From positions 1,120,001 through 1,184,000 of the forward strand of contig CAWGVS010000006.1 of NCBI GenBank assembly GCA_963826115.1: a stretch of DNA of 64,000 bases, read 5' to 3'. The notes under the pieces are model-generated. The model saw nothing but the letters and a program-made list of their open reading frames with translations. It was not told the DNA's origin and did no database searches. This document shows, in pieces, positions 1 to 64,000 of the stretch. Each line of letters starts with the position of its first letter. Positions within the stretch are counted from its first letter, which is position 1. This DNA is from an uncultured Candidatus Rokubacteria bacterium. Its GTDB lineage: Bacteria > Methylomirabilota > Methylomirabilia > Rokubacteriales > DASRDR01. The position numbers and the translations under genes were made by a program.

Positions 1-196
1 CATCGGTGTCCTCCTTGCAAATGGTGCGCTCGGGGTCCGGACGCGGGTGGCGGGCGCTCCAGGCCCGCTCAAAGATCTGCGAAATTGCTGGCATTGCACC
101 ACGGGGCCTTCCGGGGTGTCAAGGCCGGCGAGGGCCGCCGCGCGCGGTCCGCGTGATGCGGTCCGCGTGATGTAGTCTGACGGGCGGGAGGTGGCG

Positions 197-2044
197 ATGA
201 CCGGGTACGGTGGAAGAACGCTGCACGTGGACCTCACGACCGGGCGCGCGGAGGTCCGTCCCCTCGACGAGGGCACCGCGCGGGCCTTCCTGGGCGGGAA
301 CGGGCTGGCCGCCCGGCTTCTCTGGGAGGCGGCCGTGCCGGGCGTCGACGCGTTCGATCCCGCCAACCCCGTCGCCCTGGCCGTCGGCCCGATCACGGAC
401 ACCATCGTTCCGGGCAACAGCCGCGCGTGCGTCGCCACCAAGTCGCCCCAGACCGGCCTCTTCTTCGACTCGACGTTCGGCGGGCGGTTCCCGGCCATGC
501 TGAAGCGCACGGGCTTCGACGCCGTCGTCGTGACCGGCCGCGCCGCGCATCCGGTCTACCTCGCGGTCGACGAGGACGGCGCGACGGTCAAGGACGCGCG
601 AGACGTCTGGGGCAAGACGACCCGCGACACCGTGGACGCGATCCAGGCCGCCGACGGCGCCGAGACCGACGTGCTGGCCATCGGCCCGGCGGGAGAGCAC
701 CGTGTCCGCTTCGCGTGTCTCGCCCACTACTGGAAGAACCGCGAGGGCGTGGCCGGACGCGGGGGGATCGGCGCCGTCTGGGGCTCGAAGCACCTCAAGG
801 CGGTGACGGTTCGGGGCGCCCGGAAGACGGGGGTCGCCGATCCCGCTCGGCTCAAGCGGCTGGTCGACGAGACGCGCGAGCCGATGAAGAAGGGCACCGC
901 GAACCTCTCGACGTACGGGACGCCGTTCCTCACCGGGCCCATCAATGCGATCGGCGCGCTCGGCGCCTACAACCTCCAACACGAGACCTTCGCCGACTGG
1001 GAGGTGATCGACGGCCGGTCGCTGAAGGAGCACTACCACGACCGCGACACCACGTGCCTGAAGTGCCCGGTGGCCTGCGGCAAGCAGTTCGCCGTGCCCG
1101 CCGACGTGCCGGCCTACGGCGGGGTGCGAGGCAAGATGCCGGAGTACGAGACGATCTTCGCCTTCGGCTCGATGCTCGGCAACGCCAACGCTCCCAGCAT
1201 CATCCACGCGAACATCCTGTGCGACCTCCTCGGGCTCGATTCGATCTCCATGGGGGTGACGCTCGCCTTCGTGGCCGAGTGCCTGGAGCGCGGTCTTCTG
1301 ACCCCCGCCGACGTGGGCGGGCCGTTCGGATGGGCGGACCACGAGGGGATGATCCGGCTCGTCGAGCAGACCGCGCGGCGCGAGGGGTTCGGGGATCGGC
1401 TTGCCGAGGGCTCGTGGCGGCTGGCCCGGGAGATCGGTCGCGGGGCCGAGCGGCTCCCCTACGCCGTGAAGGGGCTCGAGCTGCCGGCCCACTCGGCGCG
1501 CGCGCTCAAGGGCATGTCCATCGGCTACGCGACGGCGACCCGCGGCGGGAGCCACCATGACACGCGCCCCACGCCCCAGTACGCGCAGGGGTTCGACCGA
1601 CGCTCCACCGCCGACAAGCCGGCGTTCGCCGCCAAGAGCCAGCACTTCACCGCCGTCGACGACAGCCTCGTCATGTGCCGCTTCACCTCCGAGCGGGGAT
1701 TCGGGCTCTTCCTGAACGAGGCCTACGCGGGGCTCCTGTCGTCGGTGACGGGGTGGACGGTCGACGTGCCCGAGCTCGAGCGGATCGGCGAGCGAATCGT
1801 CAACCTCGAGCGGCTCTTCAACGTCCGTGAGGGCGTCCGCCGGAAGGACGACGTGCTGCCGTGGAAGGTGATGCACGAGCCGATCCCCGACGGGCCGTCG
1901 GCCGGGATGCACTGCCCGCCCGAGGAGCTCGATGAGATGCTCGACGCCTACTACGCGCTCCGGGGCTGGGACGCCGACGGCGTGCCGACGCGGGAGCGCC
2001 TGACCGACCTCGGCCTCGACGCGGTGCCGGGCGTGCTCGGGTAG
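197..2044 (+). CDS. aor: Aldehyde:ferredoxin oxidoreductase family protein (tungstopterin AOR/WOR)
   Basis: N-terminal GYGGRTLHVDLT, FLGGNGLAARLL, KSPQTG, AGRGGIGAVWGSKHLKAV, Cys motif CLKCPVAC, YETI, C-terminal YYALRGWDADGVP. GGAGG precedes ATG 197 (ORF track starts at GTG 191). Confidence 0.92.
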   Translation: MTGYGGRTLHVDLTTGRAEVRPLDEGTARAFLGGNGLAARLLWEAAVPGVDAFDPANPVALAVGPITDTIVPGNSRACVATKSPQTGLFFDSTFGGRFPAMLKRTGFDAVVVTGRAAHPVYLAVDEDGATVKDARDVWGKTTRDTVDAIQAADGAETDVLAIGPAGEHRVRFACLAHYWKNREGVAGRGGIGAVWGSKHLKAVTVRGARKTGVADPARLKRLVDETREPMKKGTANLSTYGTPFLTGPINAIGALGAYNLQHETFADWEVIDGRSLKEHYHDRDTTCLKCPVACGKQFAVPADVPAYGGVRGKMPEYETIFAFGSMLGNANAPSIIHANILCDLLGLDSISMGVTLAFVAECLERGLLTPADVGGPFGWADHEGMIRLVEQTARREGFGDRLAEGSWRLAREIGRGAERLPYAVKGLELPAHSARALKGMSIGYATATRGGSHHDTRPTPQYAQGFDRRSTADKPAFAAKSQHFTAVDDSLVMCRFTSERGFGLFLNEAYAGLLSSVTGWTVDVPELERIGERIVNLERLFNVREGVRRKDDVLPWKVMHEPIPDGPSAGMHCPPEELDEMLDAYYALRGWDADGVPTRERLTDLGLDAVPGVLG

Positions 2045-2076
2045 GACCGGTCGGGCCGCGGGGCGCGCCGGGCGCC

Positions 2077-2466
2077 CTAGCAGCGGTTCGCGTCGTCGAT
2101 GACGAGGGTGACGAGCCCGGTCGACGGCTCGTACCGGAAGTCGTTCCCCTCGCACTGGAAGGTCGGCGGCGGGTTCAGGAGCGTCGCCACCACGTCCTTG
2201 CTGGGCGGGTAGCCGCCGTGCTGGCCGAAGTAGAGCTGGAGCGAGGTCCGGATCGCGGCCACGGTCGCGCGGTCGGCGGCGAGCCGCGCCGCGGACAGCG
2301 GCTTCTGCTGCTGGATGGTCTCGATGGTCTTCGTCGTCGACACGAAGTACTGGTAGAGGAAGGCGCCGGCGATGGCCAGGATCACCACCACCACGAGGAT
2401 CTCGACCAGCCCGAAGCCCGACTGACTCCGCGCGGCGCGAGACGTGGGCGCGCTGAGCCGCTGCAC
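2077..2466 (-). CDS. Prepilin-type N-terminal cleavage/methylation protein (type IV pilin/pseudopilin-like)
   Basis: Class III signal SQSG|FGLVEILVVVVILAIAGAF (G-1, F+1, E+5); two C-terminal Cys. GTG 2466 lies 6 nt after a CAAGAT -10. Confidence 0.8.
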   Translation of the reverse strand: MQRLSAPTSRAARSQSGFGLVEILVVVVILAIAGAFLYQYFVSTTKTIETIQQQKPLSAARLAADRATVAAIRTSLQLYFGQHGGYPPSKDVVATLLNPPPTFQCEGNDFRYEPSTGLVTLVIDDANRC

Positions 2467-2472
2467 GCCGCC

Positions 2473-2502
2473 ATCTTGAGTCGGAGCGTCGGCGGGTGTC
2501 AA
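2473..2502 (-). promoter_or_regulatory. sigma70-type promoter TTGACA-N18-CAAGAT for the pilin-like gene (leaderless)
   Basis: Minus strand TTGACA at 2502-2497 and CAAGAT at 2478-2473, then GTG at 2466. Confidence 0.55.
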
Positions 2503-3268
2503 GAAAAGCGCGCCCCGACCGCGTGCCCGACGAAGATGACGCCGGCCGCCGTCATGATCGCCACCGCCGTCCATCCCAGGAGGTTCAGCCAGAAGCCGTT
2601 CGTCGCCTCGCCCATGATCCGGCGGCTCCGGCCCACCAGCATCACGAGGACCAGGAGGGGCGGGGCCAGGAGCCCGTTGACCAGCGCGGCCAGGAAGAGG
2701 AGGCGGATGGGGTCGAGGCGCAGGCCGTCGAGCAGCACCCCGCCCAGGATCGCCGCCGCCATGACCAGGTAGAAGCGCCGCCCGCGCCGGGGCGGCAGGT
2801 CGAGCCCGCTCCGCCATCCGAAGGTCTCCGAGACCGCGTAGGACGCGGAGCCCGCGAGCACGGGGATCGCCAGGAGGCCGGTGCCGACGATTCCCAGCGT
2901 GTACAGGAGGTAGGCGGCGTCTCCCGCCAGCGGCCGGAGCGCCTCGGCGGCCTGCCGGCTGGACGCGACGTCGCCGAGGCCCGCGCGGTGGAGCGTCGAC
3001 GCCGTGGTCAGCATGATGCAGTACATGACGAGGTTGGAGAACACCATCCCGGTCGTGACGTCGACGCGGGCCTCGCGGAGCTCGGCCGCGGTGGCGCCGC
3101 GGCGCCGAGCGACGCGCCGGCGATCGAGTAGGTGGCGATGCCGCTCGGATCGTCGTCCGAGGCGCCCGTGACGAGACCGGGCCCGAGGGCGGCGAGGTAC
3201 GCGGCGGCCCCCCGGCGGCCGGCCCGGGCCGGCCCCGCGGCCTGGCCTCGCCGAGCGGGCCAGGCCAC
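2499..3268 (-). pseudogene. NRAMP/MntH-family divalent metal transporter with internal deletion and frameshift
   Basis: The N-terminal motif LGPGLVTGASDDDPSGIATYSIAGASLG is in one frame. It joins directly at about 3104-3107 to the C-terminal half (RRGATAAELREARVDVTTGMVFSN...GTGLLAIPVLAGS) in another frame. The central TM helices are missing. Confidence 0.8.
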
Positions 3269-3306
3269 GGGTACCGGGCCGCGCGGTCAGCGGCCCGCGG
3301 CGGCCG

Positions 3307-3735
3307 TCACTCGCCGACGATCTGGACCTGCAGCCTCCGGTCACGTGGGCCGTCCAGCTCCGCCAGGATGACGCTCTGGTACTGGCCGAGCAGGACGTCA
3401 CCGTCGGCCATGGCCAGGGCGATGGGCCGTCCCAGGAGCGTGGCGCGGAGATGCGCGTGCGCGTTGGCGCGGTCGCAGTCCGAGTACCGGGGATCGTCGT
3501 GGAGGTATCCGTCCCGACGCGGCACCAGCTTCTGCAGCACCGCGCCCAGGTCGTCGAGGAGCGCGGACTGGAACTCGTTGACGAAGACGGCGATCGTCGT
3601 GTGGAGCGAGTTGATCAGGAGGGTGCCGTTCTGGATGCCCGACCGGCTCACGACGTCCCGGACCTGCTTCGTGACGTCGAGGAACTGCTGGTTCTCCTCC
3701 GTGCGGACCTCGATCGTGTCGCGGAACACCTTCAT
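3307..3735 (-). CDS. yjbQ: YjbQ/UPF0047 family (secondary thiamine-phosphate synthase enzyme)
   Basis: SLHTTIAVFVNE, NAHAHLRATLLG and LGQYQSVILAELDGPRDR motifs; GGGAGG RBS before ATG 3735. Confidence 0.9.
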   Translation of the reverse strand: MKVFRDTIEVRTEENQQFLDVTKQVRDVVSRSGIQNGTLLINSLHTTIAVFVNEFQSALLDDLGAVLQKLVPRRDGYLHDDPRYSDCDRANAHAHLRATLLGRPIALAMADGDVLLGQYQSVILAELDGPRDRRLQVQIVGE

Positions 3736-3763
3736 CTGCGGCCTCCCTTGCCTCGATTCTGAT

Positions 3764-3850
3764 GACGTCCGGCTACGTGGGGTTTCCACGCGGCCCGACG
3801 TCGCTGCCTGCGACCTGGTCACCCGGGACTCTGCCCGACCGGGGCGGAGT
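3764..3850 (-). promoter_or_regulatory. Two RNA hairpins in the uORF-yjbQ intergenic leader
   Basis: Inverted repeats at 3828-3850 (ACTCTGCCC/GGGCGGAGT, abutting the uORF stop) and at 3764-3802 (GACGTC...CGTGG/CCACG...GACGTC). Confidence 0.5.
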
Positions 3851-4147
3851 TCAGGCGGCGGGCGGTCCCCGCGGCAGCCACCGAGGGAGGGGAGTCGGAT
3901 CGGGCAGGATTGCCGGGGGCCCGTGCCCCACGAGGGCCGCGCCCGAGTCCCGGCTCGCGTCGACGAACGTCGCGAGCGGGACGACGACCGTGAGCGCCGC
4001 GATCGCCGTGGCGGGGCCGGGAAGCGCGAATGCGGTCTCCGGTGCCGGCGTGAAAGCAAGGACTTGACCCAGTCCGAGATGCTGGACGACCAGAAGGATG
4101 ATGGCAATTCGGCCTGCCCGGGTCAGCCCCAGTCCCCTGAGCTGCAT
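3851..4147 (-). CDS. Small signal-peptide/TM protein ending in RGPP (candidate arrest peptide/uORF)
   Basis: MQLRGLGLTRAGRIAIILLVVQHLGLGQVLA...LPRWLPRGPPAA*. TATACT -10 lies 7 nt before ATG 4147. Confidence 0.6.
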   Translation of the reverse strand: MQLRGLGLTRAGRIAIILLVVQHLGLGQVLAFTPAPETAFALPGPATAIAALTVVVPLATFVDASRDSGAALVGHGPPAILPDPTPLPRWLPRGPPAA

Positions 4148-4153
4148 GGCCTC

Positions 4154-4180
4154 CAGTATATGCACAGGTGCGATATACTG
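4154..4180. promoter_or_regulatory. Palindrome carrying divergent TATACT -10 boxes
   Basis: CAGTATATGCAC-AG-GTGC-G-ATATACTG; TATACT on minus at 4160-4155 and on plus at 4174-4179. Confidence 0.6.
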
Positions 4181-4227
4181 CTCGCAGTCGGGACACCCGA
4201 TTCGCGAGCCGCCGACCGGAGGGTTCC

Positions 4228-4548
4228 ATGCCGCTCTACATCATGCTGTCCTCCCTGTCCGAGACGGGTCGCCAGGTGCTGCGCAAGCTCCCCGGCTCGA
4301 TCCGGAAGGTCAACGCCGAGGTCGGCCGGATGGGGGTCCGGGTCGTGGCCCAGTACGCGGTCCTCGGCCCCTACGACTTCGTCACCGTGCTCGAAGCGCC
4401 GGACAACGAGACCGTCTCGCGGGTCTCCGTGGAGCTCGGCGCCCGGGGTTCGGTCCAGATGATGACGATGCCCGCCATCCCGGTGGACGACTTCATCAGG
4501 CAACTGGCCAGCCGGCCCCGCCGTCGCGGCGCGCGCCGCCGCCGCTGA
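4228..4548 (+). CDS. GYD domain-containing protein
   Basis: MPLYIMLSSL...QYAVLGPYDFVTVLEAPD...ELGARGSVQMMTMPA; GGAGGG RBS. Confidence 0.88.
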   Translation: MPLYIMLSSLSETGRQVLRKLPGSIRKVNAEVGRMGVRVVAQYAVLGPYDFVTVLEAPDNETVSRVSVELGARGSVQMMTMPAIPVDDFIRQLASRPRRRGARRRR

Positions 4549-4603
4549 CCTGCGAGCCGCCCTGGCGCGCCGCCCGCGCCTGACCGCCGGGGCCGGCTGA
4601 TCC

Positions 4604-5929
4604 GTGCTCCTTCTTCCCGAGCGCTGCTTCGCCGCGGGCGCCCTCCACGACGGCTGGGCCGTCCGTGTCGAGGGGGGACGGATCGTGGCCGCGGGGCCCC
4701 GAGCGACGCTGCCGCCCGCGCCGGCCTCCTCGTCCGGAAGCGCGGAAGACGTCGTGTCGCTCCCCGGGCGGCTCCTCCTCCCCGGCGGCGTGAACGCCCA
4801 CAACCACTCCTTCCAGTCGCTTCTCCGGGGGTTCGGGGACGACCTCGACTTCATGGGCTGGCGCGACCGCGTCCTGTATCCGTTCTCGCGGCGGCTCGAC
4901 GCGCGGGGCATCGAGGTCGGGGCGGCGTTCGCGTTCGCCGAGATGCTGCGACACGGCATCACGACCGTCGTCGACTTCTTCTACGTGCAGGGCGGCGGCA
5001 ACGCGAACGCCGAGGCGGCCATCCGGGCGGCGAAGCGGGTCGGGATCCGGCTCGTGCTGGCGCGCGCCTTCTACGACTGGACGGGCGCGCCCCCGGAGTA
5101 CCGCGAGACGATCGCCGAGGCGAGTGACCGCTGTCGCGAGCTGATGGTCCGGTACGCCGGCGACCCGACGGTGAGCGTCCAGCCGGCGCCCCACAGCCTC
5201 CACGCCGCGTCCCCCGAGATGATCCGCGCGGCGGCGGCGGTCGCGGAGGACGCCGGCGTGCCGTTTCACATCCACGTCGCGGAGTACCGCGCCGAGCGCG
5301 AGCAGGTCGAGGCCCGGCATGGCGTCACCCCGGTGCGCTTCCTCGACCGCCTCGGCGTCCTGAGCCCCCGGCTGATCGGCGTCCACTGCGTGTGGCTGGA
5401 CGGCGGCGAGGTGGAGCTCATGGCCGAGCGGGGCGCGCGCGTTGCGTACTGCCCCTCGTCGAACATGATCCTGGGTGACGGGGTGACCCGGCTCAGGGAG
5501 ATGCGCGCGCTCGGCGTGCCCGTCGCCCTCGGCACGGACGGCGGCTGCACCAACAACCGGCTGTCGATCTTCGAGGAGATGCGGATGGCGGCCCTCCTCC
5601 AGAAGGTGACGCATCTCGACGGGACCGCCTTCGGCGCCGAGGAGGCGTTCCGGCTCGGGACGCTCGGCGGCGGTGAGGTGCTCGGCCTTCCGGTGGGGGA
5701 GATCGCGCCCGGCCGGCTCGGGGACCTGGTGGCCCTCGACCTCGGCCATCCGTCGCTCCATCCGCCGAACGCGCTCATGAAGAACGTGGTCTACGCGCTG
5801 TCGCCCCAGGCGATCACCGACGTGTGGGTGCACGGGCGCCGGGTGGTCCAGGACGGACGGCTCGCGACGCTCGACGAGGCGGCGCTCCTCCGCGAGGTGC
5901 GGACGCTCACGAGCGACTGGCGGATCTGA
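4604..5929 (+). CDS. Amidohydrolase family (SsnA/MtaD/guanine deaminase-like)
   Basis: PGGVNAHNHSFQ metal motif, HIHVAE, VHCV, CPSSNMILGDG, LGTDG. Confidence 0.9.
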   Translation: MLLLPERCFAAGALHDGWAVRVEGGRIVAAGPRATLPPAPASSSGSAEDVVSLPGRLLLPGGVNAHNHSFQSLLRGFGDDLDFMGWRDRVLYPFSRRLDARGIEVGAAFAFAEMLRHGITTVVDFFYVQGGGNANAEAAIRAAKRVGIRLVLARAFYDWTGAPPEYRETIAEASDRCRELMVRYAGDPTVSVQPAPHSLHAASPEMIRAAAAVAEDAGVPFHIHVAEYRAEREQVEARHGVTPVRFLDRLGVLSPRLIGVHCVWLDGGEVELMAERGARVAYCPSSNMILGDGVTRLREMRALGVPVALGTDGGCTNNRLSIFEEMRMAALLQKVTHLDGTAFGAEEAFRLGTLGGGEVLGLPVGEIAPGRLGDLVALDLGHPSLHPPNALMKNVVYALSPQAITDVWVHGRRVVQDGRLATLDEAALLREVRTLTSDWRI

Positions 5930-5992
5930 TCACCCACGGTCAGTCGTCGCGGATCGACGTCCGCGGTCCGCCCTTGCTGAGCCGCTCCGCGG

Positions 5993-6021
5993 TTGACAGT
6001 CGCACGGGCGGCGCTTAGCTT
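5993..6021 (+). promoter_or_regulatory. sigma70 promoter TTGACA-N17-TAGCTT
   Basis: Perfect -35 at 5993-5998, 17-nt spacer, -10 at 6016-6021; in-frame GTG 7 nt downstream at 6029. Confidence 0.7.
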
Positions 6022-6028
6022 GCTAGGG

Positions 6029-7615
6029 GTGTCGTGCGACCAGCGTGGCGCGAGGCCACGATTCTGCCGATGGAGTGTCCTGGCCCTCGTTCTCCTCTCG
6101 GTAGGCTGGGTTGAACCGACGCCCGCGCAGGAACGAGTCGCGCCACGGAAGGGCGGCGTCCTCAAGGTCGCCCTGAATGCCGAGCCTCCCTCGCTCGATC
6201 TCCAATGGAGCACCGCACTGGCCACGCAGCAGATCGGGTGGCACATCTACGAGACGCTGTACACCCTCGATCGGCAGTTCAATCCCATCCCGCTCCTCGC
6301 CGAAGGCCACACCGTCTCCGATGGCGGCCGGCAGTACGTCATCAGGCTCCGCCGTGGAGTGCGATTCCACAACGGCCGCGAGATGACGTCGGCCGACGTC
6401 GTGGCCTCGCTCCGGCGATGGGGCCGCGTCTCCGCCGTCGGCAAGCTGGTGTGGTCGTCCGTCGTGTCCGCCGAGCCGTCCGGGCCTCACGCCATCACGC
6501 TGAGCCTCCGCGAGCCGTCGCACTCGCTCCTGAGCGTCCTCGCCCGGCCCGTCAACGCGGCGGCGATCCATCCCCAAGAGGTCATCGAGGCTGCGGGAGA
6601 CGGGCCGATCCGGGAGTTCATCGGCACGGGTCCCTTCCGCTTCGTCGAGCACCGACCCGATCAGTACGTTCGCGTGGCGCGCTTCGACGACTACGCGGCT
6701 CGATCCGAGCCGCCCGACGGCTACGGCGGCCAGCGCACCGCGTACGTGGACCAGATCCTCTTCATGCCGGTGACCGAGGCGTCTACGCGGCTGAATGGCG
6801 TCGAGAGCGGGGAGTACCACTACGCGCACCAGATCGCCCCCGAGTCCTACGAGCGCGTGCTCCGGAGCGCGGAGATCGAGGCGCAGATCGTGAAGCCCGC
6901 GATCTGGCCGGCGGTGGTCCTCAACCATCGCCAGGGGCTCATGACGTCGAAGAAGATCCGGCAGGCGTTCCAGGTGGCGCTCGACATGGAGCCGATACTG
7001 GCCGCCGGCATCGGCCACCGGGCCTTCTACCGGGTGGACGGCGGGCTGTTCTTTCCCGAGCAGCCCCTCTGGCGCTCGACCGGCGGCCTCGCCGCCTACG
7101 ATCAGAAGAATCGCGCGAAGGCGAGCCAGTTGCTCCGGGAGGCCGGCTACCGCGGCGAGCCGGTCCGCTGGCTGACCACGCGGGACTACGAGCACATGTA
7201 TCGGACCGCGGTCGTGGTCAAGCAGCAGGTCGAGGACGCGGGATTCGTCGTCGACCTGCAGGTCGTGGACTCGGCGACGATGATCAAGCGCCGGAGCGTG
7301 CCCGAGCTGTTCGACGCCTTCTCGACGGCGTTCGGCTTCAGCCCGGACCCGGCTCTGAGCTCGGCTCTCGCCTGCGCCTGGCCGGGCTGGTGGTGCAACG
7401 AGGAGAAGGAGCGCCTGCTCCGCCAGGTCAATCGAACGGGCGACCTCCGCGAGCGACAGGCGCTGATGGACAAGATCCAGGTGCTGTTCTATGAGGACGT
7501 CGGTCGGGTCAAGCTCGGTGACGCCTTCTGGCTCGACGTCTCCCGCAAGGAGGTGCGCGGCGTGCGCGCGACCTACGATCTCGCCTTCTGGAACGTGTGG
7601 CTTGCCGCGCCCTGA
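6029..7615 (+). CDS. ABC transporter substrate-binding protein (family 5, DppA/OppA-like)
   Basis: Signal peptide; KGGVLKVAL, EPPSLD, IYETL, LRRGVRFHNG, GTGPFRF. Start placed at GTG 6029 because the ORF-track TTG is the -35 box. Confidence 0.9.
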   Translation: MSCDQRGARPRFCRWSVLALVLLSVGWVEPTPAQERVAPRKGGVLKVALNAEPPSLDLQWSTALATQQIGWHIYETLYTLDRQFNPIPLLAEGHTVSDGGRQYVIRLRRGVRFHNGREMTSADVVASLRRWGRVSAVGKLVWSSVVSAEPSGPHAITLSLREPSHSLLSVLARPVNAAAIHPQEVIEAAGDGPIREFIGTGPFRFVEHRPDQYVRVARFDDYAARSEPPDGYGGQRTAYVDQILFMPVTEASTRLNGVESGEYHYAHQIAPESYERVLRSAEIEAQIVKPAIWPAVVLNHRQGLMTSKKIRQAFQVALDMEPILAAGIGHRAFYRVDGGLFFPEQPLWRSTGGLAAYDQKNRAKASQLLREAGYRGEPVRWLTTRDYEHMYRTAVVVKQQVEDAGFVVDLQVVDSATMIKRRSVPELFDAFSTAFGFSPDPALSSALACAWPGWWCNEEKERLLRQVNRTGDLRERQALMDKIQVLFYEDVGRVKLGDAFWLDVSRKEVRGVRATYDLAFWNVWLAAP

Positions 7616-9221
7616 AATCGTCGACGATGTCCTGATCGGGGTGCGGTTCCTCCGGGGCTTCCCCGGATTTCTCCGTCATCCCATCGATCCACCGCGGGCC
7701 CGCCAGATCCTCGATCGGCGCTTCAGAGAGCGCGCGGCGGGCTTCCTTACCGTCGTGCGCGAGGGCGCGTATCGACGCCCCGGCAGCCCCTATCACCGTC
7801 TCCTGACGGCCGCCGGCTGCGAGTACGGAGACCTCGAGCGGCTCGCGCGCCAGGAGGGTGTGGATGGCGCGCTGGAGAGGCTCCTGCGCGAGGGCGTTTA
7901 CGTGACGCTCGACGAGTTCAAGGGGCGGCGCCCCATCGTGCGCGGGTCCGTGACCTTCACCACCGACCCGACGCAGTTCCGCAACCCCATGTCGGGAGCC
8001 CACGTCGCGTTCCCCTCCGGCGGAAGCCGTGGCAAGGCCACCCCGATCCTCTTCGATTTCGCGTTCATCCGGGATCTCAGCGTCAACACCTGCGTCATCC
8101 TGAGCGAGCTCGGCGGGCTGGGGTGGACGCGGGCATGCTGGGACGTCCCAGGCAGCGGCGTGATGATCCGCGTCCTCGACTTCGCCAGCCTCGGCCTGCG
8201 CCTGGACCGCTGGTTCTCGTACGTCGACCCGGGACTCCCGAGCCTCCCGCGACGCTACCGCTGGAGCTTCCGGACGGTGTGCTGGGGCAGCCGGATGGCG
8301 GGCCGTCCGATCCCGCACCCGGTTCACGTGCCGCCCGACGACCCGCTGCCGGTCGCGCGATGGATGACGTCCGTGCTCCAGGGGGGCGGCACGCCGCATC
8401 TCCTCACGTATGCGACCTCGGCGGTGCGGCTGTCGCAGGCCGCGATCGGGGCGGGGCTGGACCTGCACGGCGCGCGCATCTGGGTGGGCGGCGAGCCCTT
8501 GACGCCGGCCCGCGCGGCGAGCATTCGCCAGTCCGGCGCCCACCCGTTCACGCGGTACGCCACCATGGAATCGGGCGCCATCGCGGCGAACTGTTTTTCC
8601 CCGGAGACCTCCGACGACGTCCACGTGTACGAGGACCTCCACGCGGTGATTCAGCCGGACGCCGCGGCGTCCGGCGTCGGAGTTCCCGCGGACGCCCTGT
8701 TCGTTTCGTCGATCCGGCCCACGGCCCCCCTTATCCTGATCAACGCCTCGACCGGGGACCGGGCGATGCGCTCGAAGCGCGCGTGCGGCTGCCCGCTGGA
8801 GCGGCGGGGGTGGACAACTCACCTGCGCAGCATCCGTAGCTTCGAGAAGCTCACGGCCGGCGGCATGACCTTCCTGGATGCGCACGTGGTCCAGGTGCTC
8901 GAGGAGACGCTCCCCGCGCGCTTCGGCGGCGGTCCGACGGACTACCAGCTCCTCGAGGACGAGACCGCCAGCGGGCACCCTCGACTCCGGCTGCTCGTCC
9001 ACCCCCGGCTGTCCGGCATCGACCCGGCGGACGTGGTCCGCGTCTTCCTCGAGTCGCTCGGCGCCGGTTCCGCGCCGGAGCAGATGATGGAGCGCGTCTG
9101 GCAGGACTCCGCGTTCGTCACGGTCGAGCGCGCCGTCCCGCGCGTCACGGCGGCGGGCAAGGTCCAGCACGTTCACGTCGAGCGAGGGCCCGCGGTCCAG
9201 CGGGCGGGGAGCGCGCGATGA
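7602..9221 (+). CDS. Phenylacetate-CoA ligase (PaaK)-like adenylate-forming protein, divergent
   Basis: SGGSRG P-loop-like motif, GGEPLT, YATMESG, INASTGD, CGCP, TAAGKV. Start uncertain (TTG 7602 overlaps the SBP stop). Confidence 0.65.
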   Translation: MPRPEIVDDVLIGVRFLRGFPGFLRHPIDPPRARQILDRRFRERAAGFLTVVREGAYRRPGSPYHRLLTAAGCEYGDLERLARQEGVDGALERLLREGVYVTLDEFKGRRPIVRGSVTFTTDPTQFRNPMSGAHVAFPSGGSRGKATPILFDFAFIRDLSVNTCVILSELGGLGWTRACWDVPGSGVMIRVLDFASLGLRLDRWFSYVDPGLPSLPRRYRWSFRTVCWGSRMAGRPIPHPVHVPPDDPLPVARWMTSVLQGGGTPHLLTYATSAVRLSQAAIGAGLDLHGARIWVGGEPLTPARAASIRQSGAHPFTRYATMESGAIAANCFSPETSDDVHVYEDLHAVIQPDAAASGVGVPADALFVSSIRPTAPLILINASTGDRAMRSKRACGCPLERRGWTTHLRSIRSFEKLTAGGMTFLDAHVVQVLEETLPARFGGGPTDYQLLEDETASGHPRLRLLVHPRLSGIDPADVVRVFLESLGAGSAPEQMMERVWQDSAFVTVERAVPRVTAAGKVQHVHVERGPAVQRAGSAR

Positions 9222-10210
9222 AGTTCGGGTTCATTCCGACCGAGGGCGGGCACATGGCCCGCGAGGCGCTGGCGGAGGTCGACCACGCCGAGGCGCTGGG
9301 GCTCGACTCCGTCTGGATGGAGGAGCACCACGGCGTCCGCGGTCACTACTGGCCGTCGCCGCTGGTCGTGCTCGCGGGCTTCGCGGCGCGCACGTCCCGC
9401 ATGCTCCTCGGCACCGACGTCGTGGTGCTGCCGTTCTACGACCCGGTGCGCGCGGCGGAGGACGCGGCGATGGTGGACGTGCTGTCGGGCGGGCGGCTCG
9501 TGTTCGGCGCCGCGATCGGGTACCGCCCGGACGAGTTCGCCCTCTACCGCACGCCGCTCGAGAAGCGCGGGGCGCGGTTCGAGGAGGCTCTCGAGCTCAT
9601 CCGCGCCCTGTGGACCCAGGACTCGGTCAACCATCCGGGCCCGCACTATCCGCTCCAGAACGCGCGCCTCGAGCCGAAGCCCATCCAGCGGCCGCACCCG
9701 CCCATCTGGATCGGCGGCTGGGGCGAGCTGATGATCCGCCGCGCGGCGCGGCAGGCCGACGCGTGGGTGCCCGGCCCGACGGCCCATCTCCAGAAGCTGC
9801 TCGACGGGAAGGCGCGCTACCAGGCCGAGCTACGGGCGGCGGGCCGTCCCGACCCGGCGGAGTGGCCGCTCACGCGCGACACCGTGATCGCCGACACCGA
9901 CGCCGAGGCCCTCGAGCTCGCCGAGCGCCACCTCCTGGTGAACTATCGCGACGAGTACGGCGGGGGGCGCTGGAAGCACCCGCTGATCGGCGCGGAGGAC
10001 GCCACGCCCGTCGACCAGCTCGACGCCTTGGGGAGGGACCGCTTCATCATCGGCGGGCCCGAGCGGTGTCGCGCCCAGGTCCGCCGCTTCGTCGAGGCGT
10101 TCGGGGCGACGCACGTCATCTTCCGGCTCTACTTCCCCGGGATGCCCCACCGCCACATCCTCCGGGAGCTGGAGCTGATCGCCCGGGAGGTCGTCCCCGC
10201 CTTCCGCTGA
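9218..10210 (+). CDS. LLM class flavin-dependent oxidoreductase
   Basis: SVWMEEHHG, PVRAAEDAAMVDVLSGGRL, PKPIQRPHPPIWIGG. Confidence 0.92.
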   Translation: MKFGFIPTEGGHMAREALAEVDHAEALGLDSVWMEEHHGVRGHYWPSPLVVLAGFAARTSRMLLGTDVVVLPFYDPVRAAEDAAMVDVLSGGRLVFGAAIGYRPDEFALYRTPLEKRGARFEEALELIRALWTQDSVNHPGPHYPLQNARLEPKPIQRPHPPIWIGGWGELMIRRAARQADAWVPGPTAHLQKLLDGKARYQAELRAAGRPDPAEWPLTRDTVIADTDAEALELAERHLLVNYRDEYGGGRWKHPLIGAEDATPVDQLDALGRDRFIIGGPERCRAQVRRFVEAFGATHVIFRLYFPGMPHRHILRELELIAREVVPAFR

Positions 10211-10265
10211 GCGTCCGGGCGGCGCGGAGCGGATCGTCGCACGCGCGAGGCGTACAATACCCGGG

Positions 10266-12704
10266 ATGCGCCGCAACGCGCTGTTCTGGAGCATCCTCGT
10301 CCTCGCCCTCGCCGTCGGTGTCGTGGCCACCCTCGATCGGTACGGGCGCCTGGGCCGTACCTTCGCGGGCTTCTGGGTCCTGGAGAACCTCCTCGTCGCG
10401 GTCGGCGGCCCCGAGCGAGGGCCGCTCGAGCCCTTCGACGTCGTCCGGGCCATGAACGGGCAGGTGCTCGAGAGCGGCCGGGACATCCAGACGACGATCG
10501 AGAGCCAGGATCCGCGGACGACCTTCCACTACATCATCTACCGGCGCGGTCAGCTGGTCGAGGCGGACGTCACCACGCGCCTCTACGCACGGCGCGACTT
10601 CGCGCGGTTCCTGATCGAGGGCGCGCTCCAGGGCCTGCTCCAGCTCGCGATCGGCGCCATCGTGTTCCTGCTCCGTCCCGGGCACCCGAAGAGCTGGCTG
10701 TTCCTGAGCTTCCTGCTGATCGCCTACGTCGTGAACATCACGTTCGCCGACGCCCACACCACGTACCGCTTCACCGAGCTGTTCCTGACGGCCTGGGCGT
10801 TCTGGCCCGCGACGTTCCTGCACCTCGCCCTGACGTTCCCGCAGCGCCGGGGGATCGTGCGCCGCTTCCCGCGGGTCGTCTGGCTGCCCTACCTGGCCTC
10901 GGCGCTCGTCGCGGCGTTGATGGTGCTCCCGCTCCCGCACCGGGACGTGCGGATCCTGCTCGCCGTGCCGATCGCCGGCGCCGCCTACTGGGGCGTCGCG
11001 CTGATCCTGCTCGTGCTGTCGCTCGCCCGCGCCAGCGTCGTGGGAGGCACCCCGCTGATCCGCCAGCGGGCCCGGATCCTGTGCGCCGCGTTCGTCCTCG
11101 GCTACGTCCCGCCGATCCTCGGGACCGCCGCGGAGGCGGTGTTCCAGGTGACGGTGCCGTACCTGAACGAGATGTGGAAGCTGACGCTCCTGTTCCCCAT
11201 CGTGATGGCGTACGCGATGGTCCGCTACGACCTCTTCGACGTGCGCGCCGCCATCCGGGCCGGCGCCGTCTACTCCGCGGTGACGGGACTCGTCGTGCTC
11301 GCCTACACCGGCGCGATCGCGGCGATGGACATCCTCCTCGCGAACTGGGAGGCCGCGCAGTCGCCCATCGTCGCCGCCGCGGTGATGGCGGTGCTGGTCG
11401 TGGTGCTGCTGAACCCGCTGTACCTCCGCTCCCAGCGGCTGGTCGACCGGCTCTTCTTCCGGCAGCGCGTCGACGTCCAGCGGTCGATCGAGCGCGTGTC
11501 GGAGGTCATGAGCGGGCTCCTCGACCTGCGCCGGATCGTGGAGCTGCTCACCCAGACGGTCGAGGAGCAGATCCATCCCGACCGCCAGGAGCTCTATCTG
11601 TTCGACGCGCGCACGCAGGGCTACGCGCAGGCGGACCGGGACGAGGCCGACGAGCGGGACGGCCGGCCCCCGGTCGATGCCGGGTCGCCGCTGGTCCGGT
11701 GTCTCGACCTCCGCCGCCAGCCCCTGACGCGCGAGCGCGTCGAGGAGGACCCGGCGCTCGAGGAGTACCGGACCGGCTGCCTCCACGCGATGGACGGGCT
11801 CGGCGCGACCATGGTGGTCCCGTTCCTGTTCCAGGGCCGCGTGACCGGCTTTCTGGCTCTCGGCCCGAAGCGCTCCGGTCTCGGCTACTCGAGCCAGGAC
11901 GTGGGACTCCTCCGCCTCCTGGCGAACTCGAGCGCGCTGGCCCTCGAGCACGCGCGGGCGTACACGGCGCTCCAGGAAACGAACGTCGAGCTGAGCGCCG
12001 CGATCCGCCGGGTCGAGATCCTCGAGAGCATCCGCGCGAACCTGGCGAAGTTCGTGCCCCGGACCGTGCAGGACCTGATCGAGCGCGCGCCGGAGGCGCC
12101 CGAGTTCGACAAGCGGGAGACGAACGTGACGGTGCTGTTCGTCGACCTGGTCGGCTACACGCGGCTCACCGAGCGCCTCGAGCCCGGCCGGGTCAACGAG
12201 CTGGTGGAGCGGTGCTTCGGCGCGTACCTCGACGAGATCCTGCGGCGCGGGGGCGACGTGAACGAGACGGCGGGCGACGGCCTCATGGCCATCTTCCGAG
12301 ACGGCGACGCCAGCCAGCACGCGCGGCAAGCGGTGAAGTGCGCCCTCGGAATCCTGCGCCGGACGCGCCAGCTGAACGACGCGCTCCACGGGCTTCCCGA
12401 GCCGCTCGCGGTCCACGTCGGCGTGAACTCGGGTCTGGCCACCGTGGGGGCGACCAAGATCGAGGGCGTCAACGGCACGCGGTGGACCTACACCGCCTCG
12501 GGCCAGGTGACCATCGTCGCCGCGCGCCTGGCGGCGCTCGCCCGGCGCGACGAGATCCTGATCGGGGCGGGCACCCGCGAGCCGCTGGGCGACGAGTTCT
12601 CGTTCGAGGGTCTGGGGGAGCGGCCCCTCCGGAACGTCGAGGCGCCCGTCCGCGTGTTCCGTCTGGCGCTGCCCGAGCCCGTCTCCGCGGCGGTCACCGC
12701 CTGA
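10266..12704 (+). CDS. Membrane class III nucleotide cyclase (PDZ-like N-terminus, multi-TM, GAF, cyclase)
   Basis: Many hydrophobic helices; GAF-like LGPKRSGLGYSSQD; cyclase motifs VLFVDLVGYT, ETAGDGLMAIF, VGVNSG, YTASG...AARL. TACAAT 7 nt before ATG. Confidence 0.88.
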   Translation: MRRNALFWSILVLALAVGVVATLDRYGRLGRTFAGFWVLENLLVAVGGPERGPLEPFDVVRAMNGQVLESGRDIQTTIESQDPRTTFHYIIYRRGQLVEADVTTRLYARRDFARFLIEGALQGLLQLAIGAIVFLLRPGHPKSWLFLSFLLIAYVVNITFADAHTTYRFTELFLTAWAFWPATFLHLALTFPQRRGIVRRFPRVVWLPYLASALVAALMVLPLPHRDVRILLAVPIAGAAYWGVALILLVLSLARASVVGGTPLIRQRARILCAAFVLGYVPPILGTAAEAVFQVTVPYLNEMWKLTLLFPIVMAYAMVRYDLFDVRAAIRAGAVYSAVTGLVVLAYTGAIAAMDILLANWEAAQSPIVAAAVMAVLVVVLLNPLYLRSQRLVDRLFFRQRVDVQRSIERVSEVMSGLLDLRRIVELLTQTVEEQIHPDRQELYLFDARTQGYAQADRDEADERDGRPPVDAGSPLVRCLDLRRQPLTRERVEEDPALEEYRTGCLHAMDGLGATMVVPFLFQGRVTGFLALGPKRSGLGYSSQDVGLLRLLANSSALALEHARAYTALQETNVELSAAIRRVEILESIRANLAKFVPRTVQDLIERAPEAPEFDKRETNVTVLFVDLVGYTRLTERLEPGRVNELVERCFGAYLDEILRRGGDVNETAGDGLMAIFRDGDASQHARQAVKCALGILRRTRQLNDALHGLPEPLAVHVGVNSGLATVGATKIEGVNGTRWTYTASGQVTIVAARLAALARRDEILIGAGTREPLGDEFSFEGLGERPLRNVEAPVRVFRLALPEPVSAAVTA

Positions 12705-12758
12705 GCGGCGCGCCCGCGCGGGCGCCGGCCGATCGAGAGGACCAGGCGGCGCGCGGCC

Positions 12759-13325
12759 TCAGCCGCGCTCCATCGTCCAGAACTCGGCCCCGAAGTGGTC
12801 CCACGGCAGGCGCCACTCGTCGGTCCGGTCTCGATCCGCGGTGAAGAACCGGTTGACGGCGTAGATGATGGTCTGCGGCGTCGCACCGAGGTTCGCCAGT
12901 CCGTGCGCCACGCCGCGAGGGATCAGCAGGCGATGGCAGTGTCCGCCGCCCAGGACCAGGCGCTGGGGCGTCCGGGCCTCGTTGCGGTCGTCGCGCCGGA
13001 CGTCGGCCAGCCCGACGAGGAGCGTCGAGTCGGGCGGCACGATGAAGAGGTCGTCCTGATCCATGTGGACGTGCCACGCCTTCACGGCGCCGGGCTGGAG
13101 CAGGCTCCAGTTCCACTGGATCGGCCGGAACGCGGCGAGTCCCTGGATGCCGCCGTCCTCCGCGATCCGGGCCATCTCGGTGAAGAGACCGTCCGCGCTC
13201 CGCGAGACCGCCACCTCGGACAGCTCGACGCCGGGGATCGGTGCGCGCGGCGCGTAGGACTGGCGGGTGAGCCGCTTCCGCGCCTCCTCGACAAGGTCGT
13301 CCGGCGTGAGAGGTCGGGGTTCCAT
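12759..13325 (-). CDS. dTDP-4-dehydrorhamnose 3,5-epimerase (RmlC)-like cupin
   Basis: PGAVKAWHVH, QDD, LLIPRGVAHG motifs. Confidence 0.8.
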   Translation of the reverse strand: MEPRPLTPDDLVEEARKRLTRQSYAPRAPIPGVELSEVAVSRSADGLFTEMARIAEDGGIQGLAAFRPIQWNWSLLQPGAVKAWHVHMDQDDLFIVPPDSTLLVGLADVRRDDRNEARTPQRLVLGGGHCHRLLIPRGVAHGLANLGATPQTIIYAVNRFFTADRDRTDEWRLPWDHFGAEFWTMERG

Positions 13326-13586
13326 TGCAGGGGAATCTTACCATCGCGCCGGGTGCTACCTCGACCGGCGCGCGTGAGCGGGGCCGGCCCCGCTACCCGT
13401 CGGCGTAGGTCGGCGTAGAGGGCGTCGCCGGCCGATCGGTCTCGGCTCTGCGGTCGGGCGGCGACGTGAGATCGCGCTCGGACCGCGGGGCGTGCATGCG
13501 CCATCCCACCGCACCGGGTCCAGACACCCGCTCCGACGGCGCCGTCGATTGCGAGGCCACGGAGCGACGGGTAGGATGGGCGCACC

Positions 13587-14309
13587 ATGCACCTCCTCTC
13601 CGCCGACGCCCTGCTCGGTCTCGCCACGCTCACCCTCATGGAGATCGTGCTGGGCATCGACAACGTCGTGTTCATCGCGATCCTGGTGACGAAGCTGCCG
13701 GCCAACCAGCAGGCGCTCGCGCGTCGGCTCGGCCTGACGCTGGCGCTCGGCATCCGCATCCTGCTGCTCCTGGCCATCTCGTGGATCATGGGGCTGACCC
13801 GGCCGCTCATCACCGTCACCTCGTTCGAGCTGTCGGGCCGGAGCCTCATCCTGCTGGGCGGGGGGCTCTTCCTCATCTTCAAGGCGACGCGGGAGATCTA
13901 CGAGAAGGTCGAGGGCGAGCCCCACGAGGCGAGCGCCGGCCGGCCGCGCGCCGTGTTCGGCTGGGTCCTCCTCCAGATCCTCTTCCTCGACATCGTGTTC
14001 TCGCTCGACTCCGTGATCACCGCCATCGGCATGGCGGACCAGGTCTCCATCATGGTCATCGCGATGGTCCTGGCCATGCTCGTGATGCTGGTGTCCGCGG
14101 GGGCCCTCAGCGCGTTTGTCGAGCGGCACCCGAGCGTGAAGATCCTCGCGCTCGCCTTCCTGCTCCTCATCGGGGTGATGCTGGTGGCCGAGGGCATGGG
14201 TACCCACATGGCGAAGGGCTACGTGTACTTCGCGATGGCGTTCTCCCTCCTGGTCGAGATGCTGAACATGCGCTACCGGCGCCGCCAGGGCGGCCGGCGG
14301 CACGCCTGA
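13587..14309 (+). CDS. TerC family membrane protein (YgdQ/UPF0053-like)
   Basis: EIVLGIDNVVFIAIL, DIVFSLDSVITAIGM, KGYVYFAMAFS. Confidence 0.92.
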   Translation: MHLLSADALLGLATLTLMEIVLGIDNVVFIAILVTKLPANQQALARRLGLTLALGIRILLLLAISWIMGLTRPLITVTSFELSGRSLILLGGGLFLIFKATREIYEKVEGEPHEASAGRPRAVFGWVLLQILFLDIVFSLDSVITAIGMADQVSIMVIAMVLAMLVMLVSAGALSAFVERHPSVKILALAFLLLIGVMLVAEGMGTHMAKGYVYFAMAFSLLVEMLNMRYRRRQGGRRHA

Positions 14310-14311
14310 CG

Positions 14312-15049
14312 ATGGCGCCGGGCGAGCGGACGGCCCTCGTCACGGGCGCGGCGCGCGGGATCGGTCTCGCCATCGCGCGGCGGCTCGCCACGGACGGACT
14401 GCGAGTGGCCCTCGTCGACCTCGACCGCGAGCGGGTCGAGACGGCGGCCCGCGAGACGGGCGCCGGCGCGGTCGCGCTCGTGGCGGACGTGACCCGGAGC
14501 GCCGAGGTCGACGCGGCGGTGCAGGCGGTCGTGGACCGCTGGGGCCGCCTCGACGTGGTCGTGAACAACGCGGGCATCACCGGGCGCTCGTTCCCCATCT
14601 GGGAGCTCGACGACGCGGACTGGGAGCGCGTGCTGTCGGTCGACCTGACGAGCGTCTTCTACTGCTGCCGGGCGGCGATCCGCGCGATGCTGCGGCAGGG
14701 CACGGGGCGGATCGTCAACATCGCCTCGATCGCCGGCAAGGAGGGCAACCCCACGCTGGTGCCGTACTCGAGCGCCAAGGCGGGGGTGATCGGGCTGACG
14801 AAGGCGCTCGCCAAGGAGGTGGCCACGCGCGGCATCCTGGTGAACGCCGTGGCGCCGGCGGTGATCGGCACCGAGCTCCTCCAGCAGATGGAGCGGAGCA
14901 CGGTGGATCTCCTCGTCTCGAAGATCCCGATGGGCCGCGTCGGGCGGCCGGACGAGGTGGCGGCGCTCGTCGCGTGGCTGGCGTCCGAGGAGTGCTCGTT
15001 CAGCACCGGCGCCGTGTACGACCTGTCCGGCGGCCGCGCGACCTACTGA
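14312..15049 (+). CDS. SDR family oxidoreductase (FabG-like)
   Basis: TGAARGIG, NNAG, YSSAKAG, YDLSGGRATY. Confidence 0.92.
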   Translation: MAPGERTALVTGAARGIGLAIARRLATDGLRVALVDLDRERVETAARETGAGAVALVADVTRSAEVDAAVQAVVDRWGRLDVVVNNAGITGRSFPIWELDDADWERVLSVDLTSVFYCCRAAIRAMLRQGTGRIVNIASIAGKEGNPTLVPYSSAKAGVIGLTKALAKEVATRGILVNAVAPAVIGTELLQQMERSTVDLLVSKIPMGRVGRPDEVAALVAWLASEECSFSTGAVYDLSGGRATY

Positions 15050-15078
15050 ACCCTGGACCTCTCGCAGGAGGCGACACG

Positions 15079-15381
15079 ATGGCGGGTGTGCTGACCGTGG
15101 TGGCGAAGATCTTTCCGAAGCCGGGTCGGGAGAGCGAGGTCGAGGCCCTGCTCGTCAAGATGGCGGCGGCGGTGCGGCAGCACGAGCCGGACTGCCTCGT
15201 CTACCGGCCCCACCGCTCGACGGCCGAGCCGACCGGCTTCTACTTCTACGAGCAGTACCGCACCGACGCGGCCTTCGAGTTCCACCGGACGGCCCCGCAC
15301 CTGGCCGGGTATCGCGCCGAGATGAAGGAGCTCGTCGCGCGGCCGTCCGAGATCGACCTCTACCGCTCGCTGACCGCCTGA
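15079..15381 (+). CDS. Antibiotic biosynthesis monooxygenase (ABM) domain protein
   Basis: VVAKIFPKPGRE, EPDCLVY, FYEQY, HRTAPH; AGGAGG RBS. Confidence 0.85.
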   Translation: MAGVLTVVAKIFPKPGRESEVEALLVKMAAAVRQHEPDCLVYRPHRSTAEPTGFYFYEQYRTDAAFEFHRTAPHLAGYRAEMKELVARPSEIDLYRSLTA

Positions 15382-15384
15382 CCG

Positions 15385-16626
15385 TCAGGCGGGCGCGGCG
15401 CCGATCTCCGTCCGGGGGGCGCGGGCCTCCGAGATCGCCCACGACATGAACGCCGCCGCCCCCGAGAGGGCGGCCCCGCCGACGAAGAAGGCCACGTAGC
15501 CGCCGGTCGCGTCGTGGATCACCCCGCCCGCGTACGAGCCGAGGGCGGCTCCGACCTGGTGGCTCAGCGCCACCAGACCGAACACCGTGCCCGCCGATCG
15601 CCGGCCGAACAGCACCGTGGCCAGCGCGGTCGTCGGGGCGACCGTCGAGAAGTCGACGATGCCGAACGCGACCGCGAACACGAAGAGCGACGCGGGATCC
15701 CGCGCGAAGATCAGGAAGACGAGGGTGACGGCGCGGCCCGCGTAGATCCAGCCGAGGAGCCGCGTGTACCCGACCCGGTCGGACACGGCGCCGGAGAGCG
15801 TCGTGAACACCATGTTCACGAGGGACAGCACGCCGAACGCGGTGGCGGCGGTGACGGCGGCGACGTGGTGGTCCAGAGCGTACGGGATGAAGTGCGTGTC
15901 GATGAGCCCCCCCGTGGTCACGCCGCACACGAAGAAGGAGAGCGCGAGCCACCAGAAGTTGGCGTGGCGCACGATCTCCGAGAGGAGCATCGGGGCTCCC
16001 GCGGCGCCGGCGCCCGCGTGGGGGCGCCCCGCGACGTGTTCGGGGTCGTCTCGCAGCAGGAGCAGGACGATCGGGAGCGCGACGACGAGGATCCCGCCGC
16101 CCAGCCACAGGAACGCGGCCCGCCAGCCGAGGCTGCCGATGAGCGCCGCCATGAGGGGCACCAGGACGAGCTGTCCCGCCGCCGACCCCGCCGCGACCAC
16201 GCCCAGGGCGAGCCCGCGCCGCTTGGTGAACCAGCGGGCGACCGCCACGGCGGAGGTCGGGCTCGACGCGCCTCCGATGCCGAACATGATCAGGACGCCG
16301 AAGATGAAGTACGCCTGCCAGAGGCTCACGATCGAGCTGACGGCCGCCGCGCCCACGCCGAGGAGGGCGACGCTTCCCGCGAAGATCGCGCGCGGGCCCA
16401 TGCGGTCGGCCCAGCGCCCGGAGAGCGCCTGGGAGATCCCGTAGACGACGAAGCCGAGCGACGCGGTGAGGCTCACCGCGGCCCGGTCCCATCCGAACTC
16501 GGTCTCCCAGGGGTTGACGAGGAGGCCGATCGTCCCGCGCAGGCCCAGGGCGACGGCCTGGGCGAAGAACATCACGCCCACCACCACCCACGCGTACCGT
16601 GACTCTTGCCCGCGCTCGTCCGTCAC
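15385..16626 (-). CDS. MFS transporter
   Basis: About 12 hydrophobic segments; GRWADRMGPR motif A; WFTKRRGLALG. Confidence 0.92.
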   Translation of the reverse strand: MTDERGQESRYAWVVVGVMFFAQAVALGLRGTIGLLVNPWETEFGWDRAAVSLTASLGFVVYGISQALSGRWADRMGPRAIFAGSVALLGVGAAAVSSIVSLWQAYFIFGVLIMFGIGGASSPTSAVAVARWFTKRRGLALGVVAAGSAAGQLVLVPLMAALIGSLGWRAAFLWLGGGILVVALPIVLLLLRDDPEHVAGRPHAGAGAAGAPMLLSEIVRHANFWWLALSFFVCGVTTGGLIDTHFIPYALDHHVAAVTAATAFGVLSLVNMVFTTLSGAVSDRVGYTRLLGWIYAGRAVTLVFLIFARDPASLFVFAVAFGIVDFSTVAPTTALATVLFGRRSAGTVFGLVALSHQVGAALGSYAGGVIHDATGGYVAFFVGGAALSGAAAFMSWAISEARAPRTEIGAAPA

Positions 16627-16763
16627 CGCGCCCTCCCGCCGGGTACTCTTCCCGACGAACGTTTAGATGCCCCGCTCGCCGCCGCGGATTCCCGGCCGCC
16701 CAGGGGTCGTCCGGCCGGCGGCCGCGATGACGCCGGCGAGGGTCTTCGCTATGATCGGGCGCG

Positions 16764-17183
16764 ATGGACGGCCAGATCGAAGGGGCCCTCGCGGCGCGGA
16801 TCGCCGGCGACCCGTACGGACGCTGGCTCGGGATCGAGCTCGTCGAGCTCCGGGCCGGCTACTGCCGGGCCGCGCTCACGCTCCGCCCCGAGATGGCGAA
16901 CTTCCACGGGAGCCCGCACGGCGGCGCCATCTTCTCCCTCGCCGACTTCGCCTTCGGCGGCGCCTGCAACGGGCACGGCGAGCCGGCGGTCGCGCTGACC
17001 GTGACGATCCAGTTCCACGCGCCCGCCCGCATGGGGCGCCGGCTCGTCGCGGAGGCCCGCGAGACGCGGCAGGGGAAGCGCGCCGGGTTCTACGCGATGA
17101 CCGTGACCGACGAGGCCGACGGCGCCGTCGTCGCGACGTGCCAGGCCGTGTCCCTCCGGACCGACGCCCACCGGCCGCGCTGA
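16764..17183 (+). CDS. PaaI family hotdog thioesterase
   Basis: NFHGSPHGGAIFSLADFAFGGACN; TATGAT 8 nt before ATG. Confidence 0.88.
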   Translation: MDGQIEGALAARIAGDPYGRWLGIELVELRAGYCRAALTLRPEMANFHGSPHGGAIFSLADFAFGGACNGHGEPAVALTVTIQFHAPARMGRRLVAEARETRQGKRAGFYAMTVTDEADGAVVATCQAVSLRTDAHRPR

Positions 17184-17214
17184 ACGCCGCCGGGGGCTCC
17201 GGTCCGGCCCGCGC

Positions 17215-17973
17215 TCACCGGCCCGACAGCCGCAGCAGCTCCTCCAGCGCCTTCGCGTTGAACGGCTGCGGACCCCGCAGGATGAAGTGCTCGACGCCCG
17301 CGTCGACGAGGGCGTCGATCTGTCCGTAGAGGTCCGGGCTGATCGAGCACGTGCGCTCGACCGCCTTCGGGTCTCGCCCCACCTTCGCGCACCACTCGTT
17401 CAGGATCTCGTTCTTCCGCCGCCAGTTGTCGACGGGCGGGAACGTGTTCCACATGTCCGCGTGCTGCGCGGTGAGCTTGAGGGTCACCTTCTCGCCGCCG
17501 CCCCCGATCATGATCGGCACGCGGCCGATCGGCGGGGGCGTGAGCTTCCCGAGCCGCGACTTGACCCGGGGGAGTGCCGCGCCCAGCTCGCGCAAGCGTG
17601 ACGCCGCGGTCCCGAACTCGAAGCCGTACTCCGTGTAGTCGCGCTCGAACCAGCCGGCGCCGATGCCGAGGATGGCGCGGCCCCCGCTCAGGTGGTCGAT
17701 GGTGGCAATGTCGCAGGCCAGGAGCTCGGGGTTCCGGTAGCTGTTCGCGTGCACCAGCGACCCGAAGCGGGCGTGCCGGGTCTCGACCGCCATCGCCGCC
17801 AGGATCGGCATGCAGGCGAAGTGCGGGCCCTCGGGCGGGCCGTAGAGGGGGAACATGTGGTCCCACACCCAGAGCGTGTCGACACCGAGCGCGTCCGCGC
17901 CGCGGTAGGCCTCGCGGATCTGCTCGATGGTGCAGTGCTGGGGGTGGATCTGGTAGCCGACGCGAAATCGCAT
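17215..17973 (-). CDS. LLM class (F420-dependent-type) oxidoreductase
   Basis: LWVWDHMFPLYG, NSYRNPELLA, DHLSGGRAILGIGAGWFERDY, IMIGGGGEKVTL. Confidence 0.9.
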   Translation of the reverse strand: MRFRVGYQIHPQHCTIEQIREAYRGADALGVDTLWVWDHMFPLYGPPEGPHFACMPILAAMAVETRHARFGSLVHANSYRNPELLACDIATIDHLSGGRAILGIGAGWFERDYTEYGFEFGTAASRLRELGAALPRVKSRLGKLTPPPIGRVPIMIGGGGEKVTLKLTAQHADMWNTFPPVDNWRRKNEILNEWCAKVGRDPKAVERTCSISPDLYGQIDALVDAGVEHFILRGPQPFNAKALEELLRLSGR

Positions 17974-18019
17974 GGACGACCTTGCCTCTCTCCGCCGGGG
18001 ACCCGGTCCGCGACGGCGA

Positions 18020-19021
18020 TCAGTAGCCTCGGGCCCGGTCCACGAGGTTCAGGAGCGGGACGCCCTCGAGATAGCGGCGCAGGTTCTCGGCGAAGAGCTC
18101 GGCGCAGCGGTCGTCGTAGCTCGGCATGAAGCCCGAGACGTGCGGCGACAGGATCACGTTGTCGAGGTCGTAGAAGGGGTGCCCCGGCCGCGGCGGCTCC
18201 TCGGCGAACACGTCGATGGCCGCGCCGGCGATCCGACGGCCGGCGAGGGCGTCGGCGAGCGCCGTCTCGTCCACCGAGGCGCCCCGCCCCACGTTCACGA
18301 AGTATGCCGAGGGCTTCATGAGGGCGATCGTTGCGCGGTCGACCATGTGCCGCGTCTCCGCGGTGAGGGGGGCGCACAGCACGACCGCGTCGCAGCGGGG
18401 GAGCATGCGCGGGAGCTCGTCCGGACCGTACCAGCCGGCGGGGAGGCGGCCGTCGGGGTCGCCGGTGCCGGGGAGGGCGTACCCGCCGTCGGTCCGGTGC
18501 GCGGGGTCGCGCTTGCACGCGAGGACGCTCATGCCGAGCGCGGCGACGGCGATGCGCGCGAGCTCGCGGCCGATGCTCCCGTAGCCGATCACGCCGAGGG
18601 TCGCGCCCCGGAGCTCCGTCGGCACGAACAGGGGCCAGCGGCGCGCGTCCGGCGGCCAGGTGCGCTTCCCTTGCCACTCCAGCATGCCTGGCACCCGGTG
18701 GGCGAGCGCCAGGAGCATCGTGAGCGCGTACTCCGCGATGGTCGCGGCGTGGACGCCGCTGGTCGTCGTGAGCGGGATCGCGGAGTCCCGATAGAGCGGA
18801 TGCTCGTGGAGCGAGTTGATGCCGGCCATGTGGAGCTGGACCCAGCGGAGGTCGGGGGCGAGCCCGAGGTCCCGGGGCGGGCTCCCGGTGTAGAGGGCCT
18901 CGACGCCCCGGTAGTCGGCGCGGTCCGGCTCGGCGCGCGTCACGCTGAGGCGCGGTGCGGCCGCCCGGATGCGGGCCAGCTGGTCGTCGTTGAACGGCAT
19001 GGTGACGAGCACGCGCGTCAC
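18020..19021 (-). CDS. D-2-hydroxyacid dehydrogenase
   Basis: GVIGYGSIGRE, PLTAET, VNVGRG, DVFAEEP, SPHVSG. Confidence 0.9.
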   Translation of the reverse strand: MTRVLVTMPFNDDQLARIRAAAPRLSVTRAEPDRADYRGVEALYTGSPPRDLGLAPDLRWVQLHMAGINSLHEHPLYRDSAIPLTTTSGVHAATIAEYALTMLLALAHRVPGMLEWQGKRTWPPDARRWPLFVPTELRGATLGVIGYGSIGRELARIAVAALGMSVLACKRDPAHRTDGGYALPGTGDPDGRLPAGWYGPDELPRMLPRCDAVVLCAPLTAETRHMVDRATIALMKPSAYFVNVGRGASVDETALADALAGRRIAGAAIDVFAEEPPRPGHPFYDLDNVILSPHVSGFMPSYDDRCAELFAENLRRYLEGVPLLNLVDRARGY

Positions 19022-19050
19022 TCCGCCCTCCGCCGGGGCCCCCGGACGCG

Positions 19051-19359
19051 TCACGGCCAGTAGGGGTGCACCTCGAAGATCTGCCGCTTGATCTGGCCGC
19101 GGAACTCCGGAAAGCGCTTGATGTCGTCGGCCGACGCCTTGCGCTCCGGCGAGGCGAGCGCGGCGTCGAGGTCCGCGCGCGAGTCGAACAGGAGGTCGGC
19201 GACCTGGTAGAGCTCGTCGCCGGGCGCGCCCTTGGCGATCGTGATCCGGCGGACCCCCGGCCACTTGCGGACGGTCGGGAGATGCGACTCCCAGTAGTAC
19301 CGATCGAAGGCGGCCGGATCTGCCGGCTGCCCCGCGTACATCACCGAAAGCTTGACCAT
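19051..19359 (-). CDS. EthD family reductase
   Basis: MVKLSVMY...DPAAFDRYYWESHLP...ALASPE...DIKRF. Confidence 0.85.
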   Translation of the reverse strand: MVKLSVMYAGQPADPAAFDRYYWESHLPTVRKWPGVRRITIAKGAPGDELYQVADLLFDSRADLDAALASPERKASADDIKRFPEFRGQIKRQIFEVHPYWP

Positions 19360-19796
19360 GTCGGGTGTCCTCTCGCGGCCCTCGGGCCGCCGTTCGACGG
19401 TGGAGCGCGTCACTCGAAATCTTACGTCGGCGCCGGCCGCGCACGAAGAGGGGTGCCTCGACGCCGGGCGAGTCGGGCGGCCGAGCTCCCGCCGCTGGCC
19501 TCATCGAAGCGTGGTGTTGCGTGACCACGGCTATCTCCGCATGCTGGGGGGGAAGAATATCCTGGAGTGGTCGGTGACGCCGTGGGAGGCGCTCCGCGCG
19601 ATGATCGAGCTGGGCAACGGGTGCGTGCACGCCGGGCGTGACCGAGCTCGTGCTCCGGGATCTTCTGGGTCCTTGACCGCTACGACCGCCCCTCGCGACC
19701 GGCGCGGCCGATCCTCGGCACCGGTCGCGCCATGACCTCGGAGAAGGCCGCGCGGACGCTCCGCGTCCGCGAGTGCGTGAAGCGGTACGCCGGGCC

Positions 19797-20759
19797 ATGA
19801 GCGGGGCCAGCCCCGCGGCGGAGCGCGCCGGGCGCCTGCGCGTGGCCGTCACGGGCGCCACGGGTCTCGTCGGCAGCGCCCTCGTGTCCGCGCTGCGCGA
19901 GGCGGGCCACCGCGTCGACCGCCTGAGCCGGCGGGTCCCGGCACCGGGGTCGACGGACGTCCAGTGGGATCCCGCCCGCGGCCAGCTCGACCCCCGCGCG
20001 CTGGAGGGCGTGGACGCGGTCGTCCACCTCGCGGGCGAGCCCATCGCCGCCCTGCGCTGGACGCCGGCGGTCAAGGCACGGATTCGCGGGAGCCGCGTGG
20101 ACGGCACCCGGCTCCTGGCCGAGACGCTGGCGCGCCTGCCGCGACGGCCGCGCGTGCTGGTCTCGACCTCCGGCGTCGGCTACTACGGGGATCGGGGCGA
20201 CGCGCCGCTCACCGAGGAGAGTCCGGCGGGCGCGGGCTTCCTCGCCGACGTGTGCCGCGCCTGGGAGGCGGCCGCCGACCCCGCGCGCGCCGCGGGCATC
20301 CGGGTCGTCCACCCGCGGGTCGGCGTCGTGCTCGCGGGCCACGGGGGCGCCCTGCCGCGGATCGCGCTCCCGTTCCGGCTCGGCGCGGGCGGCGTGATCG
20401 GCAGCGGCCGGCAGTACTGGAGCTGGATCGAGCTCGGCGACCTGGTGCGGGTCCTCGAGCTCTGCCTCGCGCTCGACGCGCTCGCCGGCCCGGTGAACGC
20501 GGTCGCGCCCGCGCCCGCGACCAACCGCGAGCTCACGCGCCTCCTGGGACGCGTGCTCGGGCGGCCCACCTGGGTCCCGCTCCCGGCGCCGGCGGTCCGG
20601 CTCCTCCTCGGCGAGATGGGGCAGGCGCTGCTCCTCGACAGCGCCCGCGTCCTGCCCCGTCACCTCGAGCGCGCCGGCTTCCGCTTCCGGCACCCGGAGC
20701 TCGAGGGCGCGCTCCGCGTGGCGCTCACGGGTGAGCCGGCGCGCGTCGTCCCCCGCTGA
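19797..20759 (+). CDS. TIGR01777/YfcH family NAD-dependent epimerase
   Basis: VTGATGLVGSAL, VVHLAGEPIA, SRVDGTRLL, GSGRQYWSWI, GFRFRHPELEGAL. Confidence 0.92.
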   Translation: MSGASPAAERAGRLRVAVTGATGLVGSALVSALREAGHRVDRLSRRVPAPGSTDVQWDPARGQLDPRALEGVDAVVHLAGEPIAALRWTPAVKARIRGSRVDGTRLLAETLARLPRRPRVLVSTSGVGYYGDRGDAPLTEESPAGAGFLADVCRAWEAAADPARAAGIRVVHPRVGVVLAGHGGALPRIALPFRLGAGGVIGSGRQYWSWIELGDLVRVLELCLALDALAGPVNAVAPAPATNRELTRLLGRVLGRPTWVPLPAPAVRLLLGEMGQALLLDSARVLPRHLERAGFRFRHPELEGALRVALTGEPARVVPR

Positions 20760-20872
20760 CCGGTGGCGGGCTCCGGTGCCGCGCGGGTCGGACGCGGCGA
20801 TACCAGTACAATTGGCGGGACCGGGAGGCGTGACGGAGCCGTGCCCTGCGTGAGGGTCAGAGCGGAATCTGA

Positions 20873-23827
20873 ATGAGAGGACTCGAGGCGCGGCTCGTTG
20901 CCGACGTCCGCGCGCTCCGCCGGCGCGATTCCCGCGGCGCCATCCTCCTCGCCGTGCCGAGCCGGCTCCTCGGGGCGCACGTCCGAGCGCGGGTGGTACG
21001 CGAGCTCGGCGGCGTCGCCGGGATCGACGTGGTGACGCTGCCCGAGGTGGCCGAGCGCGTTGCCCTCCTTCCGCTGGCGCTCGCCGGGCGCGCGCCCTTG
21101 CCGGCCGTCGCCGACCGGCTCCTCGTGGACCGCGCGATCCGCGCGACGGTGCCGCCGTCGGGCGGCTACTTCTCCGGGGTCGTCGACGCCCGGAACTTTC
21201 CGGCGGCGATGCTGCGGACGGTTCTCGATGTCAAGCACGCCGGGCTCGGCCCCGCCGACCTCGAGGCGGCCTTCCCGGAGAGCGCGAAGGTCCGCGAGCT
21301 GGCAGGCGTCCACCGCGAGCTCGAGGCGGGACTCCGCCGGCAGGGCTACTACGACGCCTCGGACCTCCTGGGCGAGGCCGCGCGCCTGGTGGCCGCCGAG
21401 CCGGCGCGGCTCGGGGCGATCGCGGTGCTGGCCTTCGGGTTCGTCGAGCTGAACCCGCTCGAGCTGCGCCTCCTCGAGGCGTGCGGCCGCGGGGCCGCCG
21501 TGCTCCGCTACGCGGCCGACGCCGGGGCGGCCGCGCCGCCGGAGGCCGCCGCCATCGAGATCGTCGCGGCGCCGGGCGAGGAGCGGGAGGTGCGGGAGAT
21601 CGCCCGCGTGATCCTCGGCCACGTCGAGGGCGGCGGCCGGCTCGACGAGGTCGGCGTCCTGCTCCGCCGCCCGGCCGCGTATCTCTCGGCGGTGCGGGAC
21701 GTGTTCGGCGCCGCGGGCATCCCGTACGTGCTCGGGACGGCGCCGGCGATCGGCGAGACGCGCGCGGGTCGGAGTCTCCGCCTCCTCGCCGAGGTGCGCC
21801 GCTCGGACTTCGCCCGCGCGGGGGTGATGGAGTTCCTCGCCTTCGCCGACCTCCGGCCCCGGCCGGGCACGAGCCCCGCGGAGTGGGAGCGGCTCTCCCG
21901 CCAGGCCGGTATCGTCGGCGGTGCGTACGAGTGGCGCGCGCGGCTCGACCGCCTGGACCGGCGGCTCGCGCCCGTGCCGGAGATCGAGGACGACGAGGAC
22001 GGCCGCGCCCGGCGGGCGGGGGACCGGGACGCGCTCGGCGCGTTGCGCCGCGCGGTCCGCGCGCTCCTCCGCGGGCTCTCGGGCCTGCCCGATCCCGCGC
22101 CGGTGGGCGCGCTGGTCGACGCCGTCACGCGGACGTTCCGGCGTCTCGTCGCGACGTCGCCGGAGGCCGAGCTGGCGCTCGGCGCCCTCGGCCGGTTGCG
22201 CGAGCTCGCGGCGCTCGACGCCGTCCTGCCGCTCGAGGAGTTCTGGACGCTCCTCGAGAGCGCGCTGGCCGTGCCGTCGGCGGCCGGCCCCGCGCCCGCG
22301 TCGGGCCGCGTCTTCGTCGGGGAGCTCGACGTCGCCCTCGGCGTCGACTTCCCGCTCACCATCGTGCCCGGGCTGGTCGAGGGGAGCTTCCCGGCGGCGC
22401 CCCGACAGGACCCGATCCTGCTCGACGCCGAGCGCCGGCGGCTCCCGGGGCTCCCGCTCGCGGAGGACGCGCGGGAGCTCGAGCGCGCGCGCTTCGCCCT
22501 CGCCGTCGGATCGGGCGCGCGCCGCGTCGTCCTCACGTATCCGCGGATCGACGCGGAGAACGGACGCCCGCGCGTGCCGTCGTTCCTGGTCCTGGACCTT
22601 CTCGAGACGGTGACGGGCCGGCGTCACGACTTCCAGACGCTCCAGTCCTTCCCCGGTTTCCAGTCGGTGCCCCTCCATCCGGCCCCGCCGTCCGCGCGCG
22701 AGCGCCCGCTCGACGAGCGAGAGTGGCTCGTGGCCCGCGCGCTTGCCGCGCGGTCGGAGCCGGAGGCGCTCCTCCGCGGGCTGCCGCGCGCCCGGCGCGG
22801 CCTCGAGACCATCCGCTCCCGGGAGCGGACGGACGTCCTCACGGTCTACGACGGTCTCCTCGACCACGGCGTGGACCTCGGCGAGGCGCCGCTCTCCCCG
22901 ACGGCGCTCGAGCGCTACGCGGCGTGCCCGTTCCGGTTCCTGCTCGAGCGCGTCTACCGCCTGCAGGCCGTCGAGGAGCCGGACCGCATCCTGACCCTCG
23001 ATCCGCGGGATCGCGGCGACCTGGTCCACGCGGTCCTGGAGGCGACCTTCCGCGGCCTCGCCGAGAGCGGCGAGCTGCCGCTGACCCACGCGCGACTCCC
23101 GGCGGCGCGCGAGGCCCTCGAGGCCGCGTTCGCCGACGCGTCCGCCGACGCGGAGCGGCGCGGCGTGACCGGGCTGCCCGCCCTGTGGGAGGGCGAGCGC
23201 GCCCGGCTTCGCGAGGAGCTCCTGTCGGCCCTCGAGGCCGAGGCGGACGACCCCGCCGGCTGGCGGCCCGCGCTGTTCGAGGCCGCCTTCGGCATCGAGG
23301 GCCGCGAGGGCGCGAGCCCCGCGCTCGTCTACCGCCTTCCGGACGGCACCGAGCTTCGCCTGCGTGGCCAGATCGACCGGGTCGACCTGTCGCCGGACGG
23401 CCGGCGGGCGCGCGTACTCGACTACAAGACCGGGCGGAACCGCTCACCGAGGACGCCGGACCGCCTCGCTCGGGGCCGCGCGCTCCAGCTGCCCGTCTAC
23501 CGGCTCGCGGCGGAGGCGATCCTGGCGGACCGGGGCGTCGCGACGGTGGACGAGGCGCAGTACTACCACGTGATCGGCCCGGACAGCGGCACGCGGGTCC
23601 GGTTCACCCGGAACGGCTGGGACACGCGCCGCGCCGACTTCGACCAGGTCCTCCGGACCATCGTCGACGGAATCCGGGCGGGGCGGTTCTTCCAGCGGCC
23701 GGGCACGTGCGCGCGGGGGCCGTGCGCCTTCGACCTCGCCTGCGGAGCCGAGCGCATCCGGTGGGCCGAGGCCAAGCGCGCCGACCCGTCGGTCGCGGCC
23801 CACGAGACGCTGGACTCGATCCCGTGA
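20873..23827 (+). CDS. addB: AddB-like subunit of helicase-nuclease (PD-(D/E)XK nuclease with 4Fe-4S)
   Basis: LSPTALERYAACPFRF, GDLVHAVLE, LRGQIDRVD, VLDYKTG, LQLPVY, CARGPCAFDLAC; directly upstream of a UvrD-like helicase. Confidence 0.85.
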   Translation: MRGLEARLVADVRALRRRDSRGAILLAVPSRLLGAHVRARVVRELGGVAGIDVVTLPEVAERVALLPLALAGRAPLPAVADRLLVDRAIRATVPPSGGYFSGVVDARNFPAAMLRTVLDVKHAGLGPADLEAAFPESAKVRELAGVHRELEAGLRRQGYYDASDLLGEAARLVAAEPARLGAIAVLAFGFVELNPLELRLLEACGRGAAVLRYAADAGAAAPPEAAAIEIVAAPGEEREVREIARVILGHVEGGGRLDEVGVLLRRPAAYLSAVRDVFGAAGIPYVLGTAPAIGETRAGRSLRLLAEVRRSDFARAGVMEFLAFADLRPRPGTSPAEWERLSRQAGIVGGAYEWRARLDRLDRRLAPVPEIEDDEDGRARRAGDRDALGALRRAVRALLRGLSGLPDPAPVGALVDAVTRTFRRLVATSPEAELALGALGRLRELAALDAVLPLEEFWTLLESALAVPSAAGPAPASGRVFVGELDVALGVDFPLTIVPGLVEGSFPAAPRQDPILLDAERRRLPGLPLAEDARELERARFALAVGSGARRVVLTYPRIDAENGRPRVPSFLVLDLLETVTGRRHDFQTLQSFPGFQSVPLHPAPPSARERPLDEREWLVARALAARSEPEALLRGLPRARRGLETIRSRERTDVLTVYDGLLDHGVDLGEAPLSPTALERYAACPFRFLLERVYRLQAVEEPDRILTLDPRDRGDLVHAVLEATFRGLAESGELPLTHARLPAAREALEAAFADASADAERRGVTGLPALWEGERARLREELLSALEAEADDPAGWRPALFEAAFGIEGREGASPALVYRLPDGTELRLRGQIDRVDLSPDGRRARVLDYKTGRNRSPRTPDRLARGRALQLPVYRLAAEAILADRGVATVDEAQYYHVIGPDSGTRVRFTRNGWDTRRADFDQVLRTIVDGIRAGRFFQRPGTCARGPCAFDLACGAERIRWAEAKRADPSVAAHETLDSIP

Positions 23828-26800
23828 GCCGCCCGGCCGCCGGCGACCTCGCCCCGCTCGTCGACCACGACGCGCGCCGCCGCGCGACCGACGACCTCGA
23901 CACCTCGTTCCTGGTCGAGGCCGCCGCCGGCAGCGGGAAGACGACGCTGCTCCTCGGCCGCATCGTGAACCTCGTCCGGCAGGGCCGGGCGCGTCTCGCG
24001 GAGATCGCGGCCGTCACCTTCACCGAGAAGGCGGCCGCAGACCTCCGGATCCGTCTCCGCGGGGCGCTCGCCCGCGCCGAGCTCCACGAGGCGCTGCGCG
24101 AGCTCGAGAGCGCCCGGATCGGCACGATCCACGCGTTCGCCGCGGGCCTGCTCCGCGAGCGCCCCGTCGAGGCCGGCGTCGACCCGGGCTTCACGGTGGC
24201 CGATCCGCTGACCTCGCGCCTCCTGCTCGACCGCACGTGGGAGACCTGGCTGCCGGAGACTCTCGCGGATCCGGCCACGGCGGACGCGGTGCGGCAGGCG
24301 ATCGAGCGCGGCTTTGGGCTCGAGCGGCTCCGCGACCTGGCCTTCGCGCTCGTGGACGCGCGGGACCGGCTCGGCGGGCTGCCGGATCCCGCGCCGTTCG
24401 CCGAGGCCCCGGCGGCCTTGAACGCGGACGTCCGCGCGACCATCGAGCGCCTGGCGGACCTGGCGCGCGGCGCCGTCAAGGACCCGGAGGACCGGGCGGC
24501 GAGCGCGCTCGAGGACCTGGCGAGCTGGGTGCGCCAGACCGCGGGGCTCGCCGAGGCGGACCAGGTGAGCGCGCTCCTCGGGCCGGGCCGGCTCCCCGAG
24601 AAGCCCGAGCGGCTCGGCAACAAGGCGAAGTGGCGCAACAAGAGCGCGCTGGAGGAGTGCCGCGCGGGACTGATCGCGCTCCGCGATCGGGTCGAGGCCG
24701 CCCGGGCGGTCGCGCGCCACAATCTCGTCGCGGGCCTCGCCCGCTGGGCGGCGGGTTTCGTCGGCGCCTTCGATCGGGCCAAGGCGCGGGCGGGGTGTCT
24801 CGACTTCCTCGATCTCCTGCTGCGGGCTCGCGACCTGGTGCGCGACCGGCCGGACGTCCGGCGCGACTTCCAGCGCGGGATCCGCTACCTCCTGGTCGAC
24901 GAGTTCCAGGACACGGACCCCCTCCAGCTCGAGATGGTGCTGAGCCTGGCGGAGGGCGCGCCCCCCGGGAGCCTCTTCGTCGTCGGCGACCCGAAGCAGA
25001 GCATCTATCGATTCCGGCGCGCGGACATCGAGACCTACGAGGAGGCGAAGGGGACCCTCGGCGGACGCGGTGAGGTCCTGACCATCCGCGCGAACTTCCG
25101 TAGCGCGCAGGGGCTCCTCGACGCGGTCAACCAGGTGTTCGAGGGGGTGATGGTCCCGCCGCCGGACGGCGCCTACCAGCCGGCGTACGTGGCGCTCGAA
25201 CCCTCGCCGCGCACCGGGCCGGGCGGACCTCCGGTCGTGCTCGCGCCGCCGCCCGAGGCGCCGCCGCCCATGAGCGCCGGCGAGGCCGCCCAGGAGGAGG
25301 CCCGGCTCGTCGCCGCGTACCTCGTCCGCGAGGTGGAGCACGCGCGGCGGTTCCGCTACGGCGACGTCGCGCTCCTGTTCCGCGCGATGACCAACGTGGT
25401 CGCGTACGAGGACGCGCTCCGGGCGGCCGGCATCCCGTTCCGCACCGTCGGTGGCCGCCACTACTACGACCGGTCGGAGGTGGGCTGGACGATCGCGGCG
25501 CTGGCGGCGATCGAGGATCCCCACGACCCGGTGGCGCTCCTGGGCGCGCTCCGGTCGCCCTTCTTCGGCGTCACCGACGAGGCGCTCCTCCGTCTCCACG
25601 AGCGGGGCGGGGAGTTCTGCTACCTCCGGCCGCTGCCGCCCGACGCCGATCCGGCGCTCGCCGACGCGTGGGGACTCCTCCGCACGCTTCACCGCGAGCG
25701 GAACGCGCTCGCGCCGGCCGCGGTGATCGAGCGGCTCCTCGCGGGCACCCAGGTCCTCGCCGCGTACGCGCTCGAGCCACAGGGCGAGGCGCGCGTCGCC
25801 AACCTACTGAAGGTCCTCGACACCGCGCGGGCGCTCGAGGCCACGGGCGCCCTCACGTTCCGCGGACTCGTCCGGTGGCTGCGCGACCGCGGCGCGGCCC
25901 GCTACGAGGAGGAGGAGTCGGCGGTCGATGCCGACGACGCGGTCCGCCTCATGACGATCCACAAGGCCAAGGGCCTCGAGTTCCCGGTGGTCGTCGTGCC
26001 GGACCTCGGACGCGAGGGCCCGTGGCGGCCCCCCGTGCTCCTGGCGGACCGCGAGTCCGGCCGCCTCGCGGTGAACCTGGGGAGCCTGGGCGACGCGGCG
26101 ATGACGACGCTCGACTGGGCCGACGTCGAGGCGCGGGAGATGCAGCGCGTGGACGCCGAGGCGCTGCGCGTGCTCTACGTCGCCCTGACGCGCGGCGAGC
26201 GGGAGCTCGTCCTGCCGGTGCCGACGCGGCCCGAGGGGAAGGGCTTCTTCCAGTACCTCGGCGCGCTCCTCGCCGTCCCGACGGACGTCCTCACCCGCGA
26301 GGACCTCGAGCGCGCCGGCCGCGGCCCGGAGCCGCCGCCCTCGACCGAGAGCGTCGTGGAGAGCCTCGACGCCTGGCGGGATCGTCATCGGGCGCTGATC
26401 GCCCGGGGTGGCGCACCCGCGCCGCCTGCCGAGGACGCGGCTCGACCGGCCCGCCTCGCCCGGGCGGCCCGCCAGCGCGCGGCGGCGGCCGCGCTGGCCC
26501 GCGCCGCGTTCCTTCTCCTCGATCTCGACCGGCCCGGAGACGCGCCGGCCGTCGTCCAGGCGCTCGGGACGCGGCGGGGCGCGCGGCCGGACGTGGTGGC
26601 CGAGGCCGCGCGGCTCCTCCGGGCGGCGCTCGCCGGATCGGTGATCGCGCGAGCCCGCGGCGCGACGTGGGTGGGGCGCGACGTGCCCGTCACGGTCGAG
26701 GTCGACGGCGCGATCGTCGAGGACCGGCTCGACCTCGTGCTCGAAGAGCCGGGTGGACTCGTGGTCGTACGGCTCGCGACTCCGGGCGAGGTCCCGCCGC

Positions 26801-26901
26801 GTCTGCCGGCGGAGGCGCTCGGGCCGGCGCTCGGCCGCCCCGTGCTGGACGTGCTGACCCTGGACCTCGCCGGGACGACCGGGGCCGCCGCGCCCGCCTA
26901 G
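23824..26901 (+). CDS. addA: AddA-like UvrD-family helicase with degenerate C-terminal nuclease domain
   Basis: EAAAGSGKTT, TFTEKAA, TIHAFA, LVDEFQDTDPLQ, VGDPKQSIYRFRRAD, MTIHKAKGLEF, LYVALTRG; GTG overlaps the addB stop. Confidence 0.88.
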   Translation: MSRPAAGDLAPLVDHDARRRATDDLDTSFLVEAAAGSGKTTLLLGRIVNLVRQGRARLAEIAAVTFTEKAAADLRIRLRGALARAELHEALRELESARIGTIHAFAAGLLRERPVEAGVDPGFTVADPLTSRLLLDRTWETWLPETLADPATADAVRQAIERGFGLERLRDLAFALVDARDRLGGLPDPAPFAEAPAALNADVRATIERLADLARGAVKDPEDRAASALEDLASWVRQTAGLAEADQVSALLGPGRLPEKPERLGNKAKWRNKSALEECRAGLIALRDRVEAARAVARHNLVAGLARWAAGFVGAFDRAKARAGCLDFLDLLLRARDLVRDRPDVRRDFQRGIRYLLVDEFQDTDPLQLEMVLSLAEGAPPGSLFVVGDPKQSIYRFRRADIETYEEAKGTLGGRGEVLTIRANFRSAQGLLDAVNQVFEGVMVPPPDGAYQPAYVALEPSPRTGPGGPPVVLAPPPEAPPPMSAGEAAQEEARLVAAYLVREVEHARRFRYGDVALLFRAMTNVVAYEDALRAAGIPFRTVGGRHYYDRSEVGWTIAALAAIEDPHDPVALLGALRSPFFGVTDEALLRLHERGGEFCYLRPLPPDADPALADAWGLLRTLHRERNALAPAAVIERLLAGTQVLAAYALEPQGEARVANLLKVLDTARALEATGALTFRGLVRWLRDRGAARYEEEESAVDADDAVRLMTIHKAKGLEFPVVVVPDLGREGPWRPPVLLADRESGRLAVNLGSLGDAAMTTLDWADVEAREMQRVDAEALRVLYVALTRGERELVLPVPTRPEGKGFFQYLGALLAVPTDVLTREDLERAGRGPEPPPSTESVVESLDAWRDRHRALIARGGAPAPPAEDAARPARLARAARQRAAAAALARAAFLLLDLDRPGDAPAVVQALGTRRGARPDVVAEAARLLRAALAGSVIARARGATWVGRDVPVTVEVDGAIVEDRLDLVLEEPGGLVVVRLATPGEVPPRLPAEALGPALGRPVLDVLTLDLAGTTGAAAPA

Positions 26902-28403
26902 ACGACGCCGGCCGAGACGGGCTGGCGAGGCCGCGGCGACGCGCCGAGGCGCGCGAGGGCCTGGTCCACCGCGCGCCCGAGCCGCCGCGCGCCCTCGACG
27001 ATCCGATCGGGCGGCAGCGCCGCGTAGCAGAGCCGGACGTGGTCCGTGCCCCCGCCGTTCGGGCTGAAGGCCGATCCGGACCGCACGCCGACGCCGTGCT
27101 CGAGCGCGATCGGATGGAGCGCGTCAGAGGTGAGGGGCGGCGGCAGCGTGGCCCACAGGTAGTACGAGCCGCCGGGCACACGGAAGCGAAGCCGCGGGCA
27201 GTGCTGGCGGAGCCCGTTGATGAGCGCGTCGCGCCGCGCGCGGCACTCGACGCGGAGCCGGGCCAGGTGCCGCTCCGCGTGGGGGCTTCCGATGAACGCC
27301 GCCGCCAGGCGCTGCGTGAGCGCGGCGGTGTGGAGATCCTCGAAGGTCTTCGCGACGGTCAGCGCCGCCATCGCCGGGATCGGCGCGACGAGCCAGCCCA
27401 CGCGGAGGCCGGGGAGGCCGAGCTTCGACCCGCCGCCCTGATAGATGACGACGCCGGCCGCGTCCTGGGCCTTGAGCGACGGCGGCGGCTCCTGCTCGAA
27501 GAAGAGGTCCCCGTAGAGATCGCTCTCCACCACCGGCACCCGGTACTGGAGCGCGAGCTCCAGCACTCGGCGGCGGCGCTCCGCGGTCAGCACCGCGCCC
27601 GTCGGATTCTGGAAGGCCGGGATCAGGTAGACGAGCTTCGGCCGGTAGCGGGCCAGCGCCTCTTCCAGGGCGTCGACGCGGACGCCGTCGTGGTCCACCG
27701 GCAGACCGACGACGTCGGCGCCCGCCCACCGGAAGGTGAGGAAGGCGCCGGGGTAGGTCGGATTCTCGGTCAGGACCACGTCGCCCGGCGTGATGAAGGC
27801 GCGGGAGATGACGTTGAGCCCCTGCTGGCCTCCGGTGGTGACCAGGATCTCCTCGGGCGCCGCGCGGATCCCACGGGAGCGGAGCCAGCCCGAGAGCGTC
27901 TCCCGGAGGACGGGGTCGCCCCACGCCGGCGCCGGGTTGTAGAGCACGCCATCGCCGCGGGGCAGGGCGTCCAGCAAGGCGTCGAGCGTCTCCACGGGAT
28001 AGAGATGGGGGTCGGGAAGCCCGTTGCCGAAGCCGACCACGTCGGGCCCGTCCGGCGCGGTGTACGCGACCTGCATGCCCTGGACCGCGACCGAGGTGAT
28101 GCGTTGCGCCCACGGGAGCGCCGCGTGCCGGGAGTCGGGCGGCGTGCCCACCACGATCGTTCCCCGGCCCACGTGCCCGCGGAGGATGCCCCGCGCCTGG
28201 AGCTCCTGGTAGGCCCCCGTCACGGTCGTCCGGCTGACCTCGAGCTCTAAGGCCAATTCTCGCTCGGCAGGGAGCCGATCGCCGATCCTGAGGCGCCCGG
28301 CCCGGAGCGCCTCCTCGATGGCATGGGCTACCTGGAGGTAGAGCGGCTCGCCGGAGCCGGCATCAGGACGCTCAATCAATGGCTCATTGCGGGGCTGTTT
28401 CAT
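26898..28403 (-). CDS. GntR/MocR family regulator (wHTH plus PLP aminotransferase domain)
   Basis: LPAERELALELEVSRTTV; FQNPTG; GSKLGLPGLRVGW. Confidence 0.92.
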   Translation of the reverse strand: MKQPRNEPLIERPDAGSGEPLYLQVAHAIEEALRAGRLRIGDRLPAERELALELEVSRTTVTGAYQELQARGILRGHVGRGTIVVGTPPDSRHAALPWAQRITSVAVQGMQVAYTAPDGPDVVGFGNGLPDPHLYPVETLDALLDALPRGDGVLYNPAPAWGDPVLRETLSGWLRSRGIRAAPEEILVTTGGQQGLNVISRAFITPGDVVLTENPTYPGAFLTFRWAGADVVGLPVDHDGVRVDALEEALARYRPKLVYLIPAFQNPTGAVLTAERRRRVLELALQYRVPVVESDLYGDLFFEQEPPPSLKAQDAAGVVIYQGGGSKLGLPGLRVGWLVAPIPAMAALTVAKTFEDLHTAALTQRLAAAFIGSPHAERHLARLRVECRARRDALINGLRQHCPRLRFRVPGGSYYLWATLPPPLTSDALHPIALEHGVGVRSGSAFSPNGGGTDHVRLCYAALPPDRIVEGARRLGRAVDQALARLGASPRPRQPVSAGVV

Positions 28404-28484
28404 TGGACCATCCCCCTCCGCGGCGCTGCCGCAGCGCTCCTGAACGGGACCCGAGCTGGTCGCGCCTCACATTGCCACTATACG

Positions 28485-28503
28485 TCCAATTGACTTGATT
28501 GGA
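28485..28503. promoter_or_regulatory. Inverted repeat TCCAAT-N7-ATTGGA, candidate MocR operator
   Basis: Lies in the AT-richer divergent intergenic region; a third ATTGGA at 28402-28407 overlaps the regulator start. Confidence 0.5.
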
Positions 28504-28557
28504 TATTGCCACTCGCGGGAGCATACCATACCCTCGAGTGCGAAGGGGGATACCAAG

Positions 28558-28770
28558 ATGATCGAGTCCAGTGTGATGGTCGACGTTCTGATCCGCGAGC
28601 GGGAGGCCGAGCTCCGGCAGCTCGCCCTGCGGCGCGCCGCGATGCGGGGGGCCACGCCCGAGCCCCGGCACTCGCTCCGCGAGCGCCTCGGGTACACGCT
28701 CATCCAGGCGGGGCGCGCGCTGCTCCGGCACGGCCCCGCGTACGCGACGGCTCGCCGCCGTCTCGCGTGA
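28558..28770 (+). CDS. Small hypothetical protein (70 aa)
   Basis: AAGGGGG RBS; helical REREAELRQLA...RERLGYTLIQAGRALL; GC3-rich codons. Confidence 0.7.
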   Translation: MIESSVMVDVLIREREAELRQLALRRAAMRGATPEPRHSLRERLGYTLIQAGRALLRHGPAYATARRRLA

Positions 28771-28783
28771 GGGGGAGGCTCCG

Positions 28784-29173
28784 ATGACGGTCCTGGCTAA
28801 CATGCTCTCGCTGATGCTGGCGTGTGTCGTGGGTGTCGGGCCGATCGCGGTCCTGGCGGCGATGCTGAACCGCCGGGACCGCCGGGCGGACGCGCTGTTT
28901 CACGAGGCCGCGAAGCAGCTACCGTCCGAGGCCCTCAGGAGCGACGTCGCCCTGGCGGTCCGCTGCGGCCTGTTCGCGCGCCGCGCCACCGTGCAGCTCG
29001 ACCTCGGCCGCGCCACGTCGCCGCAGATCTGGGAAACGGCCGCCCGGCTCCGGCGGGCGCTGCCGGCCTGGGTGAGCCTCGAGGTGGACGGGCACGTGGA
29101 CGGGCCGCTGGCCGGCCCGCGCCCGCTGCACATCACGGTGGAGAGCCCCGAGACGCTCCGCCGCGCCGCGTAG
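28784..29173 (+). CDS. Hypothetical protein with N-terminal TM helix
   Basis: GGGAGG RBS; hydrophobic N-terminus; followed by a terminator. Confidence 0.7.
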   Translation: MTVLANMLSLMLACVVGVGPIAVLAAMLNRRDRRADALFHEAAKQLPSEALRSDVALAVRCGLFARRATVQLDLGRATSPQIWETAARLRRALPAWVSLEVDGHVDGPLAGPRPLHITVESPETLRRAA

Positions 29174-29194
29174 TCCCGTCTTCTTCCTCGGTCC

Positions 29195-29236
29195 CGGCGC
29201 CGTCCCGCCTCGCGCGGGGCGGCGCCGCGGCTTTTT
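29195..29236 (+). terminator. Intrinsic terminator
   Basis: 14-bp stem CGGCGCCGTCCCGC/GCGGGGCGGCGCCG, with TTTTT starting 5 nt after the stem. Confidence 0.7.
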
Positions 29237-29249
29237 GCCCGCCCGTCGT

Positions 29250-29446
29250 TCGCAGTTCTGCGGACGCGCGTCTCAAGTTTGAGTCGCAGCGCGCCCGGGG
29301 AGGCAGGCCCGGTCACGCTCCCGAGCGGCTCCGGCCGGGCGTGGGGCGATCGTGAACGCCCAGCATTCACGCGCCCGCGCGCCGGCCGCGCCGCCGCCGC
29401 GCTCGCCGAGCGTCCTCTCCGCGCCGCCGACGGCATCTTCGTTGCA
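29250..29446 (+). promoter_or_regulatory. sigma54 (-24/-12) promoter with two upstream palindromic activator sites
   Basis: CGGCATCTTCGTTGCA at 29431-29446 (GG-N10-GC); palindromes TCGCAGTTCTGCGG (29250-29263) and GTCTCAAGTTTGAGTC (29270-29285). Confidence 0.6.
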
Positions 29447-29561
29447 CACCACGAGGACGCGATGGATCGTCGGTGACCGGGATTCTCCTCCGCCGGCGCT
29501 GCCGGCGGCGGTTCCGGGCGACGGCCACGAGCCCTTCGAACGACCGCAGAGAAAGGTGAGC

Positions 29562-31541
29562 ATGCGAACACTGGGACCGCGCCTGGCTGTCGCGGGACTT
29601 TTCCTGACGTCGATCGTCGCCCTCGGGGCTCGCCCGACGGCGGCGCAGGTGCCGCCCCTGTCGTCACTGACGGTGCCGCGCCCCTCCGGCCTGGCCGACT
29701 TCGTCCGTGACGAGCGCGCCCTCAAGGTCCTCGGCAAGGCGCTGTTCTGGGACATGCAGGTGGGCAGCGACGGCGTGCAGGCGTGCGCGACCTGCCACTT
29801 CCGAGCCGGCGCGGACGCCCGCGCCAAGAACCAGGTGAGCCCGGGCCTGCTTCGAGTCATCTTCCAGCCGGACGAGGACGGCGTGGGCATGGTCGCGGTT
29901 CCGGCCTCCGACCTCACGTTCGGGGGCCAGGGCCCGAACTACACGCTGAGCCATTCGGACTTCCCGTTCCGCCGGCACAACACGCCGAGAAACCGCGACT
30001 CCGGCATCGCCTACGATTCGAACAACGTGGTGTCCTCGCAGGGCGTCCACTACGAGCTCTACGACGCGAGCGGTGCGCCGGCCCCCGACCCCGACGGCTT
30101 CCGCGTCGGCCAGGGGACCCGCGCCGCCAACGTCCGCCGCGTCGAGCCGCGCAACACGCCGACGATGATCAACGCCGTCTTCAACCACCGGAACTTCTGG
30201 GACATGCGCGCCCAGAACCTGTTCAACGGCGTCAACCCGTTCGGCGACCGCGACCCCGACGCGTTCCTCTACAGCGCGACCGCCCCCCTCAACCCGCAGC
30301 GGGTGCAGGTGATCCTCAACAACTCGAGCCTCGCCTCCCAGGCGGTGGGCCCGCCGACGAACCGGTTCGAGATGTCGGCGGACGGGCGGACGTTCCCCGA
30401 CGTGAAGCGCGAGCTGAGTCGCCGCAATCGCGGGATCGCCCGGCGGATCCTGGCCAACCGTCCCCTCCTGCTCCAGCTCGTCGCCCGCGACGACAGCCTG
30501 CTCGGCGCCTACAGCCGCGCGCCGCTCCGCGGCCTGAACGTCACGTACGACGCGCTCATCCGGCAGGCGTTCCGGCCGCGCTGGTGGAGCTCGCCGCGGT
30601 TCATCCAGGTCGCGGCGGACGGCACCACCACGGTCGTCAACCAGCGGGACACGAACCCGGCCACCGACGAGTTCACGCTGACGGAGTACAACTTCTCGCT
30701 CTTCTTCGGCCTGGCGGTCCAGGCCTACGAGTCGACGCTCGTGTCCGACGACACGCCCTTCGACCGGTTCCTCAGGGACGCGGCGGCCAACCCGCTCTCC
30801 CCGGCAGCCGAGCGGGGGCGCCAGGTCTTCTTCAACGTGAACCCCGCGCCGGCCGCGCGCGGCAACTGCGCCTTCTGTCACTCCGGCTCGCTCCTCAGCG
30901 AGGCGTCGGTCGCCACGATTGAGGCGAGCGGGATGACCCGCACCGCGAACGGCGTGGACGGGGTGCCGCAGCTGAGCGACCGCGGCACGCGCAACATCGG
31001 CGTCCGGGAAACGACCGAGGACCCTGGCAACGGTGGCCTCGACCCGTCCGGCCACTCCTTGTCCGTGGCGGTCCGCGACTCGCCGGCGGGCACGGTGGTG
31101 GCCGCCGACGGCACCTTCAAGATCCCGGGGCTCCGCAACGTCGAGCTCACCGCCCCGTACTTCCACAACGGCGGCGAGGCGACGCTACTGGACGTCGTGA
31201 ACTTCTACGCCCGCGGCGGGAACCTGGGCGGGATCAACACGATCGTCACCCGCGACGGGACGCCGATCGTCGGACTCTCGGTCCTGAGCTTCAACGACTC
31301 GGCGGACGCCGACCAGGTGCGCGCCGACCTCGTGGAGTTCCTCAAGTCCCTGACGGACGAGCGGGTCCGGAGCGCCGCCGCGCCGTTCGACCACCCGCAG
31401 ATCTTCGTCCCGAACGGGCACCCGGGCAACACGAGCGCGGTCCTCCAGCGGGACGGACGGGCCGTCGACACGTTCCTCGAGATCCCGGCCACCGGCCAGA
31501 ACGGAGGGCCCGTCCTGCCGGGGTTCCTGGAAGACGACTGA
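29562..31541 (+). CDS. Periplasmic di-heme cytochrome c peroxidase/MauG superfamily protein (extended)
   Basis: Signal peptide; LGKALFWD, CATCH, RNTPTMINAVFN..FWD.RA, CAFCH, FKIPGLRNVELTAPYFHNG, APFDHPQ. Confidence 0.9.
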   Translation: MRTLGPRLAVAGLFLTSIVALGARPTAAQVPPLSSLTVPRPSGLADFVRDERALKVLGKALFWDMQVGSDGVQACATCHFRAGADARAKNQVSPGLLRVIFQPDEDGVGMVAVPASDLTFGGQGPNYTLSHSDFPFRRHNTPRNRDSGIAYDSNNVVSSQGVHYELYDASGAPAPDPDGFRVGQGTRAANVRRVEPRNTPTMINAVFNHRNFWDMRAQNLFNGVNPFGDRDPDAFLYSATAPLNPQRVQVILNNSSLASQAVGPPTNRFEMSADGRTFPDVKRELSRRNRGIARRILANRPLLLQLVARDDSLLGAYSRAPLRGLNVTYDALIRQAFRPRWWSSPRFIQVAADGTTTVVNQRDTNPATDEFTLTEYNFSLFFGLAVQAYESTLVSDDTPFDRFLRDAAANPLSPAAERGRQVFFNVNPAPAARGNCAFCHSGSLLSEASVATIEASGMTRTANGVDGVPQLSDRGTRNIGVRETTEDPGNGGLDPSGHSLSVAVRDSPAGTVVAADGTFKIPGLRNVELTAPYFHNGGEATLLDVVNFYARGGNLGGINTIVTRDGTPIVGLSVLSFNDSADADQVRADLVEFLKSLTDERVRSAAAPFDHPQIFVPNGHPGNTSAVLQRDGRAVDTFLEIPATGQNGGPVLPGFLEDD

Positions 31542-31567
31542 TCGGCCGGTCGCGCGCGGGGACGCCA

Positions 31568-31596
31568 GCGGGCCGCGGCGCGAGGCCGCGGCCCGC
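31568..31596. terminator. GC-rich hairpin between convergent genes (possible bidirectional terminator)
   Basis: Perfect 12-bp stem GCGGGCCGCGGC/GCCGCGGCCCGC with 5-nt loop; no U-tract. Confidence 0.45.
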
Positions 31597-31601
31597 CTCG
31601 C

Positions 31602-32633
31602 TCAGAAGCGGCTGCAGACCTTCCCGAAGTGCTGGCCGGCGGGCAAGGCCTTGATGGCCTCGCCCACCTGCTCGAACTCGAAGAGTCGGTCGTCCACGGG
31701 CGGCACCGTCCCGTGGAGCTCCATGGCGCGGACCATGTCCTCGAAGGTCTCGCGGCTGCCCACCGTGATTCCCTGGAGGCGGATGTCCTGCGTGACCACC
31801 GGTCCGAGGTTGATCTGGGCCGTCGCGCCAGCCAGGACGCCGATCAGCGCCAGCGTGCCGCTCGTCCGCACCGATCGGATCGAGGCGTCGAGAGTGCCGG
31901 CCACCTCGACCACGAGGTCGACGCCCAGGCCCCCCGTGATCTCGCGCGCCACCTTGTGCCAGTCGGGCTTCGTCTTGTAGTTGACGACGTGGTCCGCGCC
32001 CATGGCGCGGACGCGCTCGAGCTTTTCGTCGCTCGAGGAGGTCGCGAGCACCCGCGCGCCGTGCATCTTGGCGAACTGGAGGGCGAACAGGGACACGCCG
32101 CCCGTGCCCTGGACCAGCACGACGTCGCCGGCCTTGACGCCGCCCGCGGTGACGACGGCGTGCCACGCGGTCACGGCGGCGCAGGGCAGGGCCGCCGCCT
32201 GGACCGCGTCGAGGTGGCGCGGCGCGCGGACCACGCCGTCCTGGTCGAGCGCCATGAGCTCCTGCATCACCCCGTCCCGCGGGCCGCCGAGCGTCCCGGC
32301 CCAGTGGGCCTCGCGGAACGGCCCGCTCCACCACGTCTGCGCGAACGTCGGGCACACGAGGTCGCCGACCGCCACGCGAGAAACCCCGTGCCCGACCGCG
32401 ACGACACGTCCGGCGCCGTCCGAGCACGGCACCAGGGGCAGCGCGCCGCCCCGGCGACCGTAGCCCCCGTTCGCCATCACGTAGTCCCGGTAGTTGAGGG
32501 ACGCGGCCTCCATGCGCAGCAGCACCTCGCCCGGCCCGGGCTCGGGCGTCTTCCGCGTGGCGGGCCGGATGTTGTCGGGGGTCCAGGCGTCCTGGATCTG
32601 CATGACCTTCATCGTCGACGGTGTCGTCGGCAT
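31602..32633 (-). CDS. NAD(P)-dependent alcohol dehydrogenase-like (MDR family)
   Basis: AASLNYRD, PCSDGAG, LPCAAVTAWHA, QGTGGVSLFALQFA, HFGKVC. Confidence 0.92.
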   Translation of the reverse strand: MPTTPSTMKVMQIQDAWTPDNIRPATRKTPEPGPGEVLLRMEAASLNYRDYVMANGGYGRRGGALPLVPCSDGAGRVVAVGHGVSRVAVGDLVCPTFAQTWWSGPFREAHWAGTLGGPRDGVMQELMALDQDGVVRAPRHLDAVQAAALPCAAVTAWHAVVTAGGVKAGDVVLVQGTGGVSLFALQFAKMHGARVLATSSSDEKLERVRAMGADHVVNYKTKPDWHKVAREITGGLGVDLVVEVAGTLDASIRSVRTSGTLALIGVLAGATAQINLGPVVTQDIRLQGITVGSRETFEDMVRAMELHGTVPPVDDRLFEFEQVGEAIKALPAGQHFGKVCSRF

Positions 32634-32726
32634 GGGCGCTCCTCCGGCGGGCGGATCGGGGCTCGGGATCGGGATCAAGGCATGCTAGCAGGCCCGCCCG
32701 ACCCGCTCCACCCCGGGTCGGGCCCG

Positions 32727-33623
32727 TCAGCGGCTCAGGATGGCGATGCCCGCGACGGTCAGCGCCGCGCCCGCCGCCGCGCGCCACGTGACGCGCTCGC
32801 CGGCGAGGAACCCGATCGGCAGCGCGAAGAGCGGGGAGGCCGACGAGAGCACGGTGCCCAGCGTGACGCTCGCGTACTTGAGGCCGGCCAGGAAGCTGAC
32901 GGCGCTGAGCGCCGTCAGCGCGCTGAGTGCGAGCACGCGCCGCCCCACGACGCGGCGCTGGGCCCAGAGCCCGCGCGCCGTCCCGCGCGCCCACGGCGTC
33001 GCCCACAGGAGGAGCGTGCTGAGCGGCAGGCGCACCGCCTGGATCGCCAGCGGCTCGATCTCCTGGACCGGGGGCTTCATGAGGGCCGCGCTCACCGCCC
33101 AGGCGAGGGCCGCGACGGCGGCGAGCCGCACCCCGCGGCGGCGGCCCTCGGCCGGCACGGGAGAGTCGGTCCGGCCCTCGCTCACGATGAGGACGAGGCC
33201 GCCGAGCGTCACCAGCGAGCCCACGGCCATGCCGAGCGTGATGCGCTCGCCGAACCACCAGAGCGCCAGCCCGCTCGCGACGATCGGGTACCCCGCCGTG
33301 GAGATCGTCATGGCGCGCGCGAGCCCCAGGAACTTGGTGCTCTCGAAGAACGCGGTGTCCCCGATCCCGAGCGCGGTCAGCACGCTGAGCACCAGGCAGG
33401 CCCAGGCGAGGGGCGTCACGTGGGCGAGGTGCCGGAGGTCGCCGAACGCGAGGGCCAGCGGTACGAGGAGGACGCTCGCGCCGGCCGACCGGATGATGTT
33501 CAGCGAGAGGCTCGGGAACTGCGCCGTGAGGCTGCGCGCGACGAGCGACACGAGCGTCCAGGCCAGCGCGGCCACGAGCGAGGCGGCGATGCCGAATCCC
33601 ACGCCGAGCCCGCTCGCGTCCAC
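32727..33623 (-). CDS. DMT/EamA family transporter
   Basis: About 10 hydrophobic segments in two EamA-like repeats; TAGAGT 8 nt before GTG 33623. Confidence 0.88.
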   Translation of the reverse strand: MDASGLGVGFGIAASLVAALAWTLVSLVARSLTAQFPSLSLNIIRSAGASVLLVPLALAFGDLRHLAHVTPLAWACLVLSVLTALGIGDTAFFESTKFLGLARAMTISTAGYPIVASGLALWWFGERITLGMAVGSLVTLGGLVLIVSEGRTDSPVPAEGRRRGVRLAAVAALAWAVSAALMKPPVQEIEPLAIQAVRLPLSTLLLWATPWARGTARGLWAQRRVVGRRVLALSALTALSAVSFLAGLKYASVTLGTVLSSASPLFALPIGFLAGERVTWRAAAGAALTVAGIAILSR

Positions 33624-33824
33624 GGCGACCGACTCTAGCACGCAGGCGCCCGGCCGCCGGTGAACTGCCGGCGGAACGCGCGCGGCACGCCTCCGCGGTT
33701 GGCGTCAGCGGAGCCGGGGGCGACGCGCCCAGCGCTCGGCCAGTCTCCGGGGCTCCGGGCCGCGGCCGGACTACGCGGCGGCGACGGTCGAGCGGCCGGC
33801 CCTCAGCGCCTGATCCGGGCCGGC

Positions 33825-34757
33825 TCAGTCCTTCCCGACCTCCGCCCGCGCCGCGCGGATCAGCTCGGGGAAGCTGTAGCTCGGGATCGCGCAGCCGGGC
33901 GCGAGGAAGAGCTTCCGCGTCCCGGCCTCCTCGACGGCGGAGCGGACCTGCTCGCGGATCTTGGCGGCCGACGTGTACGGGAAGTTCACGTGGTCGAGGC
34001 CGCCCATCAGGGCCCGCGGCGTGACCTTGCGCATCAGCGTGAGCGGCGGGCCCGAGTCCCGGTCCGCCCACGAGATCGCGTGCACCGGGTAGTCCTGGAG
34101 CCGGTCGAGGAAGAGCTCCCGCCCGTGGGCGTGGAGGATGTGGAACTCGCCGAACGGGCGGATGGCCTCGAGGAACGCGAGGTCGAACGGGCGCATGAAG
34201 CGCTCGTACTGCTCCGCGGTCAGGGACTCCGGCGTCGCCGGCACCGAGAAGAAGATGCCCGACGCGCCGCCGTGGAGGCTCGCGATCGCGTAGCGGACCA
34301 GGTTCTCGTTGACCACCGCGAGCGCGGCCTCGAGCTCCGCCGGGTGCTCCTGCATGAAGGGGCCCATCGCCTCCTTCAGGACGTTGCGCTTCAGCGTGCT
34401 CCACGCGTTGAAGACGGTGTCGACCACGAGCGCCTTGCCCTTGAGCGACTGGCCGATCAGGCGGACCGCCTCGAGCTGCTCCCCCAGCGAGCCCTGCCGC
34501 ACGTCGAAGGCGATGATCCGCTTGAGCTCCTTGGGGTCGCTCAGGGTCTCGATGCTCCGAGGCATCGGGTAGGAGTAGTCGTTCATGATCTTGAGCCAGT
34601 CGAGGTTGTAGGCCTCGAAGAACTCGAGGTGCGTCTGCGCCGTTCGCTCCGCCGGCGCGTGCTGCAGCCCGAAGTGGTACCAGACGCTGAACGGCGGCCG
34701 GTCGACGTCCGCTCCCGACAGGGCCGCCCGGACACGCTCGATCTTCGTCATGCTCAT
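33825..34757 (-). CDS. Uroporphyrinogen decarboxylase (URO-D)-like family protein
   Basis: ERVRAALSGADVDRPPFSVWYHF, PFDL, ILHAHG, LFLAPGC; AGGAGA RBS. Confidence 0.85.
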   Translation of the reverse strand: MSMTKIERVRAALSGADVDRPPFSVWYHFGLQHAPAERTAQTHLEFFEAYNLDWLKIMNDYSYPMPRSIETLSDPKELKRIIAFDVRQGSLGEQLEAVRLIGQSLKGKALVVDTVFNAWSTLKRNVLKEAMGPFMQEHPAELEAALAVVNENLVRYAIASLHGGASGIFFSVPATPESLTAEQYERFMRPFDLAFLEAIRPFGEFHILHAHGRELFLDRLQDYPVHAISWADRDSGPPLTLMRKVTPRALMGGLDHVNFPYTSAAKIREQVRSAVEEAGTRKLFLAPGCAIPSYSFPELIRAARAEVGKD

Positions 34758-34774
34758 CTCGTCTCCTCGCAGGG

Positions 34775-35314
34775 TCAGATGACGTAGAGCCAGGCCCGGG
34801 AGGCGAGGTCCCCCGCCTTCCAGGACCCCGTCTCGCCCAGCCAGCCGGCTGCCTCGTCCCCGTCGCTCGTGCGCGCGACCGCCACCGTGCTCCCGTCCCG
34901 GAGGAACCCGCCGAAGGCGACGCGGCCGGCCCCGCGGAGCTCGACGAGCGCGAGCTGCGCCATGTCGCGGTCCGCCGTGGGGCCCTCGACGACGAGGGCC
35001 GGGCGGGTGCCGTCGAGGACGACCGGCGGCTCCGGGTCCCACGGCTCGACGAACGTCTCGAACTCGTGGGCGACGTACCCGGTCCACGCGCCGACGCGGT
35101 GGTAGGGGTCTTCCTCGATGATGGCGCGGAGCGCGCCGGCGTCCGGCACGCGGTAGAACAGCTCGGCCCGCCGCCCGTCCGGGCTCGGTCCCCCGGCCAC
35201 GAGAGCCCTGGCCGATCGGAGCCGCGCCATGCGCTCGATGTGCGCCTGGCGGACGGGCGCTCGGCGGGCCAGGTAGTCGTCGGCGCAGGCGATTTGGACG
35301 TGGACGACGGTCAT
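34775..35314 (-). CDS. YciI-like protein (tandem dimeric alpha/beta-barrel)
   Basis: YLARRAPVRQAHIER, AGGP, EDPYHRVG, then a second degenerate repeat. Confidence 0.75.
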   Translation of the reverse strand: MTVVHVQIACADDYLARRAPVRQAHIERMARLRSARALVAGGPSPDGRRAELFYRVPDAGALRAIIEEDPYHRVGAWTGYVAHEFETFVEPWDPEPPVVLDGTRPALVVEGPTADRDMAQLALVELRGAGRVAFGGFLRDGSTVAVARTSDGDEAAGWLGETGSWKAGDLASRAWLYVI

Positions 35315-35474
35315 CGGCGCTCCTCGATCCTTCGCGAGCCCGGCGATTCCGGACGTCCGGGAGACGGCGGGCCCGCGCCTCCGCATGATACCCCCGGACG
35401 ACGGGCCGCGGGGGCCCGGGTCCCGGGCCGTCACGGGCCCGCACCGAATCGGCTCCCGCCGACGTCGTATCAGC

Positions 35475-36428
35475 GTGGAGGCCCTGGAGTTCCTCGTCCG
35501 GCACGGCTATCTCGTGCTGTTCCTGGTGGTCCTCGGGGAGCAGCTCGGCCTGCCTCTGGTCGGGGCGCCCGTCCTCCTCGCCGCCGGGGCCCTGGCCGGG
35601 ACCGGCCGGTTCTCGCTCGTCCTGGCGCTCGTGCTGGCGGTCGTCGCGTGCCTCCTGGGCGACCTGGTCTGGTTCGAGCTGGGCCGTCGCCGCGGCTCGT
35701 CGGTCCTGGCATTCCTGTGCCGCGTCGCGCTCGAGCCCGACTCGTGCGTCCGTCGCACGGAGGACGTCTTCTCCCGGTGGGGCGCGCGGGTCCTGCTGAT
35801 CGCGAAGTTCGTCCCCGGGCTCAACACGGTCGCGCCGCCGCTGGCCGGCGTCGTCGGGATCCCGCGCGCGCGGTTCCTCCGCTACGACGCGGGAGGCGCG
35901 GCGGCCTGGGCGGTCGTCTACGTCGGGCTCGGCTACGCGTTCAGCGCCCAGCTCGAGGCCGTGGCGCTCGCCCTGGCGAGCCTGGGCCGCGGCGCCGCGG
36001 TGGTGGTGGGCGTCGCGCTCGCCGGGTACGTCGTCCTCAAGTACGTGCAGCGCCGGCTGTTCATCCGGAGCCTCCGGATCGCGCGGATCGCGCCCGAGGA
36101 GCTCCAGGCGCGGATGACGGGCGGCGAGGTGCTCGTGATCGTCGACCTCCGGACGTCGGAGCACATCGCGAGCGACGGGCTCTGCATCCCCGGCGCGCTC
36201 CAGATGGACCCCGCGGAGCTCGCGCGCCGCCACGGCGAGATCCCCCGGGATCGGGAGATCGTCCTCTACTGCTCCTGACCCTCCGAGGCGACGAGCGCCC
36301 GGGTGGCGCTCCGGCTCAGGCGGGTGGGGGTGACGCGGGTGCGGCCGCTCCTGGGAGGGTTCGACGCCTGGCGCGCCGGCGGGTTCCCGGTCCAGCCCGT
36401 TCTCGGCGCCGAGAACCGCGCGGCCTGA
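35475..36428 (+). CDS. DedA/VTT-rhodanese fusion, probable selenoprotein (TGA 36276-36278 read as Sec)
   Basis: DedA motifs GEQLGLP and AKFVPGL; rhodanese IVDLR, IPGA, IVLYCS-[TGA]-PSEATSARVALRL...VRPLLGGFDAW. The frame stays open to TGA 36426-36428. Confidence 0.82.
36279..36315 (+). promoter_or_regulatory. Bacterial SECIS-like hairpin
   Basis: GAGCGCC (36293-36299), loop CGGGT, GGCGCTC (36305-36311); 21 nt lie between the UGA and the G-containing loop. Confidence 0.65.
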
Positions 36429-36439
36429 CCCGCGGCGGC

Positions 36440-38998
36440 CTACTCGCCGCGGAGGATCGGCAGCGGCTTCCGCCCGAGGAGGCGGAAGGTTCCGGCGAAG
36501 CCGACCCCCACCGCCAGCCCGATCGTCGCCAGGAGCGCCACGGCGACGGGGAGGGGGTCGAGCGCCGGGGGCACGTCGAGGACGAAGCGGAGGACCGCCC
36601 ACGCGGTGAGCGCGCCGGTCGCCGCGCCGCCGATGCCGGCCACGAGCCCGAGGCACCCGTACTCGACGGCGAACGCGCGCGCGACGCGGCCTCGCGTCGC
36701 CCCGATGGTGCGGAGGAGGGCCGACTCGTAGAGCCGCTGCGCGCGGCTCTGGGCGAGCGTCTCCGCCATCACGGTGAAACCGGCCCCCAGGACGAAGAGC
36801 GCGACCAGCCGCACCGCGACCGCGATCCGGTCGACCACCCCGGTGATGCGCTCCAGCACGTCGCGGACGGGGATCGCCGTGACGTTCGCGAAGGCCGCCG
36901 CGACGCGCTCCTGCACGACCTGGTCGGCGCCCGGCGGGACCCGCGCCGTGGCGAGGTACGCCGTCGGCGCTCCGTCGAGCGGCCCCGGCGAGAAGATCAC
37001 GAAGAAGTTCGCGCCGAGCGTCTGCCAGTCCACCTTCCGGAGGCTCAGCACCTCCGCGCGCACCGGCACGCCCTGGACGTCGAACGTGAGGGTGCCGCCG
37101 ACGTCGACGCCGAGCGCGCGCGCGGCCTCCGCCTCGACGGAGATCAACGCGCGCCCCCGGTCGCTCGCGTCCCACCAGCGGCCGCGCGTCAGGACGGTGC
37201 CGGCCGGGGACGCTTCCGCGAAGGTCAGCACGTACTCCCGCGTGACGCGCCAGGCGTCCTCGCGGCCCGCCCAGCGTTCCCGCGCGATCGGCGTCCCGTT
37301 GATCGCGCTCAGGCGGGCGCGCACGACCGGCACCAGCGCCGGCGGGGAAGCGCCGGGGACGGACTCGATCGTCCGGCGAAAGGCGTCCGCCTGGTCGGGC
37401 TGCACGTCCACGAAGAAGAAGGACGGCGCCTCGCGCCGCCGGTCGAGGTCGAGCTGCCGGGTGAGCCCGCGCTCGAGGAGCGCGACGGCGGTGAGGAGCG
37501 TCACGCCGATGCCGAGCGCCACCGTGACCCCGATCGCCTGGTTGCCGGGCCGCGTGAGCGCCCGGAGCCCGTGGCGCCAGGCGATGGAGCGCGGGGAAGC
37601 GACCGATCCGGCGACGCGCCGGAGCGCCCACGCGCCGAGGACCAGAACACCCAGCGCGCCGGCGGCGGCCCCGAGGAAGATGGCGCCGATGCGGAGGGGG
37701 CCGGCCTGCCAGAGCGCCAGGAGCGCGAGCCCCCCGGCGATCACGCCCGCGGTCGTCCACGGCCGGCGCGGGCGCACGGTCCCCGCGTCCACCGGGTGGC
37801 GGAGCAGGATCGCCGGCGGCACCGCGCGCGCGGAGAGGAGCGGCCAGAGGGCGAAGAGTAGCGTCGCCAGGCACCCGGCCAGGAGCCCGGTCAGGACCGC
37901 GGTCGGCGCGGGACGCGCCTCGAGCGCGAAGGGAACGAACGGCTGGAGGAGCGGCCCGAGGAGGAGCTGGGCGGCGGTGCCGAGCGCCGCGCCCGTAAGG
38001 CTCCCGAGAGCGCCGAGCGCGAGCGCTTGGACCACGTACACGGCCGTCAGCGTCCGCCCGCTCGCGCCCAGGCAGCGGAGGATGGCGATGGTGCCCACCT
38101 TCTTCGCGAGGAAGGCGCGGACGGCGGCCGCCACGCCGATCCCGCCGACCAGGAGGCTCGTCACGCCCACCAGGCGCAGGTAGGCGGAGAGCTGGTCGAA
38201 GAAGCGGCGGAGGCCCGGCTGCGCCTCGTCGAAGGTCGCCACCCGCACGGCGGGATCCGCCATCGCCCCGACGAGCGCGGCGCGGGTGGCGCGCGGGTCG
38301 ACGCCGTCGGGGAGGCGGACGAGCGTGCGATGACGCACGCGGCTGCCGAGCTGGACGAGCCCCGTCGTCTCGAGGCTCCGGGCGCTCAGGAGGACGCGCG
38401 GGCCCAGGGTGAAGAGCGACGCCGCGCGGTCCGGCTCCTTCCGGAGGACGCCGGCCACGGTGAAGGTCGCGTCGCCGACGAGGATCGTGTCGCCGGGCGC
38501 GACGCCGAGCCGCCCGAGGACGGCCTCCTCCACCACGACGCCGCCGTCCGCGAGGAGCCGGTCGAGCGGGCGCGCCGGCAGGGTATCCAGCCGGCCGTAG
38601 AGCGGGTAGTCACCGTCCACCGCCTTCAGCTCGACGAGGAGCGTGCGCCCCGATCCGGGGTGCCGCGCCATCCCGACGAGCTCCTTCACCCGCGCCACGG
38701 TCGCGCCGCGGCGCGCGAGGTCCTGGACCGGCCCCTCCGCCGCGGCGTCGAGGGGGCGGGCCGAGCGGAGCTCGACGTCCCCGCCCAGGAGCGCGCGGGC
38801 CTCGCGCCCGAGCGAGCGGTCGATCGACGCCGCCACGCTCAGGACGGCCACGAGCGCGCCGACCCCGAGCGCGATGCACGCGAGGAAGCCCGCGAAGTGG
38901 CGCCAGGCGCCGCGGGTCTCTCGCCAGGCGAGACCGGCGACGAGGCGCCAGGGCAGCGCGGGCGGCGCCGGCGCGCCCGACGAGACCGGTGATCTCAC
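36440..38998 (-). CDS. ybbP: ABC transporter permease, FtsX-like (YbbP type)
   Basis: LAWRE, LLGGDVEL, YPLYGRL, APSFFFVDVQPDQ, SLRKVDW, NFFVIF. Confidence 0.88.
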   Translation of the reverse strand: MRSPVSSGAPAPPALPWRLVAGLAWRETRGAWRHFAGFLACIALGVGALVAVLSVAASIDRSLGREARALLGGDVELRSARPLDAAAEGPVQDLARRGATVARVKELVGMARHPGSGRTLLVELKAVDGDYPLYGRLDTLPARPLDRLLADGGVVVEEAVLGRLGVAPGDTILVGDATFTVAGVLRKEPDRAASLFTLGPRVLLSARSLETTGLVQLGSRVRHRTLVRLPDGVDPRATRAALVGAMADPAVRVATFDEAQPGLRRFFDQLSAYLRLVGVTSLLVGGIGVAAAVRAFLAKKVGTIAILRCLGASGRTLTAVYVVQALALGALGSLTGAALGTAAQLLLGPLLQPFVPFALEARPAPTAVLTGLLAGCLATLLFALWPLLSARAVPPAILLRHPVDAGTVRPRRPWTTAGVIAGGLALLALWQAGPLRIGAIFLGAAAGALGVLVLGAWALRRVAGSVASPRSIAWRHGLRALTRPGNQAIGVTVALGIGVTLLTAVALLERGLTRQLDLDRRREAPSFFFVDVQPDQADAFRRTIESVPGASPPALVPVVRARLSAINGTPIARERWAGREDAWRVTREYVLTFAEASPAGTVLTRGRWWDASDRGRALISVEAEAARALGVDVGGTLTFDVQGVPVRAEVLSLRKVDWQTLGANFFVIFSPGPLDGAPTAYLATARVPPGADQVVQERVAAAFANVTAIPVRDVLERITGVVDRIAVAVRLVALFVLGAGFTVMAETLAQSRAQRLYESALLRTIGATRGRVARAFAVEYGCLGLVAGIGGAATGALTAWAVLRFVLDVPPALDPLPVAVALLATIGLAVGVGFAGTFRLLGRKPLPILRGE

Positions 38999-39669
38999 GC
39001 CGCGGCGCGGTCTCCCACGACCCGCCCGTCGCGCAGCTCGATGACGCGGTCGGCATGCGCCGCGAGGGCGGGGTCGTGCGTCACCAGGATCAGCGTGGTC
39101 CCGTGGCGGCGGTGGAGGCCCACCAGGAGGTCGACGATCTGGGCGCCGGTGGCCGAGTCGAGGTTGCCCGTCGGCTCGTCCGCCAGGATCAGGCCCGGGC
39201 GGTTCGCGACCGCGCGGGCGAGCGCGACCCGCTGCTGCTCGCCGCCCGACAGCTCCGCCGGGTAATGGGCCACGCGCGCCTTGAGACCGACGTCCTCGAG
39301 GAGCGCCCGCGCCCGGACGGGCGCGTCCGCGGCGCCCGCGAGCTCGAGGGGGATCGCGACGTTCTCGAGCGCGGTGAGGGTCGGGATGAGGTGGAAGGAC
39401 TGGAAGACGTAGCCGATCTTTCCCAGGCGCAGGCGCGCGAGAGCGTCCTCGTCGAGCGCGGCCAGCTCGATCCCGTCCACCCGGATGGAGCCGGCGGTCG
39501 GCCGGTCGAGGCCCGCGACGAGGCCCAGGAGCGTCGACTTGCCGCTTCCGGAGGGACCCGTGATCGCCATGAACTGGCCGGGGGGCACGCTGAGCGTCAC
39601 GCCGTCCAGGACTGTCACGACGCCGGCGGCGCTCCGGAGCCGCATGACGAGATCGCGGACCTCGACCAT
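38995..39669 (-). CDS. ybbA: ABC transporter ATP-binding protein (YbbA/LolD type)
   Basis: GPSGSGKS, LSGGEQQRVA, ADEPTGNLD. Confidence 0.9.
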   Translation of the reverse strand: MVEVRDLVMRLRSAAGVVTVLDGVTLSVPPGQFMAITGPSGSGKSTLLGLVAGLDRPTAGSIRVDGIELAALDEDALARLRLGKIGYVFQSFHLIPTLTALENVAIPLELAGAADAPVRARALLEDVGLKARVAHYPAELSGGEQQRVALARAVANRPGLILADEPTGNLDSATGAQIVDLLVGLHRRHGTTLILVTHDPALAAHADRVIELRDGRVVGDRAAA

Positions 39670-39694
39670 CCGCGCCTCATATTACACTGTGCTC

Positions 39695-40321
39695 ATGTGG
39701 GGACTTCGCGCGGCCGCGCTCGCGCTCGTGTTCGGCCTCGGGGCGTCGGCCGTCCAGGCGGCGCCGGCGCCCGAGCGCGTCGTCGTCGTGCTCGGCGACA
39801 GCCTCACCGCGGGGTGGGGCGTGGCGCCCGAGGAGGCGTGGCCGGCGCTGGTCGACGCGCGCCTCCGGCGCGAGGGCTACCCGTATCGCGTCGTCAACGC
39901 GGGGGTGAGCGGCGACACGACGGCCGGCGGCCTCCGTCGCGTCGACTGGGCGCTGCGGAGCCGTCCCGCCATCGCCGTGGTGGCGCTCGGCGCCAACGAC
40001 GGGCTCCGGGGCCTGGGCACCGATGCGATGGAGACGAACCTCCTGGCGATCGTCGAGCGGTTCAAGGCGAACGGCGCCCGCGTCCTCGTCGCGGGGATGA
40101 TGGTCCCGCCGAACTACGGCGCCGCGTACACGCGCGCCTTCCGGGAGGTCTACCCGGACGTCGCGCGCCGGACGCGCTCGGCCCTGATGCCCTTCCTGCT
40201 CGACGGCGTCGCCGCCGATCCCGCGCTGAACCAGGCGGACGGCATCCATCCGAACGCCGCCGGCCACCGCGCGATCGCCGACCGCGTGTGGCCCCACCTG
40301 GTCGCGCTGCTGACGCGATGA
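39695..40321 (+). CDS. tesA: Arylesterase/acyl-CoA thioesterase I (SGNH hydrolase)
   Basis: Signal peptide; GDSLTAG, NAGVSGDTT, LGANDGLRG, DGIHPN; divergent from ybbA as in the known ybbAP-tesA arrangement. Confidence 0.9.
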   Translation: MWGLRAAALALVFGLGASAVQAAPAPERVVVVLGDSLTAGWGVAPEEAWPALVDARLRREGYPYRVVNAGVSGDTTAGGLRRVDWALRSRPAIAVVALGANDGLRGLGTDAMETNLLAIVERFKANGARVLVAGMMVPPNYGAAYTRAFREVYPDVARRTRSALMPFLLDGVAADPALNQADGIHPNAAGHRAIADRVWPHLVALLTR

Positions 40322-41265
40322 GCCGGCCGAGCGGGATGGCGACCCGGGTGGCGCCGGCGGGGCTCCGGCTCCTCGCCGCCGGCCTGCTCCTCGCCGGCTG
40401 CGCGGGCGCCGCGAAGGCGCGGCCGGCGCTCACCTTCGGCCCCGAGGCCGATCTCGACGCCTCGGCGCGGCTCGTCGCGGACCGCGCGCGGACGGCGGAC
40501 GTCGTGTACCTCGGCGAGCTCCACGACAACGCCCAGCACCACGCGGTCCAGGCGCGGGTCCTCGAGGCGATCCTCGCCACGGGGAGGCGGCCCGCGCTCG
40601 CGTTCGAGATGATCCCGGAGACCGGCCAGGCCACCCTGGAGGCGGCGGTGCGGAGCGACGGGGGGCCGGTCCAGGTCGAGCGGGAGCTCGCGTGGCGGGC
40701 CCAGGGCTGGCCGAACTTCGCGATGTACTGGCCGCTCTTCGAGCTGGCGCGGAAGCACGGCCTGCCGGTCGTGGCCACCGATCTGGATCCCGCGCTCTCC
40801 CGGCGCGTCGGGCGGGAGGGTCTCCGCGGGGCGGGCGAGGAGGCCTCGCGGCTCCGGTCCGCGATGCCCGACGACCTCCAGCGGGACCGCGACATCGTGC
40901 GGCGGCTCCGCGCGGCGCACTGCGACCAGATCAGCGAGGACCGCGCGTTCCGGATGCTGGACGGCTGGTACGCGCGCAACGTGGTGATGGCGCGCCGGGT
41001 GGAGGACGGGCTCGCGCGCGCGCCCCAGGTCGTCATGATCATGGGCCGCGGTCACGGGTCGCCGGGCGGGGTCCCCGAGCAGCTCGCCGCGCTCCGGCCC
41101 GGGACGCGCCAGTTGATGGTGGGCCTGTACGAGGGCCAGGCCGACGGGGTTACCGCGCCCCTGGCCGACGTGGTGTGGGTCACGCCGGCGCGGCCGCGCC
41201 CCGACCCTTGCCTCAGCTTCCCCCAGCGCCTCGGCGGCCTCATCCGACAAGGAGCGACCTCATGA
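40318..41265 (+). CDS. ChaN family (heme/iron uptake-associated) lipoprotein
   Basis: Lipobox LLLAGC; VVYLGELHDN, LAFEMI, YWPLFE, GRGH. Confidence 0.82.
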   Translation: MSRPSGMATRVAPAGLRLLAAGLLLAGCAGAAKARPALTFGPEADLDASARLVADRARTADVVYLGELHDNAQHHAVQARVLEAILATGRRPALAFEMIPETGQATLEAAVRSDGGPVQVERELAWRAQGWPNFAMYWPLFELARKHGLPVVATDLDPALSRRVGREGLRGAGEEASRLRSAMPDDLQRDRDIVRRLRAAHCDQISEDRAFRMLDGWYARNVVMARRVEDGLARAPQVVMIMGRGHGSPGGVPEQLAALRPGTRQLMVGLYEGQADGVTAPLADVVWVTPARPRPDPCLSFPQRLGGLIRQGATS

Positions 41266-42899
41266 CCGGCGGCGACGCGCTCGTCCAGACCCTCCTGGCC
41301 CACGGCGTCACTCAGGGCTTCGGCGTGCCCGGCGAGAGCTACCTCGCCGTCCTCGAGGGGCTGCGGCGCGAGCGGGCGCGTTTCCGCCTGGTCGTCACGC
41401 GGCACGAGTCGGGGGCGAGCTTCGCCGCCGAGGCGTACGCGAAGCTCGCGCGGCGGCCGGCGGCCGCCTTCGTCACCCGCGGGCCGGGCGCGACGAACGC
41501 CGGCATCGGCATCCACACCGCGATGCAGGACTCGACGCCCGTCCTCCTCTTCGTCGGCCACGTGCCGACCCACGCGAAGGGGCGCGAGGCGTTCCAGGAG
41601 ATCGACTACCACCGGATGTACGCCCCCATCGCGAAGGCGGTGCTCGAGCCGGAGTCGGGCGCGGACGTCGCCGAGTGCACCGCGCGCGCGATCCGGCTCG
41701 CGGTGGCCGGCCGGCCCGGCCCGGTCGTCGTGGTCCTGCCCGAGGACGTGACCGAGGCCGGCGCGGGGGACGCGCCCATCCCCGCGGCGCCCCCGCGTCT
41801 TCGCGCCGCGCCCGCGCCCGAGGGCGTGCGGGAGGCCGCGCGGCTCCTCGGGCAGGCGCGGCACCCCATCGTGATCGCGGGCGAGATGGCGGCATTCGAG
41901 GACGCCACCGCCGCGCTGGTCCGCCTCGCCGAGGCGAGCGGCGCGGGGGTCGTGACCGCGTGGCGCCGGCAGGACACCTTCCCGAACGACCACCCCGCGT
42001 ACCTCGGCCACTTCGGGATCGGGCGCGCGCCCTTCCAGCGGGAGGCGTGGGCGGCGTGCGACGTGGTGATCGCGGCGGGCACGCGCCTCGACGACATCAC
42101 GACCGAGGAGTTCACGCTCCTCCGGCCCGACCAGCGCCTGATCCACGTCCACCCCGATCCCGCGATCCTCGCGCGGTCGCGGGCCGACGTCCCGCTCGCC
42201 GCCGACACGGGCGTCGCGCTCCTCGCGCTGGCCGAGGCCCTCGGCGGGCCGGCGCCCGCCGCCCGGGTCGCGTGGCGCGCGCGGCTCCACGGGGAATACC
42301 TCGCCTTCACGCGGCCGGGGCAGGTGACCGTCCGCGGCGCGGTGGACCCGGCCCGCGTCGTGGAGGCGGTGACGGCGGCCCTCCCCGCCGAGGCGATCGT
42401 CGTCAACGATGCCGGGAACTTCGCGGGCTGGGTCCACCGCTACCACCGCTTCCGCCAGCCGGGCACGCAGGCGGCGCCGTCGTCCGGCGCGATGGGCTAC
42501 GGCGTGCCGGCCGCCATCGGCGCGAAGCTCGCCCGTCCGGACCGGCCCGTCGTGGCCTTCGTGGGGGACGGGGGCTTCCTCATGACCGGGCAGGAGCTGG
42601 TGACGGCCGTCCAGGAGGAGCTGCCCGTGAAGGTCGTGCTGGGCGACAACGGCGCCTACGGCACGATCGCGATGCACCAGCACAAGCGCATCGGCCCCGA
42701 CGGCCTCTTCGCCGTGCACCTCCGGAGCCCGGACTTCGCGGCCGTGGCGCGCGGATACGGCGTCGCCGCCTTCCTCGTGGAGAAGACGGCGGAGTTCGCC
42801 GACGCGTTCCAGGCCGCGCTCGCCCATCCGGGCCCCGCGCTGGTCCACGTCAAGACGGACCTCCGGGACATCTCGACGGCGGGCCCGCTTCCGGCCTGA
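41262..42899 (+). CDS. Thiamine pyrophosphate-binding protein (acetolactate synthase-like)
   Basis: GVPGESYL, RHESGA, TRGPGATN, GAMGYG, GDGGFLMTGQEL. Confidence 0.92.
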   Translation: MTGGDALVQTLLAHGVTQGFGVPGESYLAVLEGLRRERARFRLVVTRHESGASFAAEAYAKLARRPAAAFVTRGPGATNAGIGIHTAMQDSTPVLLFVGHVPTHAKGREAFQEIDYHRMYAPIAKAVLEPESGADVAECTARAIRLAVAGRPGPVVVVLPEDVTEAGAGDAPIPAAPPRLRAAPAPEGVREAARLLGQARHPIVIAGEMAAFEDATAALVRLAEASGAGVVTAWRRQDTFPNDHPAYLGHFGIGRAPFQREAWAACDVVIAAGTRLDDITTEEFTLLRPDQRLIHVHPDPAILARSRADVPLAADTGVALLALAEALGGPAPAARVAWRARLHGEYLAFTRPGQVTVRGAVDPARVVEAVTAALPAEAIVVNDAGNFAGWVHRYHRFRQPGTQAAPSSGAMGYGVPAAIGAKLARPDRPVVAFVGDGGFLMTGQELVTAVQEELPVKVVLGDNGAYGTIAMHQHKRIGPDGLFAVHLRSPDFAAVARGYGVAAFLVEKTAEFADAFQAALAHPGPALVHVKTDLRDISTAGPLPA

Positions 42900-43032
42900 G
42901 CGCCCCGTCCGCGAGGCGCGTCACGCCGTGGATGCGCCGTGTTGACGCGGCCCGGGCACTCTGGGAACATCGATCGCTGACCGCCGCCGGAATCCGCTCG
43001 AACCCGACCGTCCGCCCGATGAGGAGGCGCAG

Positions 43033-44286
43033 ATGAAGATGGGCAAGTGGCTCCTGGTCACCCTCGGCTTGACGCTCGGGCTCGTGGGGACGGCCCGCGC
43101 CCAGACCGTCGAGATCGAGTACTGGCAGTACACGTTCGCCCAGCGCGTGCAGGCGATCGACGAGCTCATCAAGCGCTTCGAGGCGGAGAATCCCAACATC
43201 AAGGTCAGGCACACCCACGTGCCCTACGACGACTTCCGGCTGAAGATCGCCGCCGCGATTCCGGCCGGGCAGGGGCCCGACGTGGTGCAGCTCTTCTACG
43301 GCTGGCTCCAGGACTACCTGAAGGCGAAGCTCCTCCAGCCGCTGCCGGCGGAGGCGTTCCCCGCGGCGGAGATCGAGCGCGACTTCTTTCCGCTGGTGAA
43401 GCAGATGAGGGTGGACAACCAGTACTACGCGGTGCCCACCGCGGTGCGCTCGCTCGCGCTCTTCTGGAACAAGAAGCTCTTCGCGGAGGCGGGGCTCGAT
43501 CCCGCGAAGCCGCCCCAGACGCTCGACGAGCTCTCCGCCATGGCCCAGAAGCTCACCAAGCGCGACGCCGCCGGCAACCTCCTCCAGGCCGGGATCGCGC
43601 TCGACATGGGCCTCCAGGACCATCACTGGCTGCGCGAGGTGCTGATCCGGCAGATGGGCGGTCAGCCCTATTCGGCCGACGGGAAGACCGTCGCGTACAA
43701 CAGCGCCGCCGGCCACCGCGCCGCCGGCTGGTACACCGATCTCGCCACCAAGCAGAAGGTCGGTGAGTTCGGCTTCATGACCGACGGCGTGACGGCGTTC
43801 AAGGCCGGCAAGGCCGGCCTGATGATCGACGGCTCCTTCCGGCTCGCCGCGTTCGACGCCCAGGCCGGGCTCGACTACGCCGTCGCCGAGCTGCCGACCC
43901 ACCAGGGGAAGCGCTCGAACTTCGCGTCCTACTGGGTCAACGGCATCACGCCCAAGGCCACGGGCCCGAAGAAGGACGCCGCCGTCAAGTTCCTGAAATT
44001 CATCACCACGCCGGCGGCGATGGAGCTCTGGCTCGAGAAGGTGGGCGAGCTCCCGGCGCGCAAGGCGGTCGCCGAGCGGGACGCGATCCGGAGCCACCCG
44101 AAGTACGGCGCGTTCATCCGGGGCCTCGGCTACGCGGAGGCCACGTTCTTCGTCAACGAGACCGCTCAGCGGAAGCTCTTCATGGACATGACGGACCGCA
44201 TCGTCCTGAAGGGCCAGCCGGTGCCGGAGTCGGTCGCGCAGGCGGCGGCGGAGGAGCAGAAGCTCCTGGACGCCTTCTTCAAGTAG
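43033..44286 (+). CDS. Carbohydrate-type (CUT1) ABC substrate-binding protein
   Basis: Signal peptide; FEAENPNIKV, GPDV, LFWNKKLFAEAGLDP; GAGGAGG RBS. Confidence 0.9.
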   Translation: MKMGKWLLVTLGLTLGLVGTARAQTVEIEYWQYTFAQRVQAIDELIKRFEAENPNIKVRHTHVPYDDFRLKIAAAIPAGQGPDVVQLFYGWLQDYLKAKLLQPLPAEAFPAAEIERDFFPLVKQMRVDNQYYAVPTAVRSLALFWNKKLFAEAGLDPAKPPQTLDELSAMAQKLTKRDAAGNLLQAGIALDMGLQDHHWLREVLIRQMGGQPYSADGKTVAYNSAAGHRAAGWYTDLATKQKVGEFGFMTDGVTAFKAGKAGLMIDGSFRLAAFDAQAGLDYAVAELPTHQGKRSNFASYWVNGITPKATGPKKDAAVKFLKFITTPAAMELWLEKVGELPARKAVAERDAIRSHPKYGAFIRGLGYAEATFFVNETAQRKLFMDMTDRIVLKGQPVPESVAQAAAEEQKLLDAFFK

Positions 44287-44338
44287 GGTCGGCGGGGTCC
44301 CGGGGCGCGACCCCGGGGCCCCGGCCTCGCCGCTCGCG

Positions 44339-45223
44339 ATGCTCGACCGGCTCTCGCTCCGCTCGCGGCGGACGCTCTGCGCGTGGACGTTCCTCGCGGT
44401 GCCCATCGTCTTCTACACGACCATCCGCTTCTATCCCGCCGCGGACGCGCTCCTCACCTCCCTGACGGACTGGAACATCGTCGGCGCGCGCCGGTTCGTC
44501 GGGCTCGAGAACTACCGGCGCCTCTTCGCCGACCCGACGTTCTGGCAGGTGATGGGCAACACGTTCCAGTACCTGATCGTCGGCGTGGCCGTGAGCCTCG
44601 GGCTGTCCTTCCTCGTGGCGTACCACCTCGACCGGGTCCGCTTCGGCCACGCGGTTCTCCGCGCGCTCTACTTCGTGCCGCACATCACGACCGCGGTCGC
44701 CATGGCCTGGGTCTGGCGGTGGCTCTACCAGCCGGTGCCGATCGGCGTGTTCAACGGCCTCCTGGTCTGGGCGGGCCTCCCGCAGCAGCCGTTCCTGCGC
44801 TCGACGGAGCAGGCGCTCTACGCGGTCCTGGCGCCCGCGATCTGGGCCGGGCTCGGTTTCCAGATCGTCGTCTTCCTGGCCGGGCTGAAGGCGATCCCGC
44901 AGGAGTACTACGAGGCGGCGGCCATCGACGGCGCCGGGCCGTGGCGCGCGCTCGTGCACGTGACGCTCCCGCTCCTCCGGCCCACCCTCGTGTTCCTGGT
45001 CGTCGTCAGCTCGATCGCCTTCCTGCGCATCTTCGACTACGTGTACGGCATGACGCTCGGCCAGGGCGGGCCGCTCGACTCCACCAAGCCGCTCGTGCTC
45101 AAGATCTACGAGACCGCGTTCGGGCATTTCCAGATGGGCTACGCGACCGCCCAGACGGTGGTCCTGTTCGCGATCCTCCTCGCGGTCTCGCTCCTCCAGC
45201 TCCGCCTGCTGCGGTCGTCATGA
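44339..45223 (+). CDS. CUT1 ABC permease
   Basis: FVGLENY; EAA motif YYEAAAIDGA. Confidence 0.92.
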   Translation: MLDRLSLRSRRTLCAWTFLAVPIVFYTTIRFYPAADALLTSLTDWNIVGARRFVGLENYRRLFADPTFWQVMGNTFQYLIVGVAVSLGLSFLVAYHLDRVRFGHAVLRALYFVPHITTAVAMAWVWRWLYQPVPIGVFNGLLVWAGLPQQPFLRSTEQALYAVLAPAIWAGLGFQIVVFLAGLKAIPQEYYEAAAIDGAGPWRALVHVTLPLLRPTLVFLVVVSSIAFLRIFDYVYGMTLGQGGPLDSTKPLVLKIYETAFGHFQMGYATAQTVVLFAILLAVSLLQLRLLRSS

Positions 45224-46059
45224 GTCTCGTGGGCCGGCGCGGGCGGGGCGGGCAGGCGACGCAGGCGGTCGTGTGGGTGCTCCTGCTGGCGGGCGGTCTC
45301 CTCATGGTGATGCCGTTCGTGTACATGCTGTCGACCTCGCTCAAGACGAACGCCGAGGTCTACGAGCTGTCGCTCCTGCCCCGGGCGCCCACGCTGGACA
45401 ACTACCGCCGGCTGGCCGGCGCCTCGGGGTTCCCGCGCTGGTTCCTCAACTCGCTCGCGATCGCGGTCGTGACCACGGCCTCGGTGCTGTTCTTCGACAG
45501 CCTGGTCGGCTACACCTTGGCGAAGTTCCGGTTCCGCGGCCGCCGGGTCGTGTTCCTGGCCATCCTGAGCACGCTGATGATCCCGACCGAGATGCTGGTG
45601 CTGCCGTGGTACGTCATGAGCAAGAATCTCGGCTGGCTCGACACCTACTGGGGCATCATGTTCCCCGGGATGATGACGGGGTTCGGGACCTTCCTCATGA
45701 GGCAGTTCTTCGAGAGCGTGCCGGACGAGCTCCTCGAGGCCGGCCGCGTCGACGGGCTGGGCGAGTTCCAGATCTGGTGGCGCATCGCCATGCCGCTCGT
45801 CGGCCCCGCGCTGTCCGCGCTCGCGATCTTCACCTTCCTCGGCAACTGGACGGCGTTCCTGTGGCCCCTCATCTCGACGACGAGGCGCGAGCTCTACACG
45901 CTGCCCGTGGGGTTCGCGTCGTTCTCCGGCGAGTTCCAGCGGGAATGGGAGATGGTGATGGCCGGCGCCAGCGTCGCCACCCTGCCGGTGCTCCTCGTGT
46001 TCATCCTCCTCCAGAAGTACATCGTGCGCGGCGTCATGCTGACCGGCATCAAGGGCTAG
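45220..46059 (+). CDS. CUT1 ABC permease
   Basis: LMRQFFESVPDELLEAGRVDG, WTAFLWPL, GVMLTGIKG. Confidence 0.92.
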   Translation: MSLVGRRGRGGQATQAVVWVLLLAGGLLMVMPFVYMLSTSLKTNAEVYELSLLPRAPTLDNYRRLAGASGFPRWFLNSLAIAVVTTASVLFFDSLVGYTLAKFRFRGRRVVFLAILSTLMIPTEMLVLPWYVMSKNLGWLDTYWGIMFPGMMTGFGTFLMRQFFESVPDELLEAGRVDGLGEFQIWWRIAMPLVGPALSALAIFTFLGNWTAFLWPLISTTRRELYTLPVGFASFSGEFQREWEMVMAGASVATLPVLLVFILLQKYIVRGVMLTGIKG

Positions 46060-46069
46060 GAGCGGGCGC

Positions 46070-46200
46070 GATGACCGTCGCATCCCGGCGTCCTCGGTCC
46101 TCGCCCGTCCTCGGCGTACCGGAGTACGCCTGCGGGGGGCTCGGACCTGCGTCCTTGGGCTGCTCGGTCCTCGCCCCCGCTCGCGGGTCGACGGCGCCGA
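46070..46200. repeat. Long imperfect palindromic intergenic element (REP/MITE-like or structured RNA)
   Basis: Core stem GGCGTAC-CGGA-GTACGCC (46113-46130), extended by GGTCC/GGACC and CCGTCG/CGACGG pairings. Confidence 0.55.
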
Positions 46201-46270
46201 GCCGCGCGGGGTGGGCGACCATTACGGTTCATCGGCAGCAGCTCGGATCCTTCAGGGGTTGTGGGACCGC

Positions 46271-47767
46271 ATGATGGGCTCGAGCGACGAGGAGCGGTTC
46301 CCGGCGCCGGTCTACCGGGAGACGGTGCTCGCGCCGCTCTTCGAGGGCGTGAAGCGGCACCACTGGCGCCAGCTGATGCGGGTCAATCGCGCGAGCGCGA
46401 TCATGCTGGCGGCGCAGGGTCTCCTGACGCGGGAGGAGGCGGGAGCGATCCTCCGCGCGCTCGACGAGATCGAGCGGGGCACCGACGTCCCGGCGCTCGC
46501 CTACACCGGCGAGCACGAGGACTTCTTCTTCTACGTCCAGACCGAGCTCGAGCGGCGCCTGGGCGTCGAGACGGCGGGGAAGCTCCACACCGGGCGGAGC
46601 CGGAACGACATCGACCACACGGTCTTCAAGATGGCGCTGAAGGAGCACCTGGCCGCGCTCCTCGGCCACCTCCTCGACGCGCTGACCGCCGTCCTCGACG
46701 TGGCGGAGGCGAACCGGGAGACGCTGGTGGTCGCGTACACCCACGGCCAGCCCGCCCAGCCGACCACGTACGGCCACTACCTCGGGGCCCTCGCCGAGCT
46801 CCTGCTCCGCGACGTGGAGCGCCTCCGCCTGGCCGGTCGCTACCCGGACCTCTCCAGCATGGGCGCGGCGGCGATCACGACCTCGGGGTTCCCGCTCGAC
46901 CGCGCGGCGATGGCGGAGCTCCTCGGCTTCGCCGCCGTCCAAGACAACGCCTACGGCTGCATCGCCGCCGACGACTACGTGACCAGCGTGTACGGCGCGC
47001 TCCAGCTCCTCTTCATCCACCTCGGGCGGTTCGCGCAGGATTTGAACGCCTGGACCGGCTTCGAGGTGGGGCACCTCCGCGTGCCCGACGCCTACGTCCA
47101 GGTCAGCTCGATCATGCCGCAGAAGCGGAACCCGGTCGCCGTGGAGCACCTCCGGCTCCTCTGCTCGCTCGCGGCCGGCCGCGCCGCGACGACGCTCGCG
47201 ACCCTCCACAACACGCCGTTCACCGACGTGAACGACGCCGAGGGCGAGGTCCAGGTGGCCGGCTACGCGGCCTTCGAGGCGGGGGGCCGCGCGCTCCGGC
47301 TCCTGGCCGGCTTCATCCGCGCCGCGCGCGTGGACGAGGCGCGCGTGCGCCGCCACATCGACGAGAGCTGCATCACGGCCACCGAGCTGGCGGACTCGCT
47401 CGTGCGCGCGGAGGGGATCTCCTTCCGCCAGGCCCACGAGGTCGTGTCGCGGCTGGTGCGGGGGATGCTCGACCGCGGCGAGCGGTTCCCCACGGTGCCC
47501 CACCGGGCCTTCGCGGAGGCGTTCGCCGCCGTCGCCGGCCGGCCGCCCCGCCTCGGCGAGGCCGAGCTCCGGCGCTTCACGACCCCGGAGCACTTCGTCG
47601 CGGTGCGCACGCTGCCGGGCGGCCCGGCGCCCGGCCCGCTCGGCGAGAGCCTCCGGCGCTACCGTCAAGAGCTCGAGGAGGCGCGCGCCTGGCTCGCGGA
47701 GTACCGCGGGCGCCTGGAGGGGGTCGACCGCCGGCTGGCCGAGCGCGCCCGCGCGCTCGGCGCCTGA
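46271..47767 (+). CDS. Argininosuccinate lyase-like C-N lyase (aspartase/fumarase superfamily)
   Basis: LHTGRSRND, YTHGQPAQP, SSIMPQKRNP, SFRQAHEVV. Confidence 0.88.
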   Translation: MMGSSDEERFPAPVYRETVLAPLFEGVKRHHWRQLMRVNRASAIMLAAQGLLTREEAGAILRALDEIERGTDVPALAYTGEHEDFFFYVQTELERRLGVETAGKLHTGRSRNDIDHTVFKMALKEHLAALLGHLLDALTAVLDVAEANRETLVVAYTHGQPAQPTTYGHYLGALAELLLRDVERLRLAGRYPDLSSMGAAAITTSGFPLDRAAMAELLGFAAVQDNAYGCIAADDYVTSVYGALQLLFIHLGRFAQDLNAWTGFEVGHLRVPDAYVQVSSIMPQKRNPVAVEHLRLLCSLAAGRAATTLATLHNTPFTDVNDAEGEVQVAGYAAFEAGGRALRLLAGFIRAARVDEARVRRHIDESCITATELADSLVRAEGISFRQAHEVVSRLVRGMLDRGERFPTVPHRAFAEAFAAVAGRPPRLGEAELRRFTTPEHFVAVRTLPGGPAPGPLGESLRRYRQELEEARAWLAEYRGRLEGVDRRLAERARALGA

Positions 47768-47777
47768 CCGCGCCGCG

Positions 47778-48353
47778 CTACTGGGGCCGGTTCGCCCGGA
47801 CGTCCCAGCCGCCGACCGCGGCTTGCCCGAGGCTCCCGTCGGGCATCTGCGGCCGGTACTCGATCGTGATCTTCCCGTAGACCAGCGTCACCTCGGCAGA
47901 GGGCGGCGCGTCGGCCGAGTCGCCGAGCTTGACGCCGGAGACCAGCACGTCCTGGAGCGTGACCTTCAGGTAGTCGGCGGCCTCGCGGCCGGGCCGGCGG
48001 CAGCTGAGGACGGCCGACTGGACGTGCCGGCCCGCTGCCGCCGTCTGAAGGAGCGCGGGGACGGCGCGGTCGAGCCGCTGCGTGACCCGGAGCGGCTGGA
48101 AGTCGGCACGGCCGACGCTGGCGGAGGCGCCGCTCCCCAGCGTCGCCGCGACGGGGGTCGCCATCCCGAGGGACCAGCCCACCAGCTCGATCTCGCCCCG
48201 GTGCCGCGCGTCCGCGCTGTCGCCGGTGACGCCGTCGATCTTGAGGAAGCACTCCTCGGTGGCCGCGTCAGCCGGCGCGCTCCATGCGACGCCGGCCAGG
48301 ATCGCGATTCCGGCGAGGACTCCCAGCACCCACGGACCGCCGCGCTCGTGCAT
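47778..48353 (-). CDS. hcp: Hcp (T6SS tube) family protein with N-terminal signal peptide, orphan
   Basis: FLKIDGVTGDS...HRGEIEL..WS, DRAVPAL, YLKVTLQDVLVS, EVTLVYGKITIEY, GWDVRAN; preceded by WVLGVLAGIAILAGVAWSAPADA. Confidence 0.85.
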   Translation of the reverse strand: MHERGGPWVLGVLAGIAILAGVAWSAPADAATEECFLKIDGVTGDSADARHRGEIELVGWSLGMATPVAATLGSGASASVGRADFQPLRVTQRLDRAVPALLQTAAAGRHVQSAVLSCRRPGREAADYLKVTLQDVLVSGVKLGDSADAPPSAEVTLVYGKITIEYRPQMPDGSLGQAAVGGWDVRANRPQ

Positions 48354-48536
48354 GGCCGCCTCCGATCCGATCGTCTCCATTCCGGTCGCGAGGGACGTTC
48401 CCTCGGGCGGCATCCTAGCACGCGGCCGCACGGCGCTTCTCCGAGCGGACGCGGCGGCTCGCCAGGGATGCGCAGCCGCTCGGTCCGGGGTTAGGCTAGG
48501 GGGCGTCGGACACCTCGCCAGACGGGAGACGCGACG

Positions 48537-49307
48537 ATGACGACCGCGAGTGCGACGGGACGGTTGGCGGCGGAGTGGGCGGCGCAGGGCTTCCTCCCGG
48601 TGGTGGACGTGCTCTCGCCCGGGGAGGCCGACCGCTGCCGCGCCCGCTTTGACGAGCTCGAGCGCGAGGTGCCGCCGGAGCAGGCGGAGGTCCACATCCG
48701 GGACCGTCATCTGGACGTGGAGTTCGTCTGGCGACTCGCCACGCACCCGAAGGTCCTCGACGCGGTCGAGGCGGTCCTCGGGCCCGACGTCGTCCTCCTC
48801 GCGTCGAACTTCTTCTGCAAGTACCCGGCGGAGGAGCGGGGCGAGCGGTTCGTGGCGTGGCACCAAGACGTGACGTACTGGGGTCTCGAGCCGCCGCGCG
48901 CGATCACCGCCTGGATCGCCGTCGACGACGCCGACGTGGAGAACGGGTGCATGAGCGTGATCCCGGGCTCCCACCGGCTCGGCTTCTTCGAGCACGGCAA
49001 GTCGGATCGGCCCGGCAACCTCCTCAGCATCAACCAGGAGGTGTCCGACGACACGGTCGACGAGCGCCGTGCGGTCTCCATGCCGCTCCGGGCCGGGCAG
49101 ATGTCCCTCCACGACGGCATGCTCCTCCACGGGAGCCATCCGAATCGCTCGTCCCGCCGGCGCTGCGGCCTCGCGGTCCGCTTCACCACGCCGGACGTGC
49201 GGCAGGTGGCCCCGAACTCGGCCCGCGGGTACTACCGGCCGGTCCTCGTCCGCGGCTCCGACCGCTACCGCCACTTCCCGCCGGTCGAGGTGCCCTGGCG
49301 AGACTGA
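48537..49307 (+). CDS. Phytanoyl-CoA dioxygenase (PhyH) family Fe/2OG enzyme
   Basis: WHQDVTYW, ENGCMSVIPGSH, LHGSHPNRS. Confidence 0.92.
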   Translation: MTTASATGRLAAEWAAQGFLPVVDVLSPGEADRCRARFDELEREVPPEQAEVHIRDRHLDVEFVWRLATHPKVLDAVEAVLGPDVVLLASNFFCKYPAEERGERFVAWHQDVTYWGLEPPRAITAWIAVDDADVENGCMSVIPGSHRLGFFEHGKSDRPGNLLSINQEVSDDTVDERRAVSMPLRAGQMSLHDGMLLHGSHPNRSSRRRCGLAVRFTTPDVRQVAPNSARGYYRPVLVRGSDRYRHFPPVEVPWRD

Positions 49308-49312
49308 TCGCC

Positions 49313-51471
49313 ATGACGCGGGGCCTCGCGCGCCTGGCCCTGGTTGCTGTCGCGTGGCTCGCGGCGGGCCCGGCGCACGCCGCGTCTCCGAGCCCGCCGC
49401 CGCGCGTGGAGGCGCGGCTCGACCTCGATCCCGGCCGCCGAGCCCGTTCCCCGCCGACTGGCTCACGGTGCCCGACCGCACGCAGCGGACGGGGCTCCGC
49501 GTGGCGAATCCCGTCGCGCGGTGCGTGCCGGTCCGCTCCGCCTGCGACGACCTCCGGCTCCTCGCGGAGCTGGACGGCTTCGACCTCGAGCCCCGGCTCC
49601 AGATCCGGTTCACGGGCGCGATCGACGTGGGGAGCGTGAGCACGCGGAGCGTGTTCCTCGTCCGTCTCGGAGCGGGTCCGCCCGAGCTCACGCCCGTCGA
49701 CCGCGTGGTCTGGGATCCCGACACGCTCTCGCTCTACGCGCGCCCCGAGAGCGTGCTCGAGCCCGAGGCCCGGTACGGCCTCGTGGTGACGCGGGACCTC
49801 CGCGACGCGGGCGGCCGGCCGGTCGAGCCCTCCGCCGGCTTCCAGGCGCTCCTCCGGTCGGGCGGGGGCCCGCCCGTGGGCGCCGAGCACCGGGCATCCT
49901 TCGGGCTCCTCCGCCGCGCGCTCGACCGCCGGGGCATCCGGATCGACCGGCTCGCGCTCGCGTCCGTCTTCACCACCGGGAGCGTGTCGGCGTTCCTCGA
50001 GCAGGCGCGCGACGCGCTCGACCGGCAACCGCCGGCGCCCGCGCTGATGACGGCGCCCGAGGCGGGCGGCCGCGCGTGGTTCCCTCGCGCGACCCTGTCG
50101 CAACTCGCCCTCCGGCGTCAGATCGGGCCGGCGCCGAGCGGGACCGGGTCCGCGACCGAGGCCGCGCCCGCCGGGTTCCGCGACGAGACCCTCCAGCTGG
50201 ACGCGCTGCCCCGTGACGCGGTGGGCGGGGTCGGGATCGGCTGGTACTGGTCCCCGTGGTACCTCACGCCCGAGCGCCGGATCGCGGAGCTGCCCACGCT
50301 CGCGCCCCGCCCCCCGGCCTCGGTCGACCGTCCCGTGCCCTTCGTCGTGGTCACGCCCGCCGGCCCGCCGCCGGCCGGGGGCTGGCCCCTCGCGGTCTTC
50401 GGTCACGGCTACGGCGGCGAGATGCTGTCGAACGCGCTCCTCGTGGCGGGGGGTCTCGCGCGCCAGGGGATCGCGACGGTGGCGATCTCGGTGGTCGGCC
50501 ACGGCGGCGGGCCGGAGAGCCGGCTCCTCGTTCACCTGACGGACGGGCGGACGCACGAGGTGCGCGTCCCCGGCCGCGGCGTCGACCTCGACGGGGACGG
50601 CCGCATCGAGCCGACCGAGGGGCTCACGCCGCTGGCGGGCGGTCCCTACGCGGCGCTCGGCCTTCGGGACGGGCTGCGCCAGCAGGTGGTCGACCTCATG
50701 GCGCTCGTGCGGGCCGTCGGAACCGGTCTCGACGTCGATGGCGACGGCGTCGCGGACACGGGGCTCGGTCCGATCGGCTACGCCGGGCACTCTCTCGGCG
50801 GGATCTACGGGACGCTTCTCCTTGCCGTCGACACGCGCGTGCGCGTGGGCGCGCTCGTGGTCGCGGGCGGCCCCGTACCCGAGATCGCGCGGCTCTCGCC
50901 GGCGTTCCGGCCGCGCGTCAAGGAGGCGCTCGGGCGGCGGCTCCCGTCGCTCCTGAACCTGCCGGGCGGCGACTTCCGGGAGGACCTTCCGCTCCGCGGC
51001 GAGGCGCCGGTGGTCACGCCGGCGGTCGGCGCGCTCGCCGTCCAGGAGTACCTCGCGCGGGCCGAGTGGCTCGGCCGCCGCGGGGACCCGGTGGCCTACG
51101 CCCGGCACCTCCGCCGGGCGCCGCTCCCCGGGCTCGAGCCGGCCCGCGTGCTCGTCCAGTACGCGCTCGGGGACCCGGTCGTGCCCAACTCCACGACCGC
51201 GACGCTCGTCCGCGCGGGGCAGCTCGGCGACCGTACCGTCGTGGTGCGAACCGACCGGGTCGCGCGCGCCATGGCCACCGACTGGCCGAACCCGCACGGC
51301 TTCCTGCTCGCGGTCCGCGCGCCGGGCCTGGTCGGGCGCGTGGCGGCGCTGACCCAGGAGCAGCTCGCCCGCTTCCTGCGCGACGACGGGGAGAGCGTGT
51401 GGATTCCCGGCGGGCTCTCGTCCGCGGGGCCGGACGACCGCTTCGTCGAGGGGCCGGCCGGCGCGCGGTGA
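49313..51471 (+). pseudogene. Secreted Ig-like plus alpha/beta-hydrolase (lipase-like) protein, one frameshift near 49430 (possible sequencing error)
   Basis: The signal peptide MTRGLARLALVAVAWLAAGPAHA is in one frame. SPFPADWLT, LDGF, FGHG and the nucleophile motif GHSLGG are in another. One extra base in the CCC run restores a single ORF. Confidence 0.75.
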
Positions 51472-51600
51472 GACGCGCGCGGCGCCGCGTCGCGCCCTGG
51501 GAGCGCGCGACGCGGTAGGGGTACAATGGCGAGGTCGATCGCGCCCCGACGCCCGGCATCCGGCCGGCGCGTCCGGTGACCCCGAACCTGCGAGGGCCCC

Positions 51601-52086
51601 ATGAAAGTTCTGAGGATCGTGCCGGAGCGGTGCACGGGCTGTCTCCGATGCGAGCTGGCCTGCTCGTACGTCCAGACGGGCACGTTCCAGCCCGCGAAAT
51701 CGGTGATCCGCGTGTCGCCGTTCGAGGGGCACACGAGCTACGCCCCCTACACGTGCTTCCAGTGCGCCGAGGGCTGGTGCATGACCGCGTGCCCGGTGGG
51801 GGCGATCGTCATCTCCCCGGTGGGCGCGAAGGCCGTCATCGACGACCAGTGCGTCGGCTGCAAGCTCTGCACGATCGCCTGCCCGTACGGGACGATGTTC
51901 TACAACCCGGACACGCAGAAGGCGTTCAAGTGCAATCTGTGCGGCGGCGACCCCGCGTGCGCCCACGCCTGCCCGACGCAGGCGATCCTCTACGAGGACG
52001 TCGAGACCGCGGACTGGCTCGGCGACTTCGCGGCCGACCGGGCCGCCGGCACGCTCCTCCCGGCCGGCGGGAACGGGAGGCACTGA
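51601..52086 (+). CDS. 4Fe-4S dicluster electron-transfer subunit (AorA-like)
   Basis: CTGCLRCELAC, CFQC..GWC..ACP, CVGCKLCTIACP, KCNLC...PACAHACP. Confidence 0.9.
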   Translation: MKVLRIVPERCTGCLRCELACSYVQTGTFQPAKSVIRVSPFEGHTSYAPYTCFQCAEGWCMTACPVGAIVISPVGAKAVIDDQCVGCKLCTIACPYGTMFYNPDTQKAFKCNLCGGDPACAHACPTQAILYEDVETADWLGDFAADRAAGTLLPAGGNGRH

Positions 52087-53405
52087 TGCCGAAGCGCCAC
52101 GTCATCGTCGGCGGCGGCACCGCGGGCCACAACGCGATCAACACCATCCGCCAGGAGGAGGGCGAGCGCTCGGAGATCGTCCTGGTCTCGGCGGAGCGGC
52201 CCTACTCGCGGATGGTCCTCCCGTACTACCTCGGGCGCACCATCTCCGAGTCGCACGTCTTCACGGCGACGCCCGCCAAGCTCGCCCGGCTCGGCGTGAC
52301 CACGCAGCTCGGGCGGCGGGCGACCGCGCTCGACGCGAAGGCCGGGAAGCTCACGCTGGACGACGGGACGGCCCTCGAGTACGACGACCTCCTGATCGCG
52401 ACGGGGTCGTCCGCGGTCCGCGCCCCCGTGCCCGGGGCCGACGGCGCCGGGGTCCACAGCTTCTGGACCCTCGAGCAGGCCCGCGGCGTGGTGGCCGAGA
52501 TCAAGGCGGGCAGCCACGTCGTGATGGTCGGGGCCGGCTTCATCGCCTTCACCATCCTCAACTCGATCCTGGCGCTCGGCGCGCGGCTGACCATCCTCGA
52601 GATCGCGCCCCAGATCCTGCCGCGCATGATCGACCGGCAGGGCGCCGCGCTGGTCGACGCGTGGCTCCGGAGGCACGGCGTCGAGATCCGGACCGGCGCC
52701 ACCCTGACGGCGGTCGAGCAGCACGCCGGGCGCCGCCGCCTCCGGTTCAAGGACGGCCCCGACGTCGACGCGGACGTGGTCATCATGGCGACGGGCATCC
52801 GGACGAACCTCGGATGGCTCGAGGGTTCGGGCGTCCGCGTGAACCGGGGCGTCGTCGTGGACGACCGCCTCCGATCCAGCGTCCCGACGGTCTATGCCGC
52901 GGGCGACGTGGCGGAGGGGCGCGACCTGATCACGGGGCAGCCCGACGTTCACGCCATCGAGCCGACGGCGATGGAGCACGGCCGGGTGGTCGGCGCCAAC
53001 ATGGCCGGGCGCGACGTGCAGTACCGCGGGAGCCTCCTCATGAACATCGTGGAGGTGTGTCACCTCGACGTCGCGAGCTTCGGGCGCTGGGACGACCCGG
53101 CGGCCGAGCTCATGCTCGCGGTCGACCCCGACCGCCCCGCGTACCGGAAGCTCCTCTGGCACGGCGACCGGCTGACCGGCGCGATGATCCTCGGCCCCTC
53201 GGGCGACATCTGGACCACGAACGACGTGGGCATGCTGAAGGGCCTGGTCCAGTCCGGGGTGGCGCTCGGGCCGTGGAAGGAGGCGCTCCGGCGCAACCCC
53301 TTCGACGTCAAGCGCGCCTACGTCGCGTCCCACACGGCCCGGCAGCTGCTGCCCCAGACCGTGCTCGGCCGTCCGGCCCCCGCGCCGGCCGTCCTCTGGA
53401 GCTGA
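52086..53405 (+). CDS. FAD-dependent NAD(P)H oxidoreductase (AorC/NirB-like)
   Basis: IVGGGTAG, LIATGS, VGAGFIA, YAAGDVAE. Confidence 0.88.
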   Translation: MPKRHVIVGGGTAGHNAINTIRQEEGERSEIVLVSAERPYSRMVLPYYLGRTISESHVFTATPAKLARLGVTTQLGRRATALDAKAGKLTLDDGTALEYDDLLIATGSSAVRAPVPGADGAGVHSFWTLEQARGVVAEIKAGSHVVMVGAGFIAFTILNSILALGARLTILEIAPQILPRMIDRQGAALVDAWLRRHGVEIRTGATLTAVEQHAGRRRLRFKDGPDVDADVVIMATGIRTNLGWLEGSGVRVNRGVVVDDRLRSSVPTVYAAGDVAEGRDLITGQPDVHAIEPTAMEHGRVVGANMAGRDVQYRGSLLMNIVEVCHLDVASFGRWDDPAAELMLAVDPDRPAYRKLLWHGDRLTGAMILGPSGDIWTTNDVGMLKGLVQSGVALGPWKEALRRNPFDVKRAYVASHTARQLLPQTVLGRPAPAPAVLWS

Positions 53406-53418
53406 ACATCAAGCAACG

Positions 53419-53485
53419 GGGTCAGGCCTTGACTTTGATGTCCAGACGAAGTGTCCGGCAGGATCTCAAAGTCAAGGCCTGACCC
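53419..53485. repeat. Element bounded by perfect 20-bp inverted repeats (REP/MITE-like)
   Basis: GGGTCAGGCCTTGACTTTGA (53419-53438), 27-nt spacer, TCAAAGTCAAGGCCTGACCC (53466-53485); AT-richer than the flanks. Confidence 0.7.
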
Positions 53486-53524
53486 TGAAGTTTGGCAATC
53501 GAAGCTGAGGCCAGGAGAACGCCA

Positions 53525-55459
53525 ATGACGCAGGCAGGGACGATGGCGGCGACGAAGGTGGCGGGGGCGGTGCGGCGCGACCTCCCCGGCGGGTACGCGG
53601 GACAGCTCCTCCGGGTCGACCTCGGGGCCGGTCGCGCGTGGGGCGAGCCCTGGTCGCCCGCCGACATGCGGACGTACCTCGGCGGCGCCGGGCTCGGCGC
53701 GAAGATCCTGTGGGACGAGGTCCCGCCCGAGGTGGGCTGGGACCATCCGGCGAATCGCCTCGTCCTGGCGACAGGGCCCCTGGCCGGCCTCCCGGTGTGG
53801 GGCACGGGCGGGCTCACCGTCGTCACGCGCGGCGCGATGACCAACGGCGGCACCTCGACCCAGGCCAACGGCTTCTTCGGCGCGAACCTGAAGTACTGCG
53901 GGTACGACGCCATCGTCGTCGAGGGCCAGGCGCCGGAGTGGACCTACCTCCTGGTCCGCGACGACCGCCTCGAGCTCCGCGACGCGCGCCACCTCGTCGG
54001 CAAGGACACCTGGGAGACCCAGGACGCGCTGACCGCCGAGCTCGGGTGCTCGGGCCACATGCTGAGCGTCTACTCGATCGGTCCCGCCGGCGAGAGCCTG
54101 GTGCGCTTCGCGGCGATCCAGGGCGACTACGGCCACGTCGCGTCCAAGAACGGCGTGGGCGCCGTGATGGGCAAGAAGCGCCTCAAGGCGGTCGCGATCG
54201 TCCGGGGCGGCGGCCTCCTCCGCGCCGCCGACCCGCGCGGGCTCATCGCCGCGGCCGACGACATCGCCAACGAGCTCCGCACGAACCCCGCGTCCAAGAC
54301 GCTCTACGAGTACGGCACGCTCCCGGGCGTCGTGAACCTGGGCGCCCTCGGCGCGCTCCCGATCAAGAACTACACGACGAACGTCACGCCGCCCGGCGTC
54401 GACATGAAGCAGTGGGAGGCGCCGGCCCTCCGGAACGGCTTCGACCACCGCGGCCACCAGTGCAACGCCTGCGGCATGCACCACTGCCACATGCAGGTCC
54501 TGCCGAGCGGCAAGCACAAGGGCGCCATCGTCGACGAGCCCGAGTACGAGGGCTGGTCGGGCGCCGGCTGGACGATCGGCTGCACCGACCCGGTGGCGGT
54601 CTCCTGGCTCAACACGCAGCTCGACCGCGCCTGCGTCGACGTCAACGAGTTCGGCTGGCTCTGCGGCTTCGTGATGGAGTGCCAGGAGAAGGGCTACATC
54701 ACCGAGCAGCAGCTCGGCTTCCGGCTCGGGTGGGGCGACGCCGAGGGCGCGAACCGGCTCCTCCAGATGATCAACCGGCGCGAGGGCCTGGGCGATCTCC
54801 TCGCCGAGGGCACGAAGCTCGCGGCCGAGCGCCTGGGCGGCGGCGCGCTCGAGTGCTCGATCTACACCGGCAAGAACGCCTCGCCGCGCGGCCACGACCA
54901 CCGAGGCCGCTGGGAGGAGATGCTCGACACGTGCACCGGCTCGACGGGGACGCTCGAGACCGGGCCGCCGGTGTTCCCGGCCGAGCTCGGCTTGCCCGCG
55001 CGCATCAACCCGTTCGACCCCGAGCAGGTCGCGCGCCAGGTGGCCGGCCTGAACGGCCGCCGGAACTTCGAGGACTCGCTGGGCGCCTGCATCTTCACGA
55101 CGCGGACGTACCTCGAGAACCTCGCGCGCACGCTCTCGGCCGCCACCGGGTGGGAGTACTCGCGCGAGGAGGCGATGCGCTTCGGCCGGCGGATCGGCGC
55201 GATCTTCCGCGCCTTCAACCTCCGCTGCGGCATCCGGAACGACCTCGAGCGGCCGTCCCGGCGCTACTGGTCGACGCCGGTCGACGGGCCCGCGAAGGGC
55301 CAGTCGATCGAGAAGCACTGGGAGCGCATGCTCGACGTCTGGTACGAGGGCATGGGCTACGACCGCGCGAGCGGGCGCCCGACGCCCGAGACCCTGAAGG
55401 CGGTGGGCCTCGAGTGGATGGTCCCGGCCGTGTGGGGCGACGACCGGTCGCGCCGGTGA
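53525..55459 (+). CDS. aor: Aldehyde:ferredoxin oxidoreductase family catalytic subunit
   Basis: GYAGQLLRVDL, YLGGAGLGAKIL, GAVMGKKRLKAV, CNACGMHHC, EPEYEG, DSLGACIF. Confidence 0.9.
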   Translation: MTQAGTMAATKVAGAVRRDLPGGYAGQLLRVDLGAGRAWGEPWSPADMRTYLGGAGLGAKILWDEVPPEVGWDHPANRLVLATGPLAGLPVWGTGGLTVVTRGAMTNGGTSTQANGFFGANLKYCGYDAIVVEGQAPEWTYLLVRDDRLELRDARHLVGKDTWETQDALTAELGCSGHMLSVYSIGPAGESLVRFAAIQGDYGHVASKNGVGAVMGKKRLKAVAIVRGGGLLRAADPRGLIAAADDIANELRTNPASKTLYEYGTLPGVVNLGALGALPIKNYTTNVTPPGVDMKQWEAPALRNGFDHRGHQCNACGMHHCHMQVLPSGKHKGAIVDEPEYEGWSGAGWTIGCTDPVAVSWLNTQLDRACVDVNEFGWLCGFVMECQEKGYITEQQLGFRLGWGDAEGANRLLQMINRREGLGDLLAEGTKLAAERLGGGALECSIYTGKNASPRGHDHRGRWEEMLDTCTGSTGTLETGPPVFPAELGLPARINPFDPEQVARQVAGLNGRRNFEDSLGACIFTTRTYLENLARTLSAATGWEYSREEAMRFGRRIGAIFRAFNLRCGIRNDLERPSRRYWSTPVDGPAKGQSIEKHWERMLDVWYEGMGYDRASGRPTPETLKAVGLEWMVPAVWGDDRSRR

Positions 55460-55782
55460 ACGCGGCCCCGCCCGCGCCCCGGACGGTGCCCGTCGAGGTC
55501 CTGTCCTGGGTCAACAAGCTGATCGGGGGGCCGGGGACGGGGCAGGTGACGGTGGACACGGCGGCGCCCCGCGGCGCGACCGTCCGCGCCGTGCTCCGCG
55601 CGATGTCGGAGCGCTACCCGGAGCTCGGCCAGGCGCTCTGGGACCCGACGCGCCCCCGCGAGCTCGGCGACAACATCGAGGTGCTCGTCAACAACGCCGT
55701 CCTGGGCCTGACGCACGACCTCGACAGCGAGGTGCTGGACGGCGAGCGGATCACGCTGCTCGGCCAGTACATGGGCGGCTAG
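55456..55782 (+). CDS. MoaD/ThiS family sulfur carrier
   Basis: Ubiquitin-like size, IEVLVNN, C-terminal GG; GTG overlaps the aor stop. Confidence 0.82.
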   Translation: MNAAPPAPRTVPVEVLSWVNKLIGGPGTGQVTVDTAAPRGATVRAVLRAMSERYPELGQALWDPTRPRELGDNIEVLVNNAVLGLTHDLDSEVLDGERITLLGQYMGG

Positions 55783-55798
55783 ACAGGAGAGCCCCGTC

Positions 55799-56437
55799 AT
55801 GATGCCGGAGCCGTCGACCCTCGCCGTGTTCGTCGTGGCCGCCGTGGCGCTCCTCGTCACGCCCGGTCCGGCGGTCCTCTACATCGTCGCCCGGAGCGTG
55901 GAGCAGGGGCGCTGGGCGGGCGTCGTCTCGGCGCTGGGCGTCCACGTCGGCACGCTCGTCCACGTCGCCGCGGCCGCCCTCGGGCTCTCCGCGCTCCTCG
56001 TCTCGTCGGCCCTCGCCTTCGACATCGTCAAGTACCTCGGGGCCGTCTACCTCGTCTACCTGGGGGTCCGGCGGCTCCTCGCGAGGGACGCGCGCGCCGA
56101 GTCGGGCGCCGCCCCGCCCAGGAGCCTCCGGCGCCTCTTCGGGCAGGGCATCGTCGTCAACATCCTGAACCCGAAGACGGCCCTCTTCTTCCTGGCGTTC
56201 CTCCCGCAGTTCGTCGATCCGGCTCGCGGGCAGGTGGGCCTCCAGATCCTGGCCCTCGGGATGATCTTCGTGGCCCTCGGCGTCGTCAGCGACGGCCTCT
56301 ATGCGATCGCCGCCGGCACGGCGGGGGGGTGGCTCAAGCGCGACGGCCGCGTCCTCCGCGCCGAGCGGTACGTCACCGGCGGCGTCTTCGTCGGCCTCGG
56401 CCTGACCGCCGCGTTCGCCGGCAACGGCCGGAAGTAG
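55799..56437 (+). CDS. LysE/RhtB family translocator
   Basis: TPGPAVLYIVARS, NILNPKTALFFLAFLPQF. Confidence 0.92.
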   Translation: MMPEPSTLAVFVVAAVALLVTPGPAVLYIVARSVEQGRWAGVVSALGVHVGTLVHVAAAALGLSALLVSSALAFDIVKYLGAVYLVYLGVRRLLARDARAESGAAPPRSLRRLFGQGIVVNILNPKTALFFLAFLPQFVDPARGQVGLQILALGMIFVALGVVSDGLYAIAAGTAGGWLKRDGRVLRAERYVTGGVFVGLGLTAAFAGNGRK

Positions 56438-56501
56438 CTGTCCGTCCGGCCGGTCGAAGTGGCGACTCGGTGACACGACCGGACTGCACCCATCTGCGAC
56501 G

Positions 56502-56795
56502 ATGTGCTACATGCGATACCGGAAGAATGAGATTGGCGTGCGGGAGCTGAGGCAGAACCTCAGCGTCTACCTGCGACGGGTCAAGGCTGGTCAAACCCTC
56601 GACGTCAGGGAACGCGGCACCCGGGTCGCTCTGATCGTTCCGGCGACCGGGCGTTCGACGGTTCTCGAACGGCTGATCGAGGCCGGCCGCGCGACTGCCG
56701 CGAAGGGGGATCTGCTCGGGCTCGGACGACCGATTGGACGGCGACCGTCTCGGCGAGCCAGCCGAGCTTTCGCCAGCCTCCGCGCCGAGGGCTGA
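56502..56795 (+). CDS. vapB: Phd/YefM-type antitoxin
   Basis: IGVRELRQNLSVYLRRVKAGQTLDV.ERG; overlaps the PIN toxin start. Confidence 0.85.
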   Translation: MCYMRYRKNEIGVRELRQNLSVYLRRVKAGQTLDVRERGTRVALIVPATGRSTVLERLIEAGRATAAKGDLLGLGRPIGRRPSRRASRAFASLRAEG

Positions 56796-57193
56796 TGCCG
56801 CTCGTCTACCTGGACTCGTCGGCCCTGGTGAAGCTCGTCGTCACGGAGCCGGAGTCGATGGCGTTGATCGAGCGCCTCCAAGCCTGGCCTCGGCGCGTGT
56901 CCAGCGCGCTCGCGTTGACCGAGCTGCCTCGCGCCCTGGCGCGCGCGGGTTTCGGCCCTCCCGTGCAGCGTCGCGCTCGGGAGGTGCTCGGGCGTCTCGA
57001 CCTGCTCGACGTCGACCGCCGGATCCTGGCGACCGCGGCGGCGCTCGAGCCGACGGCCCTGCGCACGCTCGGCGCGATTCACCTGGCCACGGCCCTGGCC
57101 GTGCGCGAGGATCTCGATCTCGTCGTCACCTATGATCGACGACTGCGGGCGGCCGTCGAGCGAGTGCACCTCGACGTTGCGACACTCGCCTGA
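56795..57193 (+). CDS. vapC: VapC PIN-domain toxin
   Basis: VYLDSSALVKL, E, LRTLGAIHLATAL, VTYDRRL. Confidence 0.88.
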   Translation: MPLVYLDSSALVKLVVTEPESMALIERLQAWPRRVSSALALTELPRALARAGFGPPVQRRAREVLGRLDLLDVDRRILATAAALEPTALRTLGAIHLATALAVREDLDLVVTYDRRLRAAVERVHLDVATLA

Positions 57194-57338
57194 GGCGGCC
57201 ACGCGCATGGACCTGATCCCGGGGGATCGTCGCGGCGCCCGTGCTCCCGATCTACTCTGACCGGCCTTCCGGCCCTCGGGGACGGTGCAGTATCATCGCC
57301 AGACATCGAGGGCCGCGAGGCCCGGAGAGGAGCCGCGG

Positions 57339-57695
57339 ATGATTGCCAAGGCTACGGATCGGTCGACGTACCTGGACCTCCACAAGATGGACTGGGAGCC
57401 CAGCGGGTTCCCGGGCGTGTGGAACAAGGTGCTCTACGAGGAGCCCGACGGCCGCCGGACCATCCTGACCCGCTTCGAGCCCGGCGCCCGGCTGCCGCGC
57501 CACCGCCACGTCGGGCTCGAGCAGACGTTCATCCTCGAGGGCTCGCTGGTGGACGACGACGGGGAGTGCACGGCGGGGAACTTCGTCTGGCGGCGCCCCG
57601 GGTCGGTCCACCGGGCATGGTCGCCGAACGGCTGCATCGGCATCGGGATCTTCGAGCGCCCGAACGAGTTCCTGGAAGAGCCGGGCCGGGCCTAG
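57339..57695 (+). CDS. Cupin, ChrR-like domain protein
   Basis: PGARLPRHRHVGLEQTFILEGSL, WRRPGSVH. Confidence 0.85.
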   Translation: MIAKATDRSTYLDLHKMDWEPSGFPGVWNKVLYEEPDGRRTILTRFEPGARLPRHRHVGLEQTFILEGSLVDDDGECTAGNFVWRRPGSVHRAWSPNGCIGIGIFERPNEFLEEPGRA

Positions 57696-57784
57696 GGCCC
57701 CGCGGCGTCCTCCACGACTGACGCCTCCCGCGCCGCGACGGGCTCGTGTCGCGGGGTGGCTCCGGCCGCGCTCGCGGGCCGGCG

Positions 57785-58015
57785 CTACGGGTAGCGGATC
57801 AGGCGGCCGGTGAAGGAGACCGTGAAGTTGAGCGTCCGGTTGCTCCCGCCGAGCAGGACCAGCACGTCCGTCCGCGGCGCCGCGCAGCCGATCAGCCTCC
57901 GACCCCCGCCGATCGGCAACCCGATTCCCGCCACGATGGTGTAGATCACCTGGGCCTAGGGCGAGGTCTGGTTGAGGAACACCCGCTGGACGTTGACGGG
58001 ACGGATCGAGGGCAT
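57785..58015 (-). pseudogene. Small ORF interrupted by an in-frame TAG
   Basis: GAGGAGG RBS; MPSIRPVNVQRVFLNQTSP*AQVIYTIV...FTVSFTGRLIRYP*; TAG at 57958-57956. Confidence 0.45.
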
Positions 58016-58118
58016 GCAGACCTCCTCTGGCGCTGGGAGCGATTGATCGCGTGTCGCGCGCGTCGCCGGCACACGAGGGCTACCGCTTCTGTGGTGCGCG
58101 TGTCAAGATGCCGGACCA

Positions 58119-59105
58119 ATGCGACTCAGGTTCGGGATCTGTCCTACGGAGGGCGGCCACTTCTTCCGGGAATCACTGGCCGAGGTCGAGCGCGCCGAGG
58201 CGCTGGGTCTCGACTCGGTGTGGCTCGCCGAGCACCACGGCGTCCGCGACCACTACTGGCCCGCGCCGGTCCAGATGCTGACCGCGCTCGCCGCGCGGAC
58301 GTCGCGCGTGACCCTCGGCGCGAACGTGTGCGTGTTCCCGTTCTACCACCCGGTGCGGCTCGCCGAGGAGACGGCCCTCCTCGACGTGGTCTCGAACGGG
58401 CGCGCCGTCCTGGGGGTCGCCATCGGCTACAAGCCCGACGAGTTCCTCCTCTACGACGCTCAGCTCGAGAAGCGCGGGGCGCGGCTCGAGGAGGGCCTCG
58501 CCCTCATGAAGGCGCTCTGGACGCGGGACGGCGTGACCCACCGCGGGGCGCACTTCACGGTCGTGGACGGGCGGATCGAGCCGAAGCCGGTCCAGCAGCC
58601 CCACCCGCCGGTGTGGATCGGCGGCTGGGGCGACGTCACCCTCCGTCGCGCCGCGCTCCTCGCCGACGCGTGGCTGCCGGGCCCGACGGCGGACCTCCCG
58701 CGGCTCCTCCGGAGCCAGGCGCAGATCCGGGAGCACCGCCGGCAGGCCGGCCTCCCCGAGCCCGCCGAGTGGCCGGTGACGCGCGAGCTCTGCATCGCGG
58801 AGACGGAGCGCGAGGCGCGCGAGCTGGCCGACCGCCACCTCATGCTCGCCTACGGGAAGGAGTACGGCGGGACCTGGAAGCATCCCTTCATCGACGCGGA
58901 GACCGCGGCGGACCTCGACCGTCTCGCCGCGAACCGCTTCCTCATCGGGACGCCGGACCGGGTCGTCCGGGACCTCCAGCCGTTCGTCCGGGAGTACGGG
59001 ATGACCCACGTGATCTTCCGGCTCTTCACGCCCGGCATGCCGCACCGGCAGGTGCTGCGCCAGATCGAGCTCCTGGCGCGAGAGGTCGTCCCCGCGTTTC
59101 GCTAG
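58119..59105 (+). CDS. LLM class flavin-dependent oxidoreductase (paralog of 9218-10210)
   Basis: PTEGGH, EHHGVRDHYWP, AIGYKPDEF, WKHPFI, PGMPHR motifs shared with the first copy. Confidence 0.92.
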   Translation: MRLRFGICPTEGGHFFRESLAEVERAEALGLDSVWLAEHHGVRDHYWPAPVQMLTALAARTSRVTLGANVCVFPFYHPVRLAEETALLDVVSNGRAVLGVAIGYKPDEFLLYDAQLEKRGARLEEGLALMKALWTRDGVTHRGAHFTVVDGRIEPKPVQQPHPPVWIGGWGDVTLRRAALLADAWLPGPTADLPRLLRSQAQIREHRRQAGLPEPAEWPVTRELCIAETEREARELADRHLMLAYGKEYGGTWKHPFIDAETAADLDRLAANRFLIGTPDRVVRDLQPFVREYGMTHVIFRLFTPGMPHRQVLRQIELLAREVVPAFR

Positions 59106-59752
59106 CGCCCCGCCTCGCCCGGCGGCGCGACGACGGCCCGGACGAGCATTTGCTTCCCGAGCGGCTTCCAGGGGAGCCGGAGGTACAGGCGGATCAGGGC
59201 GGGCGACACGGGCAGCCGCGACGCGACCGTGAGCGGGAGAAACCGCGGCCGGCACTCGACGACGCGAAAGCCGTTGACCGCGAGGAAGTCCACGAGGCTC
59301 CGGTCCGTGTAGACGGTCTGGTGCGTGTAGTCGTCGAAGTACTCGCGATGGGCGTACCGGTAGTTCGGCTGGAGGAGCGCGATCGATCCCCCGGGGGCGA
59401 GCGTCCGCCGGAGCTCCGCGAGGACCCGGGCGCCGTCGCTCCGCGTCAAGTGCTCCAGCAGGTTGCTGGCGAGCGCGAAGTCGACCGAGCCGTCCGGGAT
59501 GACACCGAGGTCGGTCACGTCACCGACGTGCGCCGTGACGCCGGGCGCGAGGTGGCGGGGCATCCCGCCCCACTGATCGACCGCGATCCGCCGCGCGCAC
59601 CGGATGTTGTTGATGAAGTGGCCGTAGCCGGCGCCGAGGTCGAGCACGCACGCGTCCGGCCGGACCAGCGCCTGGAAGTAGTACCGGCAGAGGGCCTGCC
59701 ACACGACGTCCCGGCGCGGATCGAAGGGCAGGCGGGTCTCGTGGTAGCTCAT
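59102..59752 (-). CDS. Class I SAM-dependent methyltransferase
   Basis: VLDLGAGYGHF, ASNLLEHL, YFDDYTH. Confidence 0.88.
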   Translation of the reverse strand: MSYHETRLPFDPRRDVVWQALCRYYFQALVRPDACVLDLGAGYGHFINNIRCARRIAVDQWGGMPRHLAPGVTAHVGDVTDLGVIPDGSVDFALASNLLEHLTRSDGARVLAELRRTLAPGGSIALLQPNYRYAHREYFDDYTHQTVYTDRSLVDFLAVNGFRVVECRPRFLPLTVASRLPVSPALIRLYLRLPWKPLGKQMLVRAVVAPPGEAGR

Positions 59753-60801
59753 CGGCCGCGTCTCGTGACGCGCCGCCAGCCGAAGAGCAGCCCGGCCACC
59801 ATCCGCAGCCCCACCCGCGCCGCGACCCAGTTGCTCGAGGCGCCCTTGCTCCGGCCATACCGGGCGTGGAAGGTCACCGGGCACTCGACGACGCGGAAGC
59901 CGTGGCCCAGGGCCGTGTCGAGGAAATGGGCGTTGAACTCGAGGTTCACCGCGGAGTCGAGGCGCGGCAGGAGGCGGGCCAGCGCGTCGTTCCGGCAGAG
60001 CTTGTAGGTGGTGCCGACGTCGGTGAACGTGCCGCGGCCGAGGTGCTTGAGCTCGAGCAGCTTCCCGACGATGAAGTTGCCGTAGTACATGCCGGTGGTC
60101 AGCTGCGTCCGGAACGCGCGGAGCTGCTCGACGATGCGCGTCCCGTTCACGATGTCGGCGTGCGGCGCGTAGGCGAGGAACTTGTCGATGTCGTAGGCGC
60201 GGTACGTCATGTCCCCCTCGCAGAGGAGGGTGAGGTCGGTGTCGCCGTGGGAGAGCCCCTCGGCGAGGGCCCGCCAGACGCACCGGCCGTAGCCCGGCTG
60301 GAGCTCGCGGACCACGAGCGCGCCGGCCTCCGCTGCCACCGCGGAGGTGCGATCGACGCTGTTGTTGTCGACCACGACGACCCGCCGGGTCCGCGGGTGC
60401 GCGCAGAAGTCGCGGACCGCCGGCCCGATGCTCTCCTCGTCGTTGTACGCCGTCAGCACCACGGTGACGTCCAGGTTGGCGAGAGGCTCGTAGCGCACGT
60501 CCAGGCCGAGGCGCTTCCGGGGCAGGAGGACGAGCAGGTCGACGGTGATGAGGACGAGGCCCGTGACGACCGGGATCCCGCTGTACCAGACCACCTTCTG
60601 GAGGAAGGGCAGCAGGACATCGTGCCGATCGAAGGGGAGGGTCAGGAACCGGCCGAGGACCCCGAGCGTGTAGATGGCGAAGCCGATGCCCGCCAGGAGG
60701 AGACCCCAGAGGAGCGCGGGAAACGTCGCGCGCGCCGGGACGACCCCCGCGTCATCGGCGGGCTCGGGCGGCGGCGTCAGCGCGTGCGGGCGGGCGCTCA
60801 C
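59749..60801 (-). CDS. GT2 polyprenol-phosphate glycosyltransferase-like, two N-terminal TM helices
   Basis: VVLTAYNDEESI, VVDNNSVDRT, GYG, EGDMTY, PVTFHARYGRSK. Confidence 0.85.
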   Translation of the reverse strand: MSARPHALTPPPEPADDAGVVPARATFPALLWGLLLAGIGFAIYTLGVLGRFLTLPFDRHDVLLPFLQKVVWYSGIPVVTGLVLITVDLLVLLPRKRLGLDVRYEPLANLDVTVVLTAYNDEESIGPAVRDFCAHPRTRRVVVVDNNSVDRTSAVAAEAGALVVRELQPGYGRCVWRALAEGLSHGDTDLTLLCEGDMTYRAYDIDKFLAYAPHADIVNGTRIVEQLRAFRTQLTTGMYYGNFIVGKLLELKHLGRGTFTDVGTTYKLCRNDALARLLPRLDSAVNLEFNAHFLDTALGHGFRVVECPVTFHARYGRSKGASSNWVAARVGLRMVAGLLFGWRRVTRRGR

Positions 60802-62357
60802 CAGCTGACCATCGACGCGTCGAGGACATCGCGCATCGGCGCGCAGCCGAGGCGCTGGAGCCCGTCCTTCAGGCGCGCGGTGTCACGCTCGTCCTTGGGC
60901 AGATGGAACAGGCGCCCCGCCAGGGCGCAGTGGGGCGTGTAGGCGCCCCGGATCGCGTCCCGGAAGGCGGGGCTCAGGGACTGGAGGCCCCGGTACACGT
61001 TGTTGTCCAGGCGGGTCACGACGAGGTCGAACTCTCGCGCGCGGAGCCGGCCGGCCAGCGGCCCGGTGTCGTACCGGCCCTGCTTCTCGAGGAGGTAGAT
61101 GAGGGACGGCTCGGTGATCGGCGGCGAGGGCGCCAGGAGGGCGAGCGGCCCCGCCGCCGGGAACACCCTCTTGTCCTGCAGGATCTCGTGGAGGGCGTGC
61201 CACTCGGCGTTCCGGGCCCGGACGTCCCAGGTCAGCGATTTCTTGACCGAGCCCAGGATCGTCGGGAGCTGGATGGCGAGGATCAGCACCGCGACGAGCA
61301 CTTGCACGACCGGGGCCTGACCGGCGAGCCGGTAGAGCCGGAACGGCACCACGCTCGCGAGCGGCACCGCCACGAGCAAGGTCTCGAAGAGGTAGTTGAA
61401 GTTCGCGCCGGGGTGCCGCATCGTGGCCAAACCCACCAGCAGCGAGACGGCGGCGTACAGGAGGAGCAGGCCACTCTTCGGCCCGAGCCGGCGGAGGAAG
61501 AGCGGCACCGCGCTGAGCGCCAGCAGGAACACCGGCTCGGACGCCACCGCGAACCCGAACCGCACCCAGCCCCGGTACTCCGTCAATGACGACCGGATGG
61601 CCGTGACGTTCTCGATCAGATGGGGCTCGAACGGGACGAAGACGAGGTAGCTGCCGGCGGCGGTCAGCGCGGCACCGGCCGCGAGCTCGGCCGCGTGCCG
61701 GTAGCGACGTCTCCAGACGAGCCACAGGACGCCCGTGATCGCCGCCGACACGAACGTCAGCTTGAAGCCAAACGAGAGGCCGGCCGCGAGCCCCGCGAGC
61801 GCCGGCGCGCCGCGCCACCGGCCCATGAGGATCCGGACCGACAGGAGCGCGAACAGGAGCCCGATGAAGTCGGCGCGGATCTGCGGCGCCCACTCGCCGA
61901 AGACGTAGACGGAGAAGCCGAGGAGGCCGCTCCACACCACGACGCGCGGGTGGCGGGTCAAGGCCCTGGTCACCGACATGGCGACGAGCACGGTCAGCGC
62001 GAAGAACGTCAGGGCCATGAGACGCGCGGGCAGGAAGGGATTCGCGGGCTGCGCCAGACGGTACGGGATCGATGCCAGGAGGTAGAACATCGGACTGTAC
62101 AGGCTCGGGTTGTGGGGTGCCTCGTCCGGGCCGCGATAGAGACGGCCGGTGAGGGCGTACTGCCGCACGTCGTAGAGGATGAAGGTGTCCCCGTATCCGA
62201 CCTCGTCCAGGAGCGGCATGGTCACCGCGAAGCGCAGGACGTTCGCCCCGAGCCCCAGGACGACACAGAGGAGGAGAGCAAGGTACGCCCACGGCAGGCC
62301 TCCGGCCCGGCGGCGCGGCGCCGCCCGACCCCCCCCGATGACGGGTTCGCTCGTCAC
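60798..62357 (-). CDS. Multi-TM membrane protein, GT-C (ArnT/PMT-like) glycosyltransferase candidate
   Basis: More than 10 hydrophobic segments; first-loop GYGD, YSPMFY, RAD, FK; clustered with GT2. Start uncertain (62357 or 62414). Confidence 0.65.
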   Translation of the reverse strand: MTSEPVIGGGRAAPRRRAGGLPWAYLALLLCVVLGLGANVLRFAVTMPLLDEVGYGDTFILYDVRQYALTGRLYRGPDEAPHNPSLYSPMFYLLASIPYRLAQPANPFLPARLMALTFFALTVLVAMSVTRALTRHPRVVVWSGLLGFSVYVFGEWAPQIRADFIGLLFALLSVRILMGRWRGAPALAGLAAGLSFGFKLTFVSAAITGVLWLVWRRRYRHAAELAAGAALTAAGSYLVFVPFEPHLIENVTAIRSSLTEYRGWVRFGFAVASEPVFLLALSAVPLFLRRLGPKSGLLLLYAAVSLLVGLATMRHPGANFNYLFETLLVAVPLASVVPFRLYRLAGQAPVVQVLVAVLILAIQLPTILGSVKKSLTWDVRARNAEWHALHEILQDKRVFPAAGPLALLAPSPPITEPSLIYLLEKQGRYDTGPLAGRLRAREFDLVVTRLDNNVYRGLQSLSPAFRDAIRGAYTPHCALAGRLFHLPKDERDTARLKDGLQRLGCAPMRDVLDASMVSW

Positions 62358-62533
62358 AGGCCCTCTCGCCCTGTGTGGCAGGAGGCTCGCGTTCCAGCGA
62401 CGCGGCAATCTCACGCGTCGCCCGCACCGCTACCGTAGCACGCACGGTGCCAGCGGTACCGACGCCGCCGGACGGGGTCCAGCAAGTCCGGCGGCGGGAG
62501 GTCAGCTCGGCATTCGTCAGACGCGACGCGGTT

Positions 62534-63662
62534 TCATCGCTTCGGCTTGCAGGTCGCCTCGATCTCCAGGACCGCGTCGCCGGACAGGGTCCCGACCGCG
62601 CTCGTCATCATGGCCGCGCCGCTCGTCGCGTAGGGATAGACGAGCCGCGCGCCGTCGCGCGCCTCGAGCTCCACGGTGACCGGGGGTGGCGGCGCCATCA
62701 CCGGCACGGACATGCCGGAGCCGTTCGGGCACCGGACGCCGAAGGGCGACATGCGCTGCCCGTCCTTGTCGATGCGGAGCTTGAACACGCCGTCCTCGAG
62801 CGTGCCCTCGACCACCATCGGAAGCATCATCGGCATGCCCGTGTACTGGCACGCGCCGCCGATGATGCGGCCCTCGAAGCTTCGCGTCGCGCGGCCGCTG
62901 ACCGACTGGGGCGCCGGGCCCTCCGTGATCTCGAGGGGCACCAACGCCGTGGACCCGTACTCCGCGGCGGTGCCCACCGGCCCCATCGGGACCTTCCAGT
63001 CCATGCGGGCGACGCTCTTGAAGACCAGCGCGTACTGGAGGTCCGCCGACAGCTTCTCGACGAGGCTCTGGAGCTCGGCGATCTCCAGCTCGTACGACTC
63101 GACCTCCTCCCACCGGTCGGCGCTCGGCATGCCGGCCTTTCAGTCCCGGCCATCGTGTCGGGGATGACGGTGCGTCGTGCGCCGAGGTCTCCCGGCGCTC
63201 TTTCGCGCCTCGCAGACGTCGTGGTGGTAGTCCTCGTGGTGCTCGACCGCCTCGGCGACCTCCCGGCAGGGCGCCCGGGCCTTCTCTCGGGCCAGGTGGT
63301 CGGGCCGGGCTCGCACACGGCGCTGTCGAACTCGATCAGCGTGTCATGTCCCCGGCGATCGTCCGATCGCTCTCTTCGAGGAGCTCGCGGAGCTTGGCTC
63401 TCCTTTGTCTCCACGGGAGTCCGAGCTCTGCAGGATCGGGCCTCTCCTTCTCGAAGAGGTCGTCCATCTGGTCTGCGGTAGTAGTCACGCATGGCCTGCT
63501 TCTCGGCCAGCCGCTCCGGATCGCGTCGAGGTGCTTGCACTCGCACGCCTCCTGCTGCGCGGACGCCGGGCGGGCCGGAGAGACGAGGAGCGCGACGAGC
63601 GCGAGAGCGGCCGCCGCCCACGGGAGCGTCGGCCGCCGATGCCGGGAGCGTTCACCTCGCAT
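62534..63662 (-). pseudogene. Multiply frameshifted secreted protein with HExxH motif
   Basis: GGAGG RBS and signal peptide (...SPARPASA); coding-like segments in three frames; HEDYH at 63238-63224 and EEVESY downstream. Confidence 0.55.
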
Positions 63663-63766
63663 GGCGCCACCTCCGTGCCGAGATCGTCGCCTCGGCCGCC
63701 CGGACGTCCGGCGCCGGCCCGTCCGACCGTCGGCTCGCGCGGGGCCGGAGCCTGCCCGGCGACGCG

Positions 63767-64000
63767 CTACCGCCGCGCGAGCGCGTTCCGCGCGAGGAGC
63801 TCGCCGATCAGGTCGTCGAAGGCGCCGACCGTGTCGTCGATGTCCTGCTCCTCGTGGGCGGCCGACGTCATGCCGCCGTTGTAGGAGAGGAGCTCGATGC
63901 CCCGCACCCGGAACCCGTTCTGGAGCGCCCGCACGAGGTTGGCGTCCATGCTCTTGAGGGTGACGGTGTCGAGCCAGCGATAGTCCTCGGGCCGCGCGAC
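63767..64000 (-). CDS. C-terminus of class III aminotransferase (GSA aminomutase-like), partial
   Basis: GGMTSAAHEEQDIDDTVGAF C-terminal motif; runs off the window end. Confidence 0.65.
   Translation of the reverse strand, partial: VARPEDYRWLDTVTLKSMDANLVRALQNGFRVRGIELLSYNGGMTSAAHEEQDIDDTVGAFDDLIGELLARNALARR

Follow-up and report, generated by a model that had tools for sequence, protein, structure and literature searches.

The forward-strand segment 35475-36428 of the window (the whole 64,000-nucleotide stretch of DNA from an uncultured Candidatus Rokubacteria bacterium that was analysed) is, with a probability of about 0.9, one intact gene encoding a 317-residue inner-membrane selenoprotein, in which residue 268 (U268) would be selenocysteine (Sec) decoded by means of a SECIS hairpin. 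The apparent stop codon, TGA at 36276-36278, almost certainly codes for Sec at the point where a rhodanese domain, fused to a transporter-like DedA domain, has its active-site loop, as judged from sequence comparisons. The original prediction had proposed such a hidden membrane selenoprotein, a DedA-rhodanese fusion with a C-x-U active site and a SECIS element, and this proposal is supported by the Sec genes of the organism, by the alternation of TGA with Cys codons among homologs and by a hairpin that is kept only where the TGA is present.

Reading frame and domains of the encoded protein

Translated with TGA as Sec, the coding sequence starts at a GTG (35475) and ends at a second TGA (36426-36428). 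This GTG is preferred as start over the ATG at 35385, given that the N-termini of homologs lie 3-6 residues before the motif EFL(V/L)RHGY. The frame upstream of the first TGA closes with ...REIVLYCS, and the same frame continues beyond it for 49 sense codons (36279-36425), which read PSEATSARVALRLRRVGVTRVRPLLGGFDAWRAGGFPVQPVLGAENRAA; both the interruption and the continuation had been predicted, and both are present. The in-frame GC3 of this gene is 97% upstream of the TGA and 96% downstream of it, and the two alternative frames of the downstream stretch have values of 81% and 63%. The G+C content of the window is 73%, at which 49 codons without a stop are unremarkable. The gene stands by itself: a YCII-domain gene diverges from it on one side and a gene for a MacB/FtsX ABC permease converges on it from the other.

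Residues 30-154 (35562-35936, forward strand) match the DedA/VTT membrane domain PF09335 with 45.9 bits (cut-off 33.9), and this domain is 34% identical, without gaps, to that of the canonical DedA protein of the same genome. Residues 207-301 (36093-36377, forward strand) match the rhodanese domain PF00581 with 45.5 bits (cut-off 22.2). This second match spans the TGA and is complete only when the TGA is read through, in agreement with the claim that the downstream codons complete a rhodanese domain. Indeed, these codons supply the helix 269-283, the strand 289-292 and the helix 295-301 of the fold. The AlphaFold2 model (mean pLDDT 85.9, pTM 0.77) is helical over residues 2-199 and contains a complete rhodanese fold, with block-mean pLDDT values of 86-91 across residues 261-310. 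In Foldseek comparisons it superimposes on the rhodanese structures 3tp9 (1.7 Å rmsd over 105 columns) and 5ve3 (1.9 Å over 104 columns), the Foldseek probability to rhodanese structures being 1.00. Residues 1 to approximately 199 would thus form a DedA/VTT-type transporter-like domain and residues from approximately 200 to 311 a rhodanese domain, which would face the cytoplasm. This predicted topology is based on the eight Lys and Arg residues of the loop 69-106 and on the loop past the last transmembrane helix, which has six Lys and Arg residues and neither Asp nor Glu.

The TGA lies in the motif LYC-S-U-P. Cys266 (codon 36270-36272), the first residue of the C-x-U motif, directly follows the strand 261-265 in the AlphaFold2 model and is Cys in all 108 homologous loci that were compared. 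U268 lies two residues past it, in the short turn that leads from the central beta-strand of the rhodanese fold into the active-site helix. Judged from sequence, either C266 or U268 may occupy the position of the canonical rhodanese Cys.

A second pair of cysteines, C82 (35718-35720) and C91 (35745-35747), is specific to the family and is found in the DedA domain, where the two residues stand on either side of an LEPD turn (35718-35747 on the forward strand); the loop that holds them is rich in Arg and predicted to face the cytoplasm. Both are invariant in the 108 loci and are missing from the canonical DedA protein of this genome and from E. coli YghB. Among the full-length cluster representatives, 72 of 94 carry all four positions of the C82/C91 and C-x-C/U pairs and a few carry one pair alone, which means that the two pairs are not strictly co-inherited.

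Conservation of the TGA and of the hairpin downstream

Nearly all of the near-full-length matches in related genomes (47 of 48, in 37 of 61 genomes) contain exactly one TGA. In the relatives' loci that were fetched, the TGA falls at the aligned column in 30 of 30, in the context YC[ST]U-P[NSK]EA[ST]SAR. When the comparison is extended to 108 distinct homologous loci from several phyla, a set whose seed patterns were biased towards Cys forms, the Sec column holds TGA in 75 loci and TGC or TGT in the other 33. The Cys/TGA alternation is therefore found at this exact column, with downstream coding conserved. On the family tree it corresponds to at least five switches between Sec and Cys, four of which are forced by well-supported branches. 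Full-length homologs aligned from databases all have Cys at the Sec column and the motif YCxCPxE (67 of 67), which is the motif that had been attributed to DedA-rhodanese fusions in the original prediction.

The residues that follow the TGA are conserved to the same degree as those that precede it. P269, E271, A275, A278, G285, P291 and G295 are invariant in all 108 loci, and conservation at the protein level reaches residues 305-317 in the relatives. The genome contains a paralog on another contig (C10:571258-572178), with the motif LYCAU, in which both the TGA and the hairpin recur. Soil-metagenome contigs from two studies span the site, one with no differences over 260 nt and the other with 48 differences over 1002 nt, none of them listed at 36276-36278. 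These independent contigs carry TGA, where a TGC or TGT would have spoken against the proposed Sec codon. A sequencing or assembly error is ruled out by these contigs and by the TGA loci of the relatives. Contigs from RNA libraries (two entries, X19 and X20, with identical figures and probably one data set) cover only 40-51 nt at the TGA and hairpin and come from relatives, and they provide no evidence of expression.

The predicted 7-bp stem, its CGGGT loop and the spacing of 21 nt from the UGA to the loop were all found. The hairpin occupies 36293-36311 on the forward strand, with the stem GAGCGCC/GGCGCUC (36293-36299 and 36305-36311) closing the apical loop CGGGU (36300-36304). On its own the 19-nt hairpin has a folding energy of -12.1 kcal/mol (z = -3.29), and none of 200 shuffled sequences was as stable; the 71-nt and 45-nt contexts around it are no more stable than shuffled sequences (z = -0.68 and -0.82). 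Given that neither the 71-nt fold nor the 49-codon frame is significant by itself, their significance is drawn from homology and conservation. The criteria for bacterial SECIS elements quoted in PMC13188914 are an apical loop of 3-9 nt, a stem of 4-16 bp, a G in the first two loop positions, a distance of 16-37 nt between UGA and loop, and a minimum free energy of -7.5 kcal/mol or lower. The present hairpin lies within all of these limits (5-nt loop with G followed by G or U, 7-bp stem, 21-nt spacing, -12.1 kcal/mol). An Rfam scan of 36200-36450 at E <= 10 returned only chance-level hits (mir-671, E = 0.2; S15-Halobacteria leader, E = 5.3) and no bacterial SECIS family.

The hairpin is kept in TGA forms only. 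All 75 have G at loop position 2 and the 5' arm AGCGCC, and the six core pairs are formed in 69 of them, with five pairs in the remaining 6, versus six pairs in 3 of the 33 Cys forms. Codon usage points in the same direction. Codon entropy was calculated for 51 columns in which a 4- or 6-fold degenerate residue is at least 90% conserved, and in the 75 TGA forms it is zero only at S274 (AGC 75/75), A275 (GCC 75/75) and A278 (GCG 75/75); no other column falls below 1.03 bits, and the median is 1.59 bits. Two of these three columns could be scored in the Cys forms as well, and across those 33 sequences they vary to a normal degree (1.54 bits for A275 and 1.66 bits for A278). These patterns indicate that selection on the hairpin at the RNA level is restricted to TGA forms. 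The stem is near-invariant and shows no compensatory changes, so that the support for the hairpin is one of synonymous-site constraint and not of covariation.

The machinery for Sec incorporation, which had been named as a test of the proposal, is present in this genome. SelA was matched with 503.7 bits and the SelB wing domain, adjoining selA, with 75.6 bits. A tRNA-Sec with the anticodon tca was found (C8, complement 85942-86039), and selD has an in-frame TGA of its own, with a hairpin 12 nt past it. The genes selA, selB and selC are on contig C8 and selD is on C5, with the DedA-rhodanese gene on C6; no sel gene recurs beside this gene in the 108 loci. In the proposed decoding, the UGA would be read as U268 by SelB and tRNA-Sec, with the hairpin acting as the bacterial SECIS that directs it. 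In four of the four Cys-form genomes examined (three Nitrospira and one Verrucomicrobiae) SelA is absent and no SelD scores above the cut-off, and the one complete Sec-form chromosome that was examined contains both. At E <= 1e-30, SelA gave no match in 5 of the 30 genomes with analysed TGA loci, all of them metagenome-assembled genomes (MAGs) that are 89-100% complete (G029, G038, G042, G047 and G048). Among these five, the SelB wing was found in one, selD scores above the cut-off in all five and contains an in-frame TGA in four. Another genome with a TGA form, G025, also gave no SelA match.

The lack of SelA and SelB matches in a few TGA-form MAGs fits a second explanation of the TGA, namely that it is a conserved functional stop. 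The product would then be a protein of approximately 267 residues, with a DedA domain and a partial rhodanese stub, and the G+C-rich hairpin might serve other roles, being regulatory or terminator-like or driving a low level of read-through with Trp or Cys instead of Sec. This explanation is very improbable. A fold cut after the central strand would lose, according to the model, three elements of secondary structure, the active-site helix among them, and a functional stop does not account for post-TGA residues that are as conserved as those before, nor for a TGA that stands in for an otherwise invariant Cys. Furthermore, in the genomes examined the Sec machinery was seen with TGA forms and not with Cys forms, and the hairpin agrees with bacterial SECIS elements in position and loop sequence and has no T run on its 3' side. 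That the TGA is a real stop created by a nonsense mutation or an error, leaving a pseudogene or truncated DedA protein with a decaying downstream frame, can practically be dismissed: gene callers end there (the window's own database entry has 297 residues), 51 of the best 120 database matches cover just 83-84% of the query, and long chance open frames are common at this G+C content, but the same-column TGA recurs in 75 distinct loci from several phyla, in two independent metagenome contigs and, together with the hairpin, in the paralog, and approximately 40 downstream residues are conserved as protein at a GC3 of 96%.

Relation to known rhodanese and DedA proteins

The closest catalogued relative of the rhodanese half is NF041203 (rhodanese_LYCAU; "form 3", or COG0607 form 2), which agrees with it in domain type and in the place of Sec, with LYC-x-U where the active-site helix begins. 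This motif, worded after the name of the family and the entry "CxU" in a review table, reads LYCSU in the window gene and LYCAU in its C10 paralog. NF041203 is the best NCBIfam match for residues 200-307; nonetheless, the score of 82.4 bits is below the curated cut-off of 115. Proteins of this family stand alone and have approximately 126 residues (profile length 126), whereas the present domain is C-terminal to a DedA domain of 200 residues. The C10 paralog scores 83.8 bits and Cys-form fusions 78-80 bits. Given that Cys-form fusions score like the Sec form, the fused rhodanese domain forms a branch of its own. The Sec-bearing rhodanese subtype has been catalogued before, under reference 13 of the 2026 review, which is reportedly a paper of 2005. 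In the accessible text of PMC13188914 and PMC9312934, the C-x-U rhodanese is a predicted selenoprotein with no assigned function.

DedA-rhodanese fusions of the Cys type, such as P. aeruginosa PA1209 (compared by its description only) and those named "DedA family protein/thiosulfate sulfurtransferase GlpE" at NCBI, combine the same PF09335 and PF00581 domains and have Cys where the present protein has Sec. Database homologs with YCxCPNE and a length of 315-335 residues are 51-58% identical to the window protein. Two side observations fit a general partnership of DedA and rhodanese proteins: the same genome has a paralogous, probably secreted rhodanese with Sec at the other motif position (U-x-C), and in E. 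coli a single cluster holds DedA genes, an AhpD-like gene and ynjE, which encodes a rhodanese.

E. coli YgaP has a single rhodanese domain, N-terminal to two transmembrane helices that tether it to the inner membrane, and its structures 5hbo, 5hbl and 5hbq match the model of the window protein. Unlike the latter, YgaP has one catalytic Cys and neither a DedA domain nor Sec. TsoB (NF045694), a rhodanese/DsbD fusion-like selenoprotein listed in the catalogue of PMC13188914, is a precedent for a Sec rhodanese on a membrane redox or transport module. It differs in its DsbD-like membrane domain and in its UxxxxU motif with two Sec residues, and the match to it is marginal (14.2 bits versus a cut-off of 805). 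The DedA core is shared with the putative undecaprenyl-phosphate flippases of COG0586, E. coli YghB and YqjA and B. subtilis UptA, relative to which the C82/C91 pair and the rhodanese domain of the window protein are additions.

What is already known is, therefore, the C-x-U rhodanese type of selenoprotein and the Cys-type fusion, and the Sec-containing fusion is absent from the catalogues searched. The literature searched on DedA, VTT/SNARE-associated, rhodanese and selenoprotein terms gave no description of Sec in a DedA protein. By term, no DedA, VTT or SNARE entry was found in the accessible article texts of PMC13188914, PMC9312934, PMC12013277 and the Haft preprint.

Possible function and significance

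The C266-x-U268 pair would be the catalytic centre of the protein, where it could cycle via a selenenylsulfide or bear a persulfide- or perselenide-type adduct, and the C82/C91 pair on the same side of the membrane could be its relay or redox partner. The reading that we favour, and that we infer from these features, is that of a Cys/Sec site on the cytoplasmic side that serves in redox chemistry or sulfur transfer and is coupled to a transporter of the DedA type. More specifically, the C266/U268 site may act on, or be loaded by, a small substrate that the DedA domain handles and that contains sulfur or another chalcogen or is redox-active; this is proposed tentatively, as plausible rather than probable. 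Most likely, Sec replaced an ancestral Cys as a catalytic upgrade. A specificity of the family for selenium is improbable, given that Cys forms occur in the four examined genomes that lack SelA and have no SelD above the cut-off. Its sequences suggest that it is probably not a canonical undecaprenyl-phosphate flippase either, since it has no counterpart of YghB Arg136 and, by a less certain mapping, none of Asp51. The genomic neighborhood names no partner: when open reading frames within 3 kb of the 108 loci were clustered, no conserved operon partner emerged, and the commonest neighbor was a MarR-like frame upstream on the same strand (16 loci), followed by SDR (14), nitroreductase-like (14) and dCTP-deaminase-like (13) frames, all named from a reading of their sequences.

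It is somewhat unlikely that the rhodanese domain of this selenoprotein is instead a redox sensor, which would gate the flipping of undecaprenyl phosphate or phospholipid by the DedA domain and perform no catalysis on transported sulfur or chalcogen. Four conserved redox-active residues would suit such a switch, and the best NCBIfam matches of DedA type are the UptA models; their scores are far under the equivalog cut-offs, however (NF052604, 52.9 versus 250 bits; NF052605, 46.9 versus 300 bits). In the accessible text of PMC10127716, DedA proteins of the COG0586 type, a subfamily said to include the rhodanese fusions, are putative undecaprenyl-phosphate flippases; the hallmarks, in YghB numbering, are two acidic residues where reentrant helix 1 has its tip (Glu39, Asp51) and two basic ones at the corresponding point of reentrant helix 2 (Arg130, Arg136), and loss of these residues is used there as an argument against such flipping in other subfamilies. 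In the window protein Glu39 is kept as E22, and Arg130 corresponds to K111, which is Lys in 108 of 108 loci. Arg136 is replaced by the non-basic N117, a position with S, N, A, G or D in the family, whereas the canonical DedA protein of this genome has Arg at both positions. Asp51 corresponds to A31 in a mapping that is less certain, as it comes from an alignment of four sequences and crosses a gap of three residues.

An extension of the favored reading, which goes further and is unlikely in this full form, is that the DedA domain is not a lipid flippase but forms, within the membrane, one half of a chalcogen relay coupled to transport. Some small sulfur, other chalcogen or redox-active species would pass the DedA domain, and a thiol/selenol relay of four residues (C82/C91 and C266/U268) would capture or reduce it on the cytoplasmic side. 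If true, this would define a class of membrane-integrated (seleno)sulfurtransferase that is new to the literature, and it would give the first biochemical handle on a non-lipid DedA substrate.

A role of the selenoprotein in the uptake or delivery of selenium, for example the import of selenite and its capture by the rhodanese domain for SelD, is improbable. Rhodaneses are able to carry selenium, and resistance to selenite was reportedly linked to a dedA mutant in a Cupriavidus/Ralstonia strain (Ledgham et al. 2005, which is reference 18 of PMC10127716). Against this role, Cys orthologs with the same four Cys positions occur in the three Nitrospira and one Verrucomicrobiae genomes without SelA or a SelD above the cut-off, and the gene lies apart from the sel genes, both on separate contigs here and across the 108 loci.

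The supposition that annotation pipelines miss this type of protein is borne out by the 51 of the best 120 database matches that end at the TGA, as do 38 of the best 150 representatives of 50%-identity clusters. Databases store the TGA forms as truncated "DedA" proteins of approximately 267 residues, which means that a whole widespread protein family is kept in public databases in truncated form. Because gene callers cut at the TGA, censuses of the selenoproteomes of soil, groundwater and wetland bacteria will undercount the family, with Acidobacteriota, Methylomirabilota/Rokubacteria and some Nitrospirota affected, and domain-based function calls will overlook the rhodanese half. The gene would place a selenocysteine on a membrane protein of the DedA family, for which the nature of the substrates is a matter of debate, and in the accessible text of PMC10127716 the DedA-rhodanese fusion is explicitly said to be of unclear meaning. 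A Sec/Cys site joined to a transporter offers a tractable experimental route to the substrate of a DedA subfamily.

Reading frame and hairpin of the DedA-rhodanese gene

The gene at window 35475-36428 (+ strand) opens with a GTG at 35475 and runs for 267 residues, the last of which are ...PRDREIVLYCS, up to a TGA at 36276-36278. Past this codon the same frame holds 49 sense codons before a second TGA (36426-36428), as described in the original prediction together with the hairpin that follows. The DedA/VTT domain recognized by Pfam covers residues 30-154, and the rhodanese domain (residues 207-301) straddles the TGA and is whole only when this codon is read through. In DNA as G+C-rich as the window (73%), 49 open codons are unremarkable by themselves. 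Third-position G+C after the TGA is 96% in this frame versus 81% and 63% in the alternative frames.

The hairpin GAGCGCC-CGGGU-GGCGCUC is found at 36293-36311 (+ strand), with 21 nt from the UGA to the loop. Taken alone, these 19 nt have a folding energy of -12.1 kcal/mol and beat 200 of 200 shuffles; longer contexts around them are matched in stability by shuffles at this G+C content (73%). The hairpin agrees with the bacterial SECIS model on all four of the criteria published in PMC13188914. Among homologs with TGA at the column of U268, the residue encoded by the in-frame TGA (TGA forms, 75 loci), the 5' arm AGCGCC is invariant and the six core pairs are all formed in 69, with five pairs in the other 6, versus all six in just 3 of the 33 homologs with TGC or TGT (Cys forms). 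The loops of the TGA forms are CGGGU (34), CGUGU (23), CGUGC (9), CGGGC (6), AGUCU (2), and AGGAU (1), the second base being G in all 75 and the next always G or U.

Codon entropy was determined in the TGA forms for the 51 columns with a 4- or 6-fold degenerate residue that is at least 90% conserved. It is zero at only three of these, S274 (AGC), A275 (GCC), and A278 (GCG), each with the same codon in 75 of 75, and these are exactly the two stem arms; above these three, values start at 1.03 bits, and the median is 1.59 bits. Protein constraint can be ruled out as the cause, given that the same Ala columns, A275 and A278, vary normally in Cys forms (1.54 and 1.66 bits). As read from these codons, the invariance of the stem is RNA-level selection that exists only with the TGA codon, and there is no covariation evidence for the stem because it hardly varies. 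In sequence comparisons the hairpin thus behaves as a SECIS element, as had been proposed from its 7-bp stem, CGGGU loop, and 21-nt spacing: the stem is conserved with the TGA and incomplete in most Cys forms.

Conservation of the TGA codon and of the Sec machinery

In 61 related genomes searched in six frames, 48 near-full-length matches were listed; 47 of these, from 37 genomes and with 46-100% identity, contain exactly one TGA. The TGA is at the aligned column in all 30 loci fetched (one of them, L026, from the unpublished genome G038), within the motif YC[ST]U-P[NSK]EA[ST]SAR. A scan of species-representative genomes gave 47 TGA and 33 TGC/TGT in the best 80 of 589 matches, two of which duplicate earlier loci, so that 108 distinct loci were obtained. 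The alternation that was to be expected of a Sec position is indeed present, with 75 TGA and 33 Cys at the U268 column; this ratio is not an unbiased frequency, given that one of the three scan seed patterns demands Cys and that only the best 80 of 589 matches were kept. A maximum-likelihood tree of these 108 sequences requires at least five Sec/Cys switches, four of them forced by well-supported branches. TGA forms predominate in sequences recorded as Acidobacteriota and in the order to which the window belongs, which is interleaved with sequences recorded as Candidatus Rokuibacteriota or Methylomirabilota; Cys forms predominate in Nitrospira and Verrucomicrobiota.

The best 120 protein-database matches consist of 51 that stop at the TGA, cover 83-84% of the query, and are mostly 267-269 residues long, and 69 that are full length; Cys occupies the column in all 67 of the latter that were aligned. 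Of the best 150 representatives of 50%-identity clusters, 38 terminate exactly one residue short of this column, in tails such as LYCT and LYCS. The residue at the column is Cys in 85, Ser in 7, Glu in 1, and Gln in 1, and 18 sequences do not extend that far.

One soil-metagenome contig crosses the TGA site over 260 nt with no differences, and a second, from an independent study, does so over 1002 nt with 48 differences, none of them listed at 36276-36278. In such contigs, the TGA-SECIS stretch is the gene's most nucleotide-conserved part across related organisms. The depth of contigs at 85% likeness peaks over the TGA and hairpin (window 36221-36334; 9-17 versus 0-3.5 elsewhere in the soil data set X1), and many short contig pieces of relatives start and stop around 36231-36323.

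The organism can make selenoproteins, and the Sec machinery looked for in its genome (G000, in which the window is C6:1120001-1184000) is all present. A profile search found selA with 503.7 bits; the winged-helix domain of SelB is encoded about 2 kb from it and tRNA-Sec just upstream of the cluster, the three being together on contig C8 (81430-86039). The selD gene (L004; C5:561687-562604, + strand) is itself a selenoprotein gene: its in-frame TGA lies in GAGU-ACK, and 12 nt beyond the UGA there is an 8-bp hairpin closed by a GGA loop. Of the 61 relatives' genomes, 52 gave a SelA match. Five of the 30 genomes of the analysed TGA-form loci gave no SelA match, and one of the five gave a SelB-wing match; selD scored above cut-off in all five and contains an in-frame TGA in four, and the missing SelA/SelB are probably gaps in fragmented MAGs. 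Neither SelA nor SelD was above cut-off in the four Cys-form genomes examined (three Nitrospira and one Verrucomicrobiae, as large contigs or chromosomes), and both SelA and a Sec-containing SelD are present in the single complete TGA-form chromosome examined, from Acidobacteriaceae. Sec machinery and TGA codon go together. With conserved TGA/Cys alternation, Sec machinery, and a TGA-linked hairpin, the prediction of a hidden DedA-rhodanese selenoprotein is borne out, and the probability that this is a genuine selenoprotein gene, with Sec decoding of the TGA, is put at about 90%.

Active site and related rhodaneses

An AlphaFold2 model, computed from a 68-sequence alignment and with C substituted for U (mean pLDDT 85.9, pTM 0.77), has nine helices up to residue 199 followed by a rhodanese fold, which superimposes on solved rhodaneses, among them 3tp9 with 1.7 Å over 105 columns and 5ve3, a persulfide dioxygenase-rhodanese fusion, with 1.9 Å over 104 columns. 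The structure search matched no solved structure to the DedA part. In the model, the central strand 261-265 leads into a three-residue turn, C266-S267-U268, followed from P269 on by the active-site helix. C266 is matched to the canonical catalytic Cys, and is followed by two inserted residues, both in the HMMER gapped alignment to 3tp9 and in tblastn alignments to canonical rhodaneses of G000; if the alignment is fixed at the helix side ([RT]-S-A) instead, U268 takes this place. Two residues apart in the modelled turn, C266 and U268 appear placed to form a selenenylsulfide.

The same genome also encodes a rhodanese of a single domain that is probably secreted and has a signal-peptide-like N-terminus (L124/L127; C5:920483-920983, + strand). 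Its in-frame TGA lies in LY-U-A-C-PHH and puts Sec at the other of the two Cys positions in the shared C-x-C motif. The codon is TGA in 10 and TGC in 2 of its 12 orthologs, and the hairpin GGCCAGUUUGGCC, 17 nt past this codon, is intact in the TGA forms and disrupted in both Cys forms. By analogy, this protein supports C266 and U268 acting as a pair.

By the positive-inside rule, the rhodanese domain and loop 69-106 are both assigned to the cytoplasm. In this loop, C82 and C91 flank an LEPD turn; they are invariant in 108 of 108 loci and absent from the canonical DedA of G000 and from E. coli YghB. Four conserved redox-capable residues (C82, C91, C266, and U268) are therefore predicted on one membrane face. 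All four occur in 72 of 94 full-length cluster representatives, and a few representatives have one pair without the other.

Other copies and associations were also observed. A second DedA-rhodanese paralog (L122; C10:571258-572178, - strand) is 53% identical, contains LYCAU-PNEATSAR, and has the same hairpin as the window gene after its TGA; several relatives (G037, G040, G002, G003) have two to three TGA-containing copies. A rhodanese domain in a longer ORF (L123; C5:319119-319445, - strand) is a possible third selenoprotein of the rhodanese type: an in-frame TGA lies in VVYCWDSA-U-DLSSRAAW, and 13 nt beyond it there is a G+C-rich hairpin. Many matches in relatives' genomes cover the rhodanese part only (36-43% identical) and contain a single TGA within an open frame of about 330-640 residues (G053:C162, G026:C15, G044:C34, G025:C126, and G058:C33, among others), which suggests other Sec-containing rhodanese fusion proteins in the window's order. 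In E. coli K-12 (L125; NC_000913.3:1833401-1840774), the DedA genes ydjX and ydjZ are by annotation clustered with the rhodanese gene ynjE, together with ydjY (4Fe-4S protein), ynjA (AhpD-like), and ynjBCD (ABC transporter); this is an independent DedA-rhodanese association.

Possible function and relation to known proteins

The DedA-rhodanese gene stands alone in the window. Genes for a YCII-domain protein (34775-35314, - strand) and a URO-D-like protein (33825-34793, - strand) lie upstream and divergent; a MacB/FtsX-type ABC permease of 852 residues (36440-38998, - strand) is downstream and convergent, with its ABC ATPase partner (38995-39669, - strand) and a GDSL lipase-like ORF (39485-40321, + strand) beyond. 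An inverted repeat, CCGCGGCG...CGCCGCGG, directly follows the stop (about 36430-36452), between the convergent genes. Across the 108 loci, no neighbouring gene is shared by more than 16.

The favoured reading, held with less than even confidence, is that of a putative cytoplasmic Cys/Sec redox or sulfur-transfer centre coupled to a DedA-type transporter; the centre would serve, or be served by, the transporter, whose substrate would probably not be undecaprenyl phosphate (UndP). A redox-gated flippase is less likely. Four residues are the hallmark of UndP flippases in Todor et al. (PMC10127716): Glu39 is retained (E22), Arg130 is Lys (K111), the position of Arg136 is variable (Asn, Ser, Ala, Gly, or Asp), and Asp51 aligns with Ala across a gap and hence less certainly. 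By the logic of that paper, this pattern argues against a canonical UndP flippase. A selenium-specific role is very improbable, given that Cys forms exist in genomes without selD.

The nearest relative of the rhodanese domain is the C-x-U selenoprotein catalogued as 'form 3' (NF041203), to which the catalogue assigns no function; the window's domain differs in being below the model cut-off and fused. Cys-type DedA-rhodanese fusions are known, and PMC10127716 calls their significance unclear. In the literature searched, with PMC13188914, PMC9312934, PMC12013277, and the Haft preprint among the texts covered, there was no paper or catalogue entry on a Sec-containing DedA protein. What appears new here is the membrane-fused form of a known Sec-rhodanese. 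The gene is mis-called as truncated: public entries stop at the TGA for 51 of the 120 best database matches, and these are named only 'membrane protein DedA...'.
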